Notes under the pieces: model-generated
The model's input: only the letters and a program-made list of their open reading frames with translations
Told to the model about the DNA's origin: nothing
Databases searched by the model: none
Shown: in pieces, positions 1 through 64,000 of the stretch
How positions within the stretch are numbered: position 1 is the stretch's first letter
How the letters are laid out: every line of letters begins with the position of its first letter
Source of the DNA: Actinomycetes bacterium
GTDB lineage: Bacteria > Actinomycetota > Aquicultoria > UBA3085 > Oleimmundimicrobiaceae
Direction of reading: 5' to 3'
Assembly (NCBI GenBank): GCA_030614255.1
Contig: JAUWKI010000003.1
Location: 15,368 to 79,367, forward strand
Length of the DNA: 64,000 nt
Program-made: the position numbers and the translations under genes

Positions 1-596
1 TTTGGCGTGATTTTACCATTGGGATAATTGAAGAAAATCCCTTATTCACTCTTGTAATTGGGCTTTGTTCTGCTTTGGCGGTCTCAAGCAAGGTTGAAAA
101 TGCCATCTTTATGGGTGTGGCCGCCAGCTTTGTTATGGTTGCTTCAAATATTTTAGTTTCTGTAATTCGCAAAATGGTTCCAAATCAGATAAGGATTCCC
201 ATATTTATCGTGGTTATCGCCTCGTTTGTGACGATTGTCGATTTGACCATGAAAGCGTTTTTTCTTGCCGGCTATGAAGCTCTGGGGGTATGGATTCCCT
301 TAATCGTTGTCAACTGCATGATTCTTGGAAGGGCGGAGGCTTTTGCCTATAAACATGGAGTTATCCGCTCCATTGCGGATGGATTAGGTAAGGGTCTTGG
401 CTATACGCTGGTAATCTTTATAATGGCTATCATCCGTGAACTTGGCGGCACGGGTCAAATAGTTGCTTTTGAGAATACGATAATATCTTTGAGAGGTTTT
501 CAGCCGCCTCAAATATTACAAAGTTTCCCCGGCGCCTTTTTCACATTTGGAATATTGATGGGCTTGCTGCAAAAGCTTCAAAGGAAGGGAGAATAG
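1..596 (+). CDS. rnfE: Rnf electron transport complex subunit E (5' end lies before the window)
   Basis: Frame is open from position 3 (WRDFTIGIIEENPLFTLVIGLCSALAV); motifs QIRIP and IPLIVVNCMILGRAEAFA are typical of RnfE/NqrD. Confidence 0.93.
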   Translation, partial: WRDFTIGIIEENPLFTLVIGLCSALAVSSKVENAIFMGVAASFVMVASNILVSVIRKMVPNQIRIPIFIVVIASFVTIVDLTMKAFFLAGYEALGVWIPLIVVNCMILGRAEAFAYKHGVIRSIADGLGKGLGYTLVIFIMAIIRELGGTGQIVAFENTIISLRGFQPPQILQSFPGAFFTFGILMGLLQKLQRKGE

Positions 597-1208
597 ATGG
601 AACGACTGTTCTTAATATTTTTAGCCGCATTTTTAATAAACAATATTCTGCTTATTAAATTCATCGGATTATGTCCTTTTTTTGGAGTCTCCAGTAGATT
701 TGAGACATCTATTGGAATGAGCATGGCCGTAATCTTTGTTATGACTTTATCATCAGTGGCCTGTTGGGGAGCTTGGAATTTTTTGCTGGATCCCCTCGGG
801 GTCGGAGACTTTCTATATATACCTGCCTTTATTCTTATCATAGCTTCACTCGTTCAATTCGTTGAGATGGTTATAAGAAAAGTTAGCCCCGCTTTGTTTA
901 AAGCCATGGGCATCTATCTGCCACTTATCACGACGAACTGTGCCGTTTTAGCGGCTGCAACTGAAAGCGTTAAGCCTGGTTTTTGGAAACTTAGTTTGGA
1001 ATATAACTACGGTTTGGGTGAGGCTTTAGTCTATACGATTGGCATCGCGATGGGATTCTCGATGGTAATTATAATGTTTGCGGCTATGAGGGAGAGGATT
1101 GAAATAGCCCCGATACCGCGTTCGTTTAAGGGGCTTCCCATAGCATTTATAGCGGCCGGTCTATCGTCTTTGGCTTTTTTGGGGTTTAAGGGATTATTCG
1201 GAATATAA
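597..1208 (+). CDS. rnfA: Rnf complex subunit A
   Basis: NNILLIKFIGLCPFFGVS and GIYLPLITTNCAVL motifs; follows rnfE. Confidence 0.95.
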   Translation: MERLFLIFLAAFLINNILLIKFIGLCPFFGVSSRFETSIGMSMAVIFVMTLSSVACWGAWNFLLDPLGVGDFLYIPAFILIIASLVQFVEMVIRKVSPALFKAMGIYLPLITTNCAVLAAATESVKPGFWKLSLEYNYGLGEALVYTIGIAMGFSMVIIMFAAMRERIEIAPIPRSFKGLPIAFIAAGLSSLAFLGFKGLFGI

Positions 1209-1310
1209 GATAGTTACTTAGAGACCTGGAAACATGGTGACTTAGAGTATTGTAAAGGATTTTAAGAATTTATAATTGGCAGGAATTTTTGAAGGGTGAA
1301 AGATTGAAAA

Positions 1311-2165
1311 ATGGATACTAGTATAATAATTAAAGCGGTTTTAGCGCTTGGCGGCGCGGGGCTTGTTTTAGGAGCTCTTTTAGCCGTCGCCTCGAAGATT
1401 TTTCATGTTGAAATAGACCCAAAGGTTGAGCTCATTAGAGAATTTCTTCCCGGGGCCAATTGTGGTGCTTGTGGGTATCCCGGTTGTGACGGTCTCGCTG
1501 AAGCAATTGCAAAAGGCGAAGCTCTGTCTTCCGCTTGCGTGGCGGGAGGATCGGAGATTGCAGAACAAATTGCGGGTATAATGGGCATCGACATTAAAGA
1601 AGAAAAGGTTGCTAAAAAGGCGCTTGTTTGTTGTGGCGGAGGAAAAAATGAAGTTGCTCATCGTTATATTTATGATGGTGAGTTGGATTGCCGGATGGCC
1701 CAACAGATAGGCAAAGGTCCATCTCTCTGTTCTTACGGTTGTTTGGGGTTTGGAAGTTGTGCTGCGGCATGTCCTTTTGGAGCAATTATAATGGGAGAAG
1801 ATGGTCTACCTCTCATTGATTGGAAAAAATGTTGTGGTTGTGGAGTTTGCGTTGAGATTTGTCCGAGGGGAATTATTGCTTTAGTTTCTGAGAATGAAGA
1901 AGTTCATGTTCTCTGTCACTCACACGATAAAGGTAAAACTGTTCGTTCAATATGCAAAAAAGGGTGTATTGGTTGTAAAGCATGTGAGAAGGTTTGCGAG
2001 TTTGATGCCATTCATGTAGTTGATAACCTTGCAGTCATTAACCATGAAAAATGCACCGGTTGTAAAAATTGTGTGGAGAAGTGCCCTACGAATTGTATCA
2101 CCGTTCTCCTTGAATCTCCTCATGTCCACCCAAAGAAACAAGTTGTCACGAAAACGGTTAATTAA
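1311..2165 (+). CDS. rnfB: Rnf complex subunit B (polyferredoxin)
   Basis: N-terminal TM helix, LPGANCGACGYPGC, several CxxCxxCxxxCP motifs. Confidence 0.95.
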   Translation: MDTSIIIKAVLALGGAGLVLGALLAVASKIFHVEIDPKVELIREFLPGANCGACGYPGCDGLAEAIAKGEALSSACVAGGSEIAEQIAGIMGIDIKEEKVAKKALVCCGGGKNEVAHRYIYDGELDCRMAQQIGKGPSLCSYGCLGFGSCAAACPFGAIIMGEDGLPLIDWKKCCGCGVCVEICPRGIIALVSENEEVHVLCHSHDKGKTVRSICKKGCIGCKACEKVCEFDAIHVVDNLAVINHEKCTGCKNCVEKCPTNCITVLLESPHVHPKKQVVTKTVN

Positions 2166-2259
2166 TTCCGAATTTAAATTGCGGTTTTTTATTGTCGATA
2201 TTCAGCTAGTAATGGTAAACTTAATTTTTGGGTATTGGTCTAAAGATATGTGACTAAAT

Positions 2260-2655
2260 TTGAGGTTAATTATGTTAACCCGCTACGATAAGACTTTCAT
2301 TTGCATCCTACTTTTCCTGGCTCTTTTTACCTTTATCGGAGGACTAAACGCATTTGGTTCAAATGAAAAAGGTAAGGAGGTTATAATTCTTGTGGGTGGG
2401 CACGAGGTGGAACGGTCTTCGCTCAATTTAGAAAAGTCCAGAAGAATTACGGTGGATGGGATACTCGGTGAGAGTTTAATTGAGATTGCGGATGGAAAAG
2501 CAAGGATGCTTTCTTCTCCATGCCCAAACCATAACTGCATGATGCAAGAGTGGGTTAGCAGGCCGGGTGATGTTATAGTTTGTGTTCCTAATCAAGTTAT
2601 CGTCAAAATTGTTGGAGACGATGTTGAAAATGAAATTGATGCATGCAACAGGTGA
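2260..2655 (+). CDS. NusG domain II-containing protein (Lin0431/DUF1312-like)
   Basis: N-terminal TM; SPCPNHNCMMQEWVSRPGDVIVCVPNQVIV motif; usual partner of the Gx transporter. Confidence 0.85.
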   Translation: MRLIMLTRYDKTFICILLFLALFTFIGGLNAFGSNEKGKEVIILVGGHEVERSSLNLEKSRRITVDGILGESLIEIADGKARMLSSPCPNHNCMMQEWVSRPGDVIVCVPNQVIVKIVGDDVENEIDACNR

Positions 2656-2660
2656 TTTAG

Positions 2661-3239
2661 TTGATAAATTCTTCCTATAATGTCAAAAGAATGATAATCT
2701 TAGCACTCCTTCTTGCGGCGGGAACAGCTATTTATGTTATCGAGTCTCTCTATTTCCCAGCAGTTCCAATTCCTGGTGTCAAATTAGGTTTAACAAATAT
2801 CATCACATTGATTTTGGTGGTATTTTTCTCTTGGAAGGATTGTATTTTTAATGCGATAGCTCGCACCCTTGTGGGTTCGATAATAACCGGGGTCTTCTTC
2901 ACACCCGCTTTTGTTTTTAGCTTCGGCGGGGCCCTTGTGAGTACAATAGTTATGCTCATAACCTATAAGTTGTTTTATGGCAAATTTAGTTTGGTTGGCA
3001 TAAGTGTTGCCGGAGCCGTTTCCCACAACTTAACTCAGTTAGTTTTAGCCGCGACGTTATTTATTAAGCATTGGGGTATAGTTTTGCAAGTTCCCATCCT
3101 TATTTTATCCGCAACTGTAACAGGCACGGCGAATGGGATGGTGGCGAACCTTTTCGTAAAAAAAGTTGCTTTTATTCCCGAACTTGCGAAAGTTCGTATT
3201 GCTACTGTCGATTTAAAAGGACCCAATGAGCACCTCTAA
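2661..3239 (+). CDS. Gx transporter / heptaprenyl diphosphate synthase component I family membrane protein
   Basis: PIPGVKLGLTNI and SVAGAVSHNLTQL motifs. Confidence 0.88.
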   Translation: MINSSYNVKRMIILALLLAAGTAIYVIESLYFPAVPIPGVKLGLTNIITLILVVFFSWKDCIFNAIARTLVGSIITGVFFTPAFVFSFGGALVSTIVMLITYKLFYGKFSLVGISVAGAVSHNLTQLVLAATLFIKHWGIVLQVPILILSATVTGTANGMVANLFVKKVAFIPELAKVRIATVDLKGPNEHL

Positions 3240-3921
3240 CTACCGTTTAACCATGAAGAAATTGCCGCCTGACATAAGGCCTCGCGAAAGGCTTTTTCGT
3301 TATGGTGCGAGTGGTCTCTCTGATGCCGAGTTATTGGCAATTCTTCTTGGGACGGGAACCAAAAAGGAGACGGCTTTACAACTTAGCCAACTTGTTTTGA
3401 GCAAATTTGAAACTTTAAGCAATTTAGCATCTGCCAGTCCTGAAGAGTTAGTTGAAATTGATGGTATAGGAAGAGCCAAATCATCTCAAATCATGGCGGC
3501 TATCGAGCTTGGCAAAAGAGGAAATATCGCATTCAATGGAAAAAAGAATTTTATATCGAATCCTAGGGATGCGGTCAATTTATTTATGGCGGAAATGAAA
3601 CATCTTGATAGAGAGTGTTTTAAGGCAGTGCTCTTAAATACCAAGAACCGGGTTTTGAAAATTGCGGAAATCTCAACCGGGAGTTTAAACTCTTCTATTG
3701 TTCATCCGCGAGAATTATATAAGATTGCGATAAAATGTAGTTCGGCCTCTCTGATAGTTGTCCATAATCATCCAAGCGGAGATCCTACGCCAAGCGAAGA
3801 GGATATTTCTTTGACTCAACGGCTGAGTGAATCGGGTAAGATTTTAGGAATAGAATTATTGGACCATATCATAATCGGTGATGGAGAGTATACTAGCTTC
3901 AAAGAAAAAGGATTAATTTAA
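3226..3921 (+). CDS. radC: RadC family JAB-domain protein
   Basis: RPRERL..G...LSDAELLAILL, HhH, VHPRE, HNHPSGDPTPSEED, LLDHIIIG. Confidence 0.95.
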   Translation: MSTSNYRLTMKKLPPDIRPRERLFRYGASGLSDAELLAILLGTGTKKETALQLSQLVLSKFETLSNLASASPEELVEIDGIGRAKSSQIMAAIELGKRGNIAFNGKKNFISNPRDAVNLFMAEMKHLDRECFKAVLLNTKNRVLKIAEISTGSLNSSIVHPRELYKIAIKCSSASLIVVHNHPSGDPTPSEEDISLTQRLSESGKILGIELLDHIIIGDGEYTSFKEKGLI

Positions 3922-4044
3922 AAGAAGGGGTTGCGACAAGGCGTTAAATATTATAATTTAACCTTTTGGTTTATTGTTTTGGCAAAATTTGTTAATATTT
4001 ATTAATCTTAGTTAGTTTTTTATGTTTTTAGAAAGGATGATTTT

Positions 4045-5076
4045 GTGTTAGATTTTTTGATTGGTCCTTTTGGCAAAGATATGGCGGTGGATTTGGGAAC
4101 CGCAACCACTCTTGTTCATGTGAAAGGCAAGGGCATCGTTTTAATGGAACCGTCTGTGGTCTCGGTTGAAAAACAGACGGGCAAGATTCTTGCCGTAGGG
4201 GCGGAGGCAAAGAGGATGTTGGGTAGAACACCCGGCAACATTGTTGCTATTCGACCGATGAGAGACGGAGTAATTGCGGATTTCGATGTAACGGAAAGCA
4301 TGATTCGTTACTTTATTCAAAAAGTGCATAAACGAAGATTCGCTGTTAAGCCACGGGTTGTTGTCTGTGTGCCATCCGGAGTAACGGAGGTTGAAAAGAG
4401 AGCGGTTTTCGAAGCAACAATTCAAGCGGGAGCAAGAGCCGCATACTTAATTGAGGAGCCGATGGCTGCAGCAATTGGTTCGGGTCTTCCAATTCAAGAA
4501 CCAACCGGAAATATGATATGTGATATTGGGGGAGGAACTACGGAGGTTGCGGTAATATCGCTTGGTGGCATTGTATGTAGCGAATCAATTAGGGTTGGCG
4601 GAGATGAATTTGACGAAACCATTATCGCTCACGTAAAGAAAGAGTACAATGTGATGATTGGTGAGAGGACAGCGGAGGAGATAAAGATAGAGATAGGTTC
4701 GGCTTATCCTCTCGAAGAAGAAGAAGATGTGGAAGTTCGTGGCAGGGATCTTCTAACTGGCTTGCCAAGAAATATCACACTTTCCTCCGAAGAAATAAGA
4801 GTTGCCATCGAAGAGCCTCTGAACGCTGTTATTGCGGCAATAAAGATTACTTTGGAAAGAACACCACCCGAGCTTTCAAGTGATGTTATGGATAGGGGCC
4901 TCGTTCTCGCGGGAGGCGGTTCTCTTTTAAAAGGATTGGATGAAAGATTAAGACAAGAGACCGGGCTGCCGGTTTATCTTGCGGATGACCCCATAGCTTG
5001 TGTTGTGATAGGGTCCGGAAAAGCGCTAGAAGAAATAAGTGTACTTAAAAAAATACTCATTGGCGTGCAACGCTAA
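4045..5076 (+). CDS. mreB: Rod shape-determining protein MreB
   Basis: [34 protein letters not shown]. Confidence 0.97.
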
Positions 5077-5115
5077 TGAGTATAAACATGTTAAAAAATT
5101 GAGAGGTGTCCCATT

Positions 5116-5970
5116 TTGCGATTTCGGAGGGGTAGTTTAAATAAGCTTACCCTCATTATTTTAATACTTGCAAGTATGTTGATTTTGACATTTTATCTCA
5201 GGGAAGCCAATGACGGAATCTTACATAAATCCCAAGTTTTGACCACGAACACTTTAGCATCTCTCCAATCGGGTGTATCAAAAGTAGCGTCTCCTTTTAA
5301 TCATGCATGGGAATATGTAAATAACATTGGGCACCTCAAAACAGAAAATGAAAGATTAAAAGACGAGGTGGTAAGCTTAAAACAGCAGATTATTACCATG
5401 CAGACCATGGAAAAAGAAAATGAGCGCTTACGTAAACTGGTTGGTTTCAAAGAAAAGACCCATTATTCCACTTTACCTGCAAGGGTTATAGGAAGATATT
5501 CAAGCAATTGGCAATTAATCCTGGTTATTGATAAAGGGTCTAAAGATGGAATTTCTAAGAACATGCCTGTTATGGTTGGGGAGGGTCTTGTTGGGCAGAT
5601 AGTTAAGGTGTCATCTAGCGCTGCTCAAGTACAATTGATAACCGATCGAAAAAGCGGAGTTGCCGCGCAATTAATAAATTCGGGGGAAACGGGGGTTGTA
5701 GAGGGTCAAGTAACCGGGGAATTGGTGATGAATTACATCGCAAAGGATGTTGTTGTAAGCAAAAATGAACTCATCCTAACTTCTGGATTGGGCGGAGTCT
5801 TCCCAAAAGGGTTATTTATCGGAACTGTTTATGAGGTTAAAGAAACTCCCTACGGTTTATATAAAGATGTGCGCGTAAAGTCATATGTAAATTTCTCAGA
5901 GCTAGAAGAAGTTCTCATTATTACCGATGCTTTGCCCATTCTTCCTTTTTCACCTGAAGAAGGTGATTAA
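5116..5970 (+). CDS. mreC: Rod shape-determining protein MreC
   Basis: TM plus coiled coil (ENERLRKL), IDKGSKDGI, TSGLGGVFPKG; follows mreB. Confidence 0.95.
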   Translation: MRFRRGSLNKLTLIILILASMLILTFYLREANDGILHKSQVLTTNTLASLQSGVSKVASPFNHAWEYVNNIGHLKTENERLKDEVVSLKQQIITMQTMEKENERLRKLVGFKEKTHYSTLPARVIGRYSSNWQLILVIDKGSKDGISKNMPVMVGEGLVGQIVKVSSSAAQVQLITDRKSGVAAQLINSGETGVVEGQVTGELVMNYIAKDVVVSKNELILTSGLGGVFPKGLFIGTVYEVKETPYGLYKDVRVKSYVNFSELEEVLIITDALPILPFSPEEGD

Positions 5971-5971
5971 T

Positions 5972-6514
5972 GTGCAGTCTTTCTTTGTACTGTTTTTAGC
6001 TATATCGATAGCTTTTTTAACCCAAACTACAATTATACCCTATTTTGAGATTGGTGGAGTTCAGCCCGACTTAGTCCTGATTGTAATTACAATTTACGCT
6101 TTTATTGAGGGGCCCGTTTGGGGTTCATTGGCCGGATTCATGGGTGGATTATTGCAAGACTTAGTGACTATAAGAAATATGGGGCTTGGCTCTTTATCGA
6201 AGACCATCGTTGGATATTTTGCTGGTTTAGCAAAGAAAAATGTAGTTAGCGAAAACGTTTTTTTACCTATGGTTGTGGTGTTTTTGACTTCTTTGGTTGC
6301 TCAAATAATTTACATTTCATTCTCTTTTTTGGTGGGTGACACCATTGCTTTGCGAGAAGTTTTCTTTAGACTAATCGTTCCAAGCGCTATTTACGATAGT
6401 CTCTTGGCAGTACCTGTTTACCTGTTATTTTTGAAGATATTGGCTCGAAAAAAGGGTGCCTATTATTTGGAGGAAGAGCGAGTTTCCAAGAAGCGGGAAA
6501 ATTTTATAAGATAG
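5972..6514 (+). CDS. mreD: Rod shape-determining protein MreD (likely GTG start at 5972)
   Basis: PDLVLI and GFMGGLLQDL motifs, multi-TM; SD GAAGGTGA before GTG at 5972. Confidence 0.9.
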   Translation: MQSFFVLFLAISIAFLTQTTIIPYFEIGGVQPDLVLIVITIYAFIEGPVWGSLAGFMGGLLQDLVTIRNMGLGSLSKTIVGYFAGLAKKNVVSENVFLPMVVVFLTSLVAQIIYISFSFLVGDTIALREVFFRLIVPSAIYDSLLAVPVYLLFLKILARKKGAYYLEEERVSKKRENFIR

Positions 6515-6523
6515 GAAGATTAA

Positions 6524-8383
6524 ATGGTAAGACTCGATGATTCAACACAAAAGAGATTGGCTATCGCCGGAGCCGTAGTTACTATTGTGTTTAGCGTGCT
6601 CCTGGGTCGTCTTTGGACTCTTCAGATTATTGCCGGAGAAAAGTATACCAAAATGGCGGAGAGTAATAGGGTTAGGACCATTTCTCTCAGCACTTCTCGG
6701 GGAGTAATTTATGACAGAAACGGCGAGGTCTTAGTCGATAATCGTCCAAGTTTAGTTGTTGCAGTTACTCCTTCAGAAGTAGAGAACGAAGATGTATCGT
6801 TTAGGTTGGGCAAGCTTTTAGATATGACATCCGATGAAATTAAGGAAAAGTTGGAAGATAAGGCCGTTGACCCGCTGAAATCAAGAAAGGTTAAATATGA
6901 TATAGATGAAAATATTGCGGTTTATATTAAAGAACACTCCGCTGATTTTTCAGGGGTGGAAATAAAAGTTGAATCGGTTAGGAATTACTCCGCGCCTACC
7001 ACGGCGGCTCATGTTCTAGGTTATCTCGGGGAGATATCTGGAGATGAACTTGAGCACAATAAAGATAGCGGATACGAGCTGGGGGATTTAATTGGAAAGA
7101 GTGGGATAGAGAAACAGTATGAAGAAATTCTTCGCGGTATAAAAGGTTTTCAGCAGTTAGAGGTTGATGCTTCCGGAAAGGTTGTTCGGATACTTGATGA
7201 AAACGAGTCTGTTGCGGGAAATAATCTTCAGCTAACCATCGATAGCAGTCTTCAGCAAGCCACCGAAAAATCTTTAGAGGAGGCAATTAAGGTGGCTCAA
7301 AGAGATGGCCATGAGGACGCTAATGCCGGAGCGGCGTTGGTGATGGATCCAAATACGGGTGAGATTCTGGCTATGGCGAGCTATCCCACATTTGACCCTT
7401 CGCTTTTTATCGGAGGGTTTTCTTCAAAACAATGGGCCGACTTAAACGATAAGTCTTCGGGTTTTCCTCTCATTAATCGCACCATGATGTGCTCTTATGC
7501 ACCAGGCTCAGTTTTTAAACCCGTTACTTATTTGGCGGGCTTAATGGAGGGGGTGGTCTCCTATAGAAGCACTTTTGATTGTGAGGGTAAATGGACCGGC
7601 ATGGGAGAAAGCTGGCCTCGATATTGTTGGAATAGAGCCGGGCATGGGCGAATGAATCTAAGCTCAGGAATGAGCAACTCTTGCAACATTGTTTTTTACG
7701 AAATCGGGTATAAATTATATAAGGCAGGGGGAGAGAAACTTCAAAAATGGGCTCACGAGTTTAATTTAGGTTTAAGAACGGGCGTTGATTTACCATCTGA
7801 GACCAAAGGAAGGGTTCCTGATAAAGCATGGAAGAAAAAATTTAATGAAGAGCATCCGGATTATCAAGCATGGGTACCCGGCGACACGGTTAATTTAGCC
7901 ATGGGTCAAGGCGATTTGTTGACCTCACAACTTCAGATTGCAAATATTTACAGCGCTATAGCCAATGGTGGAACAGTTTGGAAGCCACATTTGGGAAAAA
8001 AAGTTTTAACGGCTGAAGGAGAAGAAATTCACGAGTTTAATAGGGAAAAAGTGTTAGATATTCCCGTTCCTGAAGATATTATTGAAAAATTACAAAGAGA
8101 CTTGCGAAGAGTGGTTGTCGATGGGACGGCAAAGAGGGCTTTTGAAGGTTTTTCTCTAGAGGTAGCCGGGAAAACGGGAACTTCTCAGGTTAAAGGCAAG
8201 GATGATTTTGCATGGTTTGCTTGTTACGCACCGTTAGATAATCCGCGTTACGTCGTGGTTGTTTTAATTGAACAAGGTGGACACGGTGGCTCCGTTGCGG
8301 CTCCAGCGGCTCGACGAATATTGGCTGCTGCATATGATATTTCCTCAACTGGTTCGTTGAGTGTTCCGGATAAATCCAGGTAA
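6524..8383 (+). CDS. mrdA: Penicillin-binding protein 2
   Basis: RGVIYDRNG, GKSGIEKQYE, PGSVFK (SxxK), SCN, KTGT. Confidence 0.95.
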   Translation: MVRLDDSTQKRLAIAGAVVTIVFSVLLGRLWTLQIIAGEKYTKMAESNRVRTISLSTSRGVIYDRNGEVLVDNRPSLVVAVTPSEVENEDVSFRLGKLLDMTSDEIKEKLEDKAVDPLKSRKVKYDIDENIAVYIKEHSADFSGVEIKVESVRNYSAPTTAAHVLGYLGEISGDELEHNKDSGYELGDLIGKSGIEKQYEEILRGIKGFQQLEVDASGKVVRILDENESVAGNNLQLTIDSSLQQATEKSLEEAIKVAQRDGHEDANAGAALVMDPNTGEILAMASYPTFDPSLFIGGFSSKQWADLNDKSSGFPLINRTMMCSYAPGSVFKPVTYLAGLMEGVVSYRSTFDCEGKWTGMGESWPRYCWNRAGHGRMNLSSGMSNSCNIVFYEIGYKLYKAGGEKLQKWAHEFNLGLRTGVDLPSETKGRVPDKAWKKKFNEEHPDYQAWVPGDTVNLAMGQGDLLTSQLQIANIYSAIANGGTVWKPHLGKKVLTAEGEEIHEFNREKVLDIPVPEDIIEKLQRDLRRVVVDGTAKRAFEGFSLEVAGKTGTSQVKGKDDFAWFACYAPLDNPRYVVVVLIEQGGHGGSVAAPAARRILAAAYDISSTGSLSVPDKSR

Positions 8384-8392
8384 GGTGATTTA

Positions 8393-9499
8393 GTGAAAAA
8401 GCGAGATTTTTTTGAATGGGTTAGGTTTATAGATTTTAGTTTAATCGCAATAACAGCTTTACTGGTTGCGTATGGTAATCTGACGGTTTATAGTGCTACC
8501 TGCAGTTCGCAAACCGACCCATTTTTTTACTTAAGAAAACAGGTAATCTTTACTTTGCTAGGTATTTTGGTCGCGGCTGGAATAGTTCTTCTGAATTATA
8601 ACTGGTTTAGACATTATATGATTCCATTTTATATCGGTAACGCCGTTTTGCTGCTACTTGTGCTTTTTGTCGGGTTCACGACATATGGGGCTACCCGCTG
8701 GATATCGATAGGTTTTTTCAATCTCCAGCCCTCCGAACTAGCAAAGATAGTTCTAATCCTAACCTTAGCCGCGCTTTTGGCGGACAGAAAAGGGAATATC
8801 GACAAATTGTCTAAGTTGTTTATTATCTTTGCTTATGTGGGGCTGCCTTTGTTCTTAATCATTGCCCAGCCAGACTTGGGCACAGCCCTGGTTTTGGTGG
8901 CCATAATGCTGGGGATGTTATTAGTTTCTGGACTGAAATGGCAACACGCTCTGTTAATTTTTGGTGTCGTTATTTTAGCTATTTTTCTTATTTTTCAATT
9001 CAACTTGTTAAGAGAGTACCAAATGAATAGATTGGTGGTATTTATTAATCCCAACGTTGATCCCACGGGGGCCGGTTACAATCTGTTACAATCTAAGATA
9101 GCAATAGGTTCAGGAGGTCTCTTTGGAACAGGGCTTTTTTCTGGAACCCAAACCGGTTTAAAGTTTTTGCCTGTGCGTCACGCAGACTTTGTGTTTTCAG
9201 TCGTTGGCGAAGAGCTAGGTTTTTTAGGCTCCTCTTTTCTTTTAGGTTTATATTTTCTTTTGATAACCAGGAGTCTGGCAATAGGAGCTTCGGCAGGAAA
9301 TCTTTACGGCACATTGGTCGCCGTCGGGGTTTCATCAATGTGGTTATTTCAGGTTTTGGTTAATATTGGCATGACGATGGGAATTATGCCAATAACCGGA
9401 ATACCGCTTCCATTTTTTAGTTATGGGGGGAGCTCAATGCTGATAAACTTTGCCGGAGTTGGTCTTTTATTAAACATTTATGCTCGTAGATTTAAATAA
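8393..9499 (+). CDS. rodA: Rod shape-determining protein RodA (SEDS family)
   Basis: QPSELAK, QPDLGTA, GYNLLQSKIAIGSGG, GIPLPFFSYGGSS. Confidence 0.95.
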   Translation: MKKRDFFEWVRFIDFSLIAITALLVAYGNLTVYSATCSSQTDPFFYLRKQVIFTLLGILVAAGIVLLNYNWFRHYMIPFYIGNAVLLLLVLFVGFTTYGATRWISIGFFNLQPSELAKIVLILTLAALLADRKGNIDKLSKLFIIFAYVGLPLFLIIAQPDLGTALVLVAIMLGMLLVSGLKWQHALLIFGVVILAIFLIFQFNLLREYQMNRLVVFINPNVDPTGAGYNLLQSKIAIGSGGLFGTGLFSGTQTGLKFLPVRHADFVFSVVGEELGFLGSSFLLGLYFLLITRSLAIGASAGNLYGTLVAVGVSSMWLFQVLVNIGMTMGIMPITGIPLPFFSYGGSSMLINFAGVGLLLNIYARRFK

Positions 9500-9511
9500 A
9501 CGGAGGAGACA

Positions 9512-10465
9512 ATGAGAAAAAGGAAATGGATACCTCTCAAAACAAAAGTGATTTTAAAAGTATTAAAAGAGGTAAAAGGAGAATCTAATTTACCTATATT
9601 GGTTTTAGTTGTTGGAGAAGAGGGTGTAGGCAAAAAATCTATAATTGAAAAAATTGTTCCTGATTCTCGGAACAGAGTTGCGTCAGACGAGGTCTTCTCT
9701 GTTATTAACTTCAGTACAAAAAACGATTTGCCAAAACTTACTCCCAGGATAAATGAAGCGGATTTGGTCTTGGTAGTTGTAGATGCAACAAAGAAGATGA
9801 GCGATGGGATTATCGGCTTGTTAAAACATCTCAAGGAGAGCAAGGTGCCTTTTCTTCTGATTGTTAACAAGATTGATGTTTCAGAGGATCTGGGGATTCA
9901 ACTTGAGCCCATGAGTAACTATCTCGAGCAGTTTCTTCCAAACGTCATTTTAACTTCGGTTTTAAAGGAAATAAACATAGGAGACAAGTTAATTCCGACG
10001 ATAGTTCGTTGCTGTGAGAAAAAGAAGCTGTCTTTTGCGACTAGATTTCAGGCATTTAAGCTACCCGTTATAAAAGAGATTATAAAAACCACCGCTTTGC
10101 AAAATGCTGTTATTGCGGGTGTTTCTCTTTATCCCGGAGCCGATCTGCCCATACTTACTACAAATCAAATCAGAATGATATTGAAAATTGCCGCTGTGTA
10201 TGACAGAGATATTAGTTTTTCAAGGGCAAAGGAGATAGTTATGGTTATAGGCGGGGGCTTTACCTTTAGAGCTATTGCCCGGGAGTTACTATCATTTTTA
10301 CCCACGATAGGTTTTCTTATGAAAGCTGCGGTTGCTTACGGTGGAACGGTAGCAGTAGGGAGAACTGCTAATAAGTATTTCGAGAAAGGAATTAGCGATT
10401 TATCAGCCGAAGAAATAAGAGATATTATACTGGAAACGGCAAGGGAGTTGAAGGTTGTCCAGTGA
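9512..10465 (+). CDS. Degenerate GTPase-like domain fused to a DUF697/YcjF-like C-terminal domain
   Basis: GEEGVGKKS (G1-like), NKID (G4), PGADLPILTTNQIRMILKIAAVY. Confidence 0.7.
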   Translation: MRKRKWIPLKTKVILKVLKEVKGESNLPILVLVVGEEGVGKKSIIEKIVPDSRNRVASDEVFSVINFSTKNDLPKLTPRINEADLVLVVVDATKKMSDGIIGLLKHLKESKVPFLLIVNKIDVSEDLGIQLEPMSNYLEQFLPNVILTSVLKEINIGDKLIPTIVRCCEKKKLSFATRFQAFKLPVIKEIIKTTALQNAVIAGVSLYPGADLPILTTNQIRMILKIAAVYDRDISFSRAKEIVMVIGGGFTFRAIARELLSFLPTIGFLMKAAVAYGGTVAVGRTANKYFEKGISDLSAEEIRDIILETARELKVVQ

Positions 10466-12378
10466 AGAACCTTTATCCCGAAATTGAAAATATTTTACCC
10501 TCAATTGAGAAACCTGTTAGGTATATAAACAGTGAATGGAACACAAAAAGAAAACCCGTCCAACCGGATGATATAGTTTTTGCTCTGGCTTACCCCGATG
10601 TCTACGAGATAGGTATGTCTAATCTAGCTCTCTGTATCCTATATGAAATTTTAAATGAGCAAGATGGTGTTATCGCCGAACGTGTCTTCTCCCCTTGGGT
10701 AGATATGGAAGAAAGAATGCGGGAAGAGGACATTCCTCTTTTTACTCTCGAGTCTTATTCTCCGGTCAACGAATGCGATATTTTTGGTTTTACACTTCAG
10801 TGCGAGATGACATACACGAATATTCTTAATATGCTAGATTTGGCCAAAATTCCCCTCTTGGCCAAAGACAGAAGAGATGACAATCCCTTAATTATAGGTG
10901 GGGGACCTTGTGTTTTTAACCCGGAGCCCTTGGCACCCTTTTTTGACTTATTTGCGTTGGGTGATGGGGAGAATTTAATACAAGAAGTTGCGGATGAATT
11001 TAAAAAGTTAAAGAAAAAAGGAGCCAAAAAACGGGAGATTTTGAAATCTTTGGCTAAAATACAGGGTATTTACGTACCATCTCTATACAAAATCGATCAT
11101 TATCCATCAGGGATAATAAAGACGATAAATCGGATTTCCAATGAGGTCCCAAAAACAGTTAAAAAGAGATTGATTGGTGATTTGGATATGGCAAAATTTC
11201 CGGTATATCCGATAGTTCCGTTTGCCAGGGTTATACACGATCGGTGTTCTTTGGAAATTATGAGGGGTTGTACCAGGGGGTGCAGGTTTTGCCAGGCAGG
11301 GATGATTTATCGTCCTGCAAGAGAACGCTCCATAAATAAACTTAAAAATTTATCCCAGAACATTTTAAAGAATACCGGATATGAGGAGATATCACTCGTC
11401 TCTCTTAGCAGTAGTGATTATAGCGAGATTGAAACCTTAGTCTCTGATTTGATAAATCGATACGGGGGAGATGGTGTCGCAGTTTCTCTACCATCTTTGA
11501 GAATGGATGCATTTTCTATAAATCTTGCAGAACAAATTCAGCGAGTTAGAAGAACAGGTCTTACATTTGCGCCAGAAGCCGGGACCCAACGGTTAAGAGA
11601 TGTTATTAACAAAAACCTGACCGAAGAGGATATACTTTCGACGGCCAAATTGGCCTTTCAAAATGGATGGAGAAGACTCAAGTTCTACTTTATGGTTGGT
11701 TTGCCCACGGAGACTAGAGAGGATTTGCAGGGGATAGTTGAACTGGTCAACAAAGTAGTCAGTTTAGGTTTAGATATCATTCCACCCAAAGAACGATGCA
11801 GACTTAAAATAAATATTAGTATCGCTTCATTCGTGCCAAAAGCTCATACTCCGTTTCAGTGGGTTGAACAAAATACACTGAACCAATTGTTGAAGAAGCA
11901 GGCTTTTTTGAAGAAACATTTGCGGGGAAGACATATTTCTCTCAGTTGGCACGAGGCAAAACTTAGCATCATTGAGGGTGTTGTGGCAAGAGGCGATAGG
12001 CGTCTTGCCGGGGTAATCAAAAAAGCCTGGGAATTGGGCTGTAAATTTGACGCATGGAGAGAGCACTTCGATTTTTCAAAGTGGGAGAAAGCTTTAAAAG
12101 AAGAGGGATTATCCATTGACTTCTACACATATCGTGAGCGTTCTTTAGACGAAAATTTGCCTTGGGAGCATATAAGTGTGGGCGTAACTAAAGCATATTT
12201 TCAATCTGAATACGAAAAAGCGCTTCGGCAAGAGAGAACCGATGATTGCCGATTTAGTTCCTGTAATAAATGTGGGGTTTGTGAAGTGGCAGATGCTTGC
12301 CCGCCTCCCCGCCTGCCTACGTCTATTATGCCGTTAGGCATTGGCGGGCAGGTGGTGGGGCTGATGGCAGATAGCTGA
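10462..12378 (+). CDS. TIGR03960 family B12-binding radical SAM protein; the last ~30 codons are repeat-derived
   Basis: AYPDVYEIGMSN, RGCTRGCRFCQAG, FAPEAGTQRLR, C-terminal CRFSSCNKCGVC. Confidence 0.93.
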   Translation: MKNLYPEIENILPSIEKPVRYINSEWNTKRKPVQPDDIVFALAYPDVYEIGMSNLALCILYEILNEQDGVIAERVFSPWVDMEERMREEDIPLFTLESYSPVNECDIFGFTLQCEMTYTNILNMLDLAKIPLLAKDRRDDNPLIIGGGPCVFNPEPLAPFFDLFALGDGENLIQEVADEFKKLKKKGAKKREILKSLAKIQGIYVPSLYKIDHYPSGIIKTINRISNEVPKTVKKRLIGDLDMAKFPVYPIVPFARVIHDRCSLEIMRGCTRGCRFCQAGMIYRPARERSINKLKNLSQNILKNTGYEEISLVSLSSSDYSEIETLVSDLINRYGGDGVAVSLPSLRMDAFSINLAEQIQRVRRTGLTFAPEAGTQRLRDVINKNLTEEDILSTAKLAFQNGWRRLKFYFMVGLPTETREDLQGIVELVNKVVSLGLDIIPPKERCRLKINISIASFVPKAHTPFQWVEQNTLNQLLKKQAFLKKHLRGRHISLSWHEAKLSIIEGVVARGDRRLAGVIKKAWELGCKFDAWREHFDFSKWEKALKEEGLSIDFYTYRERSLDENLPWEHISVGVTKAYFQSEYEKALRQERTDDCRFSSCNKCGVCEVADACPPPRLPTSIMPLGIGGQVVGLMADS

Positions 12379-12499
12379 TGGCTGATAGCTTATGGAATAT
12401 AGAGTATGGAGTATGGCTGATAGTAGAAAGTGAGTGCAAAGATAAACAAACTCCCGACTAAGAGACTCCCGACTAAGAGACTCCCGACTGATGGGCTGA
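12287..12499 (+). repeat. Composite repeat: heptamer array (GCTGATG/GCAGATA) with nested palindromes, plus a 15-bp tandem repeat ACTCCCGACTAAGAG (~x2.7)
   Basis: Read directly; paralogous to 19564-19915. Confidence 0.9.
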
Positions 12500-12514
12500 A
12501 GGTTGGTGATTAAT

Positions 12515-13207
12515 ATGCATAGATTAAGAATAAAATATGGGAAAATGGGCAGACTTAAATTTATATCTCATCTTGACTTTATATGCGCAATTGAAAGATC
12601 TCTGAGAAGAGCAAGTTTTCCACTGGTTTTAACAAAAGGATTTAATCCTAGAGTTAAAATGTCATATGGACCTCCGCTTTCGGTTGGGGTAAGTAGTGAA
12701 TCTGAATATATGGACATATTTTTAAACAACCATCTTTCCTTGAAGGAGGTCGTGGATCTACTAAACATGGTTTTGCCCGATGGCTTGTACATCTATCGAG
12801 CAAAATATGTCTTACTGGATGAGCCATCGATAACAAAATTTGTAAATTTTGCCGAATATCAGATAGAGGTTGCCGTACCATCATTGGGTGTTAGCGATAT
12901 TAAAGATCGAATCGAGGAACTGTTTTCCAAAAAGGAATTCAAGTTTGTAAAAAAGGGGAAAGAAAAAGTTTTACCGACAAAGCAGGCAGTTTCTCGCATT
13001 GAAATTAACTATTTTGAGTTGGGGAAGGCGACAATCAACGTCTTATTATCCATCGGGGACCTGGGGAGCGTGCGGCCCGAAGCGTTAATGAAATCGCTTT
13101 TTTCTAGACCTGATTGTGACGAGGACTATGTAATATTAAATATCCATCGCATTGGTTTGTATGCTAAAATCGGGGATGAATTTTATAGCCCCATTGATAC
13201 GAGGTGA
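12515..13207 (+). CDS. TIGR03936 family radical SAM-associated protein (DUF2344)
   Basis: KFISHLD, GFNPRVKMSYGPPLSVGVSSESEYMD; usual partner of TIGR03960. Confidence 0.92.
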   Translation: MHRLRIKYGKMGRLKFISHLDFICAIERSLRRASFPLVLTKGFNPRVKMSYGPPLSVGVSSESEYMDIFLNNHLSLKEVVDLLNMVLPDGLYIYRAKYVLLDEPSITKFVNFAEYQIEVAVPSLGVSDIKDRIEELFSKKEFKFVKKGKEKVLPTKQAVSRIEINYFELGKATINVLLSIGDLGSVRPEALMKSLFSRPDCDEDYVILNIHRIGLYAKIGDEFYSPIDTR

Positions 13208-13222
13208 AATAAGGGAATTACA

Positions 13223-14734
13223 ATGAAAGCAGAAATTAATGAAATAATGATTACCGCGGATGAAGATGAGGTCCGCGTAGCAATCGTCGAAGATGCAAAA
13301 CTTGCTGAAATCTATATTGAACGCATCAACTTTCATTCCATTGTTGGAAATATTTATTTGGGGAGAGTAAAAGATGTCTTACCCGGGATGGAAGCTGCTT
13401 TTGTCGATGTTGGTTTGAGGAAGAGTAGTTTTTTATACGTCGACGAGGTGCTTTTTCCGGAAGAAGAGCTGGACCCCGCTTCTTTAAAAATACAACATAT
13501 ATTGAAGCAAGGTCAGGATATTTTGGTTCAGGTTGTACGTGATCCCATGGGGACCAAAGGAGCAAGAGTTACTACGTTCATTAGTCTGGCAGGCAAATAT
13601 CTTGTCTTGATGCCTTACAGTGACTCAGTTGGGGTTTCAAGGCGTCTCCCCGAAAAGGAAAAAACAAGGTTAAAGGAGCTTGGTCAGAAAATTAAGCCAC
13701 GGAATATGGGCTTGATTGTAAGAACCGCCGCGGAGGATGCCGGGCTGGATGATTTAAAAAAGGATTTAAATTATCTGAAGCGGTTATGGAAAGAAATCAG
13801 AGCGAAGGCCAACCGAAGCAAGCCCCCGAAGTTGATTCATTCAGAAGAAGAGCTGGCTTTAAAGATGGTTAGAGACGTATTTACTTCGGATTTCCAGCGT
13901 TTAATTATTGATTGTCCGACAAGGTATAAAAAAATAATGAATTATTTGAAAAAATCAAATCCAGAGCTCAGAAGCAAAGTTCGATTATATAAAGACAGTA
14001 TGTCTCTTTTTGATAAGTTTGACATTAACTCTCAAATTGAAAATTCTTTAAACAGAAAGGTTTGGCTTCGCTCAGGTGGCTATATAAGTATCGACTCAAC
14101 AGAGGCTCTTATAGCAATCGATGTGAACACAGGAAAGTATATCGGTAAGACCAGTCTGGGAGAGACGATACTTAAAACAAATCTTGAGGCGGCAGAAGAA
14201 ATTGTGCGTCAAATTCGTCTTAGAGATATAGGAGGCATTATTGTTATAGATTTTATAGACATGATGGATTCGCGCCATAAAAAACGACTTTCTCAGACAT
14301 TTAACGAAGCTCTTACTCAAGATCGGACGAAAAGCAAGGTTGTCGAAATATCCAAATTGGGTTTAGTTGAGATGACAAGAAAGAATGTTTCTGAAGGGAT
14401 AATGGGAGTCTTGCATGAGAATTGTCCTTGTTGTAACGGTACGGGCAAAATCTCTTCAGAGGAAACAATTTTCATAAATCTTAAGAGAAAACTATATGCG
14501 TATTGCGTATCACATTCAGAGAGAGCTTTTTTGTTTAAGCTGCACCCCGACGCAGCCGCCTTCATAACCGGCAAAAATCAGGAAGGTTTGCGAAGTCTGC
14601 GAAGGCGAACAAAGAAGACCATATATATCATCAAGAGTTTGGATATTTCACGTGATGAGTTTGAATTGGTTGCAGGAGGCCACAGGATTAGTGTAAAGAA
14701 AATTTTTGTAGATATGTCTAAATCTATGAATTGA
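13223..14734 (+). CDS. rng: Rne/Rng family ribonuclease (RNase G-like)
   Basis: GNIYLGRVKDVLPGMEAAFVD (S1), IDVNTGK, IRLRDIGGIIVIDFIDM, CPCCNGTG. Confidence 0.95.
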   Translation: MKAEINEIMITADEDEVRVAIVEDAKLAEIYIERINFHSIVGNIYLGRVKDVLPGMEAAFVDVGLRKSSFLYVDEVLFPEEELDPASLKIQHILKQGQDILVQVVRDPMGTKGARVTTFISLAGKYLVLMPYSDSVGVSRRLPEKEKTRLKELGQKIKPRNMGLIVRTAAEDAGLDDLKKDLNYLKRLWKEIRAKANRSKPPKLIHSEEELALKMVRDVFTSDFQRLIIDCPTRYKKIMNYLKKSNPELRSKVRLYKDSMSLFDKFDINSQIENSLNRKVWLRSGGYISIDSTEALIAIDVNTGKYIGKTSLGETILKTNLEAAEEIVRQIRLRDIGGIIVIDFIDMMDSRHKKRLSQTFNEALTQDRTKSKVVEISKLGLVEMTRKNVSEGIMGVLHENCPCCNGTGKISSEETIFINLKRKLYAYCVSHSERAFLFKLHPDAAAFITGKNQEGLRSLRRRTKKTIYIIKSLDISRDEFELVAGGHRISVKKIFVDMSKSMN

Positions 14735-14759
14735 CATGGAAAGATTCGTGCGATATTAT
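14731..14759 (+). promoter_or_regulatory. Sigma70-type promoter for rplU
   Basis: TTGACA-17 nt-TATTAT. Confidence 0.7.
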
Positions 14760-14794
14760 TAGTGGCTGTGTAAACATAAAAGGGGGAGCTTACT

Positions 14795-15352
14795 CTGTAC
14801 GCGTTAATTAAATCCGGAGGAAAACAGTATAAAGTTAAAGCTGGTGATGTTGTGTTACTTGAAAAGGTTGAGGGCAAAGCTGGCGATTCAGTCGAATTAA
14901 AAGATATAGTTTTTGTGTCAGATGAAGATAAAAAAGTAGTGAAACCCGATGCTCTATCTAAGGCCAATGTTAAAGGTACTATCATTGAACAGGCAAAAGG
15001 TAACAAGATAATTGTTTATAAACACAAAGCTAAAAAGGGTTATCGAAGGAAGAGGGGTCACCGTCAGCTTTTAACTAAAGTAAAAATAGATGAGATTATA
15101 CTCGGCGAGAAAAAATCCAAGGCTTTAGAAAAACCGAAGAAGACAGTTGTGAAGAAGACAACAAAAGCCGCATTAGAGAAGAAAGAAGCTAAAGAGAAAA
15201 AGGTACAGAAGAAGGTTGCGTCTAAACCGGCCACAAAAGTAGCGGTTAAGACAACTGCAAAAAAGGAAACGAAAAAACCTGCGAAGTCAGTGAAGTCGTC
15301 AACCAAAAAGTCTTCATCAAGCAAAGGAAAGACTGCTTCGAAATCTAAATAA
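14795..15352 (+). CDS. rplU: 50S ribosomal protein L21 with CTG start and Lys/Ala-rich C-terminal extension
   Basis: CTG-TAC-GCG-TTA-ATT-AAA-TCC-GGA-GGA-AAA-CAG-TAT gives (M)YALIKSGGKQYKV; KKGYRRKRGHRQ; SD GGGGGAG 6 nt upstream. Confidence 0.95.
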   Translation: MYALIKSGGKQYKVKAGDVVLLEKVEGKAGDSVELKDIVFVSDEDKKVVKPDALSKANVKGTIIEQAKGNKIIVYKHKAKKGYRRKRGHRQLLTKVKIDEIILGEKKSKALEKPKKTVVKKTTKAALEKKEAKEKKVQKKVASKPATKVAVKTTAKKETKKPAKSVKSSTKKSSSSKGKTASKSK

Positions 15353-15434
15353 CTTATCTGAAATGCTTTTTCTTTGACAAAAGACTGCAATTTTTGTTAA
15401 AATCTTTATGGAAGATTTTTTTGGAGGAATTTAA

Positions 15435-15689
15435 ATGGCTCATAAAAAAGGACTAGGAAGTACCCGAAACGGAAGAGACAGCAATTCACAAAGACTGGGC
15501 GTAAAAAGGTTCGGCGGTCAGTTTGTTACTGCTGGAAGCATCATCGTTAGACAGAGAGGAACCAAATTTAAGCCGGGCTTAAATGTTGGCCTTGGTTGCG
15601 ATGATACCCTTTTTGCAAAGGTTGATGGCACTGTTAGGTTTTACAAGAGCAAAAATAACAAGAAGATAGACGTTATAGATAACGCTTAA
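15435..15689 (+). CDS. rpmA: 50S ribosomal protein L27
   Basis: [24 protein letters not shown]. Confidence 0.98.
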
Positions 15690-15728
15690 CAATAGATTAA
15701 AAAGTAGAACTTAACATTTGTATTCAAG

Positions 15729-17079
<1,351 letters not shown>

Positions 17080-17103
17080 ATTAATTGCGTTAAGGAGAGC
17101 AAA

Positions 17104-18225
17104 GTGAAAAAGTGTCTTAATGGTCAGAAAAAGATTGTTGTTAAGATAGGGACGAGTTTAATTGCAACCTCTTCTGGTCGGTTGAATTCAGACTGGATAG
17201 AGAGTTTGGTTAATCAAGTGGCTGCTTTAAAGAAACAAGGACACCAAGTTCTTATCGTAACATCTGGCGCGATTGCGGCTGGAGTCGAAGGATTGGGGTT
17301 AAAATGTCGGCCTAAGGAAATTCCCGAGCTTCAAGCGGCTGCTTCTGTCGGGCAAGGTTTGCTGATTGAACGCTATGCCAATCTTTTTAACAAATTTGGT
17401 TTTAAGGTTGGACAGGTTCTCGTGACTCAGTTTGATATTACTCATCGTCAGCAATATTTAAATACCAGAAATACTCTTAATAAGCTCTTTGAACTGGGAA
17501 TTATTCCAATCGTAAATGAGAACGATACCACGGCAACAGACGAGATAAAGTTCGGTGATAACGATACATTGGCTGCATTGGTGGCTAGTTTGGTCAAAGC
17601 TGATCTCCTAATCTTACTTTCAGATATCGATGGTCTTCATACGGCTGACCCTCGTCTAAGCGGTGACGCAAAACCTGTTCGCGAAGTGGCGGTTATAACT
17701 CCAGAGATTGAGTCGTTGGCTGGTGACGCGGGGACGAAATTTGGTTCCGGTGGCATGGTCACGAAAATTCAAGCTGGCAAAATTGCAACATTTTCGGGTG
17801 TTTGCATGATTATAGCGGATGGAAGAAAGTCCAACGTTGTTCTCGATGTGGTCGAAGGAAAATCAATAGGCACTGTCTTTCTTCCCCGGAAGAAAAGAGT
17901 TTCAAGCAAAAAGCTCTGGATAGTATTTGGTCGCACACCTAGAGGAAAAGTAAAGGTGGATGATGGTGCGAAAAAAGCCATAATTGAGGGCGGAAAAAGT
18001 TTGCTTCCAGCAGGAGTAGTTGATTGTTCCGGAAAATTTGATGTCGGGGATGCGATAGATATTGTAGATTCTGTCGATGAAACTTTTGCGAAGGGTCTTA
18101 CGAATTTTGGCTTTGAGGAGATTAAAACAATCAAGGGCCTAAAGAGAAGCGAGATTGTAAAGAAGCTTTCAGGTGAGCCAAGTGTAGAGATAGTTCACAG
18201 GGACTGCCTGGTAATTTTAGAGTAG
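17104..18225 (+). CDS. proB: Glutamate 5-kinase with PUA domain
   Basis: [32 protein letters not shown]. Confidence 0.96.
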
Positions 18226-18311
18226 AAAGTTAAAAGTGGAAAGTTTAATATAGAAGCTTAAGTCCGTCTAGTAATATTATTGCGAAAGTAAGATTATTTT
18301 GGAGGCAAGAT

Positions 18312-19559
18312 ATGAGCGAAGTTTTAGAGCTGGGAAAGAGAGCCAAGAAGGCATCGGTAAAACTCGCAAATGTTTCTACCGAGTTGAAGAATCGTGCGTT
18401 AAATGCTATGGCGGATGCGCTAATCGTAAATGCCAAAGAAATTATCAAGGCCAATAAAAAAGATTTAGAAGAGGGCAAAAGGAGAAATATTTCCACGGCA
18501 CTAATGGATCGTCTGCTTTTAAACGAAGCTCGCATTGAAGATATGGCAAGAGATCTCAAAGAGGTCGCTTTTTTGAAAGATCCGGTCGGTGAATTAGTAA
18601 AAGGGCGGAAATTGCCGAACGAGCTTGAAGTGTTGCAGGTCAGAGTCCCGTTGGGTGTAGTTGGTTTAATTTATGAAGCGAGGCCAAATGTAACCGTTGA
18701 TGCGGCGGGTCTCTGTATCAAGTCAGGTAATGCCATTATATTACGAGGTGGTTCGGTGGCCATAAATTCAAACCTTGCTCTGACCGACATTATCGCTGAT
18801 GCTGGAGTCAAAGAAGGGCTTCCTGAAAATTGTATCCAATCCATTTCAACAGCGGATAGGGCAGCTGTCACAGAGTTGATGAAGATGCATGGCTACGTCG
18901 ATGTCTTAATTCCTCGTGGAGGAGCATCTCTGATTCAATCCGTAATTAAGAATTCAACGGTTCCGGTCATTGAGACGGGAGTTGGCAATTGCCATATATT
19001 TATAGATAAATCGGCAAATCTGAATATGGCCAAAGAAATTGTAGTAAATGCCAAATGTCAGCGTCCCGGTGTCTGCAATGCGGCGGAGACGTTGTTGGTT
19101 CACAAAGATGTGGCCGAAAAGTTTCTTCCTGGGATTTTACGAAAGCTTCAGGAAAGAGATGTCGAAATTTTCGGATGTCCTATTACACACTCTATCTGCT
19201 CGGATGTAAATGAAGCGACTGAGGATGACTGGAAAACTGAGTATTTAGATTTAAAAATGGCTGTTAAGATTGTCCCATCCCTAAATGAAGCTATCTTACA
19301 TATTCAAAAGTATGGGACAAATCACTCCGAGGCGATAGTGACCGAAGATTACTCTGCGGCTAAAAGTTTTACCGAGGAAGTCGATGCCGCTGCAGTATAT
19401 GTAAATGCCTCAACGCGTTTTACCGATGGCGGACAGTATGGTTTGGGGGCCGAGATGGGTATAAGTACTCAAAAGCTTCACGCAAGGGGTCCAATGGGGC
19501 TTGAGGCGTTGACTTCAACAAAGTATGTAATCTACGGAAAAGGACAGATTCGCTCCTAG
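18312..19559 (+). CDS. proA: Gamma-glutamyl phosphate reductase
   Basis: IYEARPNVT, CNAAETLLVH, NASTRFTDG, STQKLHARGPMGL. Confidence 0.97.
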   Translation: MSEVLELGKRAKKASVKLANVSTELKNRALNAMADALIVNAKEIIKANKKDLEEGKRRNISTALMDRLLLNEARIEDMARDLKEVAFLKDPVGELVKGRKLPNELEVLQVRVPLGVVGLIYEARPNVTVDAAGLCIKSGNAIILRGGSVAINSNLALTDIIADAGVKEGLPENCIQSISTADRAAVTELMKMHGYVDVLIPRGGASLIQSVIKNSTVPVIETGVGNCHIFIDKSANLNMAKEIVVNAKCQRPGVCNAAETLLVHKDVAEKFLPGILRKLQERDVEIFGCPITHSICSDVNEATEDDWKTEYLDLKMAVKIVPSLNEAILHIQKYGTNHSEAIVTEDYSAAKSFTEEVDAAAVYVNASTRFTDGGQYGLGAEMGISTQKLHARGPMGLEALTSTKYVIYGKGQIRS

Positions 19560-19563
19560 ATAT

Positions 19564-19915
19564 TGGCAAATGCTTGCCCGCCTCTGGCGGGGCAGATGGC
19601 TGATGGCTGATGGCTTATGGCAGATGGCTGATGGCTGATAGCAGATGGCAGATGGCTAATAGTAAATAAATGGGTAATGGGTAAAGTAAATAAACTAAAA
19701 GAGGAGAGCACGGAGCATAGAGCTTAGAAAAAGTTAACAAGCAAACTCCCGACTATCGACTAACAGACTACCGACTGATGGGCTGATAGCAGATGGCTTA
19801 TGGCTGATAGCTGATGGCAGATGGCTTATGGCTGATAGAAAGTTGAGAGGGTAAAGGAAAAAACCAACAAACTACCGACTCCTCACTACGGACTACCGAC
19901 TGATGGGCTGATGGT
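19564..19915 (+). repeat. Composite heptamer-repeat element (GCWGATG arrays plus ACTMCCGACT modules), internally duplicated
   Basis: About 20 degenerate 7-mers; same architecture as 12287-12499. Confidence 0.9.
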
Positions 19916-19948
19916 TTAGAAAGAGTTATTATAGTAAAATTGTTTTAG

Positions 19949-20593
19949 GTGATCACATTGCTCCAAAAAAGACCAATTAAAATCGGTATAATGGGTGGAA
20001 CTTTTGACCCCATTCACAATGGTCATCTGGTTACGGCCGAAGAAGCTTTAATCCAATTTGAATTGGATAAAGTGGTTTTTGTGCCCGCGGGATATCCTCC
20101 TCACAAGGAAGTAAGGAAGTCTTTGGACCCGGTTGAACGTTATCTTATGACAGTCATTGCAACGGCTTCGAATCCGGACTTTGAAGTGTCAAGGATTGAG
20201 GTAGATAGAAAAGGTCCATCATATACGATAGACACCGTTCGTGAGTTTAGGAAAGTTTATGGAGTTGAGGCGGAGATATTCTTTATTACCGGAGCCGATG
20301 CAATGCTTGAGATTATTACCTGGAAAGACGCGGACGAGCTAGCCAAAATGTGTAAATTTATTGCCGCAACTCGCCCGGGATATTGTCTAAGGAAATTTGA
20401 GGAACTTCACGTTCTACCTTACGAAAACAAAGAACCTGAGCCCGGCAAACTAAAGATACATATAATGGAGATACCGGCGCTTGCAATCTCCTCAACCGAT
20501 ATCAGACGACGCGTTTCACAGGGCTATCCCATACGTTATCTTGTTCCGGAGGGAGTTGTAAATTATGTTCTTAAACGCGAATTTTATAGGTGA
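19949..20593 (+). CDS. nadD: Nicotinate-nucleotide adenylyltransferase
   Basis: GGTFDPIHNGH, SYTIDT, ISSTDIR. Confidence 0.96.
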   Translation: MITLLQKRPIKIGIMGGTFDPIHNGHLVTAEEALIQFELDKVVFVPAGYPPHKEVRKSLDPVERYLMTVIATASNPDFEVSRIEVDRKGPSYTIDTVREFRKVYGVEAEIFFITGADAMLEIITWKDADELAKMCKFIAATRPGYCLRKFEELHVLPYENKEPEPGKLKIHIMEIPALAISSTDIRRRVSQGYPIRYLVPEGVVNYVLKREFYR

Positions 20594-20599
20594 TTTTAT

Positions 20600-21184
20600 T
20601 TGAGATACAGCAAAGAAGAAATTTTAGATTTGCTTGCCAATTGGTTGGATGAAGAGTTCTTTACCCACAGTTTAAGGGTTAGAGATATGGCTAAGGGGAT
20701 GGCCGAAAAATTTGGAGTTGACACGGAAAAAGCGGCTCTTGCTGGTTTGCTTCACGATTATGGAAAAGGCATAAAAGAAATCGATATAATTTCCGAGGCA
20801 AAAAAACTCAATATTCCCGTGGGTTATATCGAAGAAAGCGACCCATATTTACTTCACGCACCCGTCGGAGCAGAATTAATATCTTCCCAACTGGGAATCG
20901 ATGACTCTAATATTATAAATGCGGTGAGTCGGCATACCGTGGGGGAGCCATCCATGTCTAAGTTGGATATGATAGTATATATAGCTGATATGGTTGAGCC
21001 GGCTCGCACTTTTTCTGGTCTGGAAAAAATCAGAGATTTTGATGGAAAACGGCTGATTGAAGTCTTTGAGTTGGCATATACTCATACGCTTTGTCACTTG
21101 GTAAGAAGAAAGAAACTAATTCATCCTAAAACATTTGAGGTTTGGAATTGGATTCAACTGGTGAGGATAGAAGAAGGACATTAA
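20600..21184 (+). CDS. yqeK: YqeK family HD-domain Ap4A hydrolase
   Basis: HSLRV, GLLHDYGK, LLHAPVGA, HTVG, YIADMVEPAR; follows nadD. Confidence 0.9.
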   Translation: MRYSKEEILDLLANWLDEEFFTHSLRVRDMAKGMAEKFGVDTEKAALAGLLHDYGKGIKEIDIISEAKKLNIPVGYIEESDPYLLHAPVGAELISSQLGIDDSNIINAVSRHTVGEPSMSKLDMIVYIADMVEPARTFSGLEKIRDFDGKRLIEVFELAYTHTLCHLVRRKKLIHPKTFEVWNWIQLVRIEEGH

Positions 21185-22248
21185 AAAAAGATTCCAGAGC
21201 AAGCAAAAGGCGGGAAAAAAAGCAAAAATTAAGACGCCGAATTATGCTTATTGTTGGCGCTACGCTAATCGTTGCTTTGCTTATCGGGGTAGTTGGTTCT
21301 CATTTCTTTGGAGATGGAGATGCCGATAATCTTGCTACCTCAAACTCTTCGGCTACAACTTCGAATAAGAATGCTAAAGTGGATGACTCTTCCTCGAAAC
21401 CGGAGCTTGGTGACTCAGTCATTTTCCTGGTAATGGGCGTACAAGACGAGAATGGCGAAGAACTTGTGGTTGAAACGCTGGCCCTATTTTGTGATTTAAA
21501 AGCGGGCATTTTAAATGGGATATCTGTTCCAAAAGATACTATTATTGAGATTCCGGGGTTAGGTTTTGAAAGAGTTAGCGAGATGCTTTCTTTAAAGAAG
21601 GATTCAACAGCAGTATCTGCCGTTCAAAATCTTTTCGGGGTCGAGCTTCATGGCTATGCAAAATTAGACCTTTTTGATCTCGAGAGAATTATGGATAAGA
21701 ACGATTTTGAAAAAGTATTTGATAAGGCAAAAAGTTCGGATATTATATCGGAGCATCAAGAGAAGATATCATTGGCAATTGCCTCGATGGATCACCATGA
21801 AGATATAAATATTTTGCCCCTTCCCGTAAAAAATCATGCGGTGGGAGATAAAATCTATTATGAGCCCAACAGAGAAGAGCTGGAAGGACTGCTCGCACGT
21901 CTTTGGGGAGTAGAAGTTGAACAGTCTGAGAAAACAAAGGTTATGGTTTTAAATGGATGTGGGGTTCCCGGAGTTGCGGGAGAAGTTGCGGATAAGCTGA
22001 TAAATATGGGATACCAGGTAGTGGGCACAAAAAATGCGGATAATTTCAGTTACAAAGAGACTCAAATATTAGTTTATGGCGACAATGATGATGCCGCAAA
22101 CGACATTCAGAAAGCGTTGGGGGTAGGTATAATTATCGATCGGGCCATCACCCAGGAAGTAACTGATATTGTTGTGGTCGTGGGGAAAGATTATAATTTT
22201 GATGAAGAGCAAGATTCTGACGAAGATTTTCATGAGGAAGCAAATTAA
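21142..22248 (+). CDS. Membrane protein with degenerate LCP-like domain and LytR C-terminal domain (start uncertain)
   Basis: Basic N-terminus plus TM; ISVPKDT; VMVLNGCGVPGVAGEVA...NAD...DIVVVVGKDY. Confidence 0.8.
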   Translation: MELDSTGEDRRRTLKKDSRASKRREKKQKLRRRIMLIVGATLIVALLIGVVGSHFFGDGDADNLATSNSSATTSNKNAKVDDSSSKPELGDSVIFLVMGVQDENGEELVVETLALFCDLKAGILNGISVPKDTIIEIPGLGFERVSEMLSLKKDSTAVSAVQNLFGVELHGYAKLDLFDLERIMDKNDFEKVFDKAKSSDIISEHQEKISLAIASMDHHEDINILPLPVKNHAVGDKIYYEPNREELEGLLARLWGVEVEQSEKTKVMVLNGCGVPGVAGEVADKLINMGYQVVGTKNADNFSYKETQILVYGDNDDAANDIQKALGVGIIIDRAITQEVTDIVVVVGKDYNFDEEQDSDEDFHEEAN

Positions 22249-22267
22249 GCAAGGAGGCGATTGTTTA

Positions 22268-22639
22268 CTGAACGCTAAAGAAATTGCGAGGATGGCTGCG
22301 GATGCGGCGGTCGGCAAAAAAGCTGAAGACATCATCATTTTAGACTTGAGCGATCTGTTGGGAATTGTCGATTACTTTGTAATCTGTGAAGGTAAAAATG
22401 ATCGACAGGTTGATTACATTTCGGACTCAATTAAAGAAGAGTTGAGAAAAGACAGAGTAAAACCGTTCGGGGTTGAAGGAAATGGTAGAGCAGGATGGGT
22501 TTTGCTCGACTATGGCAGCGTGGTTATTCACGTATTTACAACTGAGGTGAGACAGTACTATCAAATTGAGCGTCTCTGGAAAGATGCGCCTCAACTTGAG
22601 TGGGAAGAAACTTCCCGGCAAAAAGCAAACGCAGAATAA
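22268..22639 (+). CDS. rsfS: Ribosome silencing factor RsfS (probable CTG start at 22268)
   Basis: KKAEDIIILD, DYFVIC, WVLLDYGSVVIHVF, YYQIERLW; SD AGGAGG at 22252-22257. Confidence 0.93.
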   Translation: MNAKEIARMAADAAVGKKAEDIIILDLSDLLGIVDYFVICEGKNDRQVDYISDSIKEELRKDRVKPFGVEGNGRAGWVLLDYGSVVIHVFTTEVRQYYQIERLWKDAPQLEWEETSRQKANAE

Positions 22640-22641
22640 TA

Positions 22642-22670
22642 TTGACATAGTTAAGCTGCTTTTATATAAT
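22642..22670 (+). promoter_or_regulatory. Consensus sigma70 promoter driving the T-box/tRNA leader
   Basis: TTGACA(22642-47)-17 nt-TATAAT(22665-70), a perfect consensus. Confidence 0.9.
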
Positions 22671-22859
22671 AATTTGGCAATTAAATACGGAGCTTTGAAG
22701 AAGAGCAGTAGACCTTAGACAAGATTTTAGAGAGTTGGGATGGTGGAAACCAATATCTGGTCGAGTCGAATTTATCTCTAAGCTTGGAGCTAAAAGTCAT
22801 TGTGCTATTAAGCTTCGCGTTTAGTAAACATTAAGTCACCAAAAGAGAGCGAGTTTTGT

Positions 22860-22934
22860 GGGGATGTAGCTCAGTGGGAGAGCGCCTCCTTGGCGTGGAG
22901 GAGGCCGAGGGTTCAATCCCCTCCATCTCCACCA
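22860..22934 (+). tRNA. tRNA-Ala(GGC), nested in the T-box leader
   Basis: Acceptor GGGGATG/CATCTCC with G3:U70, A73, encoded CCA; anticodon stem CCTCC/GGAGG with loop TT-GGC-GT; T-loop GTTCAATC. Confidence 0.97.
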
Positions 22935-22971
22935 ATTTATATCGCTAAATAGGGTGGTACCGCGAAAGAAT

Positions 22972-23002
22972 CCTTTCGTCCCTTTGGGTGAAAGGTTTTT
23001 TT
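22972..23002 (+). terminator. T-box intrinsic terminator
   Basis: CCTTTCGTCC-CTTT-GGGTGAAAGG-TTTTTTT. Confidence 0.85.
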
Positions 23003-23084
23003 GTTAGTTTTGTAAAGTACCAGTTTATCTGATGTATATATTTTAAATGAAGCATTTTTATTAAATTTTAATTTGTTCATTTTT

Positions 23085-23390
23085 TTGCGCGCCTACTCGC
23101 TTACTCTCGCAGAGCGAAATCGCTATTTACCCTTCGGGCACGCGATTCCTGTCTGCCCTGCCTACCGGCAGGCAGGGTGCCGCTTCTACTCGAGTTTCAC
23201 TCGTTTAACGGTGTGCTCAGAGTCACTCCAAGCAAGAGCCACGAGATGTTTTAAAAGCCACAAAATCTATAAAGACTCTATTGGTTTTTCTAAGGGCTAA
23301 AGGCTGGGGGGGCTAATGGCTAGAGGCTGTTTTAAAAAGCTCTTTTGCTTTTCCTGGTGGCTGAAAGCTGGCAGCTGGAGGCTGAAAGCT
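23085..23390. repeat. MITE-like repeat remnant with CCTGCCTACCGGCAGGCAGG palindrome (23157-23176), then a GCTGAAA/GCTGGCA heptamer array
   Basis: 23121-23252 aligns with 39345-39482; heptamers at ~23295-23390. Confidence 0.8.
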
Positions 23391-23547
23391 ATATTTTAAT
23401 GATATAATATTCCAATCACTGGCTCTGACGATAAAATTGAGACCAGATACTGATTAATGATTTAGCTAAAAAGTGAGACCAACTTGAGTTGGCAAGATAT
23501 CGCTCGCATCGGGGCGGAAGTTTATACCAGTTTCTATTGGAGGCAGT

Positions 23548-26010
23548 GTGGAAAAGTACGATTTTGCGCGGATTGAGAAAGAGTGGCAGAAAAAGTGGGA
23601 AGAATCGAAGATATATGAGGTCTCAGAAGATTCTGCGCAAAATAAAAAATATATCCTCGAGATGTTTCCATATCCTTCAGGGAACATCCATATGGGCCAC
23701 GTAAGAAACTATTCCATCGGTGACGTCGTTGCCCGTTATAACAGGATGAGGGGCTACAATGTACTTCATCCAATTGGCTACGATGCTTTTGGCATGCCGG
23801 CTGAAAATGCGGCGATAGCCCACGGGGTTCATCCCAAGAAGTGGACTACCAAGAATATTGATATCATGCGAAATCAATTAAGAGGCCTGGGTTTGAGCTA
23901 TAACTGGGATCGTGAAATCACAACCTGTGAGCCGGATTATTATAAATGGGGCCAATGGTTGTTTCTGCAGTTCTACAAAAGAGACTTGGTATATCGCAAG
24001 AAAGCCAAGGTAAATTGGTGTAATTCTTGCGAAACAGTTCTTGCTAATGAACAAGTTGAAGCGGGAGGTTGCTGGAGATGTGGTACTCCGGTTGAGCCGA
24101 AAGAGCTTGCGCAATGGTTCTTCAATATCACAAATTATGCCGAACCCTTATTAAAAGATCTTGATAAACTCCCGGGTTGGCCTGAGCGGGTCAAGGTTAT
24201 GCAGAAGAACTGGATTGGCAGAAGTGAAGGAGCTTGGGTTGATTTTTCATTGAAGGACGGTGAGACTGTCACCGTCTTTACAACGCGACCTGATACCCTT
24301 TTTGGCTGCACGTTTTTCTTGCTTGCTCCAGAGCATGCTCTCGTTGATGAACTCATCAAAGACACTCCTTATAAAGACGAGGTTGTGAAGTTTAGAAAAA
24401 AAGTTGCCAAAGAGACCGAGATAGATAGAACATCTACTGAAATTGAAAAGAATGGGTGCTTTACCGGAGCGTATATTATAAATCCCGTAAACAGAAAAAA
24501 GATACCGATTTGGGTAGCCGATTATATTCTCATGGAATACGGAACAGGAGCGGTCATGGCGGTTCCTGCCCATGATGAGAGAGATTTTGCTTTTGCCAAG
24601 AAATACAATCTTCCCATTGAGCCGGTTATCCAGCCGACAGGTGAAGATTTTAGTTTGGGTCTCAAAGAGGCGTATGTGAGCGAAGGAGTAATGATAAACT
24701 CCGGTCAGTTTACCAATATGCCCAGCAAAGAGGGAGCAAGAGCGGTAACCAAATGGTTAAAGAAGCAGGGTAAGGGCGATTTTGCGGTGAATTACCGCCT
24801 ACGTGATTGGTTGATTTCTCGCCAGCGTTACTGGGGCAACCCAATACCTATAATTTATTGTGATGAGTGTGGTGTAGTTCCTGTTCCCGAAGAAGATTTA
24901 CCGGTCGTATTGCCGGACGATGTGGAGATTACGGAAAAAGGCGGCTCTCCTTTAGCTAAACATGAGAGCTTTGTGAACACGACGTGTCCGAGATGCTCTA
25001 AGCCCGCCAAACGGGAGACCGATACTATGGATACCTTCACTTGCTCTTCGTGGTATTTCCTTCGTTATACAAGTCCTCATGAAGACAAAGGGCCCTTCAG
25101 TGTTGAGGCGGCTAATTACTGGATGCCTGTCGACCAGTATATCGGTGGCATCGAACATGCGATTATGCACCTGCTATACTCTCGTTTTTTTACTAAAGTT
25201 ATGAAAGATATGGGTTTGTGCGATGTTGAGGAACCATTTTCCAACTTGTTAACCCAAGGGATGGTTATAAAAGACGGGGCCAAGATGTCTAAATCTAAAG
25301 GCAATGTGGTTGATCCCAATGAGATAATCAAAACCTATGGAGCAGATACCGCAAGATTGTTTATCCTTTTTGCTTCACCTCCGGAAAAAGAACTCGAATG
25401 GAGTGATCAGGGAGTTCAGGGCTCTTACAGGTTTTTAAACAGGGTTTGGAGAATCGTTAAAAAGAATATAGAAGCTTCAAAAACGGATAGAAAATCCAAG
25501 TTGGATGAGGTTGACAGAGAACTCCAGAGGGTAATTCATCGAACGGTAAAGAAAGTTACAATCGATATCGAGCGCTTCAATTTAAACACAGCCATAAGCG
25601 CGACAATGGAACTCGTAAATGCCAATCATAAATATTATGATGATAAAAATGAAGTAGAAGTAAATTCGGAGATATTAGCCGAGGCCAACGAAAAGTTGCT
25701 ACTCACTCTCGCTCCTTTCGCTCCCCATATCACCGAAGAGCTATGGAAAATGACGGGAAAGACGGAGAGTGTTCATCGTGCCAATTGGCCGGTTTTTGAT
25801 GAGAAGCTTGCAAAAGCTGAAGAGATAGCTCTCATTGTCCAGGTTAATGGTAAGGTGAGGGACAAGATAACGGTCTCTGCAGATATAGGAGAGGAAGAGA
25901 TGAAAGAAGTCGCGCTTTCCAGTGAAAGACTGAGGCAGTTTACTAAGGGGAAGGAAATTGTTAAAGTGATAGTTATTCCAAAAAAACTTGTCAACGTGGT
26001 TGTGAGGTAA
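23548..26010 (+). CDS. leuS: Leucine--tRNA ligase
   Basis: [32 protein letters not shown]. Confidence 0.98.
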
Positions 26011-26012
26011 TA

Positions 26013-26615
26013 GTGGAGGGAGAAAAAGAGATAGTTGAAAAGGAACAGTTGCTCAAGGATGAAGTTTCAGTACAGCCCTGTACCGAGAATCAGGAGTTAA
26101 GAAGTAACCCGTTTGTGGTCTTTATTAAAGAGACTGTTTTTATCATTGTTGCAGCTCTTATCTTTTCATTTATAATACGTTTCTTTGTCGTTGAGGCCTT
26201 TACCATCCAACAACACTCTATGGACCCGACGCTCCATGACGGCGACAGAGTTCTCGTTAGCAAATTCATCTATCGCTTATCGGATATTGATTATGGTGAC
26301 ATCATAATTCTCGAGTCTCCCATGAATGAGACGGATTTCGTAAAAAGAGTTATTGCTACCGAAGGGGAGACGGTAGAGTTTAAAGAGGGCGATTTGCTTA
26401 TCGATGGAGAGTATATTGATGAATCATATGTGAAGAAACATGATTCGAATAGCTCGGGACCGCTTGAGATATCCGAAGATGAAATCTTTGTTGCCGGTGA
26501 TAACCGCGCTAACAGCTTTGACAGCCGTATTTTTGGGCCGATCTTAGAAGATGATGTGGTGGGGAAGGTGTTCTTCATCTATTGGCCGGTGGATAGAATA
26601 GGATATATAAACTAG
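26013..26615 (+). CDS. lepB: Signal peptidase I
   Basis: SMDPTLHDGDRVLV, FVKRVIA, GDNRANSFDSR. Confidence 0.93.
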   Translation: MEGEKEIVEKEQLLKDEVSVQPCTENQELRSNPFVVFIKETVFIIVAALIFSFIIRFFVVEAFTIQQHSMDPTLHDGDRVLVSKFIYRLSDIDYGDIIILESPMNETDFVKRVIATEGETVEFKEGDLLIDGEYIDESYVKKHDSNSSGPLEISEDEIFVAGDNRANSFDSRIFGPILEDDVVGKVFFIYWPVDRIGYIN

Positions 26616-26643
26616 TTTCCAAATTTGGAAGCTAGTTTTGTTT
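26609..26643 (+). terminator. Intrinsic terminator after lepB
   Basis: AACTAGTTTCCA-AATT-TGGAAGCTAGTT hairpin plus T-rich tail. Confidence 0.7.
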
Positions 26644-26724
26644 GACCGTTTATTTTTTTCTACTTGTTTTTCCTCGACTTTTACGGCTACTCTCTTTTCA
26701 TAATTTCTGTTTTTAATTATTTTT

Positions 26725-27225
26725 GTGGGTTGCTCTCGACTCTTGATTCGAGCATTTCTCCTCCTTGCTTCACTTCTCGGCGGCGACCTGCCTGCCTGCC
26801 GGTAGGCAGGCAGAACTCACCCCGATAAATCGGGGCTCAAACAGCTTCGGTCGAAACCCCGCCTCGTCGATTGCTCGTCGGCGCTCTCATATGCCTGCCC
26901 GCCTCTGGAGGGTCGCCAACGAACAACCCACCCGGGTTTTAAAACCAAAAGACAGCTTCGGCTTATTTCCTGAACAACCTATTTTTACGCCTAAAAATGA
27001 CCCCTCGTTTCACTCCCCTTTGTTCCTCCAGGGCCTGTGGCGGGGTCATCCCGGAACAGAGTGAGGGATGATATGGCGATTAAAAAAGTGTGCTCATATA
27101 TCTGCTCGACAGAGCGTAGTTGTAGGTGGGTCGCCAATGAACAACCTACCCGGATTTTAAAAAAACCAACAACAAGCTTTTATTTTGATTTTCCTGGAAG
27201 CTGATAGCTGAAGTCTGGCGACTGA
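26725..27225. repeat. Cluster of MITE-like repeats (TIR GTGGGTTGCTC/GAACAACCCAC at 26725-26931) with nested palindromes
   Basis: Palindromes at 26791-26810 and 26820-26835; 49-bp identity with 35860-35908; duplicated right end at ~27129-27170. Confidence 0.85.
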
Positions 27226-27677
27226 TTTTAAATGATATGGCGATTGTCATTTTTAATTTTTTATTTCCAAGCACAACAAGCAAAGTAATTTGTTGGTTTG
27301 GAAAGATTTCCTTAGTTAATTAAGTCTGCTACTCAATTGATAAAACTTTCTCTTATAAATATTGAGTTATTCATATCAGTATCCTCGTTTTCTTGCTATT
27401 TGCATTGGGACAGGCCCCAAAAGCAATATGGCGGTTTAATTTGTATTCATTTGCTGGCCTCCTCATTTCCGAATTATCGATAATTCGGAAATAGTTTGAG
27501 ATGAAACCCGAAGGGCTAAAAAATAAAGCATGAAGGAGTCTTTGGTTTTTTGTTGAATTATCTACATACAGTTAAATGCAATGGACTAAATACACTTCAC
27601 ACTTCAGTTGCAGTATACATTCTCTCAAAATTCCAACCAGCCAATAATAAATATCTATGGTTTAAGGAGGGATTAAA

Positions 27678-28109
27678 ATGAGGAAAATTCGGAAATGGCT
27701 TAATTCTTCATCTTTTTTAAGCATAGTTGTAATAATTATTGGGGTAATATTTTTATTTGGTATTTTAGGTTGCGAGTTCACCTCACAAAAAGAAACACTT
27801 CCTTATGCTGAAGAGAAAATTGAATCTACGCAAAATGAAACGACACCGGTCGAAGAACCAAAAAAAGAAGCAACTGCTAACGGGGAAGCCGATACAGAAG
27901 TAATCCCAAAGGAATCAGAACAACCTCTGGAGTCACCAATTGAACAGCCTAAAGAAGAGAAGAAAGAAATTACCGTCTACATAACTAAAACTGGAGAGTG
28001 CTATCATAGCGCAGGCTGTCAATATCTTAGACAAAGCTGTATCCCAATAGGTTTGGAAGCTGCCAAACCTAATTATAGGCCATGAAGCCGTTGCAATCCT
28101 CCGCTGTAA
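27678..28109 (+). CDS. Lipoprotein with acidic linker and C-terminal Cys/His metal-binding domain; in-frame TGA at 28083-85 at a Cys position (selenocysteine or nonsense mutation)
   Basis: Lipobox ILGC; VYITKTGECYHSAGCQYL...YRP-TGA-SRCNPPL-TAA, where this domain normally ends YxPCxxCxP. Confidence 0.75.
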
Positions 28110-28153
28110 GCGGATAATGTTTATAAAAATTTTTAGGGGGGGGGGTGAGATTA

Positions 28154-28291
28154 ATGCCAACAACAGGCGAGAAACCAGGAATTGGTAGATATGTTTGCTT
28201 GAGTTGTGGACAGGTTGTTCACTTAGATGATAATGACGATACTTTGCCACCATGTCCACGCTGCAATGGAACTAAATTTAAAAAAGATTAA
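28154..28291 (+). CDS. Small zinc-ribbon protein (YjzC/DUF1451-like, 45 aa; absent from the ORF track)
   Basis: MPTTGEKPGIGRYVCLSCGQVVHLDDNDDTLPPCPRCNGTKFKKD; two CxxC motifs; SD upstream. Confidence 0.85.
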   Translation: MPTTGEKPGIGRYVCLSCGQVVHLDDNDDTLPPCPRCNGTKFKKD

Positions 28292-28495
28292 TTAAACGCC
28301 TTTGCTTCGCCATTCACTGTCAGTTGGTAGCTGAAAGTTAGAGATTGACAATTGATTACACTTTTGATTCCCTCGACTACCGATTCCCAACTCCTAACTA
28401 AATGCAGGACAAAAGTATGTTTTGTTGAAATTTTAAAAATATGTCTAGTCATTAAACTTTTTTAAACAGATTAAATTAGGAGGTTATAGTCGAGA

Positions 28496-29623
28496 ATGAA
28501 GTCATTTACAATTAGTTTTGGCGGGTGGGAACGTTGTGGGCACCCTGATTTCCAGTGTTTTTTTCGAGTTAAAAGAGGAGAATTGAATTTCCCAATTTCA
28601 ATTACTTTACAAGGGGTATGTGTTATGGCTCTCAATCTTAGCAAAGAGGAAGTTAAGGAATTGCTTCCAAAAATTGGACTTGAGTGTATTTTACGCAAGA
28701 TAGCTGGGGGTGACTATCCTGACATAAGTACTAATGGATTCCAAAATATTCTTATAGATTCACCTGAACAGCTTGACTCATACATCAATAAATACTCAAA
28801 AAAGAATTGTAAATTTCAAAGTGAAGAGACAAGGGGGTTGATGTGTAATGCTCATCCTATTACAGATGAGTTAGATGGGATGACTTCAAGGATATTGTGT
28901 CAGAAGTGTTTATTACCAGATTCGCGTACTCTGTGTTCTTATCTTGTGCACCCTCAGGTTGTTGGATCCAAATCACAAAAAAAATTGGAACGTCTCATAT
29001 CTTGGGCCATTTGTGAAAAAGGTGTAGATGCGGGCAATACTTCGAAGTGTGTTCCTGGCGGCAATGATTGTTGGGAGTTTGTTTATGAACCACCTGAACT
29101 CATCTATGAAGTACCTTTAGATCTTCCAGATAGAGTAGCAGACGAAATGGATTTTATAAATCTTGTGTTTAAGGATGTTTGTAACAAAAGAGTTGTTAAA
29201 CTGAGTCAGGCACGTTCTGTTGCGGGGCTGTATGGTGATTGTAAGAGCGAAGAGGATTTTATGCACAAGGTAGCAGTCATTTCAGATATAATATCAAATA
29301 CTTCTGTAAAATCTTTTTTGTCAAAAGAAAGAATCAGTGATTTGGAAACAAACAAGAGGACAGGTTCTATAAATGAATTGGAAGCATTCTTAAGTGAACG
29401 GTTTCCAGGATTTGAAGAAAGTATTGTTTTAAATCTTCGCAACATCCAAAAAATTAGAAATAGTTTTCCAATCCATTCTCGTTCTATGAACTTGATAAAC
29501 AGCTTTAATGAACTTTATATTGAATACCCACCATTGAACTGGAACGATGCTTACCTGAAAGTTTTATTTTCTTTTTGGCAAAGTTTTCGGGAATTAAGAA
29601 GACTTATGCAAGGCCGTAAGTAG
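28496..29623 (+). CDS. Hypothetical protein, Cys-rich middle and HEPN-like RxxxxxH C-terminal domain
   Basis: 375-aa ORF with SD AGGAGG; IRNSFPIH lies in a helical-looking context. Confidence 0.6.
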   Translation: MKSFTISFGGWERCGHPDFQCFFRVKRGELNFPISITLQGVCVMALNLSKEEVKELLPKIGLECILRKIAGGDYPDISTNGFQNILIDSPEQLDSYINKYSKKNCKFQSEETRGLMCNAHPITDELDGMTSRILCQKCLLPDSRTLCSYLVHPQVVGSKSQKKLERLISWAICEKGVDAGNTSKCVPGGNDCWEFVYEPPELIYEVPLDLPDRVADEMDFINLVFKDVCNKRVVKLSQARSVAGLYGDCKSEEDFMHKVAVISDIISNTSVKSFLSKERISDLETNKRTGSINELEAFLSERFPGFEESIVLNLRNIQKIRNSFPIHSRSMNLINSFNELYIEYPPLNWNDAYLKVLFSFWQSFRELRRLMQGRK

Positions 29624-29721
29624 GTCTTTTCGGAATCACACTGATTAATGGATTTTTCTAACAAACTGAGGACAAGAGTACTTCTTGTTAAACCTTAGGG
29701 CGTGGGAATGGAGATGTAAAT

Positions 29722-30495
29722 ATGAACCTGACAATGTATAAACGGGAAGTTTTCGAAAACTATATAAGCAATTCACAAATTGCCCGTGTATTGTCTGAGA
29801 ATTGGTTTTCTTCGGAAATGTATTGTCCTTGTTGTTTAAATGAAGAATTAAATCCTCATTCCGCTAACACCAAAGTAGCTGATTTTTTTTGCGAAAGATG
29901 TGGGAACGAATTTCAGTTAAAAAGCTCTAAAAAAAATTTTGGAAAAAGGGTTGTCGATGGCGAATTTTATACCATGATTAATTTTATTCAAGACAATAAA
30001 ACCCCAAATTTTTTTCTGATGAGTTACTCGTCAGATGATTGGACAGTTAAAGATTTAGTTTTGGTTCCAAGATTCTTCATATCACCCTCAATCATAGAAA
30101 AGAGGAACCCTCTCTCCGCCAATGCCAGAAGGGCGGGGTGGACAGGATGTAATCTTTTAATCGATAGAATCCCCAAAGAAGGCAGAATTGGGATAGTGAA
30201 AAATCAAGAGATGGTTGATAAATTAAAGGTTAATAAAGTTTGGAGAAAAATGTCTTTCTTGGGTAACAGGAAACCGGACTTAAGAGGTTGGACTTCTGAT
30301 GTATTGAAATGCGTAGAAGAATTGAAAAAGAGGGAGTTCGAGCTCAGTGAATTATATAAATATGAGAACTATCTTGAAGAACTGCATCCAAGTAACCGAC
30401 ATATTAAAGCAAAAATTAGGCAACAATTACAAATTCTTAGAGATAATAATGTTATTAAGTTCGAATCGCCCGGAAGATATTCTTTGATTGATTAA
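29722..30495 (+). CDS. DpnI/Dam-replacing family methyl-directed restriction endonuclease
   Basis: SNSQIARVLSENW..YCPCC, VADFFCERC, FQLKS, IEKRNPLSANARRAGWTGC, winged helix KIRQQLQILRD. Confidence 0.92.
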   Translation: MNLTMYKREVFENYISNSQIARVLSENWFSSEMYCPCCLNEELNPHSANTKVADFFCERCGNEFQLKSSKKNFGKRVVDGEFYTMINFIQDNKTPNFFLMSYSSDDWTVKDLVLVPRFFISPSIIEKRNPLSANARRAGWTGCNLLIDRIPKEGRIGIVKNQEMVDKLKVNKVWRKMSFLGNRKPDLRGWTSDVLKCVEELKKREFELSELYKYENYLEELHPSNRHIKAKIRQQLQILRDNNVIKFESPGRYSLID

Positions 30496-30530
30496 GCTAT
30501 TTAGAATTTAAAGTTGGAAGGAGCTGAATA

Positions 30531-30743
30531 ATGGAACAATATATAGGTATCGAAATCGGAGATTCTGCATATACAGAATTTATGATGAAGGATGGGGAGT
30601 TTAAGCAGACCGAAGACGGCGTTTTTTTAGGCAGGGTTACTGCGAGGAACAAACAAGAAGCTTTGGAGAAAATCAAATGCCTTGGGTGGAACAAAAACAG
30701 AGTTTTTGATGAAGTTATAATTGAAGAAATTTGTCTTAGATAG
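30531..30743 (+). CDS. Small hypothetical protein
   Basis: 70-aa ORF with SD AAGGAG, directly after the DpnI-like gene. Confidence 0.6.
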   Translation: MEQYIGIEIGDSAYTEFMMKDGEFKQTEDGVFLGRVTARNKQEALEKIKCLGWNKNRVFDEVIIEEICLR

Positions 30744-30959
30744 CAGATAACTTTTTATACACTCTACCCGTCGTTACCCTATACCCTTATTTTGATAGTG
30801 GCTGGTAGCTAGTTTTTGACACCCGACCAATGATTTGCCCCTGTTATTTCTATGTTGGTTTCAAGCTCTCGGAAAAGAATCCCTCTTGTTTTTTGCTCAT
30901 CTACAAGGTTAATCTATAATTAACTAAACTTATCTTTATAAATTGTCAAAAGGAGCACT

Positions 30960-31499
30960 ATGCTAAGTGTTGAGAATACTGTCTTAATTGTAATCGATGT
31001 TCAGGAAAAGCTCGCGAAAGCGATGTATGAGAGAGAAAATCTCATTGAGAATCTTCAGAAGCTTATCAAAGGGATTAAGGTATTGGAAATCCCCATTATC
31101 TGGCTTGAGCAAAATCCTCAAGGGTTAGGGCCGACTTTGCCTGAAGTCGCCCAGCTTCTTTCTGACCTTGAGCCTATAAGTAAATTTAGCTTTAGTTGCT
31201 GCGCAAGTGAGCGTTTTATGAAAGAAATGAAAACCTTGAAACGCAATCATGTTTTATTGGCGGGCATTGAGACTCATGTTTGTGTTTATCAAACCGCTAA
31301 AGACCTGGTTAAATTGGGATACAAAGGGCAAGTTGTTGCCGATACTGTTTCTTCAAGAACGGCTGAGAATAAACAGATTGGTTTGGAACGGATAAAGGAA
31401 GTGGGCGGGAGTTTAACAAGCACAGAGACTGCGTTATTTGAACTGTTAAAGGTTGCCGAGGGCCCAAAATTTAAAAAAATCCTTAAAATAGTTAAGTAG
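30960..31499 (+). CDS. Isochorismatase family hydrolase
   Basis: IVIDVQEKL, EQNPQGLGPT, GIETHVCVYQT, DTVSSR. Confidence 0.92.
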   Translation: MLSVENTVLIVIDVQEKLAKAMYERENLIENLQKLIKGIKVLEIPIIWLEQNPQGLGPTLPEVAQLLSDLEPISKFSFSCCASERFMKEMKTLKRNHVLLAGIETHVCVYQTAKDLVKLGYKGQVVADTVSSRTAENKQIGLERIKEVGGSLTSTETALFELLKVAEGPKFKKILKIVK

Positions 31500-31624
31500 T
31501 CTGTTGGGTGATTGATTTTATGGTTATTTTTAGAAATTCCCAATGTTGGTTTTATTGATTCATACACATAATTATGGTATATTGTGTGTATCTGATATAG
31601 AAGCTGTGTTTTGAGGTGAGCGGA

Positions 31625-31831
31625 ATGAGAACAAATATAGTTTTGAACGATAAATTGGTAAAAGAAGGTTTAAAACTGACGAAGCTTAAAACCAAAAAAG
31701 ACCTGGTTGATGTGGCTTTGAAAGAATTGGTTGAAAGAAGAAAGCGTAAGAGAATTTTGAAACTTGAAGGAAAGATTGCTTGGGAAGGGAATCTGGAAGA
31801 GCTAAGGGGCACTCGTTTTGATATTGATTGA
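31625..31831 (+). CDS. vapB: VapB family antitoxin (DUF2191-like)
   Basis: MRTNIVLNDKLV...TKKDLVDVALKELV...WEGNLEELR; overlaps vapC. Confidence 0.9.
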   Translation: MRTNIVLNDKLVKEGLKLTKLKTKKDLVDVALKELVERRKRKRILKLEGKIAWEGNLEELRGTRFDID

Positions 31832-32216
31832 TACCTCGGTCTGGATAGATTTTTTCAGAGGTGCAGACACACTTCATAGGGTTGCTATGCACAAGTTAAT
31901 TGAGGAAGACGACATCTGTCTCGCCGACATTATCGTTGCTGAAATTTTACAGGGCATTAAATCAGATAAGGATTTTAAGGTTGTAAAATCTCGTCTTTTA
32001 GAGTTTCCGATTTATTCCTTAAAGGACGTTCATTCCTATATCCAATCTGCCCAAATTTATCGAGCTTGCAGAAGAAGAGGACTTACAATAAGAAAGTTAG
32101 TAGATTGTTTCATTGCTCAAATTGCCATTGAAAACGAACTTGCACTTTTCCACAATGATAAAGATTTCGACTCAATTGCTAAAACAATTAAAGAACTGCA
32201 AATCTATAGACTTTAA
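31818..32216 (+). CDS. vapC: VapC PIN-domain toxin
   Basis: MILIDTSVWIDF, EILQG, DCFIA, HNDKDF. Confidence 0.93.
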   Translation: MILIDTSVWIDFFRGADTLHRVAMHKLIEEDDICLADIIVAEILQGIKSDKDFKVVKSRLLEFPIYSLKDVHSYIQSAQIYRACRRRGLTIRKLVDCFIAQIAIENELALFHNDKDFDSIAKTIKELQIYRL

Positions 32217-32282
32217 AACGGGTGGTTAAAGCTTCTTGCTCCTGACCAACACATTTTACTTTTTTCTCTGTTCTTAAGTTCT

Positions 32283-32611
32283 TCTGAAAGCTGAATGCTG
32301 TTTCAATGACTCCTGACTAGCGAAGCCCCTGCCTACCGCCGTGCCTACCGGCAGGCAGGGCAGGCAGGGGGTGACCCTTAGGGTTACTCTCCTTAATCCT
32401 AATTCCTATCAGTTGGGAGTTTCTTAGTAAGAAGTCCCATTAGAGGCGGGCAAGCGAGAGTTTTCTAATTGGCTTGCTGGGTTTTTCTCTATTCTTTTAT
32501 GCTCTCAGCTCTTAAGCTTTTCTGAAAGCTGGTAGCTGGCGTCTGGAAGCTGAATTTCCTTTCCCCATTACCCTGATTTTCCCTGGCGGCTGGAGACTGG
32601 AAGCTGGAAGC
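32283..32611. repeat. Repeat patch: palindrome inside palindrome (32326-32370) plus GCTGAAA/GCTGGAA heptamer arrays
   Basis: Read directly. Confidence 0.85.
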
Positions 32612-32675
32612 GGATAGCTAATTTTCCCTTGCGTAGTATATAATCTTCTGCAAAAATGGAAATTGAGACGGAAAG

Positions 32676-33545
32676 GTGGCTGAAATGGAAAAAGTTATTT
32701 TGGCTGAGAAGATAGCTTATTCTTATAACAAGACGCTCGCGGTGGACCACATCTCTTTCCACATCGATAAAGGCGAGATTTTGGGTTTTCTCGGCCCTAA
32801 CGGAGCGGGCAAAACCACCACGATTAAGATGCTTATTGGTCTCCTAGCTCCCCAAGATGGAAAAATTTCTGTCCTCGGAATGGATACGGCAAAAGAGCTA
32901 AATAAAATACAAGCTCAAATCGGCGTCTGCTTTGAGGAGAAAAACCTTTACGAGGAGATGTCCGCTATTGAGAACCTCAAATTCTTCGCCTCTCTCTTCG
33001 GGATAAAAAAGATTGATGCTGCCGCGCTTCTAAAAAAGGTGAATCTCCTTGTTGAGAAGAGACAAAAGGTTGCTAGTTTTTCAAAAGGAATGAAACAGCG
33101 CTTGATGATGGCTAGGGCTCTTATAAACTATCCTAAAGTTCTCTTTTTAGATGAGCCAACGGATGGCTTGGACCCTGTTTCCGCGAGAGCCGTTCGAGAT
33201 GTTATTCTTGAAGAGAAGGAAAAAGGGGCCACCATATTTCTTACCACTCATGACATGATGGAAGCGGACAAGCTCTCAGACAGAGTCGCTTTCATAAACG
33301 AAGGTAAGATTTCCGTAATTGACACACCTGAAAACCTCAAACACGAGTATGGAAAACGGATTCTTAAAATTCGTTACCGGTTAGACGGGAGAGTAGAAGA
33401 AGAAGAACTTTCCCTTGAAGATAAAGATATGAGCAAACGCATCGATGAAATTAATTCCAAACATTCTATTTTAGATATGCACACTGAAGAGGCGACTCTT
33501 GAGGATATCTTCATCAAGTTTACCGGCAGGAAGTTAGAAGGATGA
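32676..33545 (+). CDS. ABC exporter ATP-binding protein
   Basis: GPNGAGKTT, FSKGMKQR, LFLDEPT, TTH. Confidence 0.95.
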   Translation: MAEMEKVILAEKIAYSYNKTLAVDHISFHIDKGEILGFLGPNGAGKTTTIKMLIGLLAPQDGKISVLGMDTAKELNKIQAQIGVCFEEKNLYEEMSAIENLKFFASLFGIKKIDAAALLKKVNLLVEKRQKVASFSKGMKQRLMMARALINYPKVLFLDEPTDGLDPVSARAVRDVILEEKEKGATIFLTTHDMMEADKLSDRVAFINEGKISVIDTPENLKHEYGKRILKIRYRLDGRVEEEELSLEDKDMSKRIDEINSKHSILDMHTEEATLEDIFIKFTGRKLEG

Positions 33546-34579
33546 ACCGCATTCTTTCAATCGTCAAAAAGGATGTTATCCAGATTTTCCGCAACCGTTT
33601 CATAGCGGTCATAACTTTTCTCGCGATTTTTGTTTACGCCATCATATTCCATGTTATGCCTTCTAAGGTTGAAGAAATGTACAGTATGGGTTTTTACTTT
33701 GAAAAAGGGCGAGAGGCTGTCGAAGAACAGATCTCTGAGGAAGAAGGCGTGGAAGTAGTATGGGCCGATGATGAAAATGAGTTAAAGAAGCTAGTTGAAG
33801 ATGAGGATGTCCAGGTGGGGCTTTCTTTTACTTTACTCGAAGGAAAGCCAAAAATCGTTTTATATACTTCCACTCAAACTCCTGAAGAAATAAGGGAGGC
33901 AGGCGATGTTATTGCCAGAGAAGCTGCCTACAGCCTTTCAGGATATCCTCTCAATGTGGAATTTGACGAGGTTGTTATCGGACCAGATTTACTAGGGGAG
34001 CAGATTCCCTTTAGGAATAAGATGCGCATTCTCTTTGTGGTGATGATTCTCTCGGTTGAGTTTTTTGCGTTAGGTAATTTAATTTCAGAGGAGATTCGCA
34101 AAAAGACCGCGGATGCTATTCTTGTTACGCCCGTTAGCATCCCCGAGTTTATGACCGCCAAGGTAGCTACCGGCATCTTTTTGACCCTTTCCGAAGGAAT
34201 TCTTGCTGCTTTTCTGCTAAATATTATTAGCTTCGATACTGTACTTCCTTTTGTTGTCCTTCTTTTTCTCGGTGCCCTCCTTGTTGTTGCCGTCTCATTT
34301 GTTTTGGGGACGATAAGCAGAAGTTTTCTGGGATTAACCGCGTATGGGACTCTCTTTATGATTGTTTTTATGATTCCCACTTTTACTCTTATTTTCCCCG
34401 GTGGTTATTCCTTTTGGATTAAAGCTGTGCCTTCTTATCATTTAATTATCCCGCTGGATGGAATAATAAATTACGGATATGTCCTCTCTGATTATTTGCC
34501 CGAGATGGCTTATCTTGGTTCATTTAACATAGTCGTTTTATTACTTGGACTTTATGTTTTAAGAAGGAGGCTTACATGA
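33542..34579 (+). CDS. ABC-2 type permease
   Basis: TM1, extracellular domain, then 5 TM; EEIRKKTADAILVTPV. Confidence 0.88.
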   Translation: MNRILSIVKKDVIQIFRNRFIAVITFLAIFVYAIIFHVMPSKVEEMYSMGFYFEKGREAVEEQISEEEGVEVVWADDENELKKLVEDEDVQVGLSFTLLEGKPKIVLYTSTQTPEEIREAGDVIAREAAYSLSGYPLNVEFDEVVIGPDLLGEQIPFRNKMRILFVVMILSVEFFALGNLISEEIRKKTADAILVTPVSIPEFMTAKVATGIFLTLSEGILAAFLLNIISFDTVLPFVVLLFLGALLVVAVSFVLGTISRSFLGLTAYGTLFMIVFMIPTFTLIFPGGYSFWIKAVPSYHLIIPLDGIINYGYVLSDYLPEMAYLGSFNIVVLLLGLYVLRRRLT

Positions 34580-35625
34580 GCATATCACGTATTTTCTCCA
34601 TAATGAAAAGAGAGTTAAGCCTAGGACCTCGTAGTCCGATGCTCTTATTCGCCCTTGCTCTTCCGCTAATATTAACTGCGGTTTTTCAGTTAATTTTTGG
34701 GGGACTATGGCAAGAAAAACCCGTATTAGCTGTTTACGATGTAGGTGATGGGGTTGTAATTTCTGAACTTGAAAAAAATAAAGCGATAGATATTATCGAT
34801 GCTGATTCAGAAGATGAAATTTTAAATTTAGTTGAAGTTAGGGAAGCGGATGTGGGTGTAATTTTCCCCCAAGACATCGAAGACATATTAAAGGAGGGTA
34901 AAGAGGTTACCCTAAAAACTTATGTCGACGGTGAGGCATACGCAAAAGATAGAACGATAATCGCTGCAACTATGCTATCTGTTCTAAGGAGCATCGCACC
35001 TGAAGGCCCCGAGGTGGATTTCGAACAAATTCTTCTTGGGGAAGAGAGGGGGCTTGGTATTTTAGAGATGATGCTCCCGTTTCTTGTTTTGTATGGTGTC
35101 ATGGGGGGCGCATTCTTAGGCCCCGCGATTCTTCTCGTTGGAGCAAAAGAAAAGAAAACCATCACAGCTCTTCTGGTTACACCCTCAAGCAAAGCTGAGA
35201 TTCTTGCGGCGTTTGGTATTATGGGTGTGGTGCTTGCTGTGATTATGGGAATAGTGGTTCTTTTGTTAAATGGTGGCTGGACTCAACCGCCTCTGATGAT
35301 TCCTTTGCTCATTCTAAGCTCTATTTTTATGGCTGAATTGGGGCTCATAGCGGGCCTTGCGGTTAATGATTTGAACACGCTTTTTGCTAACATGAAGATC
35401 TTCGGTATCCTTTTGGTGGCTCCAGAACTCTTCATTATTTTTCCAAAATGGCCACAGTGGATTGCAAAGATTTTTCCCACTTACTACTTCATGCATCCTG
35501 TGTTGAGGATAAGTATTTATGGAGATGGTCTTGCTGAGGTTGGCTGGGAATTATTGGTTCTGCTCGGTTTTATAATCCTCTTTTTTATCCCCATTCCTTT
35601 TTTAGCCAAGAGATTGGGGAAGTAA
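34576..35625 (+). CDS. ABC-2 type permease
   Basis: Paralogous topology; KEKKTITALLVTP. Confidence 0.88.
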   Translation: MSISRIFSIMKRELSLGPRSPMLLFALALPLILTAVFQLIFGGLWQEKPVLAVYDVGDGVVISELEKNKAIDIIDADSEDEILNLVEVREADVGVIFPQDIEDILKEGKEVTLKTYVDGEAYAKDRTIIAATMLSVLRSIAPEGPEVDFEQILLGEERGLGILEMMLPFLVLYGVMGGAFLGPAILLVGAKEKKTITALLVTPSSKAEILAAFGIMGVVLAVIMGIVVLLLNGGWTQPPLMIPLLILSSIFMAELGLIAGLAVNDLNTLFANMKIFGILLVAPELFIIFPKWPQWIAKIFPTYYFMHPVLRISIYGDGLAEVGWELLVLLGFIILFFIPIPFLAKRLGK

Positions 35626-35670
35626 AAAGGTAGGCGAAGACCGCCAGCCTTGTTTAATTGGCAATTTTTT

Positions 35671-36100
35671 GTGGGTTGCTCTAAAGCTCCGGTTTGTCTC
35701 CCTACTCATTCGACTCTTGCAGTGCGAAACTTTACTTCCTTCATTTCCGTGCCTACCGGCAGGCACGGCAGAACTCGTCAGGCTAAACTATATCCTTCCC
35801 TTTGACTTTTAAGCCAAAGCTTCCAACTATGTTGTAAGTCGGGTATAAGCCTGGCTCAAACAGCTTCGGCTTATTTCCTGAACAACCTATTTTTACGCCT
35901 AAAAATGACATGGCATATAAAGAAGCGTGTTTCCGTATGCTTGTCTGCCTCTGGAGGGGCTGATAGTTAAATTTTCTCCTCCCTTGACGGGAGGGGATTA
36001 AGGGGAGGGTGAAAGAGTTCTAAGCATTTTTAGTTTTTATTTGAGCTTGCTCCCGACCCCTGACTAAGAGACTACCGACTAGTTAGGGCTGGTGGCTGTT
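35671..36100. repeat. Repeat patch: MITE-like element, CCGTGCCTACCGGCAGGCACGG (35747-35768), CTCCCTTGACGGGAGGGGATTAAGGGGAGGGTG, and a GACTAAGAGACTACCGACT module
   Basis: Shared blocks with 26725-27000, 39285-39345 and 12450-12490. Confidence 0.85.
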
Positions 36101-36171
36101 TTTAATTTAAAGGATTTTGAATGCGTTTGGAGAATTAAACCCTCGGTGTTTTCGTATAAAAAGAAAGCGGG

Positions 36172-36822
36172 TTGCCAGTGTCGATTTTAAACAAACTCAA
36201 AGAGCTAGCAGAGAAAATATTTGACGAATTTTATTTAAGCAGGGGACAGGTTTATGCCGTGGGAACTATTGTTGCTCTTTTGGTTTTGGGAAGCGGGGTA
36301 CTGTATTCAAGGAGTAAACCTGTGGTTGAGGTAAAGGAAATAACGGAAATAAGTGAATCAGGGTCTGAAGACATACAAGAGGAAGCCAACGAGGAAGCAA
36401 AAAAGATATATGTGCACGTCTGTGGGGCAGTGAAGAGTGCTGATGTTTATCTGTGCGAAGAAGGAGATAGAGTAAAGGATGCCATTGCTAAGGCAGGTGG
36501 CGCGAGAGATGAAGCCAATTTGGAAGCGCTTAACCTGGCAGCGAAACTCATCGATGGCCAGAAAGTTTATGTGCCGAAAGTTGGAGAAAATATCACTGCT
36601 GATGTTTTTGGAGCATCCTTAACCGGAGCTCTTATTAATCTTAATAGTGCGACCTGCAAACAACTTGAGGAGTTGCCCGGAATTGGTGAAGTGATTGCTC
36701 AAAGGATTGTCGATTACAGGACGGAACACGGAGGATTTAAAATAGTGGATGAGCTTCTAGAAGTGGAAGGAATCGGTTCAAAAAAGTTTGAGGACATAAA
36801 AGACAAGGTTGTGGTTAATTGA
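36172..36822 (+). CDS. comEA: Competence protein ComEA
   Basis: TM, SLBB (VHVCGAVKS), HhH (LPGIGEVIAQRIVDYR, VEGIGSKKFE). Confidence 0.95.
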   Translation: MPVSILNKLKELAEKIFDEFYLSRGQVYAVGTIVALLVLGSGVLYSRSKPVVEVKEITEISESGSEDIQEEANEEAKKIYVHVCGAVKSADVYLCEEGDRVKDAIAKAGGARDEANLEALNLAAKLIDGQKVYVPKVGENITADVFGASLTGALINLNSATCKQLEELPGIGEVIAQRIVDYRTEHGGFKIVDELLEVEGIGSKKFEDIKDKVVVN

Positions 36823-39137
36823 AGGAGAAGGGCTTCCCGCCCATTTTCTGGCTCTCACTCTTATATATCCTCGGTCTTATTGTAAGCAGTTTTATCGATT
36901 TTCAAATTACCTATTTATTATTTGCTCTTATTGTGACTCTTCTATTTCTTTTCTTTGTTAACTCAAAGTCCTCAAAACTTGGGAAAGCGTCTGTTCTTCT
37001 TTTATTCTTGCTGCTCGGAGTGTTTTTAATTACGTTGAATAAAAATAGTGTTGAAAGAAGCTTGCTCTCTCAGTTTGCCAAGGAACAGAAGACCATTGCT
37101 GTCAAGGGAGTTGTGGTCGGCAATTTAGTAAAGAAGGGCGAAAAAGTTGTCTTTGATTTGAAAGTAAACGAGGTCAGCGATGAAGAAGATGTTTATTTTA
37201 TATCCGAAAAGACAAGGATAAGTGTTCAAAGAGGATACGATATTAAACTTAAACCGGGGCAATGTGTATCTATTGAAGGCACTCCTTATGTTCCTACCAG
37301 CATGGATTCATTTAATTACAAAGAGTATCTACTGAGAAAAAGAATAGCAACCCTATTTTCTGTATATCCAAAAAGTGTAGAGATTTGCGGCGAGAAGAAA
37401 ACCTTTATTATCGAGTTACGCGAAAAGCTTAAAACCCAAACCGAGATGGCTCTTAATTCTGAACAATCAGCACTTTTAAACGGAGTTTTACTAGGCGACC
37501 GTTCTCAAATTTCGGATATTACAAGAGAGGATTTTGCCAAAGCGGGAATAGCTCATCTTTTGGCGGTTTCAGGGTTGCACGTGGGAATCATTGCGGGAAT
37601 TGTGTTCTTTCTTTTTGGCCGGGTGTCTCTTCCCATAAGAACAACTCTGGCAATTATATCTATTCTCTTTTACGCATTTTTAGTCGGCAACCAACCCTCT
37701 GTTCTTAGGGCCTCGACAATGCTTATAATTGGCTATTTCGGCTGGTTGCTTGCCAGAGAGAAGGACATCTTATCGGCGATTTCTGCTGCCGCGTTGATTT
37801 TATTGGTCTATGATCCCTTTATGATTTACAATGTCGGATTTCAATTATCTTTCTTAGCGACTCTTGGAATAATCTTTATAGCTCCCATCATCCAGTCTGT
37901 TTTAAGCTCTCCATTTAAAAAATTAAATATGGCTATTTCCGTAACGTTAGGTGCGCAATTGGGGATAGTTCCAATTTTAATCTACTATTTTCAGCGTTTG
38001 TCCTTGATGACAGTAGTTTCCAATTTAGTTGTCACGCCTTTGCTTGCTCCGGTTCTTTTTGCCGGGATGATTGCCTCGTTTGTCGGATCTTTTTCTCAAT
38101 GCTTTGCGGCTCCGTTTTACAAACTGACCGGATTTTTTCTCGACCTCTTAAGGGGCGCTGCCGGGTTTTTCGCCTCTGCTCCTGGTGGGAGTATCAATTT
38201 TGCTCGCCCACCTCTCGTAGCTATCTTCGGATATTATGCGGCACTTTGTGGTGGCTTATTTTGTGTAAAGCGTAAGAAGTTTTCGCTGAATTTGAAGTGG
38301 CTTGTGATTCTATTCCTCGTTCTTTTTTCGACTGTTGTTTGGTTTCAGGTGGGGGCAAGCTCTCTTCCCAAGGACTTTTCCGTCAGTTTTTTGGACGTAG
38401 GACAGGGAGATGCCATCTTGATTAGAACGCCAGAAGGGGAAACGATATTGATTGACGGAGGAGAAGCATATAATCGTTTGAATGATTGTCTGCTACAACT
38501 TGGTGTTAGGAAAATTGATTTGCTTGTGTTGACTCATCCCCACGCCGATCATGTTGGAGGATTGGCAAAGATTTTTGGTGATTATAATGTGGGGATGGTT
38601 CTAGATGGTGGACAACCCCACGCTTCTTCGCTATATCTGAATTTTCTTTCCATGATAGAGGAGACGAATACTTCTTATAAGCTGGCCCGGGCCGGACAAA
38701 AATTTTTAATCGGGGACGAGCTCGAAATTTTTGTTCTTCATCCCGGAAAAGAGTTCATAAAGGGGACAGATTCGGATTTGAATAACAACTCGGTTGTCAT
38801 GAAGTTAGAGCATGGCGATATATCCTTCTTGTTTACCGGCGATGTGGAAGAGGAAGCAGAAAGGGAGATTCTTTTAGGTGGAGGAAATTTGACTAGCGAT
38901 ATTTTAAAAGTTCCTCATCACGGAAGTTCAAGTGGCTGTTATTTAAAGTTTCTCGAAAACGTAAATCCAAAAGTGGCGGTGATATCAGCGGGTGAGAATA
39001 ATCGATATGGTCATCCGGCAAGTTCAACCTTGAACAAACTTAAACAACTCGGCGTAGAAATTTACAGAACGGATAAGAACGGAACTGTGACTATAACATC
39101 TGACGAAAATAAACTTTGGGTGGGGACAGAGAAGTAA
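36819..39137 (+). CDS. comEC: Competence protein ComEC/Rec2
   Basis: GIAHLLAVSGLHV, GFQLSFLAT, DVGQGDA, THPHADHVGG, HHGS. Confidence 0.96.
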   Translation: MKEKGFPPIFWLSLLYILGLIVSSFIDFQITYLLFALIVTLLFLFFVNSKSSKLGKASVLLLFLLLGVFLITLNKNSVERSLLSQFAKEQKTIAVKGVVVGNLVKKGEKVVFDLKVNEVSDEEDVYFISEKTRISVQRGYDIKLKPGQCVSIEGTPYVPTSMDSFNYKEYLLRKRIATLFSVYPKSVEICGEKKTFIIELREKLKTQTEMALNSEQSALLNGVLLGDRSQISDITREDFAKAGIAHLLAVSGLHVGIIAGIVFFLFGRVSLPIRTTLAIISILFYAFLVGNQPSVLRASTMLIIGYFGWLLAREKDILSAISAAALILLVYDPFMIYNVGFQLSFLATLGIIFIAPIIQSVLSSPFKKLNMAISVTLGAQLGIVPILIYYFQRLSLMTVVSNLVVTPLLAPVLFAGMIASFVGSFSQCFAAPFYKLTGFFLDLLRGAAGFFASAPGGSINFARPPLVAIFGYYAALCGGLFCVKRKKFSLNLKWLVILFLVLFSTVVWFQVGASSLPKDFSVSFLDVGQGDAILIRTPEGETILIDGGEAYNRLNDCLLQLGVRKIDLLVLTHPHADHVGGLAKIFGDYNVGMVLDGGQPHASSLYLNFLSMIEETNTSYKLARAGQKFLIGDELEIFVLHPGKEFIKGTDSDLNNNSVVMKLEHGDISFLFTGDVEEEAEREILLGGGNLTSDILKVPHHGSSSGCYLKFLENVNPKVAVISAGENNRYGHPASSTLNKLKQLGVEIYRTDKNGTVTITSDENKLWVGTEK

Positions 39138-39284
39138 GTAAGCTGCCAGTCTCCAGCTTAATTGTTAATTAATTATGCAAAACTAAAAAGAAGTCATTGC
39201 GAGCCCTGCAGTATTTTTGCAGAGCATGGCAATCTCGTTTTCAATTATAATAATTGCTCTTTTATTTATTCAATTATATTTTTT

Positions 39285-39482
39285 GTAGGTTGCTCTAATG
39301 TTCTGGTTTGCCTTCCTATTCATTTGACTCTTACAGTACGAAATTGCTATTTGTCCTAAAGGGCACGCAATTCCTGCCTGCCCTGCCTGCCGGTAGGCAG
39401 GGCGGTGTAGGCACGGTGCCGCAACTGTTCGAGTCTCATTCACTTAACGGTCGGCTGCACAGTCACCTTACGAGCAACCTAC
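39285..39482. mobile_element. MITE-like element, 198 bp, with perfect 11-bp TIR GTAGGTTGCTC/GAGCAACCTAC
   Basis: TIRs read directly; relatives at 23085, 26725 and 35671; nested palindrome at 39382-39401. Confidence 0.7.
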
Positions 39483-39590
39483 CTGGGTTTAAACGATAAA
39501 GATAATCTTATTCTATCAAACAATTTTTTAAAGTTAAGATTTGATATATTATTAAAACAGTTATTTGTGAACTTAATTTAAGGAGAATTA

Positions 39591-40559
39591 TTGAAAAAAG
39601 AGAACACTAAATCATTAAAACCGGTTTATATAATCTACGGAAAAGAAAAACTGCTTCTTGAGGAAGCGGTGGGCAGACTTAAAAAAAAGCTTTCCAATGT
39701 TGTGGATCTAACCCTAAATTACGAAGAATTCAGGGGAGCGGAAACGAGCGTTGATATTATTTTGGGAGCTGCGAATACGCCCCCTTTTCTTTCAGATAAG
39801 CGGCTTATAGTCGTCAAGGAGGCAGATAAATTAAAGGCCTCAGACGAGCTCATAAATTATCTCGAAAAACCACCTCCCTTTACTCATCTTATTTTGATGG
39901 CGGCTAAAATCGATAAAAGAAGCAGACTTTTTAAGACTGCGAAGAAAGAAGGTTACGATTACGAATTCAAGTCACCAAATCGAAGAGAGATGCCAGGGTG
40001 GATAGGGGAGAGGTTCTTGAAAAAGGGGAAGAAGATTAGTAGGGATGCAGTTAATTATCTTTGCCTAAATCTTGATAACGATTTAATGAGAATGCAAAGC
40101 GAAATTGAAAAAATATGTCTCTATCACGAGAACAGGAAGGAGCTCAATCTAGACGACATTCGACCTTTGATAAAAAAATCTTCAGAAAGCTCGATATTTG
40201 AGCTTGTTGATTTAATTGGTAAACGTCAAGAAGGTAAGGCTCTTGATGTCTTAAATAACCTGATACAGAGTGGGGAAAAGTTGCCTTTTATATTTCATAT
40301 GATGCTTCGGCAGTTTCGGTTACTCCTTAAAACCAAGGTTCTTCTGGAAGTTAGAAAGATTCCACATTCAAAGCTAATTCAAGAACTAAACTTGCACCCC
40401 TTTGTGGTTAGCAATTATCGAGAACAAAGCAGAAATTTCACCATCGAGCAACTTAAGAAGGCGCATAAATTGTTTTTAGAAGCCGAGGTTGATTTAAAAA
40501 CGGGCAAGAAGGAACCGCGATTAATATTAGAGACTTTGATTGCGAAGGCTTTAGATTAA
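39591..40559 (+). CDS. holA: DNA polymerase III subunit delta
   Basis: PVYIIYGKEKLL, PFLSDKRLIVVK, SIFELVD; comEC-holA-rpsT synteny. Confidence 0.93.
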   Translation: MKKENTKSLKPVYIIYGKEKLLLEEAVGRLKKKLSNVVDLTLNYEEFRGAETSVDIILGAANTPPFLSDKRLIVVKEADKLKASDELINYLEKPPPFTHLILMAAKIDKRSRLFKTAKKEGYDYEFKSPNRREMPGWIGERFLKKGKKISRDAVNYLCLNLDNDLMRMQSEIEKICLYHENRKELNLDDIRPLIKKSSESSIFELVDLIGKRQEGKALDVLNNLIQSGEKLPFIFHMMLRQFRLLLKTKVLLEVRKIPHSKLIQELNLHPFVVSNYREQSRNFTIEQLKKAHKLFLEAEVDLKTGKKEPRLILETLIAKALD

Positions 40560-40658
40560 ACCTTAAGAAATAAGGGTCTTAATAAAACCCAAGCTCAATT
40601 GAATAGTTTTTTGTCAGTTCGATAATTAACTGCACCATAACTGCGTATTTTTTTAAAT

Positions 40659-41198
40659 CTAGTTCTTCTTTTTTGTAGCAGTCTTAGCCGTGTTTTTCTT
40701 TGTTGTGGATGCTTTAGATGCGGTCTTCTTTGTTGTCGTTTTTTTAGCAGCTGCTTTAGTTGCAGGTTTCTTTGTCTTTGTTGATTTGGTGGAAATTTTG
40801 GCTGCTGTTTTTGTGGTAGCTTTCTTCGCCTTTGTCGATTTGGCCGGAGTTTTGGTGGCTGTTTTTAGGGTTTTTGGTTTTTCGACCGTTTCGGAAACAA
40901 CTTCAGGTGTCTTTTCAACTTTCTTCGCCGGTTTCTCTACCATAACACTCAGTCTTTTTACGAATTTTGCTTTTTTGTTGGCTGCGTTATTTTTGTGTAT
41001 TATCTTTTTTGAAGCAGCTTTGTCCAAAGCCCTTATAACGGTACTTAAAATATTTGATGCCTTTTCTTTATCGCCCTCTTTAGTGGCTTTGTTGAATGTT
41101 AAACTTAACGTCTTTAGTTCAGATTTTATGCTTTTGTTTTTAAGACGCCTTACCTCAGATTGTTTTGCTCTCTTAATTTGCGATTTAATATTTGCCAA
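40659..41198 (-). CDS. rpsT: 30S ribosomal protein S20 with ~90-aa Lys/Thr/Ala-rich tail
   Basis: MANIKSQIKR..NKSIKSELKT..IHKNNAANKK. Confidence 0.95.
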   Translation of the reverse strand: MANIKSQIKRAKQSEVRRLKNKSIKSELKTLSLTFNKATKEGDKEKASNILSTVIRALDKAASKKIIHKNNAANKKAKFVKRLSVMVEKPAKKVEKTPEVVSETVEKPKTLKTATKTPAKSTKAKKATTKTAAKISTKSTKTKKPATKAAAKKTTTKKTASKASTTKKNTAKTATKKKN

Positions 41199-41317
41199 AA
41201 GTTTTTCCTCCTATATATTTAAAAACAGTGGGAAGTATATCATATCATCCATGCTTCGACAAGATAATCAAAGGATGTGATATAATACTTTGATTATTAG
41301 AAGGAGTCAATTTAAGT

Positions 41318-42964
41318 ATGGAATCTTTCGATGAAGTAAGCGCCGAAGAGGCGGTAATATCTTCACCAATCTTACCCGAGGATAAAAAATCGGTTCAGAC
41401 ATCTTTCTTAGCCAAGGCAACGTTAATTGTTATGATAGCGACTTTGGGTAGTCGTATGTTTGGCTTTTTGCGAGAAGTGGTCATGGCTGCCTATTTTGGA
41501 AACGGAATGGCCGCAGATGCTTACAGGGTGGCTTATGCAATTCCAAATCTACTATTGCAACTTTTTGGGAGCGCAGCCATTGGTTCTGCTTTTATCCCGG
41601 TAATTACGAAGTATCTGACCGATAAAGACGATGAAGGTGTCAATGTGGTCGCGAGTAGTGTGATAAATCTTCTGACTTTGATTTTTGCTTTTTTTATGAT
41701 AATTTGTTTTGTTTTTGCTCCACAAATAAGTAAATTAATAGCTCCCGGGTTTGTAAGTGATGCTGCCAAGTTTAACCTAACCGTGCAAATGACCCGCATA
41801 ATGACTCCCGCAATTCTTTTTTTGGGGATGTCGGGTTTTGTGATGGGAATGTTGCATTCGTATAATCACTTCACAGCTCCGGCTGTTGCTCCCGTGTTTT
41901 TCAACATTTTAATCGTCTCTTCGATTGTAATTTTGACACCTAATGTGGGCCCGATTAGTTTAGCAGTTGGTGTTACGTTAGGTGCGTTAGCTCAATTTCT
42001 GTTCCAAGTACCTTTTTTACGAAACAGGGGTTGGACCTACTCTTTTAAATTATCGTGGAATCATCCTGGCGTAAAACAGATTGCGGCGCTTGTCGTTCCC
42101 ATTGTTTTCAGTTTGGCAAGTATCGAAATCAACGTATTTATTGATACTCGTTTTACATCAATCTTAGAAGCCGGGAGCGTTGCAGCTATACATTATGCTC
42201 TTAGGGTTTGGAATTTGCCCATGGGGATATTTGCGATTGCCATTTCAACTGTGCTTTTTCCTATGTTTTCAAGACAAGCTGCTTTAAAGGATTTATCCGG
42301 CTTGAAAGATTCATTTTCCTTGGGGCTAAGGGTGGTTTTTTTGGTAATGATTCCTGCCTCTGTTGGCTTGATAGTTCTTGCAAACCCTATTATTAAATTA
42401 CTTTTTGAAAGAGGAGCTTTTGGCATCGATGCAACCTCAGTGACCGCTTACGCATTGGTTTTTTATTCTTTTGGACTTACATCGGCCGGGGCGTTGCATC
42501 TAGTAAACAGAGCTTTCTATTCTCTCAAGGATACTCTGACCCCAACGATAGTCGCAGTTATTGCCATAACGGTTAATTATTTTTGTGATTGGGCTTTGGT
42601 TGGGCCTTTGAAGCATGGGGGGATAGCACTCTCAACATCGATTGTTATGACTTTTAACTTTTTGTGTCTGCTTATCATTATGAGGAAGCGAGTTGGTCAG
42701 ATGGGCGGACGCAAAATAGTCATCACCCTTTTTAAAATTTGTTTAGCTTCCGCGGTGCTTGGTGCGGGAGCATTTTATAGCTGGAAGTTAATGGTTTCTC
42801 TAGTTGGAGAATCTGCGCTTGGACAAGCTCTCTCCGTCGGCACGGGAATAGGTGTTGGAATTTTCGCCTACCTTTTAACCGCGAAAGTTTTAAAACTTGA
42901 AGAAATTTCAATTTTTACAAATTTAATTCGAAACAAATTTAAGAGAGGCAAGAAAACAAACTAA
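41318..42964 (+). CDS. murJ: Lipid II flippase MurJ
   Basis: SRMFGFLRE, ADAYRVAYAIPN, LFERGAF, RAFYSLKDT. Confidence 0.95.
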   Translation: MESFDEVSAEEAVISSPILPEDKKSVQTSFLAKATLIVMIATLGSRMFGFLREVVMAAYFGNGMAADAYRVAYAIPNLLLQLFGSAAIGSAFIPVITKYLTDKDDEGVNVVASSVINLLTLIFAFFMIICFVFAPQISKLIAPGFVSDAAKFNLTVQMTRIMTPAILFLGMSGFVMGMLHSYNHFTAPAVAPVFFNILIVSSIVILTPNVGPISLAVGVTLGALAQFLFQVPFLRNRGWTYSFKLSWNHPGVKQIAALVVPIVFSLASIEINVFIDTRFTSILEAGSVAAIHYALRVWNLPMGIFAIAISTVLFPMFSRQAALKDLSGLKDSFSLGLRVVFLVMIPASVGLIVLANPIIKLLFERGAFGIDATSVTAYALVFYSFGLTSAGALHLVNRAFYSLKDTLTPTIVAVIAITVNYFCDWALVGPLKHGGIALSTSIVMTFNFLCLLIIMRKRVGQMGGRKIVITLFKICLASAVLGAGAFYSWKLMVSLVGESALGQALSVGTGIGVGIFAYLLTAKVLKLEEISIFTNLIRNKFKRGKKTN

Positions 42965-44779
42965 ATGGATATATTAGATCCTCGAAGGATTCGGAACTTT
43001 TCAATAATTGCTCATATTGACCACGGAAAATCAACTCTTGCAGATCGTTTGCTTGAGATTACTCACACCATTTCTGAGCGAGAGATGAAAGAGCAGGTTT
43101 TAGACCGCATGGATTTAGAGCGCGAGCGCGGCATAACCATAAAAGCTCAGGCTGTAAGGATTTCCTATAAAGCCAAAGACGGGGAAAAGTACATTTTAAA
43201 CTTGATTGATACACCTGGGCACGTAGACTTCACGTACGAGGTCTCTAGAAGTCTTGCCGCATGCGAGGGAGCACTTTTGGTCGTTGATGCTTCCCAGGGG
43301 GTTGAGGCGCAAACTATAGCAAATACCCATCTTGCTTTAGACAATAATTTGGAGATAGTTCCCGTTCTTAACAAGATCGACCTACCCAGCGCTGAACCCG
43401 AAAGAGTTAAACACGAAATTGAAGAGAGTTTGGGAATTGATACATCTAATGCTCTCATGGTGAGTGCCAAAACAGGAGAAGGCATTGATGAGGTTCTAGA
43501 GGGCATAATTGAAATGATTCCCGCTCCCGACGGGGGTGCGGAGGCCCCTTTAAAAGCACTCATCTTTGACTCAATTTATGATTCCTACAGGGGTGTAATT
43601 ATTTTTGTTAGAATTTTTGATGGAAAGATTGAACCCGGTATGAAAATTAAAATGATGGCAACGGGAAAAGTTGCGGAAGTTGAAGACGTGGGGGTGTTTC
43701 GCCCCAACATGATGAGCGTTCCCAAGTTGTCCGTTGGTGAAGTGGGTTATGTCATAGCCGGAATTAAAAATGTGAAGGAAACAAAGGTAGGAGACACTAT
43801 TACTGAGGAAAAGCGGTCCACAAGTAAACCGCTTGCCGGATATCGAGAAGCAAAGCCGGTGGTCTTTTGTGGGCTCTATCCGCTAGATGGTGGTGAGTAT
43901 GAAACCTTGAGGGATGCGCTTGACAAACTTAAGTTAAATGATCCTTCCTTCGTTTATGAGCCGGAAACTTCAAGAGCTCTCGGGTTTGGTTTCCGATGCG
44001 GTTTTTTGGGTCTTTTGCATATGGAGATAGTGAAAGAGCGTTTAGAAAGAGAGTATAAACTCGATCTACTCGCGACTGCTCCTAACGTTGCATACAGTGT
44101 GGTGAGGGTCGGTAAGGCAGCGGAATTTATCAGTAACCCGGCAGATCTTCCCTCTCCTGGTGAAATAGAGAAAATTGAGGAACCCTACGTCTCGATTTCA
44201 ATTCTGCTTCCTCCGGAATTTGTTGGAGGAATTATGGACCTATGTCAGGATAGGCGCGGTGAATTCAAGGATATGCAGTATCTTAGCGTTAACAGAGTTC
44301 AACTTCACTATCACTTGCCTTTAAGCGAAATGATGTATGGTTTTTATGACTCTTTAAAGTCTCGCACCAGGGGCTATGGCTCGATGGATTATGAGCACAT
44401 TGGTTACAAAGAATCGGATTTAGTCAGATTGGACATACTGCTTGCCGGAGAACCAATAGATGCTCTCTCTTTTATAGTTCACAAAGACTCCGCGTATTTT
44501 CGGGGCAGGGAGCTTGTTAAAAAATTGAGGGAGATAATCCCACGTCAATTTTATGATGTCCCGATACAAGCGGCCATAGGAAACAAAATACTGGCTCGTG
44601 AAACCATAAAAGCTAAACGCAAGGATGTTTTGGCTAAATGCTATGGAGGAGACATTACTCGCAAAAGGAAGCTCCTTGAAAGACAAAAGGTGGGCAAAAA
44701 GAGGATGAAGAGTTTGGGCAAGGTTGAGGTTCCACGAGAAGCCTTTTTGGCAGTTCTAAAGGTAGATAAAGAGAAATAG
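42965..44779 (+). CDS. lepA: Elongation factor 4
   Basis: [31 protein letters not shown]. Confidence 0.98.
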
Positions 44780-44796
44780 GAATTAAGGTTGGATTT

Positions 44797-45966
44797 ATGG
44801 TGCTAAATAAGCCCCTTGGTTTATACATACATATTCCTTTTTGTAAGCAAAGGTGCAGCTACTGCGATTTTAATTCGCACTCGGGTCTTGAAGATTTATA
44901 TGACCAATATATTAAGTCTATTTGCGTGGAAATTGAAAAATCTGTTCAAGAACAGACAACTTTCAGCGAGGTTGTTTCGATTTATTTTGGTGGTGGCACT
45001 CCTTCTATTTTGCCCACACATTGTCTTGAGAAAATTCTTACGACCTGTTCTTCATTATTTCGCGTTTCAGAAAGGGCCGAGATAACTATCGAGGCAAATC
45101 CTGAAACGATAACGCGGGAGAAATTGAAAAAATTAAAGACCGCGGGGTTCAATCGCCTGAGCATCGGGGCACAGTCCTTTGACGATGAATTGTTAAAAAT
45201 TTTAGGTAGAAAACATTCTTCAAAAGAGGTTAATAAGTGTTATTCGTATGCCAGAGAAGTTGGTTTCGATAACATTAATTTGGATTTAATCTTTGGAATT
45301 CCCGAGCAAACCATAGGTTGCTGGAACGACACGCTGGAAAAAACAGTTGGGCTTGGTCCCGACCATATTTCTGCTTACGGTCTTGAGGTTCATCAAGAAA
45401 CCGTATTGTGCAAGCAGATAGATGATGGTTTGTTTAAGGTATCTGAAGAAGATATTCAAGCCGATATGTATCTTAACTGCATTACATTTTTAAGTGATAA
45501 AAGAATGATTCAGTATGAACTGTCGAACTTTGCTAAGCCTGGCAAAGAATGCAAACATAATCTGTTATATTGGAGAAACGAAAATTACCTTGGCTTTGGT
45601 GCCGGGGCTCATTCTCATATCGATAATCTACGATTTAAGAATGCAGATAATCCAATTAGCTACATTAAAAAACTAAAAACCGGTCAAGATGTTTCGGAAA
45701 AATATGAAGAATTATCAGATAGTATTGCTTTAAGCGAAACTATCTTTTTGAATCTGAGACTTATAGACGGCATTAACTTAGAAGAATTTGAGGCAAAATT
45801 TGGTTTTAAATTGCACGATGTTTATTCAAGACAGATAGACGACTTGGTAAAAAAAGAACTTCTTGTTTACCACCCGCCATCGGGGGCAGGCGGAGAAAAC
45901 CTTAGATTAACAAAGAAAGGCCTACTTTTGGCCAACCAAGTTTTTGCCGAGTTTATACCTGATTGA
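44797..45966 (+). CDS. hemW: Radical SAM heme chaperone HemW
   Basis: LYIHIPFCKQRCSYCDF, GGGTPS, YELSNF, HNLLYW. Confidence 0.93.
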   Translation: MVLNKPLGLYIHIPFCKQRCSYCDFNSHSGLEDLYDQYIKSICVEIEKSVQEQTTFSEVVSIYFGGGTPSILPTHCLEKILTTCSSLFRVSERAEITIEANPETITREKLKKLKTAGFNRLSIGAQSFDDELLKILGRKHSSKEVNKCYSYAREVGFDNINLDLIFGIPEQTIGCWNDTLEKTVGLGPDHISAYGLEVHQETVLCKQIDDGLFKVSEEDIQADMYLNCITFLSDKRMIQYELSNFAKPGKECKHNLLYWRNENYLGFGAGAHSHIDNLRFKNADNPISYIKKLKTGQDVSEKYEELSDSIALSETIFLNLRLIDGINLEEFEAKFGFKLHDVYSRQIDDLVKKELLVYHPPSGAGGENLRLTKKGLLLANQVFAEFIPD

Positions 45967-45991
45967 CATACCGAATTTAGGGTGATACGTT
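45963..45991 (+). promoter_or_regulatory. Promoter of hrcA operon
   Basis: TTGACA-17 nt-TACGTT with extended TG. Confidence 0.65.
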
Positions 45992-46000
45992 AATAAAATG

Positions 46001-46027
46001 TTAGCAGTCTATTAAGGAGAGTGCTAA
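46001..46027. promoter_or_regulatory. CIRCE operator overlapping the hrcA SD
   Basis: TTAGCAGTC-N9-GAGTGCTAA, one mismatch to consensus. Confidence 0.93.
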
Positions 46028-46028
46028 A

Positions 46029-47066
46029 GTGCGAGCTCTTGATAGTCGTAAGGAATTTATTTTAAAAACTGTTGTTGAGGATTACATTGAGTACGCGGAA
46101 CCCGTTGGCTCACAACGGATTGTTGAAGACTATGGTTTAAAAGTTAGTTCCGCTACTGTTCGCAACGAGCTTGCTTTCTTAGAAAAAGCGGGCTACTTGT
46201 TGCAGCCGCACACGTCGGCCGGGCGAATTCCCACGGACAATGGATACCGATATTATGTAGACGAGTTGTTTGAAAAAAACAAAGATTTTACTTTTTCTGA
46301 TGAAAAATCTGTTTTTAAAATTTTCTCCGCATTAGACAATGAACTTGAGATGCTTATGCGTGAGGCCTCATGTTTATTATCGAAACTTACCAACTATGCA
46401 GCTTTTGTTCTTGCCCCTTGCACAAAAGAAAATTACTTAAAACATATAGACTTAGTGCTGATTCGTGCCCACACAGTTTTGGTAGTTCTGATAACAAATA
46501 CCGGTCATGTTTCAAAAAGATTCATAGACTTCGATTACGAGTTGTCCCAGAGCTCTCTTCATAGTTTGGAGATTTTGCTCAATGAAAGACTTGCCAATCT
46601 GGGAGCAAGAGAGATTGCTACGGTCGGGCAAAGCTTAATTGAATTTTCACCCGAGGTTCGAAATGTGGCCGGAAAGGTAATGGAACACATCTTAGGTTGT
46701 CTTGTCGGCGATGATTATGAACGGCTTTTTCTTAGAGGAACTTCGAATATAATGTTGCAACCGGAATTTCAAAATTCAAGAAAGTTCAAAATAATCTTGG
46801 AAATATTGGAACAAGGTGATATTATTGCAAACTTATATAGTGATATTCCAAAACCTGGTCTTGTATCAGTGAAGATAGGTCATGAAAACCTTAAGGAAGA
46901 AGTTAGTGAGTGTAGTCTAGTGGTTGGCGCTTATGGCGCAAAGGGTCAAAATTTAGGCGCTTTAGGGGTTTTAGGCCCGACTCGTCTGGATTATTTTCGC
47001 GCGATATCGGTAGTAAGTGGTATTTCTAGAAGCTTAAGTTATTTTATCGAATCTTTATATGTTTAG
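46029..47066 (+). CDS. hrcA: Heat-inducible transcription repressor HrcA
   Basis: PVGS, SSATVRNE, QPHTSAGRIPTDNGYRYYVD, GVLGPTRLDY. Confidence 0.97.
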   Translation: MRALDSRKEFILKTVVEDYIEYAEPVGSQRIVEDYGLKVSSATVRNELAFLEKAGYLLQPHTSAGRIPTDNGYRYYVDELFEKNKDFTFSDEKSVFKIFSALDNELEMLMREASCLLSKLTNYAAFVLAPCTKENYLKHIDLVLIRAHTVLVVLITNTGHVSKRFIDFDYELSQSSLHSLEILLNERLANLGAREIATVGQSLIEFSPEVRNVAGKVMEHILGCLVGDDYERLFLRGTSNIMLQPEFQNSRKFKIILEILEQGDIIANLYSDIPKPGLVSVKIGHENLKEEVSECSLVVGAYGAKGQNLGALGVLGPTRLDYFRAISVVSGISRSLSYFIESLYV

Positions 47067-47069
47067 GGG

Positions 47070-48152
47070 ATGTTGATGGGAAAAAGAGATTATTATGATG
47101 TATTGGGTACAAATAGAGATGCAACCGAGAGGGAGATAAAGAAAGTCTATCGTAATCTTGCGCGTAAATATCACCCTGATGTCAACTGTGTCGATGCCGA
47201 TGCTGAAGAAAAATTCAAGGAAATTGTCGAAGCTTATGAGGTGCTTTCTGATTCGGAGAAGCGGTGTCAATACGATAATTTCGGTCACACAAAAGCAGGG
47301 ATGAGTTTCGATGGTTCCGGTGTCTTTGATGACATTTTCGGGATGGTTTTTAGAGACTTCGGGTTTCAAAACAGAACACGCCCGATGAAAGAAAGGGGTT
47401 CCAACTTAATTTTCGAAGTTGCCATTGAGCTTGAAGAAGTTTATCGAGGTGTCGAGAAGGTCGTAACTATTAAAAAAGCTGCTATGTGTGGGGAATGTAA
47501 CGGTAGCGGGGCTGAGCACGGAACTCATGCCGAAACCTGTACTTTGTGTGGAGGTTCAGGCTTTATTCGGACAACTCATAGGAGTCTTTTTGGAAACTTG
47601 GTAAAAACCCAGACATGCAAAGAGTGCGAGGGTAGAGGGAGAACCATTTCTTCCGTCTGTTCAGTTTGTGGCGGAGAAGGGCGAGTTAATGAAAGTTGTG
47701 ACATTACAGTCGAGATTCCAGCCGGAGTGCCCTCAGGGTCGCGACTTAAAATTACAGGTCAGGGTGAGGCGGGATTTCGTGGAGGTCCTGCGGGAGACTT
47801 ATATATAAGTGTTTATGTTAAACCCCATCAGTTTTTTGAAGTGAACGGTAGCAACACAGTTTGTAATTACACCATTAGTTTTAGTCAGGCTGCTCTTGGA
47901 GCGACAGTTGAGATTTTGACTCTCGATGGGAAGGAAAAATTCAAGATTCCCCCAGGGGTTCAAAGCGGAACAATCTTTAACTTAAAAGGGAAGGGCTTGC
48001 CGTATCTTAACAGTAGAAAAAAAGGGGATCAACTGGTAAGAGTTGTTGTTGCTACCCCTACCAAGTTAAATGAAGCACAAAAAAAATTGTTGAAAACTCT
48101 TGCCGAAATTGGCAAAGAAGATTTGGGTTTAAAAAAGAGAATCCTCAATTAG
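47070..48152 (+). CDS. dnaJ: Chaperone DnaJ
   Basis: HPD J-domain, four CxxCxGxG repeats. Confidence 0.96.
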
Positions 48153-48171
48153 TTTGTGAGGTATTTCTATT

Positions 48172-48267
48172 TTGAAATGGGTTGAGTTAACCTTAACTGT
48201 TCCTCGTCAAGATGAAGCACTTATGATAGCAATTTTTTCTTTTTTGGTTCTCGGTGTTTGCTTTTGA
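48172..48267 (+). pseudogene. prmA: Probable prmA (L11 methyltransferase) N-terminal relic
   Basis: SD GTGAGGT, then TTG start giving MKWVELTLTVPRQDEALM..; sits at the dnaJ-prmA-rsmE-mtaB position. Confidence 0.5.
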
Positions 48268-48369
48268 TAACAATGGAGAAAAGGACTTATTTTGCATTCA
48301 TTTAGTCGATTTTTTAAAAGTTGAAGCACTCATGGAAAAAGTATTTTAAAAGTGTATTAGGAGATAAAA

Positions 48370-49677
48370 GTGCTTAAATTTGCAATATGTACTTTAGGGT
48401 GCAAGGTGAACCAATATGAGTCAGAGTGTATCGCCGGTGATTTTATGCGCCGAGGTTTTAACCTGGTTAATTTCACGGAACCTGCTGATATATATATCAT
48501 AAATACCTGCACAGTAACGAATATAACGGAAGCGAAGTCTAGAAAAATAATAAGACGAGCAGCAAGAAAAAATCCAGGAGCTTTCATCGTGGTAACCGGT
48601 TGTTATGCTGAGCTAAAATCCGATGACATAAAAGCCATTGGATGCGTTGATTTGGTGGTGGGAAACGGTGGAAAGGCCGATGTGGCCCATTTGGTCTCAG
48701 AAGCGTTGTCGGTCTCAGATGTTGTCGAAGTAGTTAAATTATTAAAAAAGCCAAATTTTCATACCCGCGCGTTGGTAAAGATTCAGGATGGCTGTGACCA
48801 GTTCTGTTCTTACTGCATAGTCCCATATACAAGAGGTAGTTTAAAAAGCAGAGATCCAAGAGAGGTCGTTACTGAAGTTGAAAGACTTGTTGAGTCGGAA
48901 GTTAAGGAGGTAGTGTTAACCGGTATTCATCTTGGGAAGTATGGGTGGGATTTGAATGAGAAAGATGCTTTGGAGAAGTTGCTTCTTAAATTGAATGATG
49001 TTGCGGGTCTGGAAAGAATACACTTGAGTTCGATAGAGCTAAAAGAGTTAACACCTGGTTTAATTTCACTGATGGTCTCCGAGTCTAAAATTTGTCGCCA
49101 TCTCCATATACCGCTTCAGAGCGGTTCGGATAAAATTTTACGCTCCATGAACAGGAATTATACTGCGAATGATTTTATTGAGACGGTAGGGCAAATCAAA
49201 AATTTGGTTCCGGAAGTTGCGATAACGACGGATGTGATAGTTGGGTTTCCCGGCGAAACGGAAGAGTGTTTTCAGCAGACAGAATCGTTAGTCAAAAGAG
49301 TGGGTTTCAGAAAGTTGCATGTATTTCGTTTTTCGCCTCGCAGTGGGACAAGGGCTGCCGAAATGAGTGATAAAATTCCCGATTTCACTAAAAAAAGTCG
49401 CTCTTATCGGCTTATAAAAACTGGGGAAATGTTGGCAGACGACTTCTTAAATCAATTTCTTGGCAGGAAATTGGAGGTTTTAGTTGAAAGGTTTAATGAT
49501 AAAAAACTGTTGACAGGTCTTACCGATAATTATATGAGGGTTAATTTTGAGGGTTTTGATAGATTATGGGGACAGATTGCAAGTATCCAAGCATTGAAAG
49601 TTCAAAACGGCGAAATTTATGGCAAAATTATGGATGAAGACAAGGCCGATAGTGTCGCCGTTGTAAATCAAATTTAG
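48370..49677 (+). CDS. mtaB: tRNA t6A37 methylthiotransferase MtaB
   Basis: TLGCKVNQYES, INTCTVT, KIQDGCDQFCSYCIVP. Confidence 0.93.
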   Translation: MLKFAICTLGCKVNQYESECIAGDFMRRGFNLVNFTEPADIYIINTCTVTNITEAKSRKIIRRAARKNPGAFIVVTGCYAELKSDDIKAIGCVDLVVGNGGKADVAHLVSEALSVSDVVEVVKLLKKPNFHTRALVKIQDGCDQFCSYCIVPYTRGSLKSRDPREVVTEVERLVESEVKEVVLTGIHLGKYGWDLNEKDALEKLLLKLNDVAGLERIHLSSIELKELTPGLISLMVSESKICRHLHIPLQSGSDKILRSMNRNYTANDFIETVGQIKNLVPEVAITTDVIVGFPGETEECFQQTESLVKRVGFRKLHVFRFSPRSGTRAAEMSDKIPDFTKKSRSYRLIKTGEMLADDFLNQFLGRKLEVLVERFNDKKLLTGLTDNYMRVNFEGFDRLWGQIASIQALKVQNGEIYGKIMDEDKADSVAVVNQI

Positions 49678-49689
49678 GAGGAGTTTAAA

Positions 49690-50034
49690 ATGACAGGGTG
49701 TATTTTTTGCAAAATTATCCAGGGCCAAATTCCGAGCGAAATTGTTTACGAGGATGACAATGTAGTTGCTTTTCGTGATATCAATCCTCAGGCAAGAATT
49801 CATATCGTGATTGTGCCCAGAAAACACATTAATCCGATGAATGAAATCAATGAAGGCCAAGCTAAAATATTTTCTGATATTTTTTTAGCGGCGAAGAAAA
49901 TTGCTGTTCAACAAAAGATTGGACAACGTGGTTTTAGAATGATAGTGAACGTGGGTCCTGATGCTGGTCAAGAGATTGAACATCTACATTTCCATCTACT
50001 TGGTGGAGAAAAATTGGGCAAATTGGTGGGATAG
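49690..50034 (+). CDS. HIT family nucleotide-binding protein
   Basis: CIFCKI, AFRDINPQA, HLHFHLLGG. Confidence 0.95.
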   Translation: MTGCIFCKIIQGQIPSEIVYEDDNVVAFRDINPQARIHIVIVPRKHINPMNEINEGQAKIFSDIFLAAKKIAVQQKIGQRGFRMIVNVGPDAGQEIEHLHFHLLGGEKLGKLVG

Positions 50035-50044
50035 GGGAGGAACT

Positions 50045-50512
50045 ATGGGTCTCAAAGAAGACATAAGATTGCATATGAAAGAAGCGTTGAAGGCTTCTTT
50101 AAAAGATGGTAACGAAAAAATTAGGTTATCTACTTTAAGATTGCTAATGGCTGAGATAAAAAATGTCGAAATTGAAAAGAAAGAAGAGCTTTCTGACGAG
50201 GAAATAATCGAGGTGGTTTCAAGACATATAAAGAAACGCAAGGAAGCCATCGAGAGCTATCAGAAATTCGAGAGGATGGATGCTGCTCGGAAAGAACAGA
50301 AGGAACTAAGCATCCTTCAATCATATATGCCGGCTCAACTTGCCGAAAAAGAGATAAGGGATATTATAACTGAAGCAATTAAAAATATGGGAGCATGTGA
50401 GCCAAGAGATATGGGCAAGGTAATGAAAGAGGTAATGCCTCGTTTAAAAGGCCGAGCGGATGGGAAAATAGTAAACAAGCTGGTAAGGGAACTGCTAGTG
50501 GGAGAGGATTGA
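50045..50512 (+). CDS. yqeY: GatB/YqeY domain protein
   Basis: ATG at 50045 with SD GGGGAGG; DMGKVMKEVMPRLKGRADGK. Confidence 0.93.
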   Translation: MGLKEDIRLHMKEALKASLKDGNEKIRLSTLRLLMAEIKNVEIEKKEELSDEEIIEVVSRHIKKRKEAIESYQKFERMDAARKEQKELSILQSYMPAQLAEKEIRDIITEAIKNMGACEPRDMGKVMKEVMPRLKGRADGKIVNKLVRELLVGED

Positions 50513-50608
50513 AGCGAAAGCGCTCATTGAGCGGGAGTATTTATCGACCTTATGGTCGATGCTTGATATAATTTGATTAATAGTCGCATAAAGTGAGGAA
50601 ATGTTGGA

Positions 50609-51580
50609 TTGAAAACTAAACAGATAAAAATTTTGGTCCCGGATGACCAATCGATGGTTGCTCTCTTAGGGCATCATGATGAGCTTCTTAAATTAATTGA
50701 ATCGGAGTTTAACGGCGAGATCTTGGTAAGAGGCAATGAGATTTCGATTTTCGGAGAGGAAGAAGAGGTAGACGTAACGGCGGGGATTTTTGAGGAGTTG
50801 TTGAGCATATTGGAAGCTGACATTCAGATCGACAAACAGGTTGTTGAACAAACGATAGATTTAGTTTCTAGTGAAACAAAAATTTCTCCCAAAGAGATTT
50901 TTACCGACAGAATACTCACTCATCGGGGTAGAGTTATCAAGCCCAAAACGGCTGGCCAAAAAAGATACATCGATGCCATAAGAAAAAACACCATAACCTT
51001 TGTAATTGGCCCTGCAGGAACGGGTAAAACTTATTTAGCTATGGCGATGGCTGTAAAAGCCCTGAAAGAACAGTCAGTTTCCCGGATTATCCTAACCCGA
51101 CCTGCCATCGAAGCGGGAGAAAAGTTAGGATATCTGCCAGGAACATTATACGAAAAGGTCGATCCTTATTTACGACCTCTTTTTGATGCTTTGTATGATA
51201 TGATGGACGCTGAGCAATTTCGAAAATTAATGGAACAGGGCACTATAGAGGTTGCGCCTCTCGCATACATGAGGGGAAGAACGCTTAATGATGCCTTTAT
51301 ACTTTTAGACGAGGCCCAAAATACTTCTCCCGAACAGATGAAGATGTTCTTAACACGGCTAGGTTTTGGCTCAAAAGTTGTTGTGACCGGAGACGTAACC
51401 CAAGTTGATCTACCTCAAGATGTTCATTCCGGGTTGGTTGTTATCGAGAAAATATTAAAGAAACTTGATGACATCACGTTTATTCACTTAACAGCCGAAG
51501 ACGTTGTTAGGCATAAACTTGTCCAAAAAATAGTTGAGGCTTACGGGGAATTTAAGGAAAAGAAAGCTAAAAAACAGTAA
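50609..51580 (+). CDS. phoH: PhoH family protein
   Basis: GPAGTGKTYLA, RPAIEAGEKLGYLPG, LAYMRGRTL, DEAQN. Confidence 0.96.
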   Translation: MKTKQIKILVPDDQSMVALLGHHDELLKLIESEFNGEILVRGNEISIFGEEEEVDVTAGIFEELLSILEADIQIDKQVVEQTIDLVSSETKISPKEIFTDRILTHRGRVIKPKTAGQKRYIDAIRKNTITFVIGPAGTGKTYLAMAMAVKALKEQSVSRIILTRPAIEAGEKLGYLPGTLYEKVDPYLRPLFDALYDMMDAEQFRKLMEQGTIEVAPLAYMRGRTLNDAFILLDEAQNTSPEQMKMFLTRLGFGSKVVVTGDVTQVDLPQDVHSGLVVIEKILKKLDDITFIHLTAEDVVRHKLVQKIVEAYGEFKEKKAKKQ

Positions 51581-51599
51581 ATTTTGGGGGAGAGTTAGA

Positions 51600-53768
51600 G
51601 TGGTAGCACGTGTTTTAAATGAGGTTAAAAAAGGATTCCTGAAAAATAAGTCTTTAAAAAATAAAAACTTTCAGAGAATTGTTTTGGGGTTCGCAGTTTT
51701 TATTATATTAACGGGTATTCTTGCTTTTGATTTTGTTCCTGAAATGGTCGATATCGAAGCGGGGAAACCAAGTTCTGAAACCATAAATGCTTCTAGAGCA
51801 ATAGAATTTATCGATGCTGAAAAAACGGAAGAACAAAAGGAAGCGGTTGCGGCAAGTGTTGAAGAGATATACAAGAGAGATGTTACCGCGGTTACCAGGG
51901 TTCAAGAAAAAGTTAGGAGCTTTTTTCAGCAGGTCGAAAACACTAGGGTCATTCAGCTTCCATCTGAAAATAACAAAGAGGACAAATCTGCCGGTGAAAA
52001 AGCTCTTTTAGAAGCACAATTGTCTGCTCTTAAAGAAAAAGCTGGCTATGCCATTTCCGAAAAGACCCTTCTTTCCTGTCTTACAATATCAGATGATGAA
52101 ATTCAAAATTTAGAGCAAAAAACTATTAGCATTGTTACTCAGGTTATGAGTGGGAATATCATGGAAGAATATCTTGCTGACAAAAAAAAGGAATTAGGCC
52201 GAATGGTTGCCACGTTAACCTTGCCAACTTCGCAAATTGAAGCGGTGACTGAAATTGGAGGAGCATTCATCGAGCCAAACTATTATTACGATGCTGAACA
52301 AACGCAAAAATTGAAGGACGAAGCCATAGCAGAGGTCAATCCTTATATGATTAAAAAAGTTGCAGGTGAAACCATAGTAAGAGAAGGCGAGATTGTTACG
52401 GATGAGCAAATTAAGATCTTAGCGGAGCTCGGATTGCTTAGAAAAGGGATAGAGGTCAATAAGATTATCGGCATGATTTTATTGATATTGGGCATAATAT
52501 TCTTTCTCGTAATTTATATTTACAGATTCCAGAAAGAGATTTATGATAATGTTCTTTTTCTACTTTTGTTGGGAATTCTTTTGGTGTCCGTTACTTTAAT
52601 TGCCAAGGCCATAACCCCATTTTTCCCCAGTTATTTAATTCCAATTGCTGCTGTTGCGATGCTTACCGGTATTCTCCTTAACTCTCGAATCGGGATTGTT
52701 ATGGTATTGGCATCAAGCATAGTAACTAGCCAGATTGTCGGGAACAATCTCCAATATTTAACCGTTTCAGTTTTAGGTGGGTTATTTGCAATCTATCTAG
52801 TTTCAAACATTACTCATCGAGGTGACCTTACTCGAGCGGGAATTTGGTTGAGCTTGGCACTAATGTATCTATGTTTCGCTGTTGGTTTAACTTTGGACGC
52901 TAATATTTTTGATGCTTTAAGAAGTATGGGGTGGGGGTTGGCTAGTGGAATATCTTCAGCCATTTTAACCATCGGGGCTTTACCGTTTTTGGAATCGGGT
53001 TTTCACATAACTACTGATATCAAAATATTGGAGTTAGCAAATTCATCACAACCATTGCTTCGTGAGCTCATGATAAATGCACCAGGGACATATAACCATA
53101 GTGTTATGGTGGGCAATTTAGCTGAAGCAGCGGCTGAGGAGATTGGGGCGAATCCACTTCTAGCTCGTGTCAGCAGCTATTACCATGATATTGGCAAATT
53201 AAAAAGACCCTTCTTCTTCGTTGAAAATCAAGTGGGTGGCGAGAATCCTCATGATAAAACCAATCCTAATTTGAGCTATTTAATTATTAATGCGCACGTT
53301 AAAGACGGGGTTGAGATGGCCAAGAAACACAGACTTCCTAAAGAGATTGTAGAGATTATAGAACAACACCACGGCACCGGTTTGGTAGCTTATTTTTATC
53401 ATCGAGCCAAAAAAGAAAGAGGCGAACACGAGGTGCTAGAATCCCAATTTCGCTATATGGGCGAAAAACCGACAACCAAAGAGGCTGCAATCATTATGCT
53501 TGCCGATTCTATTGAAGCTGCTGCCAGAACGATTTCCAAACTATCACCAATCAGATTGGAGCAACGTACCAAGAAAATCATTCAAGACAAACTAGACGAC
53601 GGCCAACTCGATAAAAGTAATTTGACACTTGGTGACCTTGGGAGAATTTCCAAAGCATTCACTCAGGCGCTTACCAGTATTTATCATTCGAGGATTGAAT
53701 ATCCTGACTTAAAAGTTATCTCCTCTTCGAAAGGCACACTTGCTCATGGAAATTTTAATAAACAATAA
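51600..53768 (+). CDS. 7TM-HD phosphohydrolase (PgpH-like c-di-AMP phosphodiesterase)
   Basis: Extracellular domain, 7 TM, APGTYNHS, YYHDIGK, HHGT, ADSIEAA. Confidence 0.9.
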   Translation: MVARVLNEVKKGFLKNKSLKNKNFQRIVLGFAVFIILTGILAFDFVPEMVDIEAGKPSSETINASRAIEFIDAEKTEEQKEAVAASVEEIYKRDVTAVTRVQEKVRSFFQQVENTRVIQLPSENNKEDKSAGEKALLEAQLSALKEKAGYAISEKTLLSCLTISDDEIQNLEQKTISIVTQVMSGNIMEEYLADKKKELGRMVATLTLPTSQIEAVTEIGGAFIEPNYYYDAEQTQKLKDEAIAEVNPYMIKKVAGETIVREGEIVTDEQIKILAELGLLRKGIEVNKIIGMILLILGIIFFLVIYIYRFQKEIYDNVLFLLLLGILLVSVTLIAKAITPFFPSYLIPIAAVAMLTGILLNSRIGIVMVLASSIVTSQIVGNNLQYLTVSVLGGLFAIYLVSNITHRGDLTRAGIWLSLALMYLCFAVGLTLDANIFDALRSMGWGLASGISSAILTIGALPFLESGFHITTDIKILELANSSQPLLRELMINAPGTYNHSVMVGNLAEAAAEEIGANPLLARVSSYYHDIGKLKRPFFFVENQVGGENPHDKTNPNLSYLIINAHVKDGVEMAKKHRLPKEIVEIIEQHHGTGLVAYFYHRAKKERGEHEVLESQFRYMGEKPTTKEAAIIMLADSIEAAARTISKLSPIRLEQRTKKIIQDKLDDGQLDKSNLTLGDLGRISKAFTQALTSIYHSRIEYPDLKVISSSKGTLAHGNFNKQ

Positions 53769-54204
53769 GCAAGACAGCATAGAGGTAGATTTATTATCTT
53801 TAAAAAAATTGGCTGAATTTATTTTAGTTTTTGAGAAGATAAGTTCCCTGACTGAGTTGAGTGTAGCTTTTTTGGATGAAGAAGAAATGGAGAGACTTAA
53901 TTCCCAATACAGAAAAATGGATGTGTCCACAGATGTTCTTTCCTTCCCCTTGTTTGATAAATTACCACATAATGAGACAGAGCATCCTTTAGTGCTCGGT
54001 GATGTTATAATTTGTCCTGTTGTTGCACGACGAAATGCTCAGAAAGTAGGTCATTCAATAGAAAGAGAACTAGAGTTGTTGCTTATTCACGGAGTGTTAC
54101 ATTTGCTCGGCTATGATCATGTTGACTCTGGGAGTGAAACGCTAATGAAGGCACGACAGAGAAAGATTTTAAACAAATTTGCGCGAAGTGAGTTCGGTGC
54201 TTAA
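53746..54204 (+). CDS. ybeY: rRNA maturation RNase YbeY
   Basis: TDVLSFP, HGVLHLLGYDH. Confidence 0.96.
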   Translation: MEILINNKQDSIEVDLLSLKKLAEFILVFEKISSLTELSVAFLDEEEMERLNSQYRKMDVSTDVLSFPLFDKLPHNETEHPLVLGDVIICPVVARRNAQKVGHSIERELELLLIHGVLHLLGYDHVDSGSETLMKARQRKILNKFARSEFGA

Positions 54205-54905
54205 TGAAAGAACGCTCTTTAGTAAAAAGTTTCAATAATGCCATTGAGGGCATCATCTATGTTTTAAAAACACAGCGTAACATAAGAATACATTTTTTGG
54301 CCGCTGTAATTGCTTTGGCCGTGAGTCTTATTCTGGGCGTTAATCGCGTGGAATTTATGTTGCTTCTTTTTGCCATATCTTTGGTGATTACCGCTGAGCT
54401 CTTAAACACTGCGATAGAATATGGTATCGATGTTATAATCACTACTTTCGACCCGTTAGCAAAGATTGCTAAAGATGTTGCTGCTGCCGCAGTTTTAATT
54501 GCCAGTATAAATGCTTTATTGATTGGGTATTTTATATTTTTTTCGCACTTAAGCAACTTTACGTTATTTTTTTTTAAAAGGGTAAGAGAAACACCGATTC
54601 ATTTGACAATTACGACGCTTCTTTTAGTTAGCATTTTGGTAATTGGACTCAAAGCATTGGCGGGTCACAAAGACTTTCTTAAAGGAGGATGGCCCAGTGG
54701 CCACAGCGCCCTGGCGTTTAGTGCTTTTGCGGCGATTGCTTTTATCGGAAATAATGCTGTATTGACAACTTTGGCATTTTTTATGGCACTCGTAGTGTCT
54801 CATGGTCGCATTCAGTCCGGAGTACATTCTTGGCCTCAGGTTTTAGCAGGGTCTGTTTTGGGATTTTTGGTTACAACACTATTATTTCAATTATTTTATT
54901 TTTAA
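54204..54905 (+). CDS. dgkA: Diacylglycerol kinase fused to PAP2 phosphatase domain
   Basis: AELLNTAIE, AKIAKDVAAAAV, PSGHSALAF, H motif. Confidence 0.9.
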   Translation: MKERSLVKSFNNAIEGIIYVLKTQRNIRIHFLAAVIALAVSLILGVNRVEFMLLLFAISLVITAELLNTAIEYGIDVIITTFDPLAKIAKDVAAAAVLIASINALLIGYFIFFSHLSNFTLFFFKRVRETPIHLTITTLLLVSILVIGLKALAGHKDFLKGGWPSGHSALAFSAFAAIAFIGNNAVLTTLAFFMALVVSHGRIQSGVHSWPQVLAGSVLGFLVTTLLFQLFYF

Positions 54906-54921
54906 ACGGAGGGGTATTTAA

Positions 54922-56220
54922 TTGAAATCGAATATTCTTGTTCAATTAGTCGGGTTTTTAATGCTACTTTCTTTATCTGCATTTACTTCTATGGCGGAGG
55001 TCGCACTTATCTCGGTAAATCGGATAAGAATAAGGCACCTTGCTAAAGAAGGAGCTAGCAGAGCAGCAACTTTAGAAAAATTACTGGATGAACCCAGTAG
55101 GTTTTTAGCAACAGTCCTTCTTCTTAATAACATCGTAAATATTGGAGCAGCCTCGCTGGCTACAATACTGGTTTCACAATATATCTCCTCTTACGTTGTC
55201 ATTGTTTCAACCGGCATAGTTACTTTTTTGGTTCTTGTCTATGGGGAGATAACGCCAAAAACCTATGCAATCCAAAATGCTGAGAGGGTCTCACTATCGT
55301 TGGCGAAAACCGTATTAGTCTTATCGAAGATTTTATATCCTGTAGTTCATATACTTATAATCATTGCTAACTTTTTCATCAGAATTTTTGGCGGGAAACC
55401 TTTAAAAGAAGGACTCTTTGTTACCGAAGAGGAGATAAAAACCTTAATTGCGGCTGGTGAGGAAGCAGGTGTAATCGAAGAAGAAGAGAAGGAGATGATT
55501 CACAGCATCTTTGAATTTGGAGACACTATGGTTAAAGAGATTATGGTTCCGAGAATAGATATGGTAGCCATAAAAGATACTGCTACGATTAAAGAATTGC
55601 TTGAGTTAATCGTTAAAAAAGGACATTCCAGGATCCCTGTTTATGAAGGAACTGTCGATAACGTTGTAGGAATCACTTACGCGAAAGATTTGCTCGCGGC
55701 TCCTAGTAGAGATAGACTTTCTGTTTCTTTTGAAGATTTAATACGACCTGCTTATTATGTGCCCGAAACCATGAAATTGGATGATTTATTGAGGGAACTA
55801 AGAAATAGGAAGACTCATATGGCTATAGTTGTCGATGAGTATGGGGGCACAGCGGGTCTTGTTACCATAGAGGATGTATTGGAGGAGATAGTTGGTGAGA
55901 TATTTGACGAATATGATTTAGTAACAAAGATGGCCGAGCGTATCGATGATGATAATATAAGAGTAGATGCGCGAATGAATCTAGATGAAGTAAGTGAAGT
56001 TTTGGGGATAAAACTTCCCGACGTAGAGTATGAGACAATAGGAGGTTTTGTTTACGATTTGATTGGCAAAATTCCCGTTACAGGTGAAAAAGTCGATTTT
56101 ACAATTGCTTCAAAATGGAGGTTGACATTTACCGTCGAAAAAATCGTCAAAAGACGCATATCAAAAATTTTGATAACCAGGAGTGAATTGGCAAAAGGAA
56201 ATGATAGCGAGGAATCGTGA
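54922..56220 (+). CDS. Hemolysin/CNNM family transporter (DUF21-CBS-CorC)
   Basis: GEITPKT, IMVPR, HSRIPVY, VVDEYGGTAGLVTIED. Confidence 0.93.
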   Translation: MKSNILVQLVGFLMLLSLSAFTSMAEVALISVNRIRIRHLAKEGASRAATLEKLLDEPSRFLATVLLLNNIVNIGAASLATILVSQYISSYVVIVSTGIVTFLVLVYGEITPKTYAIQNAERVSLSLAKTVLVLSKILYPVVHILIIIANFFIRIFGGKPLKEGLFVTEEEIKTLIAAGEEAGVIEEEEKEMIHSIFEFGDTMVKEIMVPRIDMVAIKDTATIKELLELIVKKGHSRIPVYEGTVDNVVGITYAKDLLAAPSRDRLSVSFEDLIRPAYYVPETMKLDDLLRELRNRKTHMAIVVDEYGGTAGLVTIEDVLEEIVGEIFDEYDLVTKMAERIDDDNIRVDARMNLDEVSEVLGIKLPDVEYETIGGFVYDLIGKIPVTGEKVDFTIASKWRLTFTVEKIVKRRISKILITRSELAKGNDSEES

Positions 56221-56621
56221 AGCTAAAAGACTTGATTGACTTGGCCTTCAAGGCGAAAAAAAATGCATACGCTCCGTATTCAGGTTTTAGCGTTGGGGCA
56301 GTTTTGTTAGGTGAAAACAGTCGCACATTTACCGGTTGTAACGTAGAAAATTCTTCTTATGGATTATCTATGTGTGCAGAAAGAATCGCTTTGTTTAAAG
56401 CGGTTTCAGAGGGATGTAGGGACTTTGAGCTTTTGATCCTGGTCTCTGATTCTGATGAGTTTTGTTTACCATGCGGAGCGTGTAGACAAGTTTTGTGGGA
56501 GTTTAGTAACGATTTAAGAATTGTAATGTCAAACAAGAAGAAAGAGGTTAAAGAGACCTGGGTGGAAGAGCTTTTGCCTGAGGCATTTTCCCTTAACAAG
56601 AAAGCCAAAGGAGGACAATAG
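56217..56621 (+). CDS. cdd: Cytidine deaminase
   Basis: AYAPYS, NVENSS, CAER, PCGACRQ. Confidence 0.96.
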   Translation: MKLKDLIDLAFKAKKNAYAPYSGFSVGAVLLGENSRTFTGCNVENSSYGLSMCAERIALFKAVSEGCRDFELLILVSDSDEFCLPCGACRQVLWEFSNDLRIVMSNKKKEVKETWVEELLPEAFSLNKKAKGGQ

Positions 56622-56626
56622 CGCTT

Positions 56627-57094
56627 TTGGAAGTAAGAATTATTAGGGAGGTTAATTCTGGTTTAATTAAGGAGCTCACCTTCTTAGAAGAGGATATTTT
56701 TCAGCGGGGAGGGTTGAACGAATGGACTCTCCCTGTCTTCATTAGATACGGCAGGGTTTATGTCTTGGAGGAAAAAGGAGAAATCGAAGGCGTAGCGGAA
56801 TTTATTAGAGACTGGAATGATACAAAACGTGTTTTTTTGGTGGGTTTTTATATTCGGCAAGACAGGAGAAGAAAGGGCTTGGGCAAGTTTTTTTTAAAGA
56901 AAATCATCGAACTTTTAAAGAAAGAAGATGTAAGAGATATAAGAGCAACTGTTTCATCTGCTAATGAAGTAGCATTAATGTTGTATGAGAAATCAGGTTT
57001 TGTAAAAGCGGGTTATTTAATGAATGAGTATGGCCCAGGTGAGGATAGACTGCTTATGAAGTTAAACTTAGAGGGGGCTAGGTTTGATGAATGA
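56627..57094 (+). CDS. GNAT family acetyltransferase
   Basis: RRKGLG motif A, ANEVALMLYEKSGF. Confidence 0.88.
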   Translation: MEVRIIREVNSGLIKELTFLEEDIFQRGGLNEWTLPVFIRYGRVYVLEEKGEIEGVAEFIRDWNDTKRVFLVGFYIRQDRRRKGLGKFFLKKIIELLKKEDVRDIRATVSSANEVALMLYEKSGFVKAGYLMNEYGPGEDRLLMKLNLEGARFDE

Positions 57095-57977
57095 TGATTT
57101 CAAAAGTGGATTCGTGGCTATAGTGGGGAGGCCAAATGTGGGTAAATCCACCTTGGTTAACGCTCTTATCAAGCAAAAGGTTGTCATAACATCCGATAAA
57201 CCTCAAACTACTCGTCACAAGGTTAGGTGCATTTTAAACCAGCCGGATGCGCAAATTATCTTTATGGATACACCGGGATTACACAAACCGCACGATTTAC
57301 TGGGAGAGTGTCTTAATAAAAAAGTTAGAAGTGCCTTAAATGAGGTAGATGCCATCTGCTTCCTGGTTGATGCTTTCAAACTTATCGGTAAAGGAGATGC
57401 TTTTATAGCTAAGGAGTTAAGTAGGCTTGATACTCCGGTTATTCTGGTCTTAAATAAGATAGACAAAGTTAACCAGACTGATTTAAGTGTTCAAGAGGAG
57501 ATAGGACGCGATCTGGGGCAATTTGAAAAGCTTATCTCCATTTCGGCCCTGAGTGGTGATAATTTGGGTGTTTTGATTGATGAAATCGTTAAGTTATTAC
57601 CAAGGGGCCCAAAGTATTATCCTGATAATATTATTACGGATCAGCCTGAAAAGGTTATCATCGCCGAACTTGTTAGGGAGAAAGTTTTAGAGCTAACAAA
57701 AGAAGAAGTGCCACATAGCGTTGTGGTGAGAGTCGAAAGTATTTCCAGGAGAACAAATAAGGATATAGTTGATGTAGAGGCTTATGTTTTTGTAGAGAGG
57801 AACTCTCAAAAAGGAATAATTATAGGCAAGGGTGGTAAGATGCTCAAGGAAGTTGGACAAAAAGCTCGCGTGGATATAGAAAGTCTCTTAGGCAGCCAAG
57901 TCTTTTTGAGTCTCAGGGTTAAGGTTATAAAGAAATGGCGAACCAATAAAGATATAATTCGTGATATGGGTTATTAA
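57084..57977 (+). CDS. era: GTPase Era
   Basis: GRPNVGKST, QTTR, DTPG, NKID, KH domain GIIIGKGG. Confidence 0.97.
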   Translation: MMNDDFKSGFVAIVGRPNVGKSTLVNALIKQKVVITSDKPQTTRHKVRCILNQPDAQIIFMDTPGLHKPHDLLGECLNKKVRSALNEVDAICFLVDAFKLIGKGDAFIAKELSRLDTPVILVLNKIDKVNQTDLSVQEEIGRDLGQFEKLISISALSGDNLGVLIDEIVKLLPRGPKYYPDNIITDQPEKVIIAELVREKVLELTKEEVPHSVVVRVESISRRTNKDIVDVEAYVFVERNSQKGIIIGKGGKMLKEVGQKARVDIESLLGSQVFLSLRVKVIKKWRTNKDIIRDMGY

Positions 57978-58000
57978 TAAAAATATAAGGTAGGGGGCAA

Positions 58001-59371
58001 TTGGAAGAGAGAAACGAAGTTATCTTAAAAACCATAAATAGATTGCTCGTTGAGGATAAGCTTCCTAAGATTACAACCATTCTTGGGAAGCTCTACCCAG
58101 CTGATGCTGCAGAGATTGTCGCACACCTTAGCGAAGAAGACCAAAAGAAAATATTTGAAGTTTGGGCTCCGGACCAGTCGGCAAACACATTGCTTGAGAT
58201 GGAAGAAGATGATCAAGTCGATATTGCCGAAAGTCTAAGTATTTCAGCTATCTCCGAAATCTTAAATGAGATGCCTTCTGATGATGGTGCCGACTTAATT
58301 GCGGACTTATCAGAAGAGACTGCCGAGAAAGTCCTTGCGGCAATGGAGCCAGAAGTAGCGGCCGGGGTTAGAAATCTTTTAAAGCATGGCGAAGAAACAG
58401 CCGGCGGGTTGATGAACCCCGAAATTGTAACCCTGAGAAAGGACATGACGGCCGAAGAGGCAATAGATGAGTTAAGACGGAAAGCTCCAGGCGATGAAAA
58501 CATATATTATATTTTTGTTATTAACAACGACAATCAACTGGTCGGCGTGGTCTCCCTCAGAGAGTTGATTATAACTTCTCCCCAGACTCTCATAAAAGAA
58601 ATTATGAATCCGGATGTTATTCATGTTGGGGTGGAGACGGACCAGGAAGAAGCTGCGAAGATTTTCACAAAATATGATCTTTTAGCACTGCCTGTAGTTG
58701 ATCAAGAACAAAAACTTTTGGGTATTGTTACTGTCGATGACGTCTTGGATGTTGTCGAAGAAGAAGCTACAGAGGATATGTATAAGTTATCCGGTACGAT
58801 GGACATTGAGGAAAGCGATGTTATGAAAGGCCCATTTGTTCGGGTTGTAAGAGCACGACTTCCTTGGTTAGTGGTTGCATTAGTCGGTGAAGTTCTGGTG
58901 GTAGGAGCCATTGCTGAGTATTATCAACATTTACTGATATTATTACCTGCTTTGGTTATTTACTGGGCATGTATGACTTCGGTTGGCGGAAATTGCTCGT
59001 TTCAGACATCGACTGTAGCCGTTCGTGACTTGGCAATTGGACACATTGATTCGAAAACTATATTTTTACGCGTATTAAAAGAGATGAGACTGGCTTTGAT
59101 AATGGGATTGATTACGGGCGCGGCGCTTTTTTTGATTGCGTCAATTTGGCAAAGATATTTACCCTTAGCAATTATTGTTGCAATTGCAAATGTTTTGATA
59201 ATATTATCAGGTGCATTTACGGGTACCGTGGTCCCCCTTGTTTTTAATGCAGTAGGCATAGACCCTGCGGTCTCTTCCAGCCCCTTTTTGGCGCTTATCA
59301 TGGATGCAGTCAGTCTTTTTATATATTTTTACATCGCTGCTCAAGTTTTAGGGAGATATTCTTGTTTGTAG
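58001..59371 (+). CDS. mgtE: Magnesium transporter MgtE
   Basis: MgtE N-domain, CBS pair, RLPWL, GGN, IDPAVSSSPF. Confidence 0.95.
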   Translation: MEERNEVILKTINRLLVEDKLPKITTILGKLYPADAAEIVAHLSEEDQKKIFEVWAPDQSANTLLEMEEDDQVDIAESLSISAISEILNEMPSDDGADLIADLSEETAEKVLAAMEPEVAAGVRNLLKHGEETAGGLMNPEIVTLRKDMTAEEAIDELRRKAPGDENIYYIFVINNDNQLVGVVSLRELIITSPQTLIKEIMNPDVIHVGVETDQEEAAKIFTKYDLLALPVVDQEQKLLGIVTVDDVLDVVEEEATEDMYKLSGTMDIEESDVMKGPFVRVVRARLPWLVVALVGEVLVVGAIAEYYQHLLILLPALVIYWACMTSVGGNCSFQTSTVAVRDLAIGHIDSKTIFLRVLKEMRLALIMGLITGAALFLIASIWQRYLPLAIIVAIANVLIILSGAFTGTVVPLVFNAVGIDPAVSSSPFLALIMDAVSLFIYFYIAAQVLGRYSCL

Positions 59372-59380
59372 GGAGAAGGA

Positions 59381-60091
59381 ATGACATCAGAAAAACTTGC
59401 CAAGCATATAGATCACACTATTTTAAAAACTCAGGCAACCTCGGAGGATATTCTTTTAGTTTGTAATGAAGCGAAAAAATATAGTTTTGCCACAGTTTTT
59501 GTAAATTCTTATTTTGTTCCTTTTGTAGACCGCGAACTGAGAGAAACGAATATAGGTGTCGGAACAGTCGTCGGTTTTCCCCTGGGAGCAAGTTCTTCAG
59601 CGGTTAAGTGTTTTGAAACCGAAAGCGGAATATTAAACGGGGCGAACGAAATAGATATGGTTATAAATTTAGGTGCTCTTAAAGACGGAAATTCAAAAGA
59701 GGTTTATCTCGATATTGTTGCCGTTGTTGAATCAGCACGCTTAGCTGGATTAAAAGTTGGTTTAAAAAAAGTGATTGTAAAAGTAATTATCGAGACCTGT
59801 TATTTAACCGATAATGAAAAAAGAGAAGCGGCAAAGATAGTAATGGAAGCCGGCGCCGATTTTGTTAAAACTTCCACTGGTTTTGGTCCCGAAGGAGCCA
59901 AGGTTGAGGACGTGGCTCTCATAAAAGAAGTTGTTGGCAACAAGCTTGGAATCAAAGCATCCGGTGGCATAAAAACGTGCGAGCAGGTTTTATCGATGAT
60001 AGAAGCGGGAGCAACGCGTATCGGCACAAGCTCTAGTGTTGAGATAATGGAAAATTTTTTAAAGAGGGCAAAAGGTGAAGTCAGGAGCTAA
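59381..60091 (+). CDS. deoC: Deoxyribose-phosphate aldolase
   Basis: IDHTILK, GFPLG, EIDMVIN, KTSTGF, KASGGI. Confidence 0.96.
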   Translation: MTSEKLAKHIDHTILKTQATSEDILLVCNEAKKYSFATVFVNSYFVPFVDRELRETNIGVGTVVGFPLGASSSAVKCFETESGILNGANEIDMVINLGALKDGNSKEVYLDIVAVVESARLAGLKVGLKKVIVKVIIETCYLTDNEKREAAKIVMEAGADFVKTSTGFGPEGAKVEDVALIKEVVGNKLGIKASGGIKTCEQVLSMIEAGATRIGTSSSVEIMENFLKRAKGEVRS

Positions 60092-60127
60092 AAGTTAGAA
60101 GAGACAGTTCTAAGCCGTTGTTACCAT

Positions 60128-60287
60128 GCCTATCGTACCTGTCGGCCTGCCGGCAGGCAGGCAAGTCTCGATGTTTCATCGGGGCGAAGCAATCTCTAAA
60201 ACCGGAAGCTGGTAGTTAGTTGATAGGGGTAAGGTTGAAACTAAAAATCAAACTCTCCACTCTTGACTAACAGACTACCGACTGGTA
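60128..60287. repeat. Degenerate repeat patch (GCCTGCCGGCAGGC, GCGAAGCAATCT, GACTAACAGACTACCGACT)
   Basis: Same modules as in the other intergenic patches. Confidence 0.7.
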
Positions 60288-60324
60288 AAAACTGTGCCCG
60301 ATGACAAGCAGGAGTGGTGTTTTA

Positions 60325-61119
60325 GTGCCTTCACATGAAGTTAAAGGTTCTTTATATAAAACTAGAGGCATAGTTTTAAAATCCATAAAACTTGGTGAGG
60401 CCGATAAGATTATAATTTTTTTTACCAATTTTCATGGAAAAGTAAGTGCTGTCGCGAAGGGATTGCGAAGAACTAAAAGTAAATTCGGAGGAAGGCTCGA
60501 ACCATTTACGTATGTTGACCTCTTACTTTATAAGGGTAGAAACTTAGATACAATTACTCAAGCTGAAATTATTACTTCTTTTTCGGAAATCAGGGAAGAT
60601 TTAAATAAGATAGCTTATGGGTTACCCATGCTTGATTTGATGAACAAAGTATCTATTGAACGTGAGAAAGACAAAAGAGTTTTTGAGTTTCTTTTATCCA
60701 GCTTAAAAACCTTGTCTAAGATAACTATAAACACAGACCTTCTTTTAGTGGCATTTGACCTAAAACTTCTTTCCCTGTCTGGTTTTTTACCCATTCTTAA
60801 CAGATGTGTTGTCTGTAGCAAAACTATGAACCATTTTAAGGAGACCTTTTTTAGTTGTGAGAAGGGTGGGCTTATCTGTAAAGAATGCGGTTATTTTGGT
60901 TATCGGGGGGGCGAAGTTGGGCCGGATATAGTTTTTATAAGTTCTCAAGCAGCCAGTCTACTCTCAACTTTGCTGAGAGCCAGCGCCGGTGATTTAGATA
61001 AAATTGAAGTTTCAGAGAAGCCAAGGAAGGAAGTTTTAACGGTTGTTCGAAAATACGTTGATTTTCATATACAAGCCCAGCTTAAAAGCAGAGAATGTAT
61101 AAACAAATTAAAAGGTTGA
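60325..61119 (+). CDS. recO: DNA repair protein RecO
   Basis: GIVLKSIKLGEADKII, AKGLRRTKSKFGGRLEPF, CVVC..CKEC. Confidence 0.95.
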   Translation: MPSHEVKGSLYKTRGIVLKSIKLGEADKIIIFFTNFHGKVSAVAKGLRRTKSKFGGRLEPFTYVDLLLYKGRNLDTITQAEIITSFSEIREDLNKIAYGLPMLDLMNKVSIEREKDKRVFEFLLSSLKTLSKITINTDLLLVAFDLKLLSLSGFLPILNRCVVCSKTMNHFKETFFSCEKGGLICKECGYFGYRGGEVGPDIVFISSQAASLLSTLLRASAGDLDKIEVSEKPRKEVLTVVRKYVDFHIQAQLKSRECINKLKG

Positions 61120-61339
61120 TGATTTTGACATTGATTGTTATTTTGCTTATTATTTAATCCGTGCAAACAAAGCTGTTTAGTCGGTAATTATTTTAAAAGA
61201 ATAGGTTGTAAGCAGCACTTATTTTAAAAAATAATATTAGAGACAGGTTGGAGTGAGAGTGCAAAAAGAAGTCCTCTTGTCCAGGGGGTATTAATATACT
61301 TTCGGGGAAGAGGTTTTGTTGTAAACACAGGGGATGTGA

Positions 61340-62206
61340 ATGAACTTCCAAGAGATAATTATGAATTTACAGGCCTATTGGGCCAACTATGGATGCATCA
61401 TAGCTCAACCATATGATTTAGAGGTAGGGGCGGGAACTTTTAATCCACATACTTTCCTAAGATGTTTGGGGCCTGAGCCCTGGAAAATTGCTTATGTTGA
61501 ACCAGCTCGCCGGCCAACTGATGGACGTTATGGCGAAAACCCAAATCGGCTCCAGCATTATTATCAATTTCAAGTAGTGCTTAAGCCAGCTCCTGATGAT
61601 ATCCAAAACATCTATCTTGAGAGTCTTGAACAAATTGGTATTGATCCCAGGAAACACGACATACGCTTTGTTGAAGATGATTGGGAATCGCCCACATTGG
61701 GAGCTTGGGGGCTGGGCTGGGAAGTTTGGCTAGACGGCATGGAAATAACCCAATTTACATACTTTCAGCAAATAGGAGGCATCGATTTGAAACCCATTTC
61801 GGTGGAGTTAACGTATGGATTAGAAAGAATTGCCATGTATGTTCAGGAAAAAGATAATGTTTTTGACCTGGAATGGGGGAATGGCTTAAAGTACGGCGAT
61901 ATTCATCATCAAGGAGAGGTGGAATGGTCCAAGTATAATTTTGAGATTGCGGATACGGTTATGCTGAATGATTTATTCGATAAATTCGAAAAAGAGTGCG
62001 AGCTTATTCTCTCTAAAGATTTGGTCTTGCCGGCCTATGACTATGTCCTTAAATGTTCACACGTTTTTAATCTTCTGGATGCCAGAAGAGCGATTAGTGT
62101 GACTGAGCGAACACGCTTCATTGCACGGGTTCGTGATCTTGCACGCAAGTGTGCCGGTGCTTATATGTCCCAAAGGGAGAAGATGGGATACCCACTTCTT
62201 AAGTAG
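61340..62206 (+). CDS. glyQ: Glycine--tRNA ligase alpha subunit
   Basis: [36 protein letters not shown]. Confidence 0.98.
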
Positions 62207-62264
62207 TTGGCAGTAAATAAAGAATGTTTTAAATTTTTTATTTTTTATTACTTACTATGGACTT

Positions 62265-62308
62265 CCCGCCTGCCAACACCTGAAGGTGTAGCCAATGGCG
62301 GGTAGGCC
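62265..62308. repeat. CCCGCCTGCC...TGGCGGGTAGG palindromic element between glyQ and glyS
   Basis: Same ends as the 45-bp insert at 12308-12352. Confidence 0.7.
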
Positions 62309-62342
62309 GACCAAGAAACCAATAGCTAAAGCAGGAGTATTT

Positions 62343-64000
62343 ATGGATACAAAGGACTTAATTTTAGAGATAGGAACGGAAGAGATGCCCTCTATGGCAC
62401 TCAACGTGGGAATCGAACAATTAAAGAACAATGCCATAAAATTGCTCGATGAAAACAGGCTTTCCTGTTTCGAAGCAAAAACATATGGTACTCCAAGGCG
62501 TTTGGTTTTAAATGTTGTCGGCTTGCAATCACAACAGCGGGAAGAAATAAGGGAGACGAAGGGACCTCCGGCGAACGCGGCATTTACCAATGGTGGGGAG
62601 GCGACTGCTGCTGCGAAAGGTTTTGCCAAATCGCAAAGGGTAAAAGTATCTGATTTGAAAATTCGTGAGACCTCCGAAGGAACCTATGTTTTTGCCATCA
62701 AGAAAGAACAAGGCAAAGAAACATCGAAAATTCTCCCCGAAATTTTACCAAAATTGATATCATCCATTTCTTTTAATAAGTCCATGAGGTGGCAGGGTGG
62801 CAACGTTCGCTTTGTTCGGCCCATTCGCTGGCTTTTAGCTTTACATGGAGAGGAAGTCGTGAGATTTACATTTGTTGATCTGAAGTCAAACAATTTGACG
62901 TGGGGACATCGTTTTCTTGTAAAAAGTCCTATTAAAATGAAAAACCCTAGGGAATATTTTTCTTTGATAAAGAAAGCCGGTGTGGTTGTGGATCAGAAGG
63001 AACGGAAAGAAATTATTGAGGATAGCATCAAAGGGCTTTTGAAAAAAGAAAAAGAAAGACCCGTTATAAATCCCAAAACTTTTGCTGAAGTTATAAATTT
63101 GGTAGAGTCTCCACATATTATCTGCGGTACTTTTTCAGATAGCTATCTTAGTTTGCCGCGGCAAGTACTGACGACTGCGATGGAATCACATCAACGTTAT
63201 TTTCCTGTTGAAGACATTGATGGCAAATTAAAATCCAAGTTTATCATTGTTCATAATGGCGATGCTACTTATGATGACATTATTAGAAAAGGTCACGAAA
63301 GAGTTCTTGGAGCGCGGCTTGCGGACGCGAAGTTTTTCTTCGAAGAAGATCGGAAAGAACCACTTGTTAAAAATATCGAAAAACTTGAGGGTGTTGTTTT
63401 TCAAGATAAACTTGGGACGGTATATAGCAAAGTTAAACGTGTTGGAAAAGTAACCGGCTTTTTAGCCAAACAGATGGAAGTCGATGATTCGACGAAGGAT
63501 TATGCAAAAAGGACTGCTTATTTAAGCAAAGCTGATTTGGTGACGGAGATGGTTGGAGAGTTTCCTGACCTTCAGGGCGTAATGGGGAGAGAATATGCAA
63601 TGTTGTCCGGAGAGAACGAAGAGGTTGCTAAAGGTATTTTTGAACACTATCTGCCGCGTTACTCTGATGACATTTTGCCCGAATCTGATGTGGGAAAAAT
63701 TGTAAGCATTGCGGATAAAGCAGATACTATAACAGGTTGTTTTTCGGTAGGGCTTCTACCAACTGGCTCAGAAGATCCTTATGCTTTGCGTCGTCAAGCA
63801 CAAGGTATAATAAACATAGTTCTCAATAACGAGTTAAATCTGTCGCTCATCGAGCTTATAAAGTTTACGCTATCTGGGTACAAAAGAGATAAGATAGAAT
63901 TTTACCAGGATGAAGAGCGAATTTTGGAGGAACTTGAAAGTTTCTTCCTGGGAAGATTAAAACAGCAATTTTTAAGCGCGGGATTTCAATACGATGTCGT
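62343..64000 (+). CDS. glyS: Glycine--tRNA ligase beta subunit (3' truncated by window)
   Basis: MDTKDLILEIGTEEMP, TPRRL, MRW..FVRPIRW, HQRYFP, EFPDLQGVMG, GSEDPYALRRQA. Confidence 0.97.
   Translation, partial: MDTKDLILEIGTEEMPSMALNVGIEQLKNNAIKLLDENRLSCFEAKTYGTPRRLVLNVVGLQSQQREEIRETKGPPANAAFTNGGEATAAAKGFAKSQRVKVSDLKIRETSEGTYVFAIKKEQGKETSKILPEILPKLISSISFNKSMRWQGGNVRFVRPIRWLLALHGEEVVRFTFVDLKSNNLTWGHRFLVKSPIKMKNPREYFSLIKKAGVVVDQKERKEIIEDSIKGLLKKEKERPVINPKTFAEVINLVESPHIICGTFSDSYLSLPRQVLTTAMESHQRYFPVEDIDGKLKSKFIIVHNGDATYDDIIRKGHERVLGARLADAKFFFEEDRKEPLVKNIEKLEGVVFQDKLGTVYSKVKRVGKVTGFLAKQMEVDDSTKDYAKRTAYLSKADLVTEMVGEFPDLQGVMGREYAMLSGENEEVAKGIFEHYLPRYSDDILPESDVGKIVSIADKADTITGCFSVGLLPTGSEDPYALRRQAQGIINIVLNNELNLSLIELIKFTLSGYKRDKIEFYQDEERILEELESFFLGRLKQQFLSAGFQYDV

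What the first reader, a model, noticed from the sequence alone, without database searches (positions are those of the whole stretch)
22642..23002. Complete tRNA-Ala(GGC) gene nested inside Stem III of a Leu T-box riboswitch
Seen: one perfect promoter (22642-70) precedes T-box Stem I (22691-22791, specifier loop GAA-TTTAT-CTC-TAA, read as Leu CUC or CUA) and a Stem II/IIA-B region. Next come AGCGA (22848-52), an intact tRNA-Ala with G3:U70 and CCA (22860-22934), and TCGCT (22942-46), followed directly by the AGGG-TGGTACC-GCG antiterminator and the terminator. AGCGA/TCGCT close a stem at the Stem III position, so the tRNA is its loop. Established: T-boxes bind tRNA in trans and Stem III is the variable element. 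I do not know of a described T-box that carries a tRNA gene. Inference: the attenuated leader doubles as the pre-tRNA-Ala, so the otherwise wasted terminated transcript yields a tRNA. RNase P and 3' processing would cut Stem I from the antiterminator, coupling tRNA maturation to the switch and to leuS mRNA processing.
Basis: partly seen in the sequence, partly recalled or inferred. Interest (0 to 1): 0.92.

Follow-up and report, generated by a model that had tools for sequence, protein, structure and literature searches.

The report
tRNA gene nested inside T-box riboswitch
An alanine tRNA gene sits inside a hairpin loop of the tRNA-sensing RNA switch in front of the leucyl-tRNA synthetase gene; the same arrangement recurs in many distantly related bacteria, and I found no published description of it.

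Summary
A perfect sigma-70 promoter (22642-22670) precedes a full-length T-box leader (22686-22986; 92.5 bits against a gathering score of 93; E 5e-21). The model's Stem III loop carries an 85-nt insertion that holds tRNA-Ala(GGC) (22860-22934, 68.6 bits). A terminator follows, and leuS starts 550 nt further on. This tRNA is the only Ala(GGC) gene among the genome's 44 tRNAs.

The nesting is neither chance nor private to this genome. A scan of public genomes gave 55 loci with tRNA-Ala(GGC) just upstream of the T-box motif, and 53 have leuS downstream. They carry Chloroflexota and Bacillota labels, including two cultured strains. No other tRNA type was found nested. All 6 pairs of the closing Stem III helix covary, and G3:U70 is invariant (28 of 28).

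One correction: the ancestral specifier is CUC (46 of 60 loci), but by homology this genome reads UUU there. Close relatives have lost T-box parts while keeping the tRNA, so Leu sensing in this genome is doubtful.

That the leader doubles as pre-tRNA and is cut by RNase P is well-supported inference, not shown. Ten literature searches found no prior description. Interest is high.

The parts
22642..22670 (+). Sigma-70-type promoter, TTGACA-17 nt-TATAAT
   Evidence: 12 of 12 consensus matches. It is the only + strand promoter-like site between 22134 and 23367 in that scan.
22686..22986 (+). T-box leader, whole covariance-model match
   Evidence: RF00230 positions 1-219, 92.5 bits, E 5.2e-21, with an 85-nt insertion in the Stem III loop
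22692..22783 (+). Stem I, including the AGAGA bay, distal loop, specifier loop and K-turn region
   Evidence: Model alignment; alignment with homologues
22768..22774 (+). Specifier loop 3' side: GAA, specifier position UUU (22771-22773), purine A
   Evidence: Aligned to GAA-CUC-R of 46 of 60 homologous leaders, to the model's codon columns, and by MAFFT
22818..22833 (+). Stem IIA/B region with an altered F-box (CAUUA where relatives have CGUUA)
22843..22847 (+). Purine string AAGAG, the RRRNG element 5' of Stem III
   Evidence: Sequence. An RRRNG-type pentamer precedes the helix in 40 of 52 loci. The motif is as described in PMC7583486.
22848..22852 (+). Stem III 5' strand, AGCGA
   Evidence: Pair probabilities 0.97-1.0; all 6 aligned pairs covary
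22860..22934 (+). tRNA-Ala(GGC) gene with G3:U70, A73 and encoded CCA
   Evidence: ARAGORN; RF00005 68.6 bits; the only Ala(GGC) among 44 tRNAs in the genome
22942..22946 (+). Stem III 3' strand TCGCT, followed by the conserved AA (22947-22948)
   Evidence: A strain variant, 22943 C>T, keeps the pair as G.U.
22951..22983 (+). Antiterminator: helix A1, T-box bulge UGGUACC (22955-22961), helix A2
   Evidence: Model alignment; sequence
22972..23002 (+). Intrinsic terminator: 10-bp stem, 4-nt loop, seven U. Its 5' strand overlaps the antiterminator's 3' strand.
23087..23380 (.). Dispersed repeat lying between the terminator and leuS. It is not part of the switch but sits inside the transcription unit.
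   Evidence: 26 blastn HSPs in the own genome, best 91% identity over 293 nt. Contig depth reaches 568 against 42 in the flanks.
23548..26010 (+). leuS, leucyl-tRNA synthetase, 820 aa, GTG start
   Evidence: Pfam: LeuRS editing domain 1e-70, class I synthetase core, anticodon-binding domain

Best explanation
This is a composite transcription unit. One strong constitutive promoter drives a leuS T-box leader, and a passenger gene, the genome's only tRNA-Ala(GGC), sits in the Stem III hairpin loop.

Every transcript contains the tRNA, because the T-box terminator lies downstream of it. The T-box decision therefore gates only leuS. Ancestrally, uncharged tRNA-Leu read a CUC specifier.

RNase P and 3' trimming then release the tRNA from both terminated and read-through transcripts. 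This severs Stem I, Stem II and Stem IIA/B from the discriminator. It leaves read-through leuS mRNA with a 5' end just upstream of the terminator hairpin.

The loop of Stem III points away from the functional core, so a self-folding 75-nt domain is tolerated there. Once nested, each part is hard to remove without damaging the other, which explains the long persistence.

Shown: the anatomy, its conservation and covariation, and the single-copy status of the tRNA.

Inferred: co-transcription, the processing steps, and the regulatory outcome.

In this genome the sensor half appears to be eroding. It may act mainly as a leader and attenuator for the tRNA.
For: Anatomy
- T-box model match end to end with the tRNA as an 85-nt insertion in the Stem III loop.
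- tRNA at 68.6 bits.
- One perfect promoter and no other + strand promoter-like site before 23368.
- Terminator downstream of the tRNA.

The tRNA is a real gene
- It is the only Ala(GGC) of 44 tRNAs in a genome that is 97% complete.
- G3:U70 is present in 28 of 28 aligned loci, and all tRNA helices are 100% paired.
- A73-CCA is encoded in 44 of 60 loci.
- U(-1) is present in 48 of 60 loci, against 17-22 of 60 for T at positions -4 to -6. Among all tRNAs of this genome U(-1) is 31 of 44.
- The genome has a type A RNase P RNA, 282 bits.

Conservation
- The global scan gave 55 loci with tRNA-Ala(GGC) just 5' of the T-box motif, and 53 have leuS downstream.
- A full-length RF00230 match spans the tRNA in 29 loci: the window, 5 of 20 loci, 13 of 14, 8 of 8, and 2 of 3. 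Fifteen of these are above the gathering score.
- Labels: 32 Chloroflexota-type, 17 Bacillota-type, 6 other.
- The LeuRS tree groups these as separate clades, as vertical descent predicts.

Stem III encloses the tRNA
- All 6 pairs change on both sides, with 88% of cells paired, on an unfitted MAFFT alignment.
- For the whole structure, 97.1% of cells are paired against 81.5% when shuffled (0 of 500 shuffles reach it) and 46-54% when slid.
- An anchored 5-bp helix is present in 52 of 60 loci, against 841 of 3408 swapped partners, with 38 distinct helix sequences.

The tRNA behaves as an independent domain
- Linkers between Stem III and the tRNA vary from 0 to 30 nt, and one relative has a 155-nt linker.

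Precedents, from passages read
- Cleavage of the B. subtilis thrS T-box leader just upstream of the terminator stabilises the mRNA.
- RNase P cleavage of a riboswitch is cited there (PMC7913692).
Against: No RNA data exist for this organism, so there is no mapped start site, no RNase P site and no measured read-through.

The promoter scan covers sigma-70 consensus only. An internal promoter of another type in front of the tRNA is not excluded.

In this genome the sensor looks damaged:
- The specifier position reads UUU (a Phe codon) instead of CUC.
- The K-turn 3' strand reads UAA where 46 of 60 relatives have NGA.
- The F-box has a G-to-A change.
- The model score is 0.5 bit under Rfam's gathering score.

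The leader is also separated from leuS by 550 nt. That spacer holds a dispersed repeat and an extended -10-like TGATATAAT at 23400-23408, so leuS may be transcribed independently of the leader.

Relatives show that the two parts are separable:
- G001 keeps Stem I and the tRNA but has no antiterminator.
- G004 and at least 5 other class members keep only the tRNA before leuS.
- Of 369 genomes scanned in the same phylum outside the class, none has the nested form.

A selective benefit of the nesting itself is not demonstrated.
Confidence: 0.72

Rival explanations
1. Relic in this genome. Here the T-box no longer senses tRNA-Leu. What survives is a promoter, a long structured 5' leader, the tRNA and an intrinsic terminator. 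Together they form an expression cassette for tRNA-Ala(GGC). leuS is then fed by constitutive leak-through or by its own promoter downstream of the inserted repeat.
For: - The specifier is UUU (G000, G003) or UUC (G001), against CUC in 46 of 60 homologues.
- The K-turn reads UAA instead of NGA, and the F-box reads CAUUA instead of CGUUA.
- The same-genus genome G001 has lost the T-box motif and antiterminator entirely: 52-bit partial match ending at the tRNA.
- G004, in the same family, has no recognisable T-box.
- A repeat insertion and an extended -10-like site lie between the terminator and leuS.
- In the class, 8 of 30 leuS loci keep the T-box motif after the tRNA, while 18 of 30 keep a tRNA-Ala(GGC) within 900 nt.
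Against: - The antiterminator, the UGGU bulge, the RRRNG-Stem III-AA frame and the terminator are all intact.
- The whole leader still scores 92.5 bits, E 5e-21.
- UUU is unchanged in contigs of three runs, and two of them carry 22780 A>G, which restores a GA in the K-turn strand.
- All changes are C-to-U or G-to-A. UUU can still form one A-U and two G.U pairs with the GAG anticodon of tRNA-Leu. That pairing argument is my own reasoning and is untested.
Confidence: 0.4
2. Functional module. The nested tRNA is part of the switch mechanism rather than a passenger. It could act as a kinetic delay of about 95 nt between Stem I and the decision point, giving tRNA-Leu more time to bind. It could also act as an RNase P handle whose cleavage makes the decision irreversible and sets leuS mRNA stability.
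For: - The arrangement persists across Chloroflexota-labelled and Bacillota-labelled clades.
- It is always the same tRNA at the same place: 54 of 57 tRNA-overlapping hits are Ala(GGC). The 3 hits with other tRNAs have no T-box.
- Transcriptional T-boxes decide within a short time window (passage in PMC7583486).
- Cleavage upstream of the terminator stabilises thrS mRNA in B. subtilis (passage in PMC7913692).
Against: - Linker lengths vary from 0 to 30 nt, and one relative has a 155-nt linker, so no fixed geometry or fixed delay is conserved.
- T-boxes work without such an insert in most lineages. None was seen in 369 same-phylum genomes outside the class.
- The T-box parts are lost repeatedly while the tRNA stays, which is the pattern expected if the tRNA is the constrained partner.
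Confidence: 0.2
3. Artefact or coincidence. The nesting could be a chimeric assembly, or a tRNA gene that merely lies beside unrelated T-box-like sequence.
For: The genome is a metagenome-type assembly of 52 contigs. The T-box score is 0.5 bit below Rfam's gathering score.
Against: - A 3273-nt contig matches 22500-23116 with 0 differences. Contigs from two further studies bridge both junctions of the tRNA.
- 28 other loci show the same nesting with a covarying closing helix.
Confidence: 0.01

Closest known systems
Canonical transcriptional T-box leaders (Rfam RF00230), such as those of Bacillus aminoacyl-tRNA synthetase genes
   Same: Stem I with its specifier loop, Stem II, Stem IIA/B, the RRRNG-Stem III-AA frame, the UGGN bulge antiterminator, the competing terminator, and a downstream synthetase gene (motif from PMC7583486)
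   Different: The Stem III loop holds a complete tRNA gene of another amino-acid family, 85 nt where the model has 5. In this genome the specifier position does not match the regulated gene.
Lineage-specific insertions in T-boxes, such as stem Sa of staphylococcal glyS T-boxes (PMC9177973, abstract seen; review PMC7583486, passages)
   Same: An extra element sits in the discriminator region of an otherwise standard T-box. The review notes unexplained insertions in every T-box domain.
   Different: Those insertions are plain helices with no known life of their own. Here the insert is a gene for a separate, essential-type RNA that must be cut out.
tRNA genes co-transcribed with protein genes or rRNA and released by RNase P, such as the E. 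coli tRNA-tufB operon and spacer tRNAs of rRNA operons (recalled from memory, not from a call)
   Same: One promoter and one primary transcript. The tRNA is excised by RNase P and 3' processing, so the protein-coding or rRNA part acquires a processed end.
   Different: In those cases the tRNA does not lie within a riboswitch. No regulatory decision is taken by RNA on both sides of it.
Processing of T-box or riboswitch leaders: B. subtilis thrS leader cleavage upstream of the terminator, RNase P cleavage of the pbuE adenine riboswitch, RNase III cleavage of the S. aureus met leader (PMC7913692, passages read)
   Same: The leader is cut from the mRNA after the decision. The remaining 5' hairpin can set mRNA stability.
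   Different: Here the cleavage signal would be a genuine tRNA, and the excised piece would be a functional product. Cleavage itself is not shown.

Membership tests
T-box leader (RF00230) | Ordered Stem I, Stem II, Stem IIA/B, Stem III and antiterminator, matched end to end by the family model | tested here: met
   Model positions 1-219, E 5.2e-21, 92.5 bits. This is 0.5 bit under Rfam's gathering score of 93, because of the 85-nt insertion. Fifteen homologous nested leaders exceed 93.
T-box leader (RF00230) | Conserved T-box sequence with a UGGN bulge, and an antiterminator mutually exclusive with an intrinsic terminator | tested here: met
   UGGUACC at 22955-22961. The antiterminator 3' strand (22975-22983) lies inside the terminator 5' strand (22972-22981), which is followed by seven U.
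T-box leader (RF00230) | 5'-RRRNG-Stem III-AA-3' discriminator frame | tested here: met
   AAGAG, then AGCGA...TCGCT, then AA at 22843-22948. The helix covaries in 6 of 6 pairs. The motif definition comes from PMC7583486.
T-box leader (RF00230) | Specifier codon matches the amino acid of the regulated gene | tested here: not met
   The window has UUU (Phe) at the position where 46 of 60 homologues have CUC (Leu) before leuS. It is therefore a member by descent. Working Leu specificity is doubtful for this copy.
T-box leader (RF00230) | K-turn (GA motif) at the base of Stem I | tested here: inconclusive
   The window's 3' strand reads UAA (22779-22781) where homologues read NGA. Contigs of two other runs read UGA.
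T-box leader (RF00230) | Read-through that depends on uncharged cognate tRNA | not testable with these tools
   Needs an in vitro antitermination assay or in vivo reporters.
tRNA-Ala | Cloverleaf at or above the family threshold, with an alanine anticodon | tested here: met
   RF00005 68.6 bits against 29. ARAGORN reads anticodon GGC.
tRNA-Ala | G3:U70 identity pair, A73 and a CCA end | tested here: met
   G.U at that pair in 28 of 28 aligned loci. The 3' end is ACCA in the window and in 44 of 60 loci. That G3:U70 is the AlaRS identity element is recalled knowledge.
tRNA-Ala | A genuine gene rather than a spare copy or pseudogene | tested here: met
   It is the only Ala(GGC) among the genome's 44 tRNAs. 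There is one close copy each in the genomes of three named carriers by BLAST. BLAST could miss a divergent second copy.
tRNA-Ala | Processed to a mature, charged tRNA | not testable with these tools
   No RNA runs hold the locus. RNase P RNA is present in the genome. U(-1) is present in 48 of 60 loci.
tRNA-mRNA co-transcription unit | A single promoter upstream of the tRNA and mRNA, with none between them | tested here: inconclusive
   There is no sigma-70-like site between 22671 and 22859. However, an extended -10-like TGATATAAT at 23400-23408 lies between the terminator and leuS (by eye). This is a consensus scan only.

The most novel reading that the evidence does not exclude
The leuS T-box with tRNA-Ala(GGC) in Stem III is an ancestral, selected composite of the Chloroflexota and Bacillota-type lineages. 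In it, RNase P excision of the tRNA is an integral step of the switch. The tRNA lengthens the decision window. Its removal then splits the sensor irreversibly and creates the stable, hairpin-capped 5' end of leuS mRNA. One transcript would thus coordinate the supply of a tRNA and of a synthetase.
Probability: 0.2. Interest if true: 0.92.

Novelty: new variant of a known kind. Interest (0 to 1): 0.82.

Why it matters
T-boxes are the textbook case of an RNA that reads a tRNA in trans. Here one of them also carries a tRNA in cis, at a fixed place, in many genomes of at least two deep bacterial groups.

This gives a natural system for several questions:
- How does a riboswitch fold around a large, independently folding domain?
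- Does RNase P processing compete with or complete a transcriptional decision?
- How are abundant terminated leader transcripts put to use?

It also matters for annotation. The insertion pushes such leaders under Rfam's gathering score. In this window the T-box is missed at the default threshold.

The series of relatives, running from intact to half-lost to tRNA-only, shows step by step how a riboswitch decays around a gene that cannot be lost.

Two cultured carriers make it testable.

Tried and rejected
1. The Rfam tool reads only stored sources, and an excised sequence would be a joined sequence. The with-tRNA result and homologues above threshold stand in for it.

2. An unanchored search for the longest helix between the flanks was uninformative: observed mean 6.75 bp against 5.9 shuffled or swapped. 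I replaced it with the anchored test and the alignment count.

3. Expression: no RNA holder was listed for 22600-23700, so nothing can be said about transcripts.

4. Other tRNAs nested in T-boxes:
- The 3 pattern hits on tRNA-Asp, tRNA-Thr and tRNA-Glu have no T-box.
- 2 hits labelled Ureibacillus and Oribacterium are ordinary T-boxes without a tRNA.
- L055 is a Trp-type T-box without a tRNA.
- 23 of 80 pattern hits overlapped no ARAGORN tRNA. Six of them were looked at (L052, L055, L062, L082, L100; L107 through L163). L062 and L107 are nested loci cut by a contig or locus end.

LeuRS places it as sister to Bacillota-labelled loci. RNase P RNA is type A.

6. Literature: ten full-text searches and passages of five papers gave no description of a tRNA gene inside a T-box. 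The two large comparative T-box surveys of 2008 and 2009 (PMC2271356, PMC2650889) are not held. Supplements are closed. A mention there cannot be excluded.

7. The rare 'cis pairing' idea, that the nested tRNA's own ACCA pairs with the UGGU bulge, was considered and dropped. I had no way to test it, and Stem III lies between the two.
Full report
WHAT IS THERE

The window region reads, in order:
- a perfect sigma-70 promoter (TTGACA, 17 nt, TATAAT; 22642-22670; 12 of 12);
- a T-box leader;
- an intrinsic terminator (22972-22995 plus seven T);
- a 550-nt spacer;
- an 820-aa ORF (23548-26010) that Pfam identifies as leucyl-tRNA synthetase.

Upstream lie nadD-like, HD-domain, LytR_C and rsfS genes.

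ARAGORN finds one tRNA in the whole 64-kb window, tRNA-Ala(GGC) at 22860-22934. Rfam's tRNA model scores it at 68.6 bits.

At Rfam's default threshold the T-box is not reported. A local search shows why. RF00230 matches 22686-22986 over all 219 positions with E 5.2e-21, but at 92.5 bits against a gathering score of 93. The model must pay for an 85-nt insertion in the loop of Stem III, and that insertion is the tRNA.

They are preceded by the purine string AAGAG and followed by AA. This is the 5'-RRRNG-Stem III-AA-3' frame that the 2020 review PMC7583486 describes as part of the aminoacylation-sensing discriminator.

A ViennaRNA fold of 22678-23003 predicts Stem III (pair probabilities 0.97-1.0), the cloverleaf and the terminator together.

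IS IT REAL DNA?

Contigs assembled from four public runs of three studies were laid on 22500-23700.
- One 3273-nt contig covers 22500-23116 without a difference. That run may be the source sample.
- Contigs of two further studies bridge both sides of the tRNA (22534-22891 with 22886-23093, and 22801-22994).
- A variant strain has 22943 C>T, which keeps the Stem III pair as G.U.

The nesting is not an assembly artefact.

IS THE tRNA A REAL GENE?

- The window's genome (1.44 Mb, 52 contigs, 97.2% complete) has 44 tRNA genes by ARAGORN. This is the only Ala(GGC). A single Ala(CGC) lies elsewhere, and Ala(UGC) was not assembled.
- All 44 tRNAs encode CCA, and 31 of 44 have U at -1.
- The nested gene has ACCA and U(-1) like the rest.
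- The genome has a type A RNase P RNA, 282 bits.

IT IS NOT PRIVATE TO THIS GENOME

A BLAST of 22640-23010 against 100 related genomes found near full-length matches in three genomes of the same family. It found tRNA-plus-antiterminator matches in other families of the class. cmscan confirmed T-box matches spanning the tRNA in 5 of the 20 loci examined, and a sixth (G001) whose T-box match stops at the tRNA.

I then scanned one genome per species of 185,579 species. The pattern required a tRNA T-arm 22-52 nt upstream of the T-box motif.
- 57 of the 80 hits overlap an ARAGORN tRNA on the same strand.
- 54 of those are tRNA-Ala(GGC). The other three are Asp, Thr and Glu, and none of the three has a T-box.
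- With one further locus (L094), whose tRNA ARAGORN placed across the ends of the locus, this makes 55 Ala(GGC) loci. 53 have leuS downstream on the same strand, and the other two run off the locus.

cmscan on 22 of these loci gave a full-length T-box match spanning the tRNA in 21. The exception is cut by its contig end. Eleven of the 21 are above the gathering score.

Two more were confirmed later: Thermosyntropha lipolytica DSM 11003 at 130.9 bits, and class member G017 at 108 bits.

By record title, the 55 loci are 32 Chloroflexota-type, 17 Bacillota-type and 6 with other labels.
- Chloroflexota-type: Thermomicrobiales, Limnocylindria, Chloroflexia, Anaerolineae, Ktedonobacter, Caldilineae and others.
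- Bacillota-type: Syntrophomonadaceae, Thermosyntropha, Peptococcaceae, Desulfofundulus, Thermacetogeniaceae and others.
- The 6 other labels are on MAG contigs, whose binning I did not check.

STEM III REALLY ENCLOSES THE tRNA

I aligned 28 loci, chosen for short linkers out of the 60 usable loci. The region ran from the purine string to the antiterminator, aligned with MAFFT and not fitted to any structure. I counted pairs for the structure read off the window's row.
- Closing helix: all 6 pairs show changes on both sides, for example G-C 21 with A-U 4, and A-U 14 with G-C 10. 88.2% of cells are paired.
- Whole structure: 97.1% paired, against 81.5% in shuffles (0 of 500 reach it) and 46-54% with partners slid by 1-3 columns.
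- tRNA: all four helices are 100% paired, and the G3:U70 pair is G.U in 28 of 28.

In all 60 loci I also ran an anchored test. It asks whether the 5 nt immediately 5' of the conserved AA pair perfectly with a site in the 35 nt upstream of the tRNA.
- It succeeds in 52 of 60 loci, against 841 of 3408 when partners are swapped between loci.
- There are 38 different helix sequences.
- In 40 of the 52, the 5' strand directly follows an RRRNG-type pentamer.

These 60 loci were selected by the pattern, or found by similarity to the window. The counts therefore describe the nested class, not all T-boxes. Related loci are not independent.

THE SPECIFIER: A CORRECTION

In 46 of 60 loci the 3' side of the specifier loop reads GAA-CUC-purine, then a 3-5 nt stem strand, then NGA of the K-turn. 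CUC is a leucine codon, as expected before leuS. The model aligns CUC to its codon columns, for example in Thermosyntropha.

The window aligns as GAA-UUU-A-UCUC-UAA-GC at 22768-22783. The specifier position therefore holds UUU.

Within the family:
- G002 has CUC.
- G003 has UUU.
- G001 (same genus) has UUC.

The window also has UAA where relatives have NGA in the K-turn. Two other runs' contigs read UGA there. It has CAUUA where relatives have CGUUA in the F-box.

All these changes are C-to-U or G-to-A. The genome's tRNA-Leu and tRNA-Phe species all end in ACCA, so the UGGU bulge cannot tell them apart.

By the usual rule this leader would be typed Phe. UUU could still form one A-U and two G.U pairs with the GAG anticodon of tRNA-Leu. 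That is my reasoning and is untested.

DECAY SERIES IN THE RELATIVES

In the window's class (48 species genomes held), the exact pattern occurs in 6 of 48. With G003 (variant motif), G016 (a 155-nt linker after the tRNA) and G031, at least 9 genomes in 5 of 20 families carry it.

Of 30 leuS loci fetched from the class:
- 18 have a tRNA-Ala(GGC) within 900 nt upstream: 15 on the same strand and 3 inverted.
- Only 8 have the T-box motif after it.

cmscan of 17 of the loci without a clear T-box found only the G001 relic (52 bits, ending at the tRNA) and a weak 32-bit match in G031. G008 keeps the tRNA and T-box motif but has no detectable Stem I.

Three genomes of the same phylum outside the class have rsfS, a promoter, tRNA-Ala(GGC) and leuS with no T-box at all. 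None of 369 same-phylum genomes outside the class matched the pattern.

A LeuRS tree was built from 82 of 85 rows, with three dropped for short or interrupted matches. It separates three groups:
- a Chloroflexota-labelled nested clade (31 rows, support 97);
- a Bacillota-labelled nested group (14 rows, support 91);
- the window's class with its phylum relatives (33 rows, support 98).

Nested and non-nested members are interleaved inside the class. The nested label needs 5 changes, of which at least 3 are forced by well-supported branches.

The simplest reading is an old nested arrangement inherited vertically, with the T-box halves lost repeatedly while the tRNA-leuS linkage stays. I did not root the tree or test alternatives, so the direction of change is an inference.

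HOW IT MOST LIKELY WORKS

Shown:
- One strong promoter.
- No other sigma-70-like site before the tRNA.
- The terminator lies downstream of the tRNA.
- The tRNA is the sole gene for its isoacceptor.

Inferred:
- Every transcript from this promoter contains the tRNA, whatever the T-box decides.
- RNase P and 3' trimming release it.
- The T-box gates only leuS.

Excision must cut the sensing half (Stem I to IIA/B) from the discriminator. It would leave read-through leuS mRNA starting just before the terminator hairpin. This is the same outcome reported for cleavage of the B. subtilis thrS leader, where the hairpin then protects the mRNA (passage in PMC7913692).

The variable linkers (0-30 nt, and once 155 nt) argue that the tRNA is an independently folding passenger in a tolerant loop, not a rigid part of the sensor. 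Conserved C(-3), R(-2) and U(-1) before the tRNA (39, 53 and 48 of 60) fit a maintained RNase P substrate. The preference of bacterial RNase P for U(-1) is recalled knowledge.

For this genome, the eroded sensor elements suggest that leuS may no longer depend on the switch. So do the repeat inserted between terminator and leuS and an extended -10-like TGATATAAT at 23400-23408 (by eye). I put that at about 40%.

COMPARISON AND NOVELTY

Both parts belong to known families. The combination is what I could not find described. Ten full-text searches and passages of five papers returned nothing on a tRNA gene inside a T-box. [quoted passage not shown]

Two early comparative surveys and all supplements were out of reach, so an earlier mention is possible.

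I class this as a new variant of a known kind. It is widespread, conserved and experimentally approachable in two cultured strains.

LIMITS

- No RNA evidence exists for this organism.
- The global scan was truncated and pattern-dependent.
- Taxon labels on MAG contigs were taken as given.
- The window's own taxon was not named.

Noticed in passing
window 23087-23380: A dispersed, MITE-like repeat sits between the T-box terminator and leuS. It gives 26 blastn HSPs in the own genome (best 91% identity over 293 nt on contig C15). In metagenome contigs its depth reaches 568 against 42 in the flanks, with contig breaks at 23087 and 23157. G003 has a similar GGCTG-rich stretch at the same place.
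   Followed up: partly
window 23400-23408: TGATATAAT, an extended -10-like site, lies 140 nt before the leuS GTG and downstream of the repeat. It could be a promoter for leuS that bypasses the T-box. It was seen by eye and is not listed by the promoter scan, because there is no -35 match.
   Followed up: no
G001 contig C133 (602-1699): The same-genus genome has a second leuS-like hit (59% identity). It is preceded by a match to the tRNA plus the T-box 3' part. G001 is listed with 5% contamination, so this may be a foreign contig carrying an intact nested leader.
   Followed up: no
L190 (G035), L192 (G041), L199 (G019): In three class members the tRNA-Ala(GGC) lies within 370 nt upstream of leuS but on the opposite strand. 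No T-box was detected.
   Followed up: partly
L011 / L174 (G016): A 155-nt linker separates the nested tRNA from the 3' strand of Stem III (about 170 nt from the tRNA to the T-box motif). The leader still scores 89.7 bits as a full-length T-box.
   Followed up: partly
L030 (G073) in the LeuRS tree: The LeuRS of a same-phylum genome without a T-box groups with a Ktedonobacter-labelled locus (support 99). This hints at transfer of leuS.
   Followed up: no
own genome contigs C50:1515-1739, C10:12653-12899, C48:176-446: Three further T-box leaders of normal length (142, 109 and 109 bits). Their downstream genes were not examined.
   Followed up: no
L055:526-817: A 292-nt Trp-type T-box (GAA-UGG-A) in a Chloroflexia-labelled contig has a long Stem III region but no tRNA. 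It matched the scan pattern by chance.
   Followed up: yes
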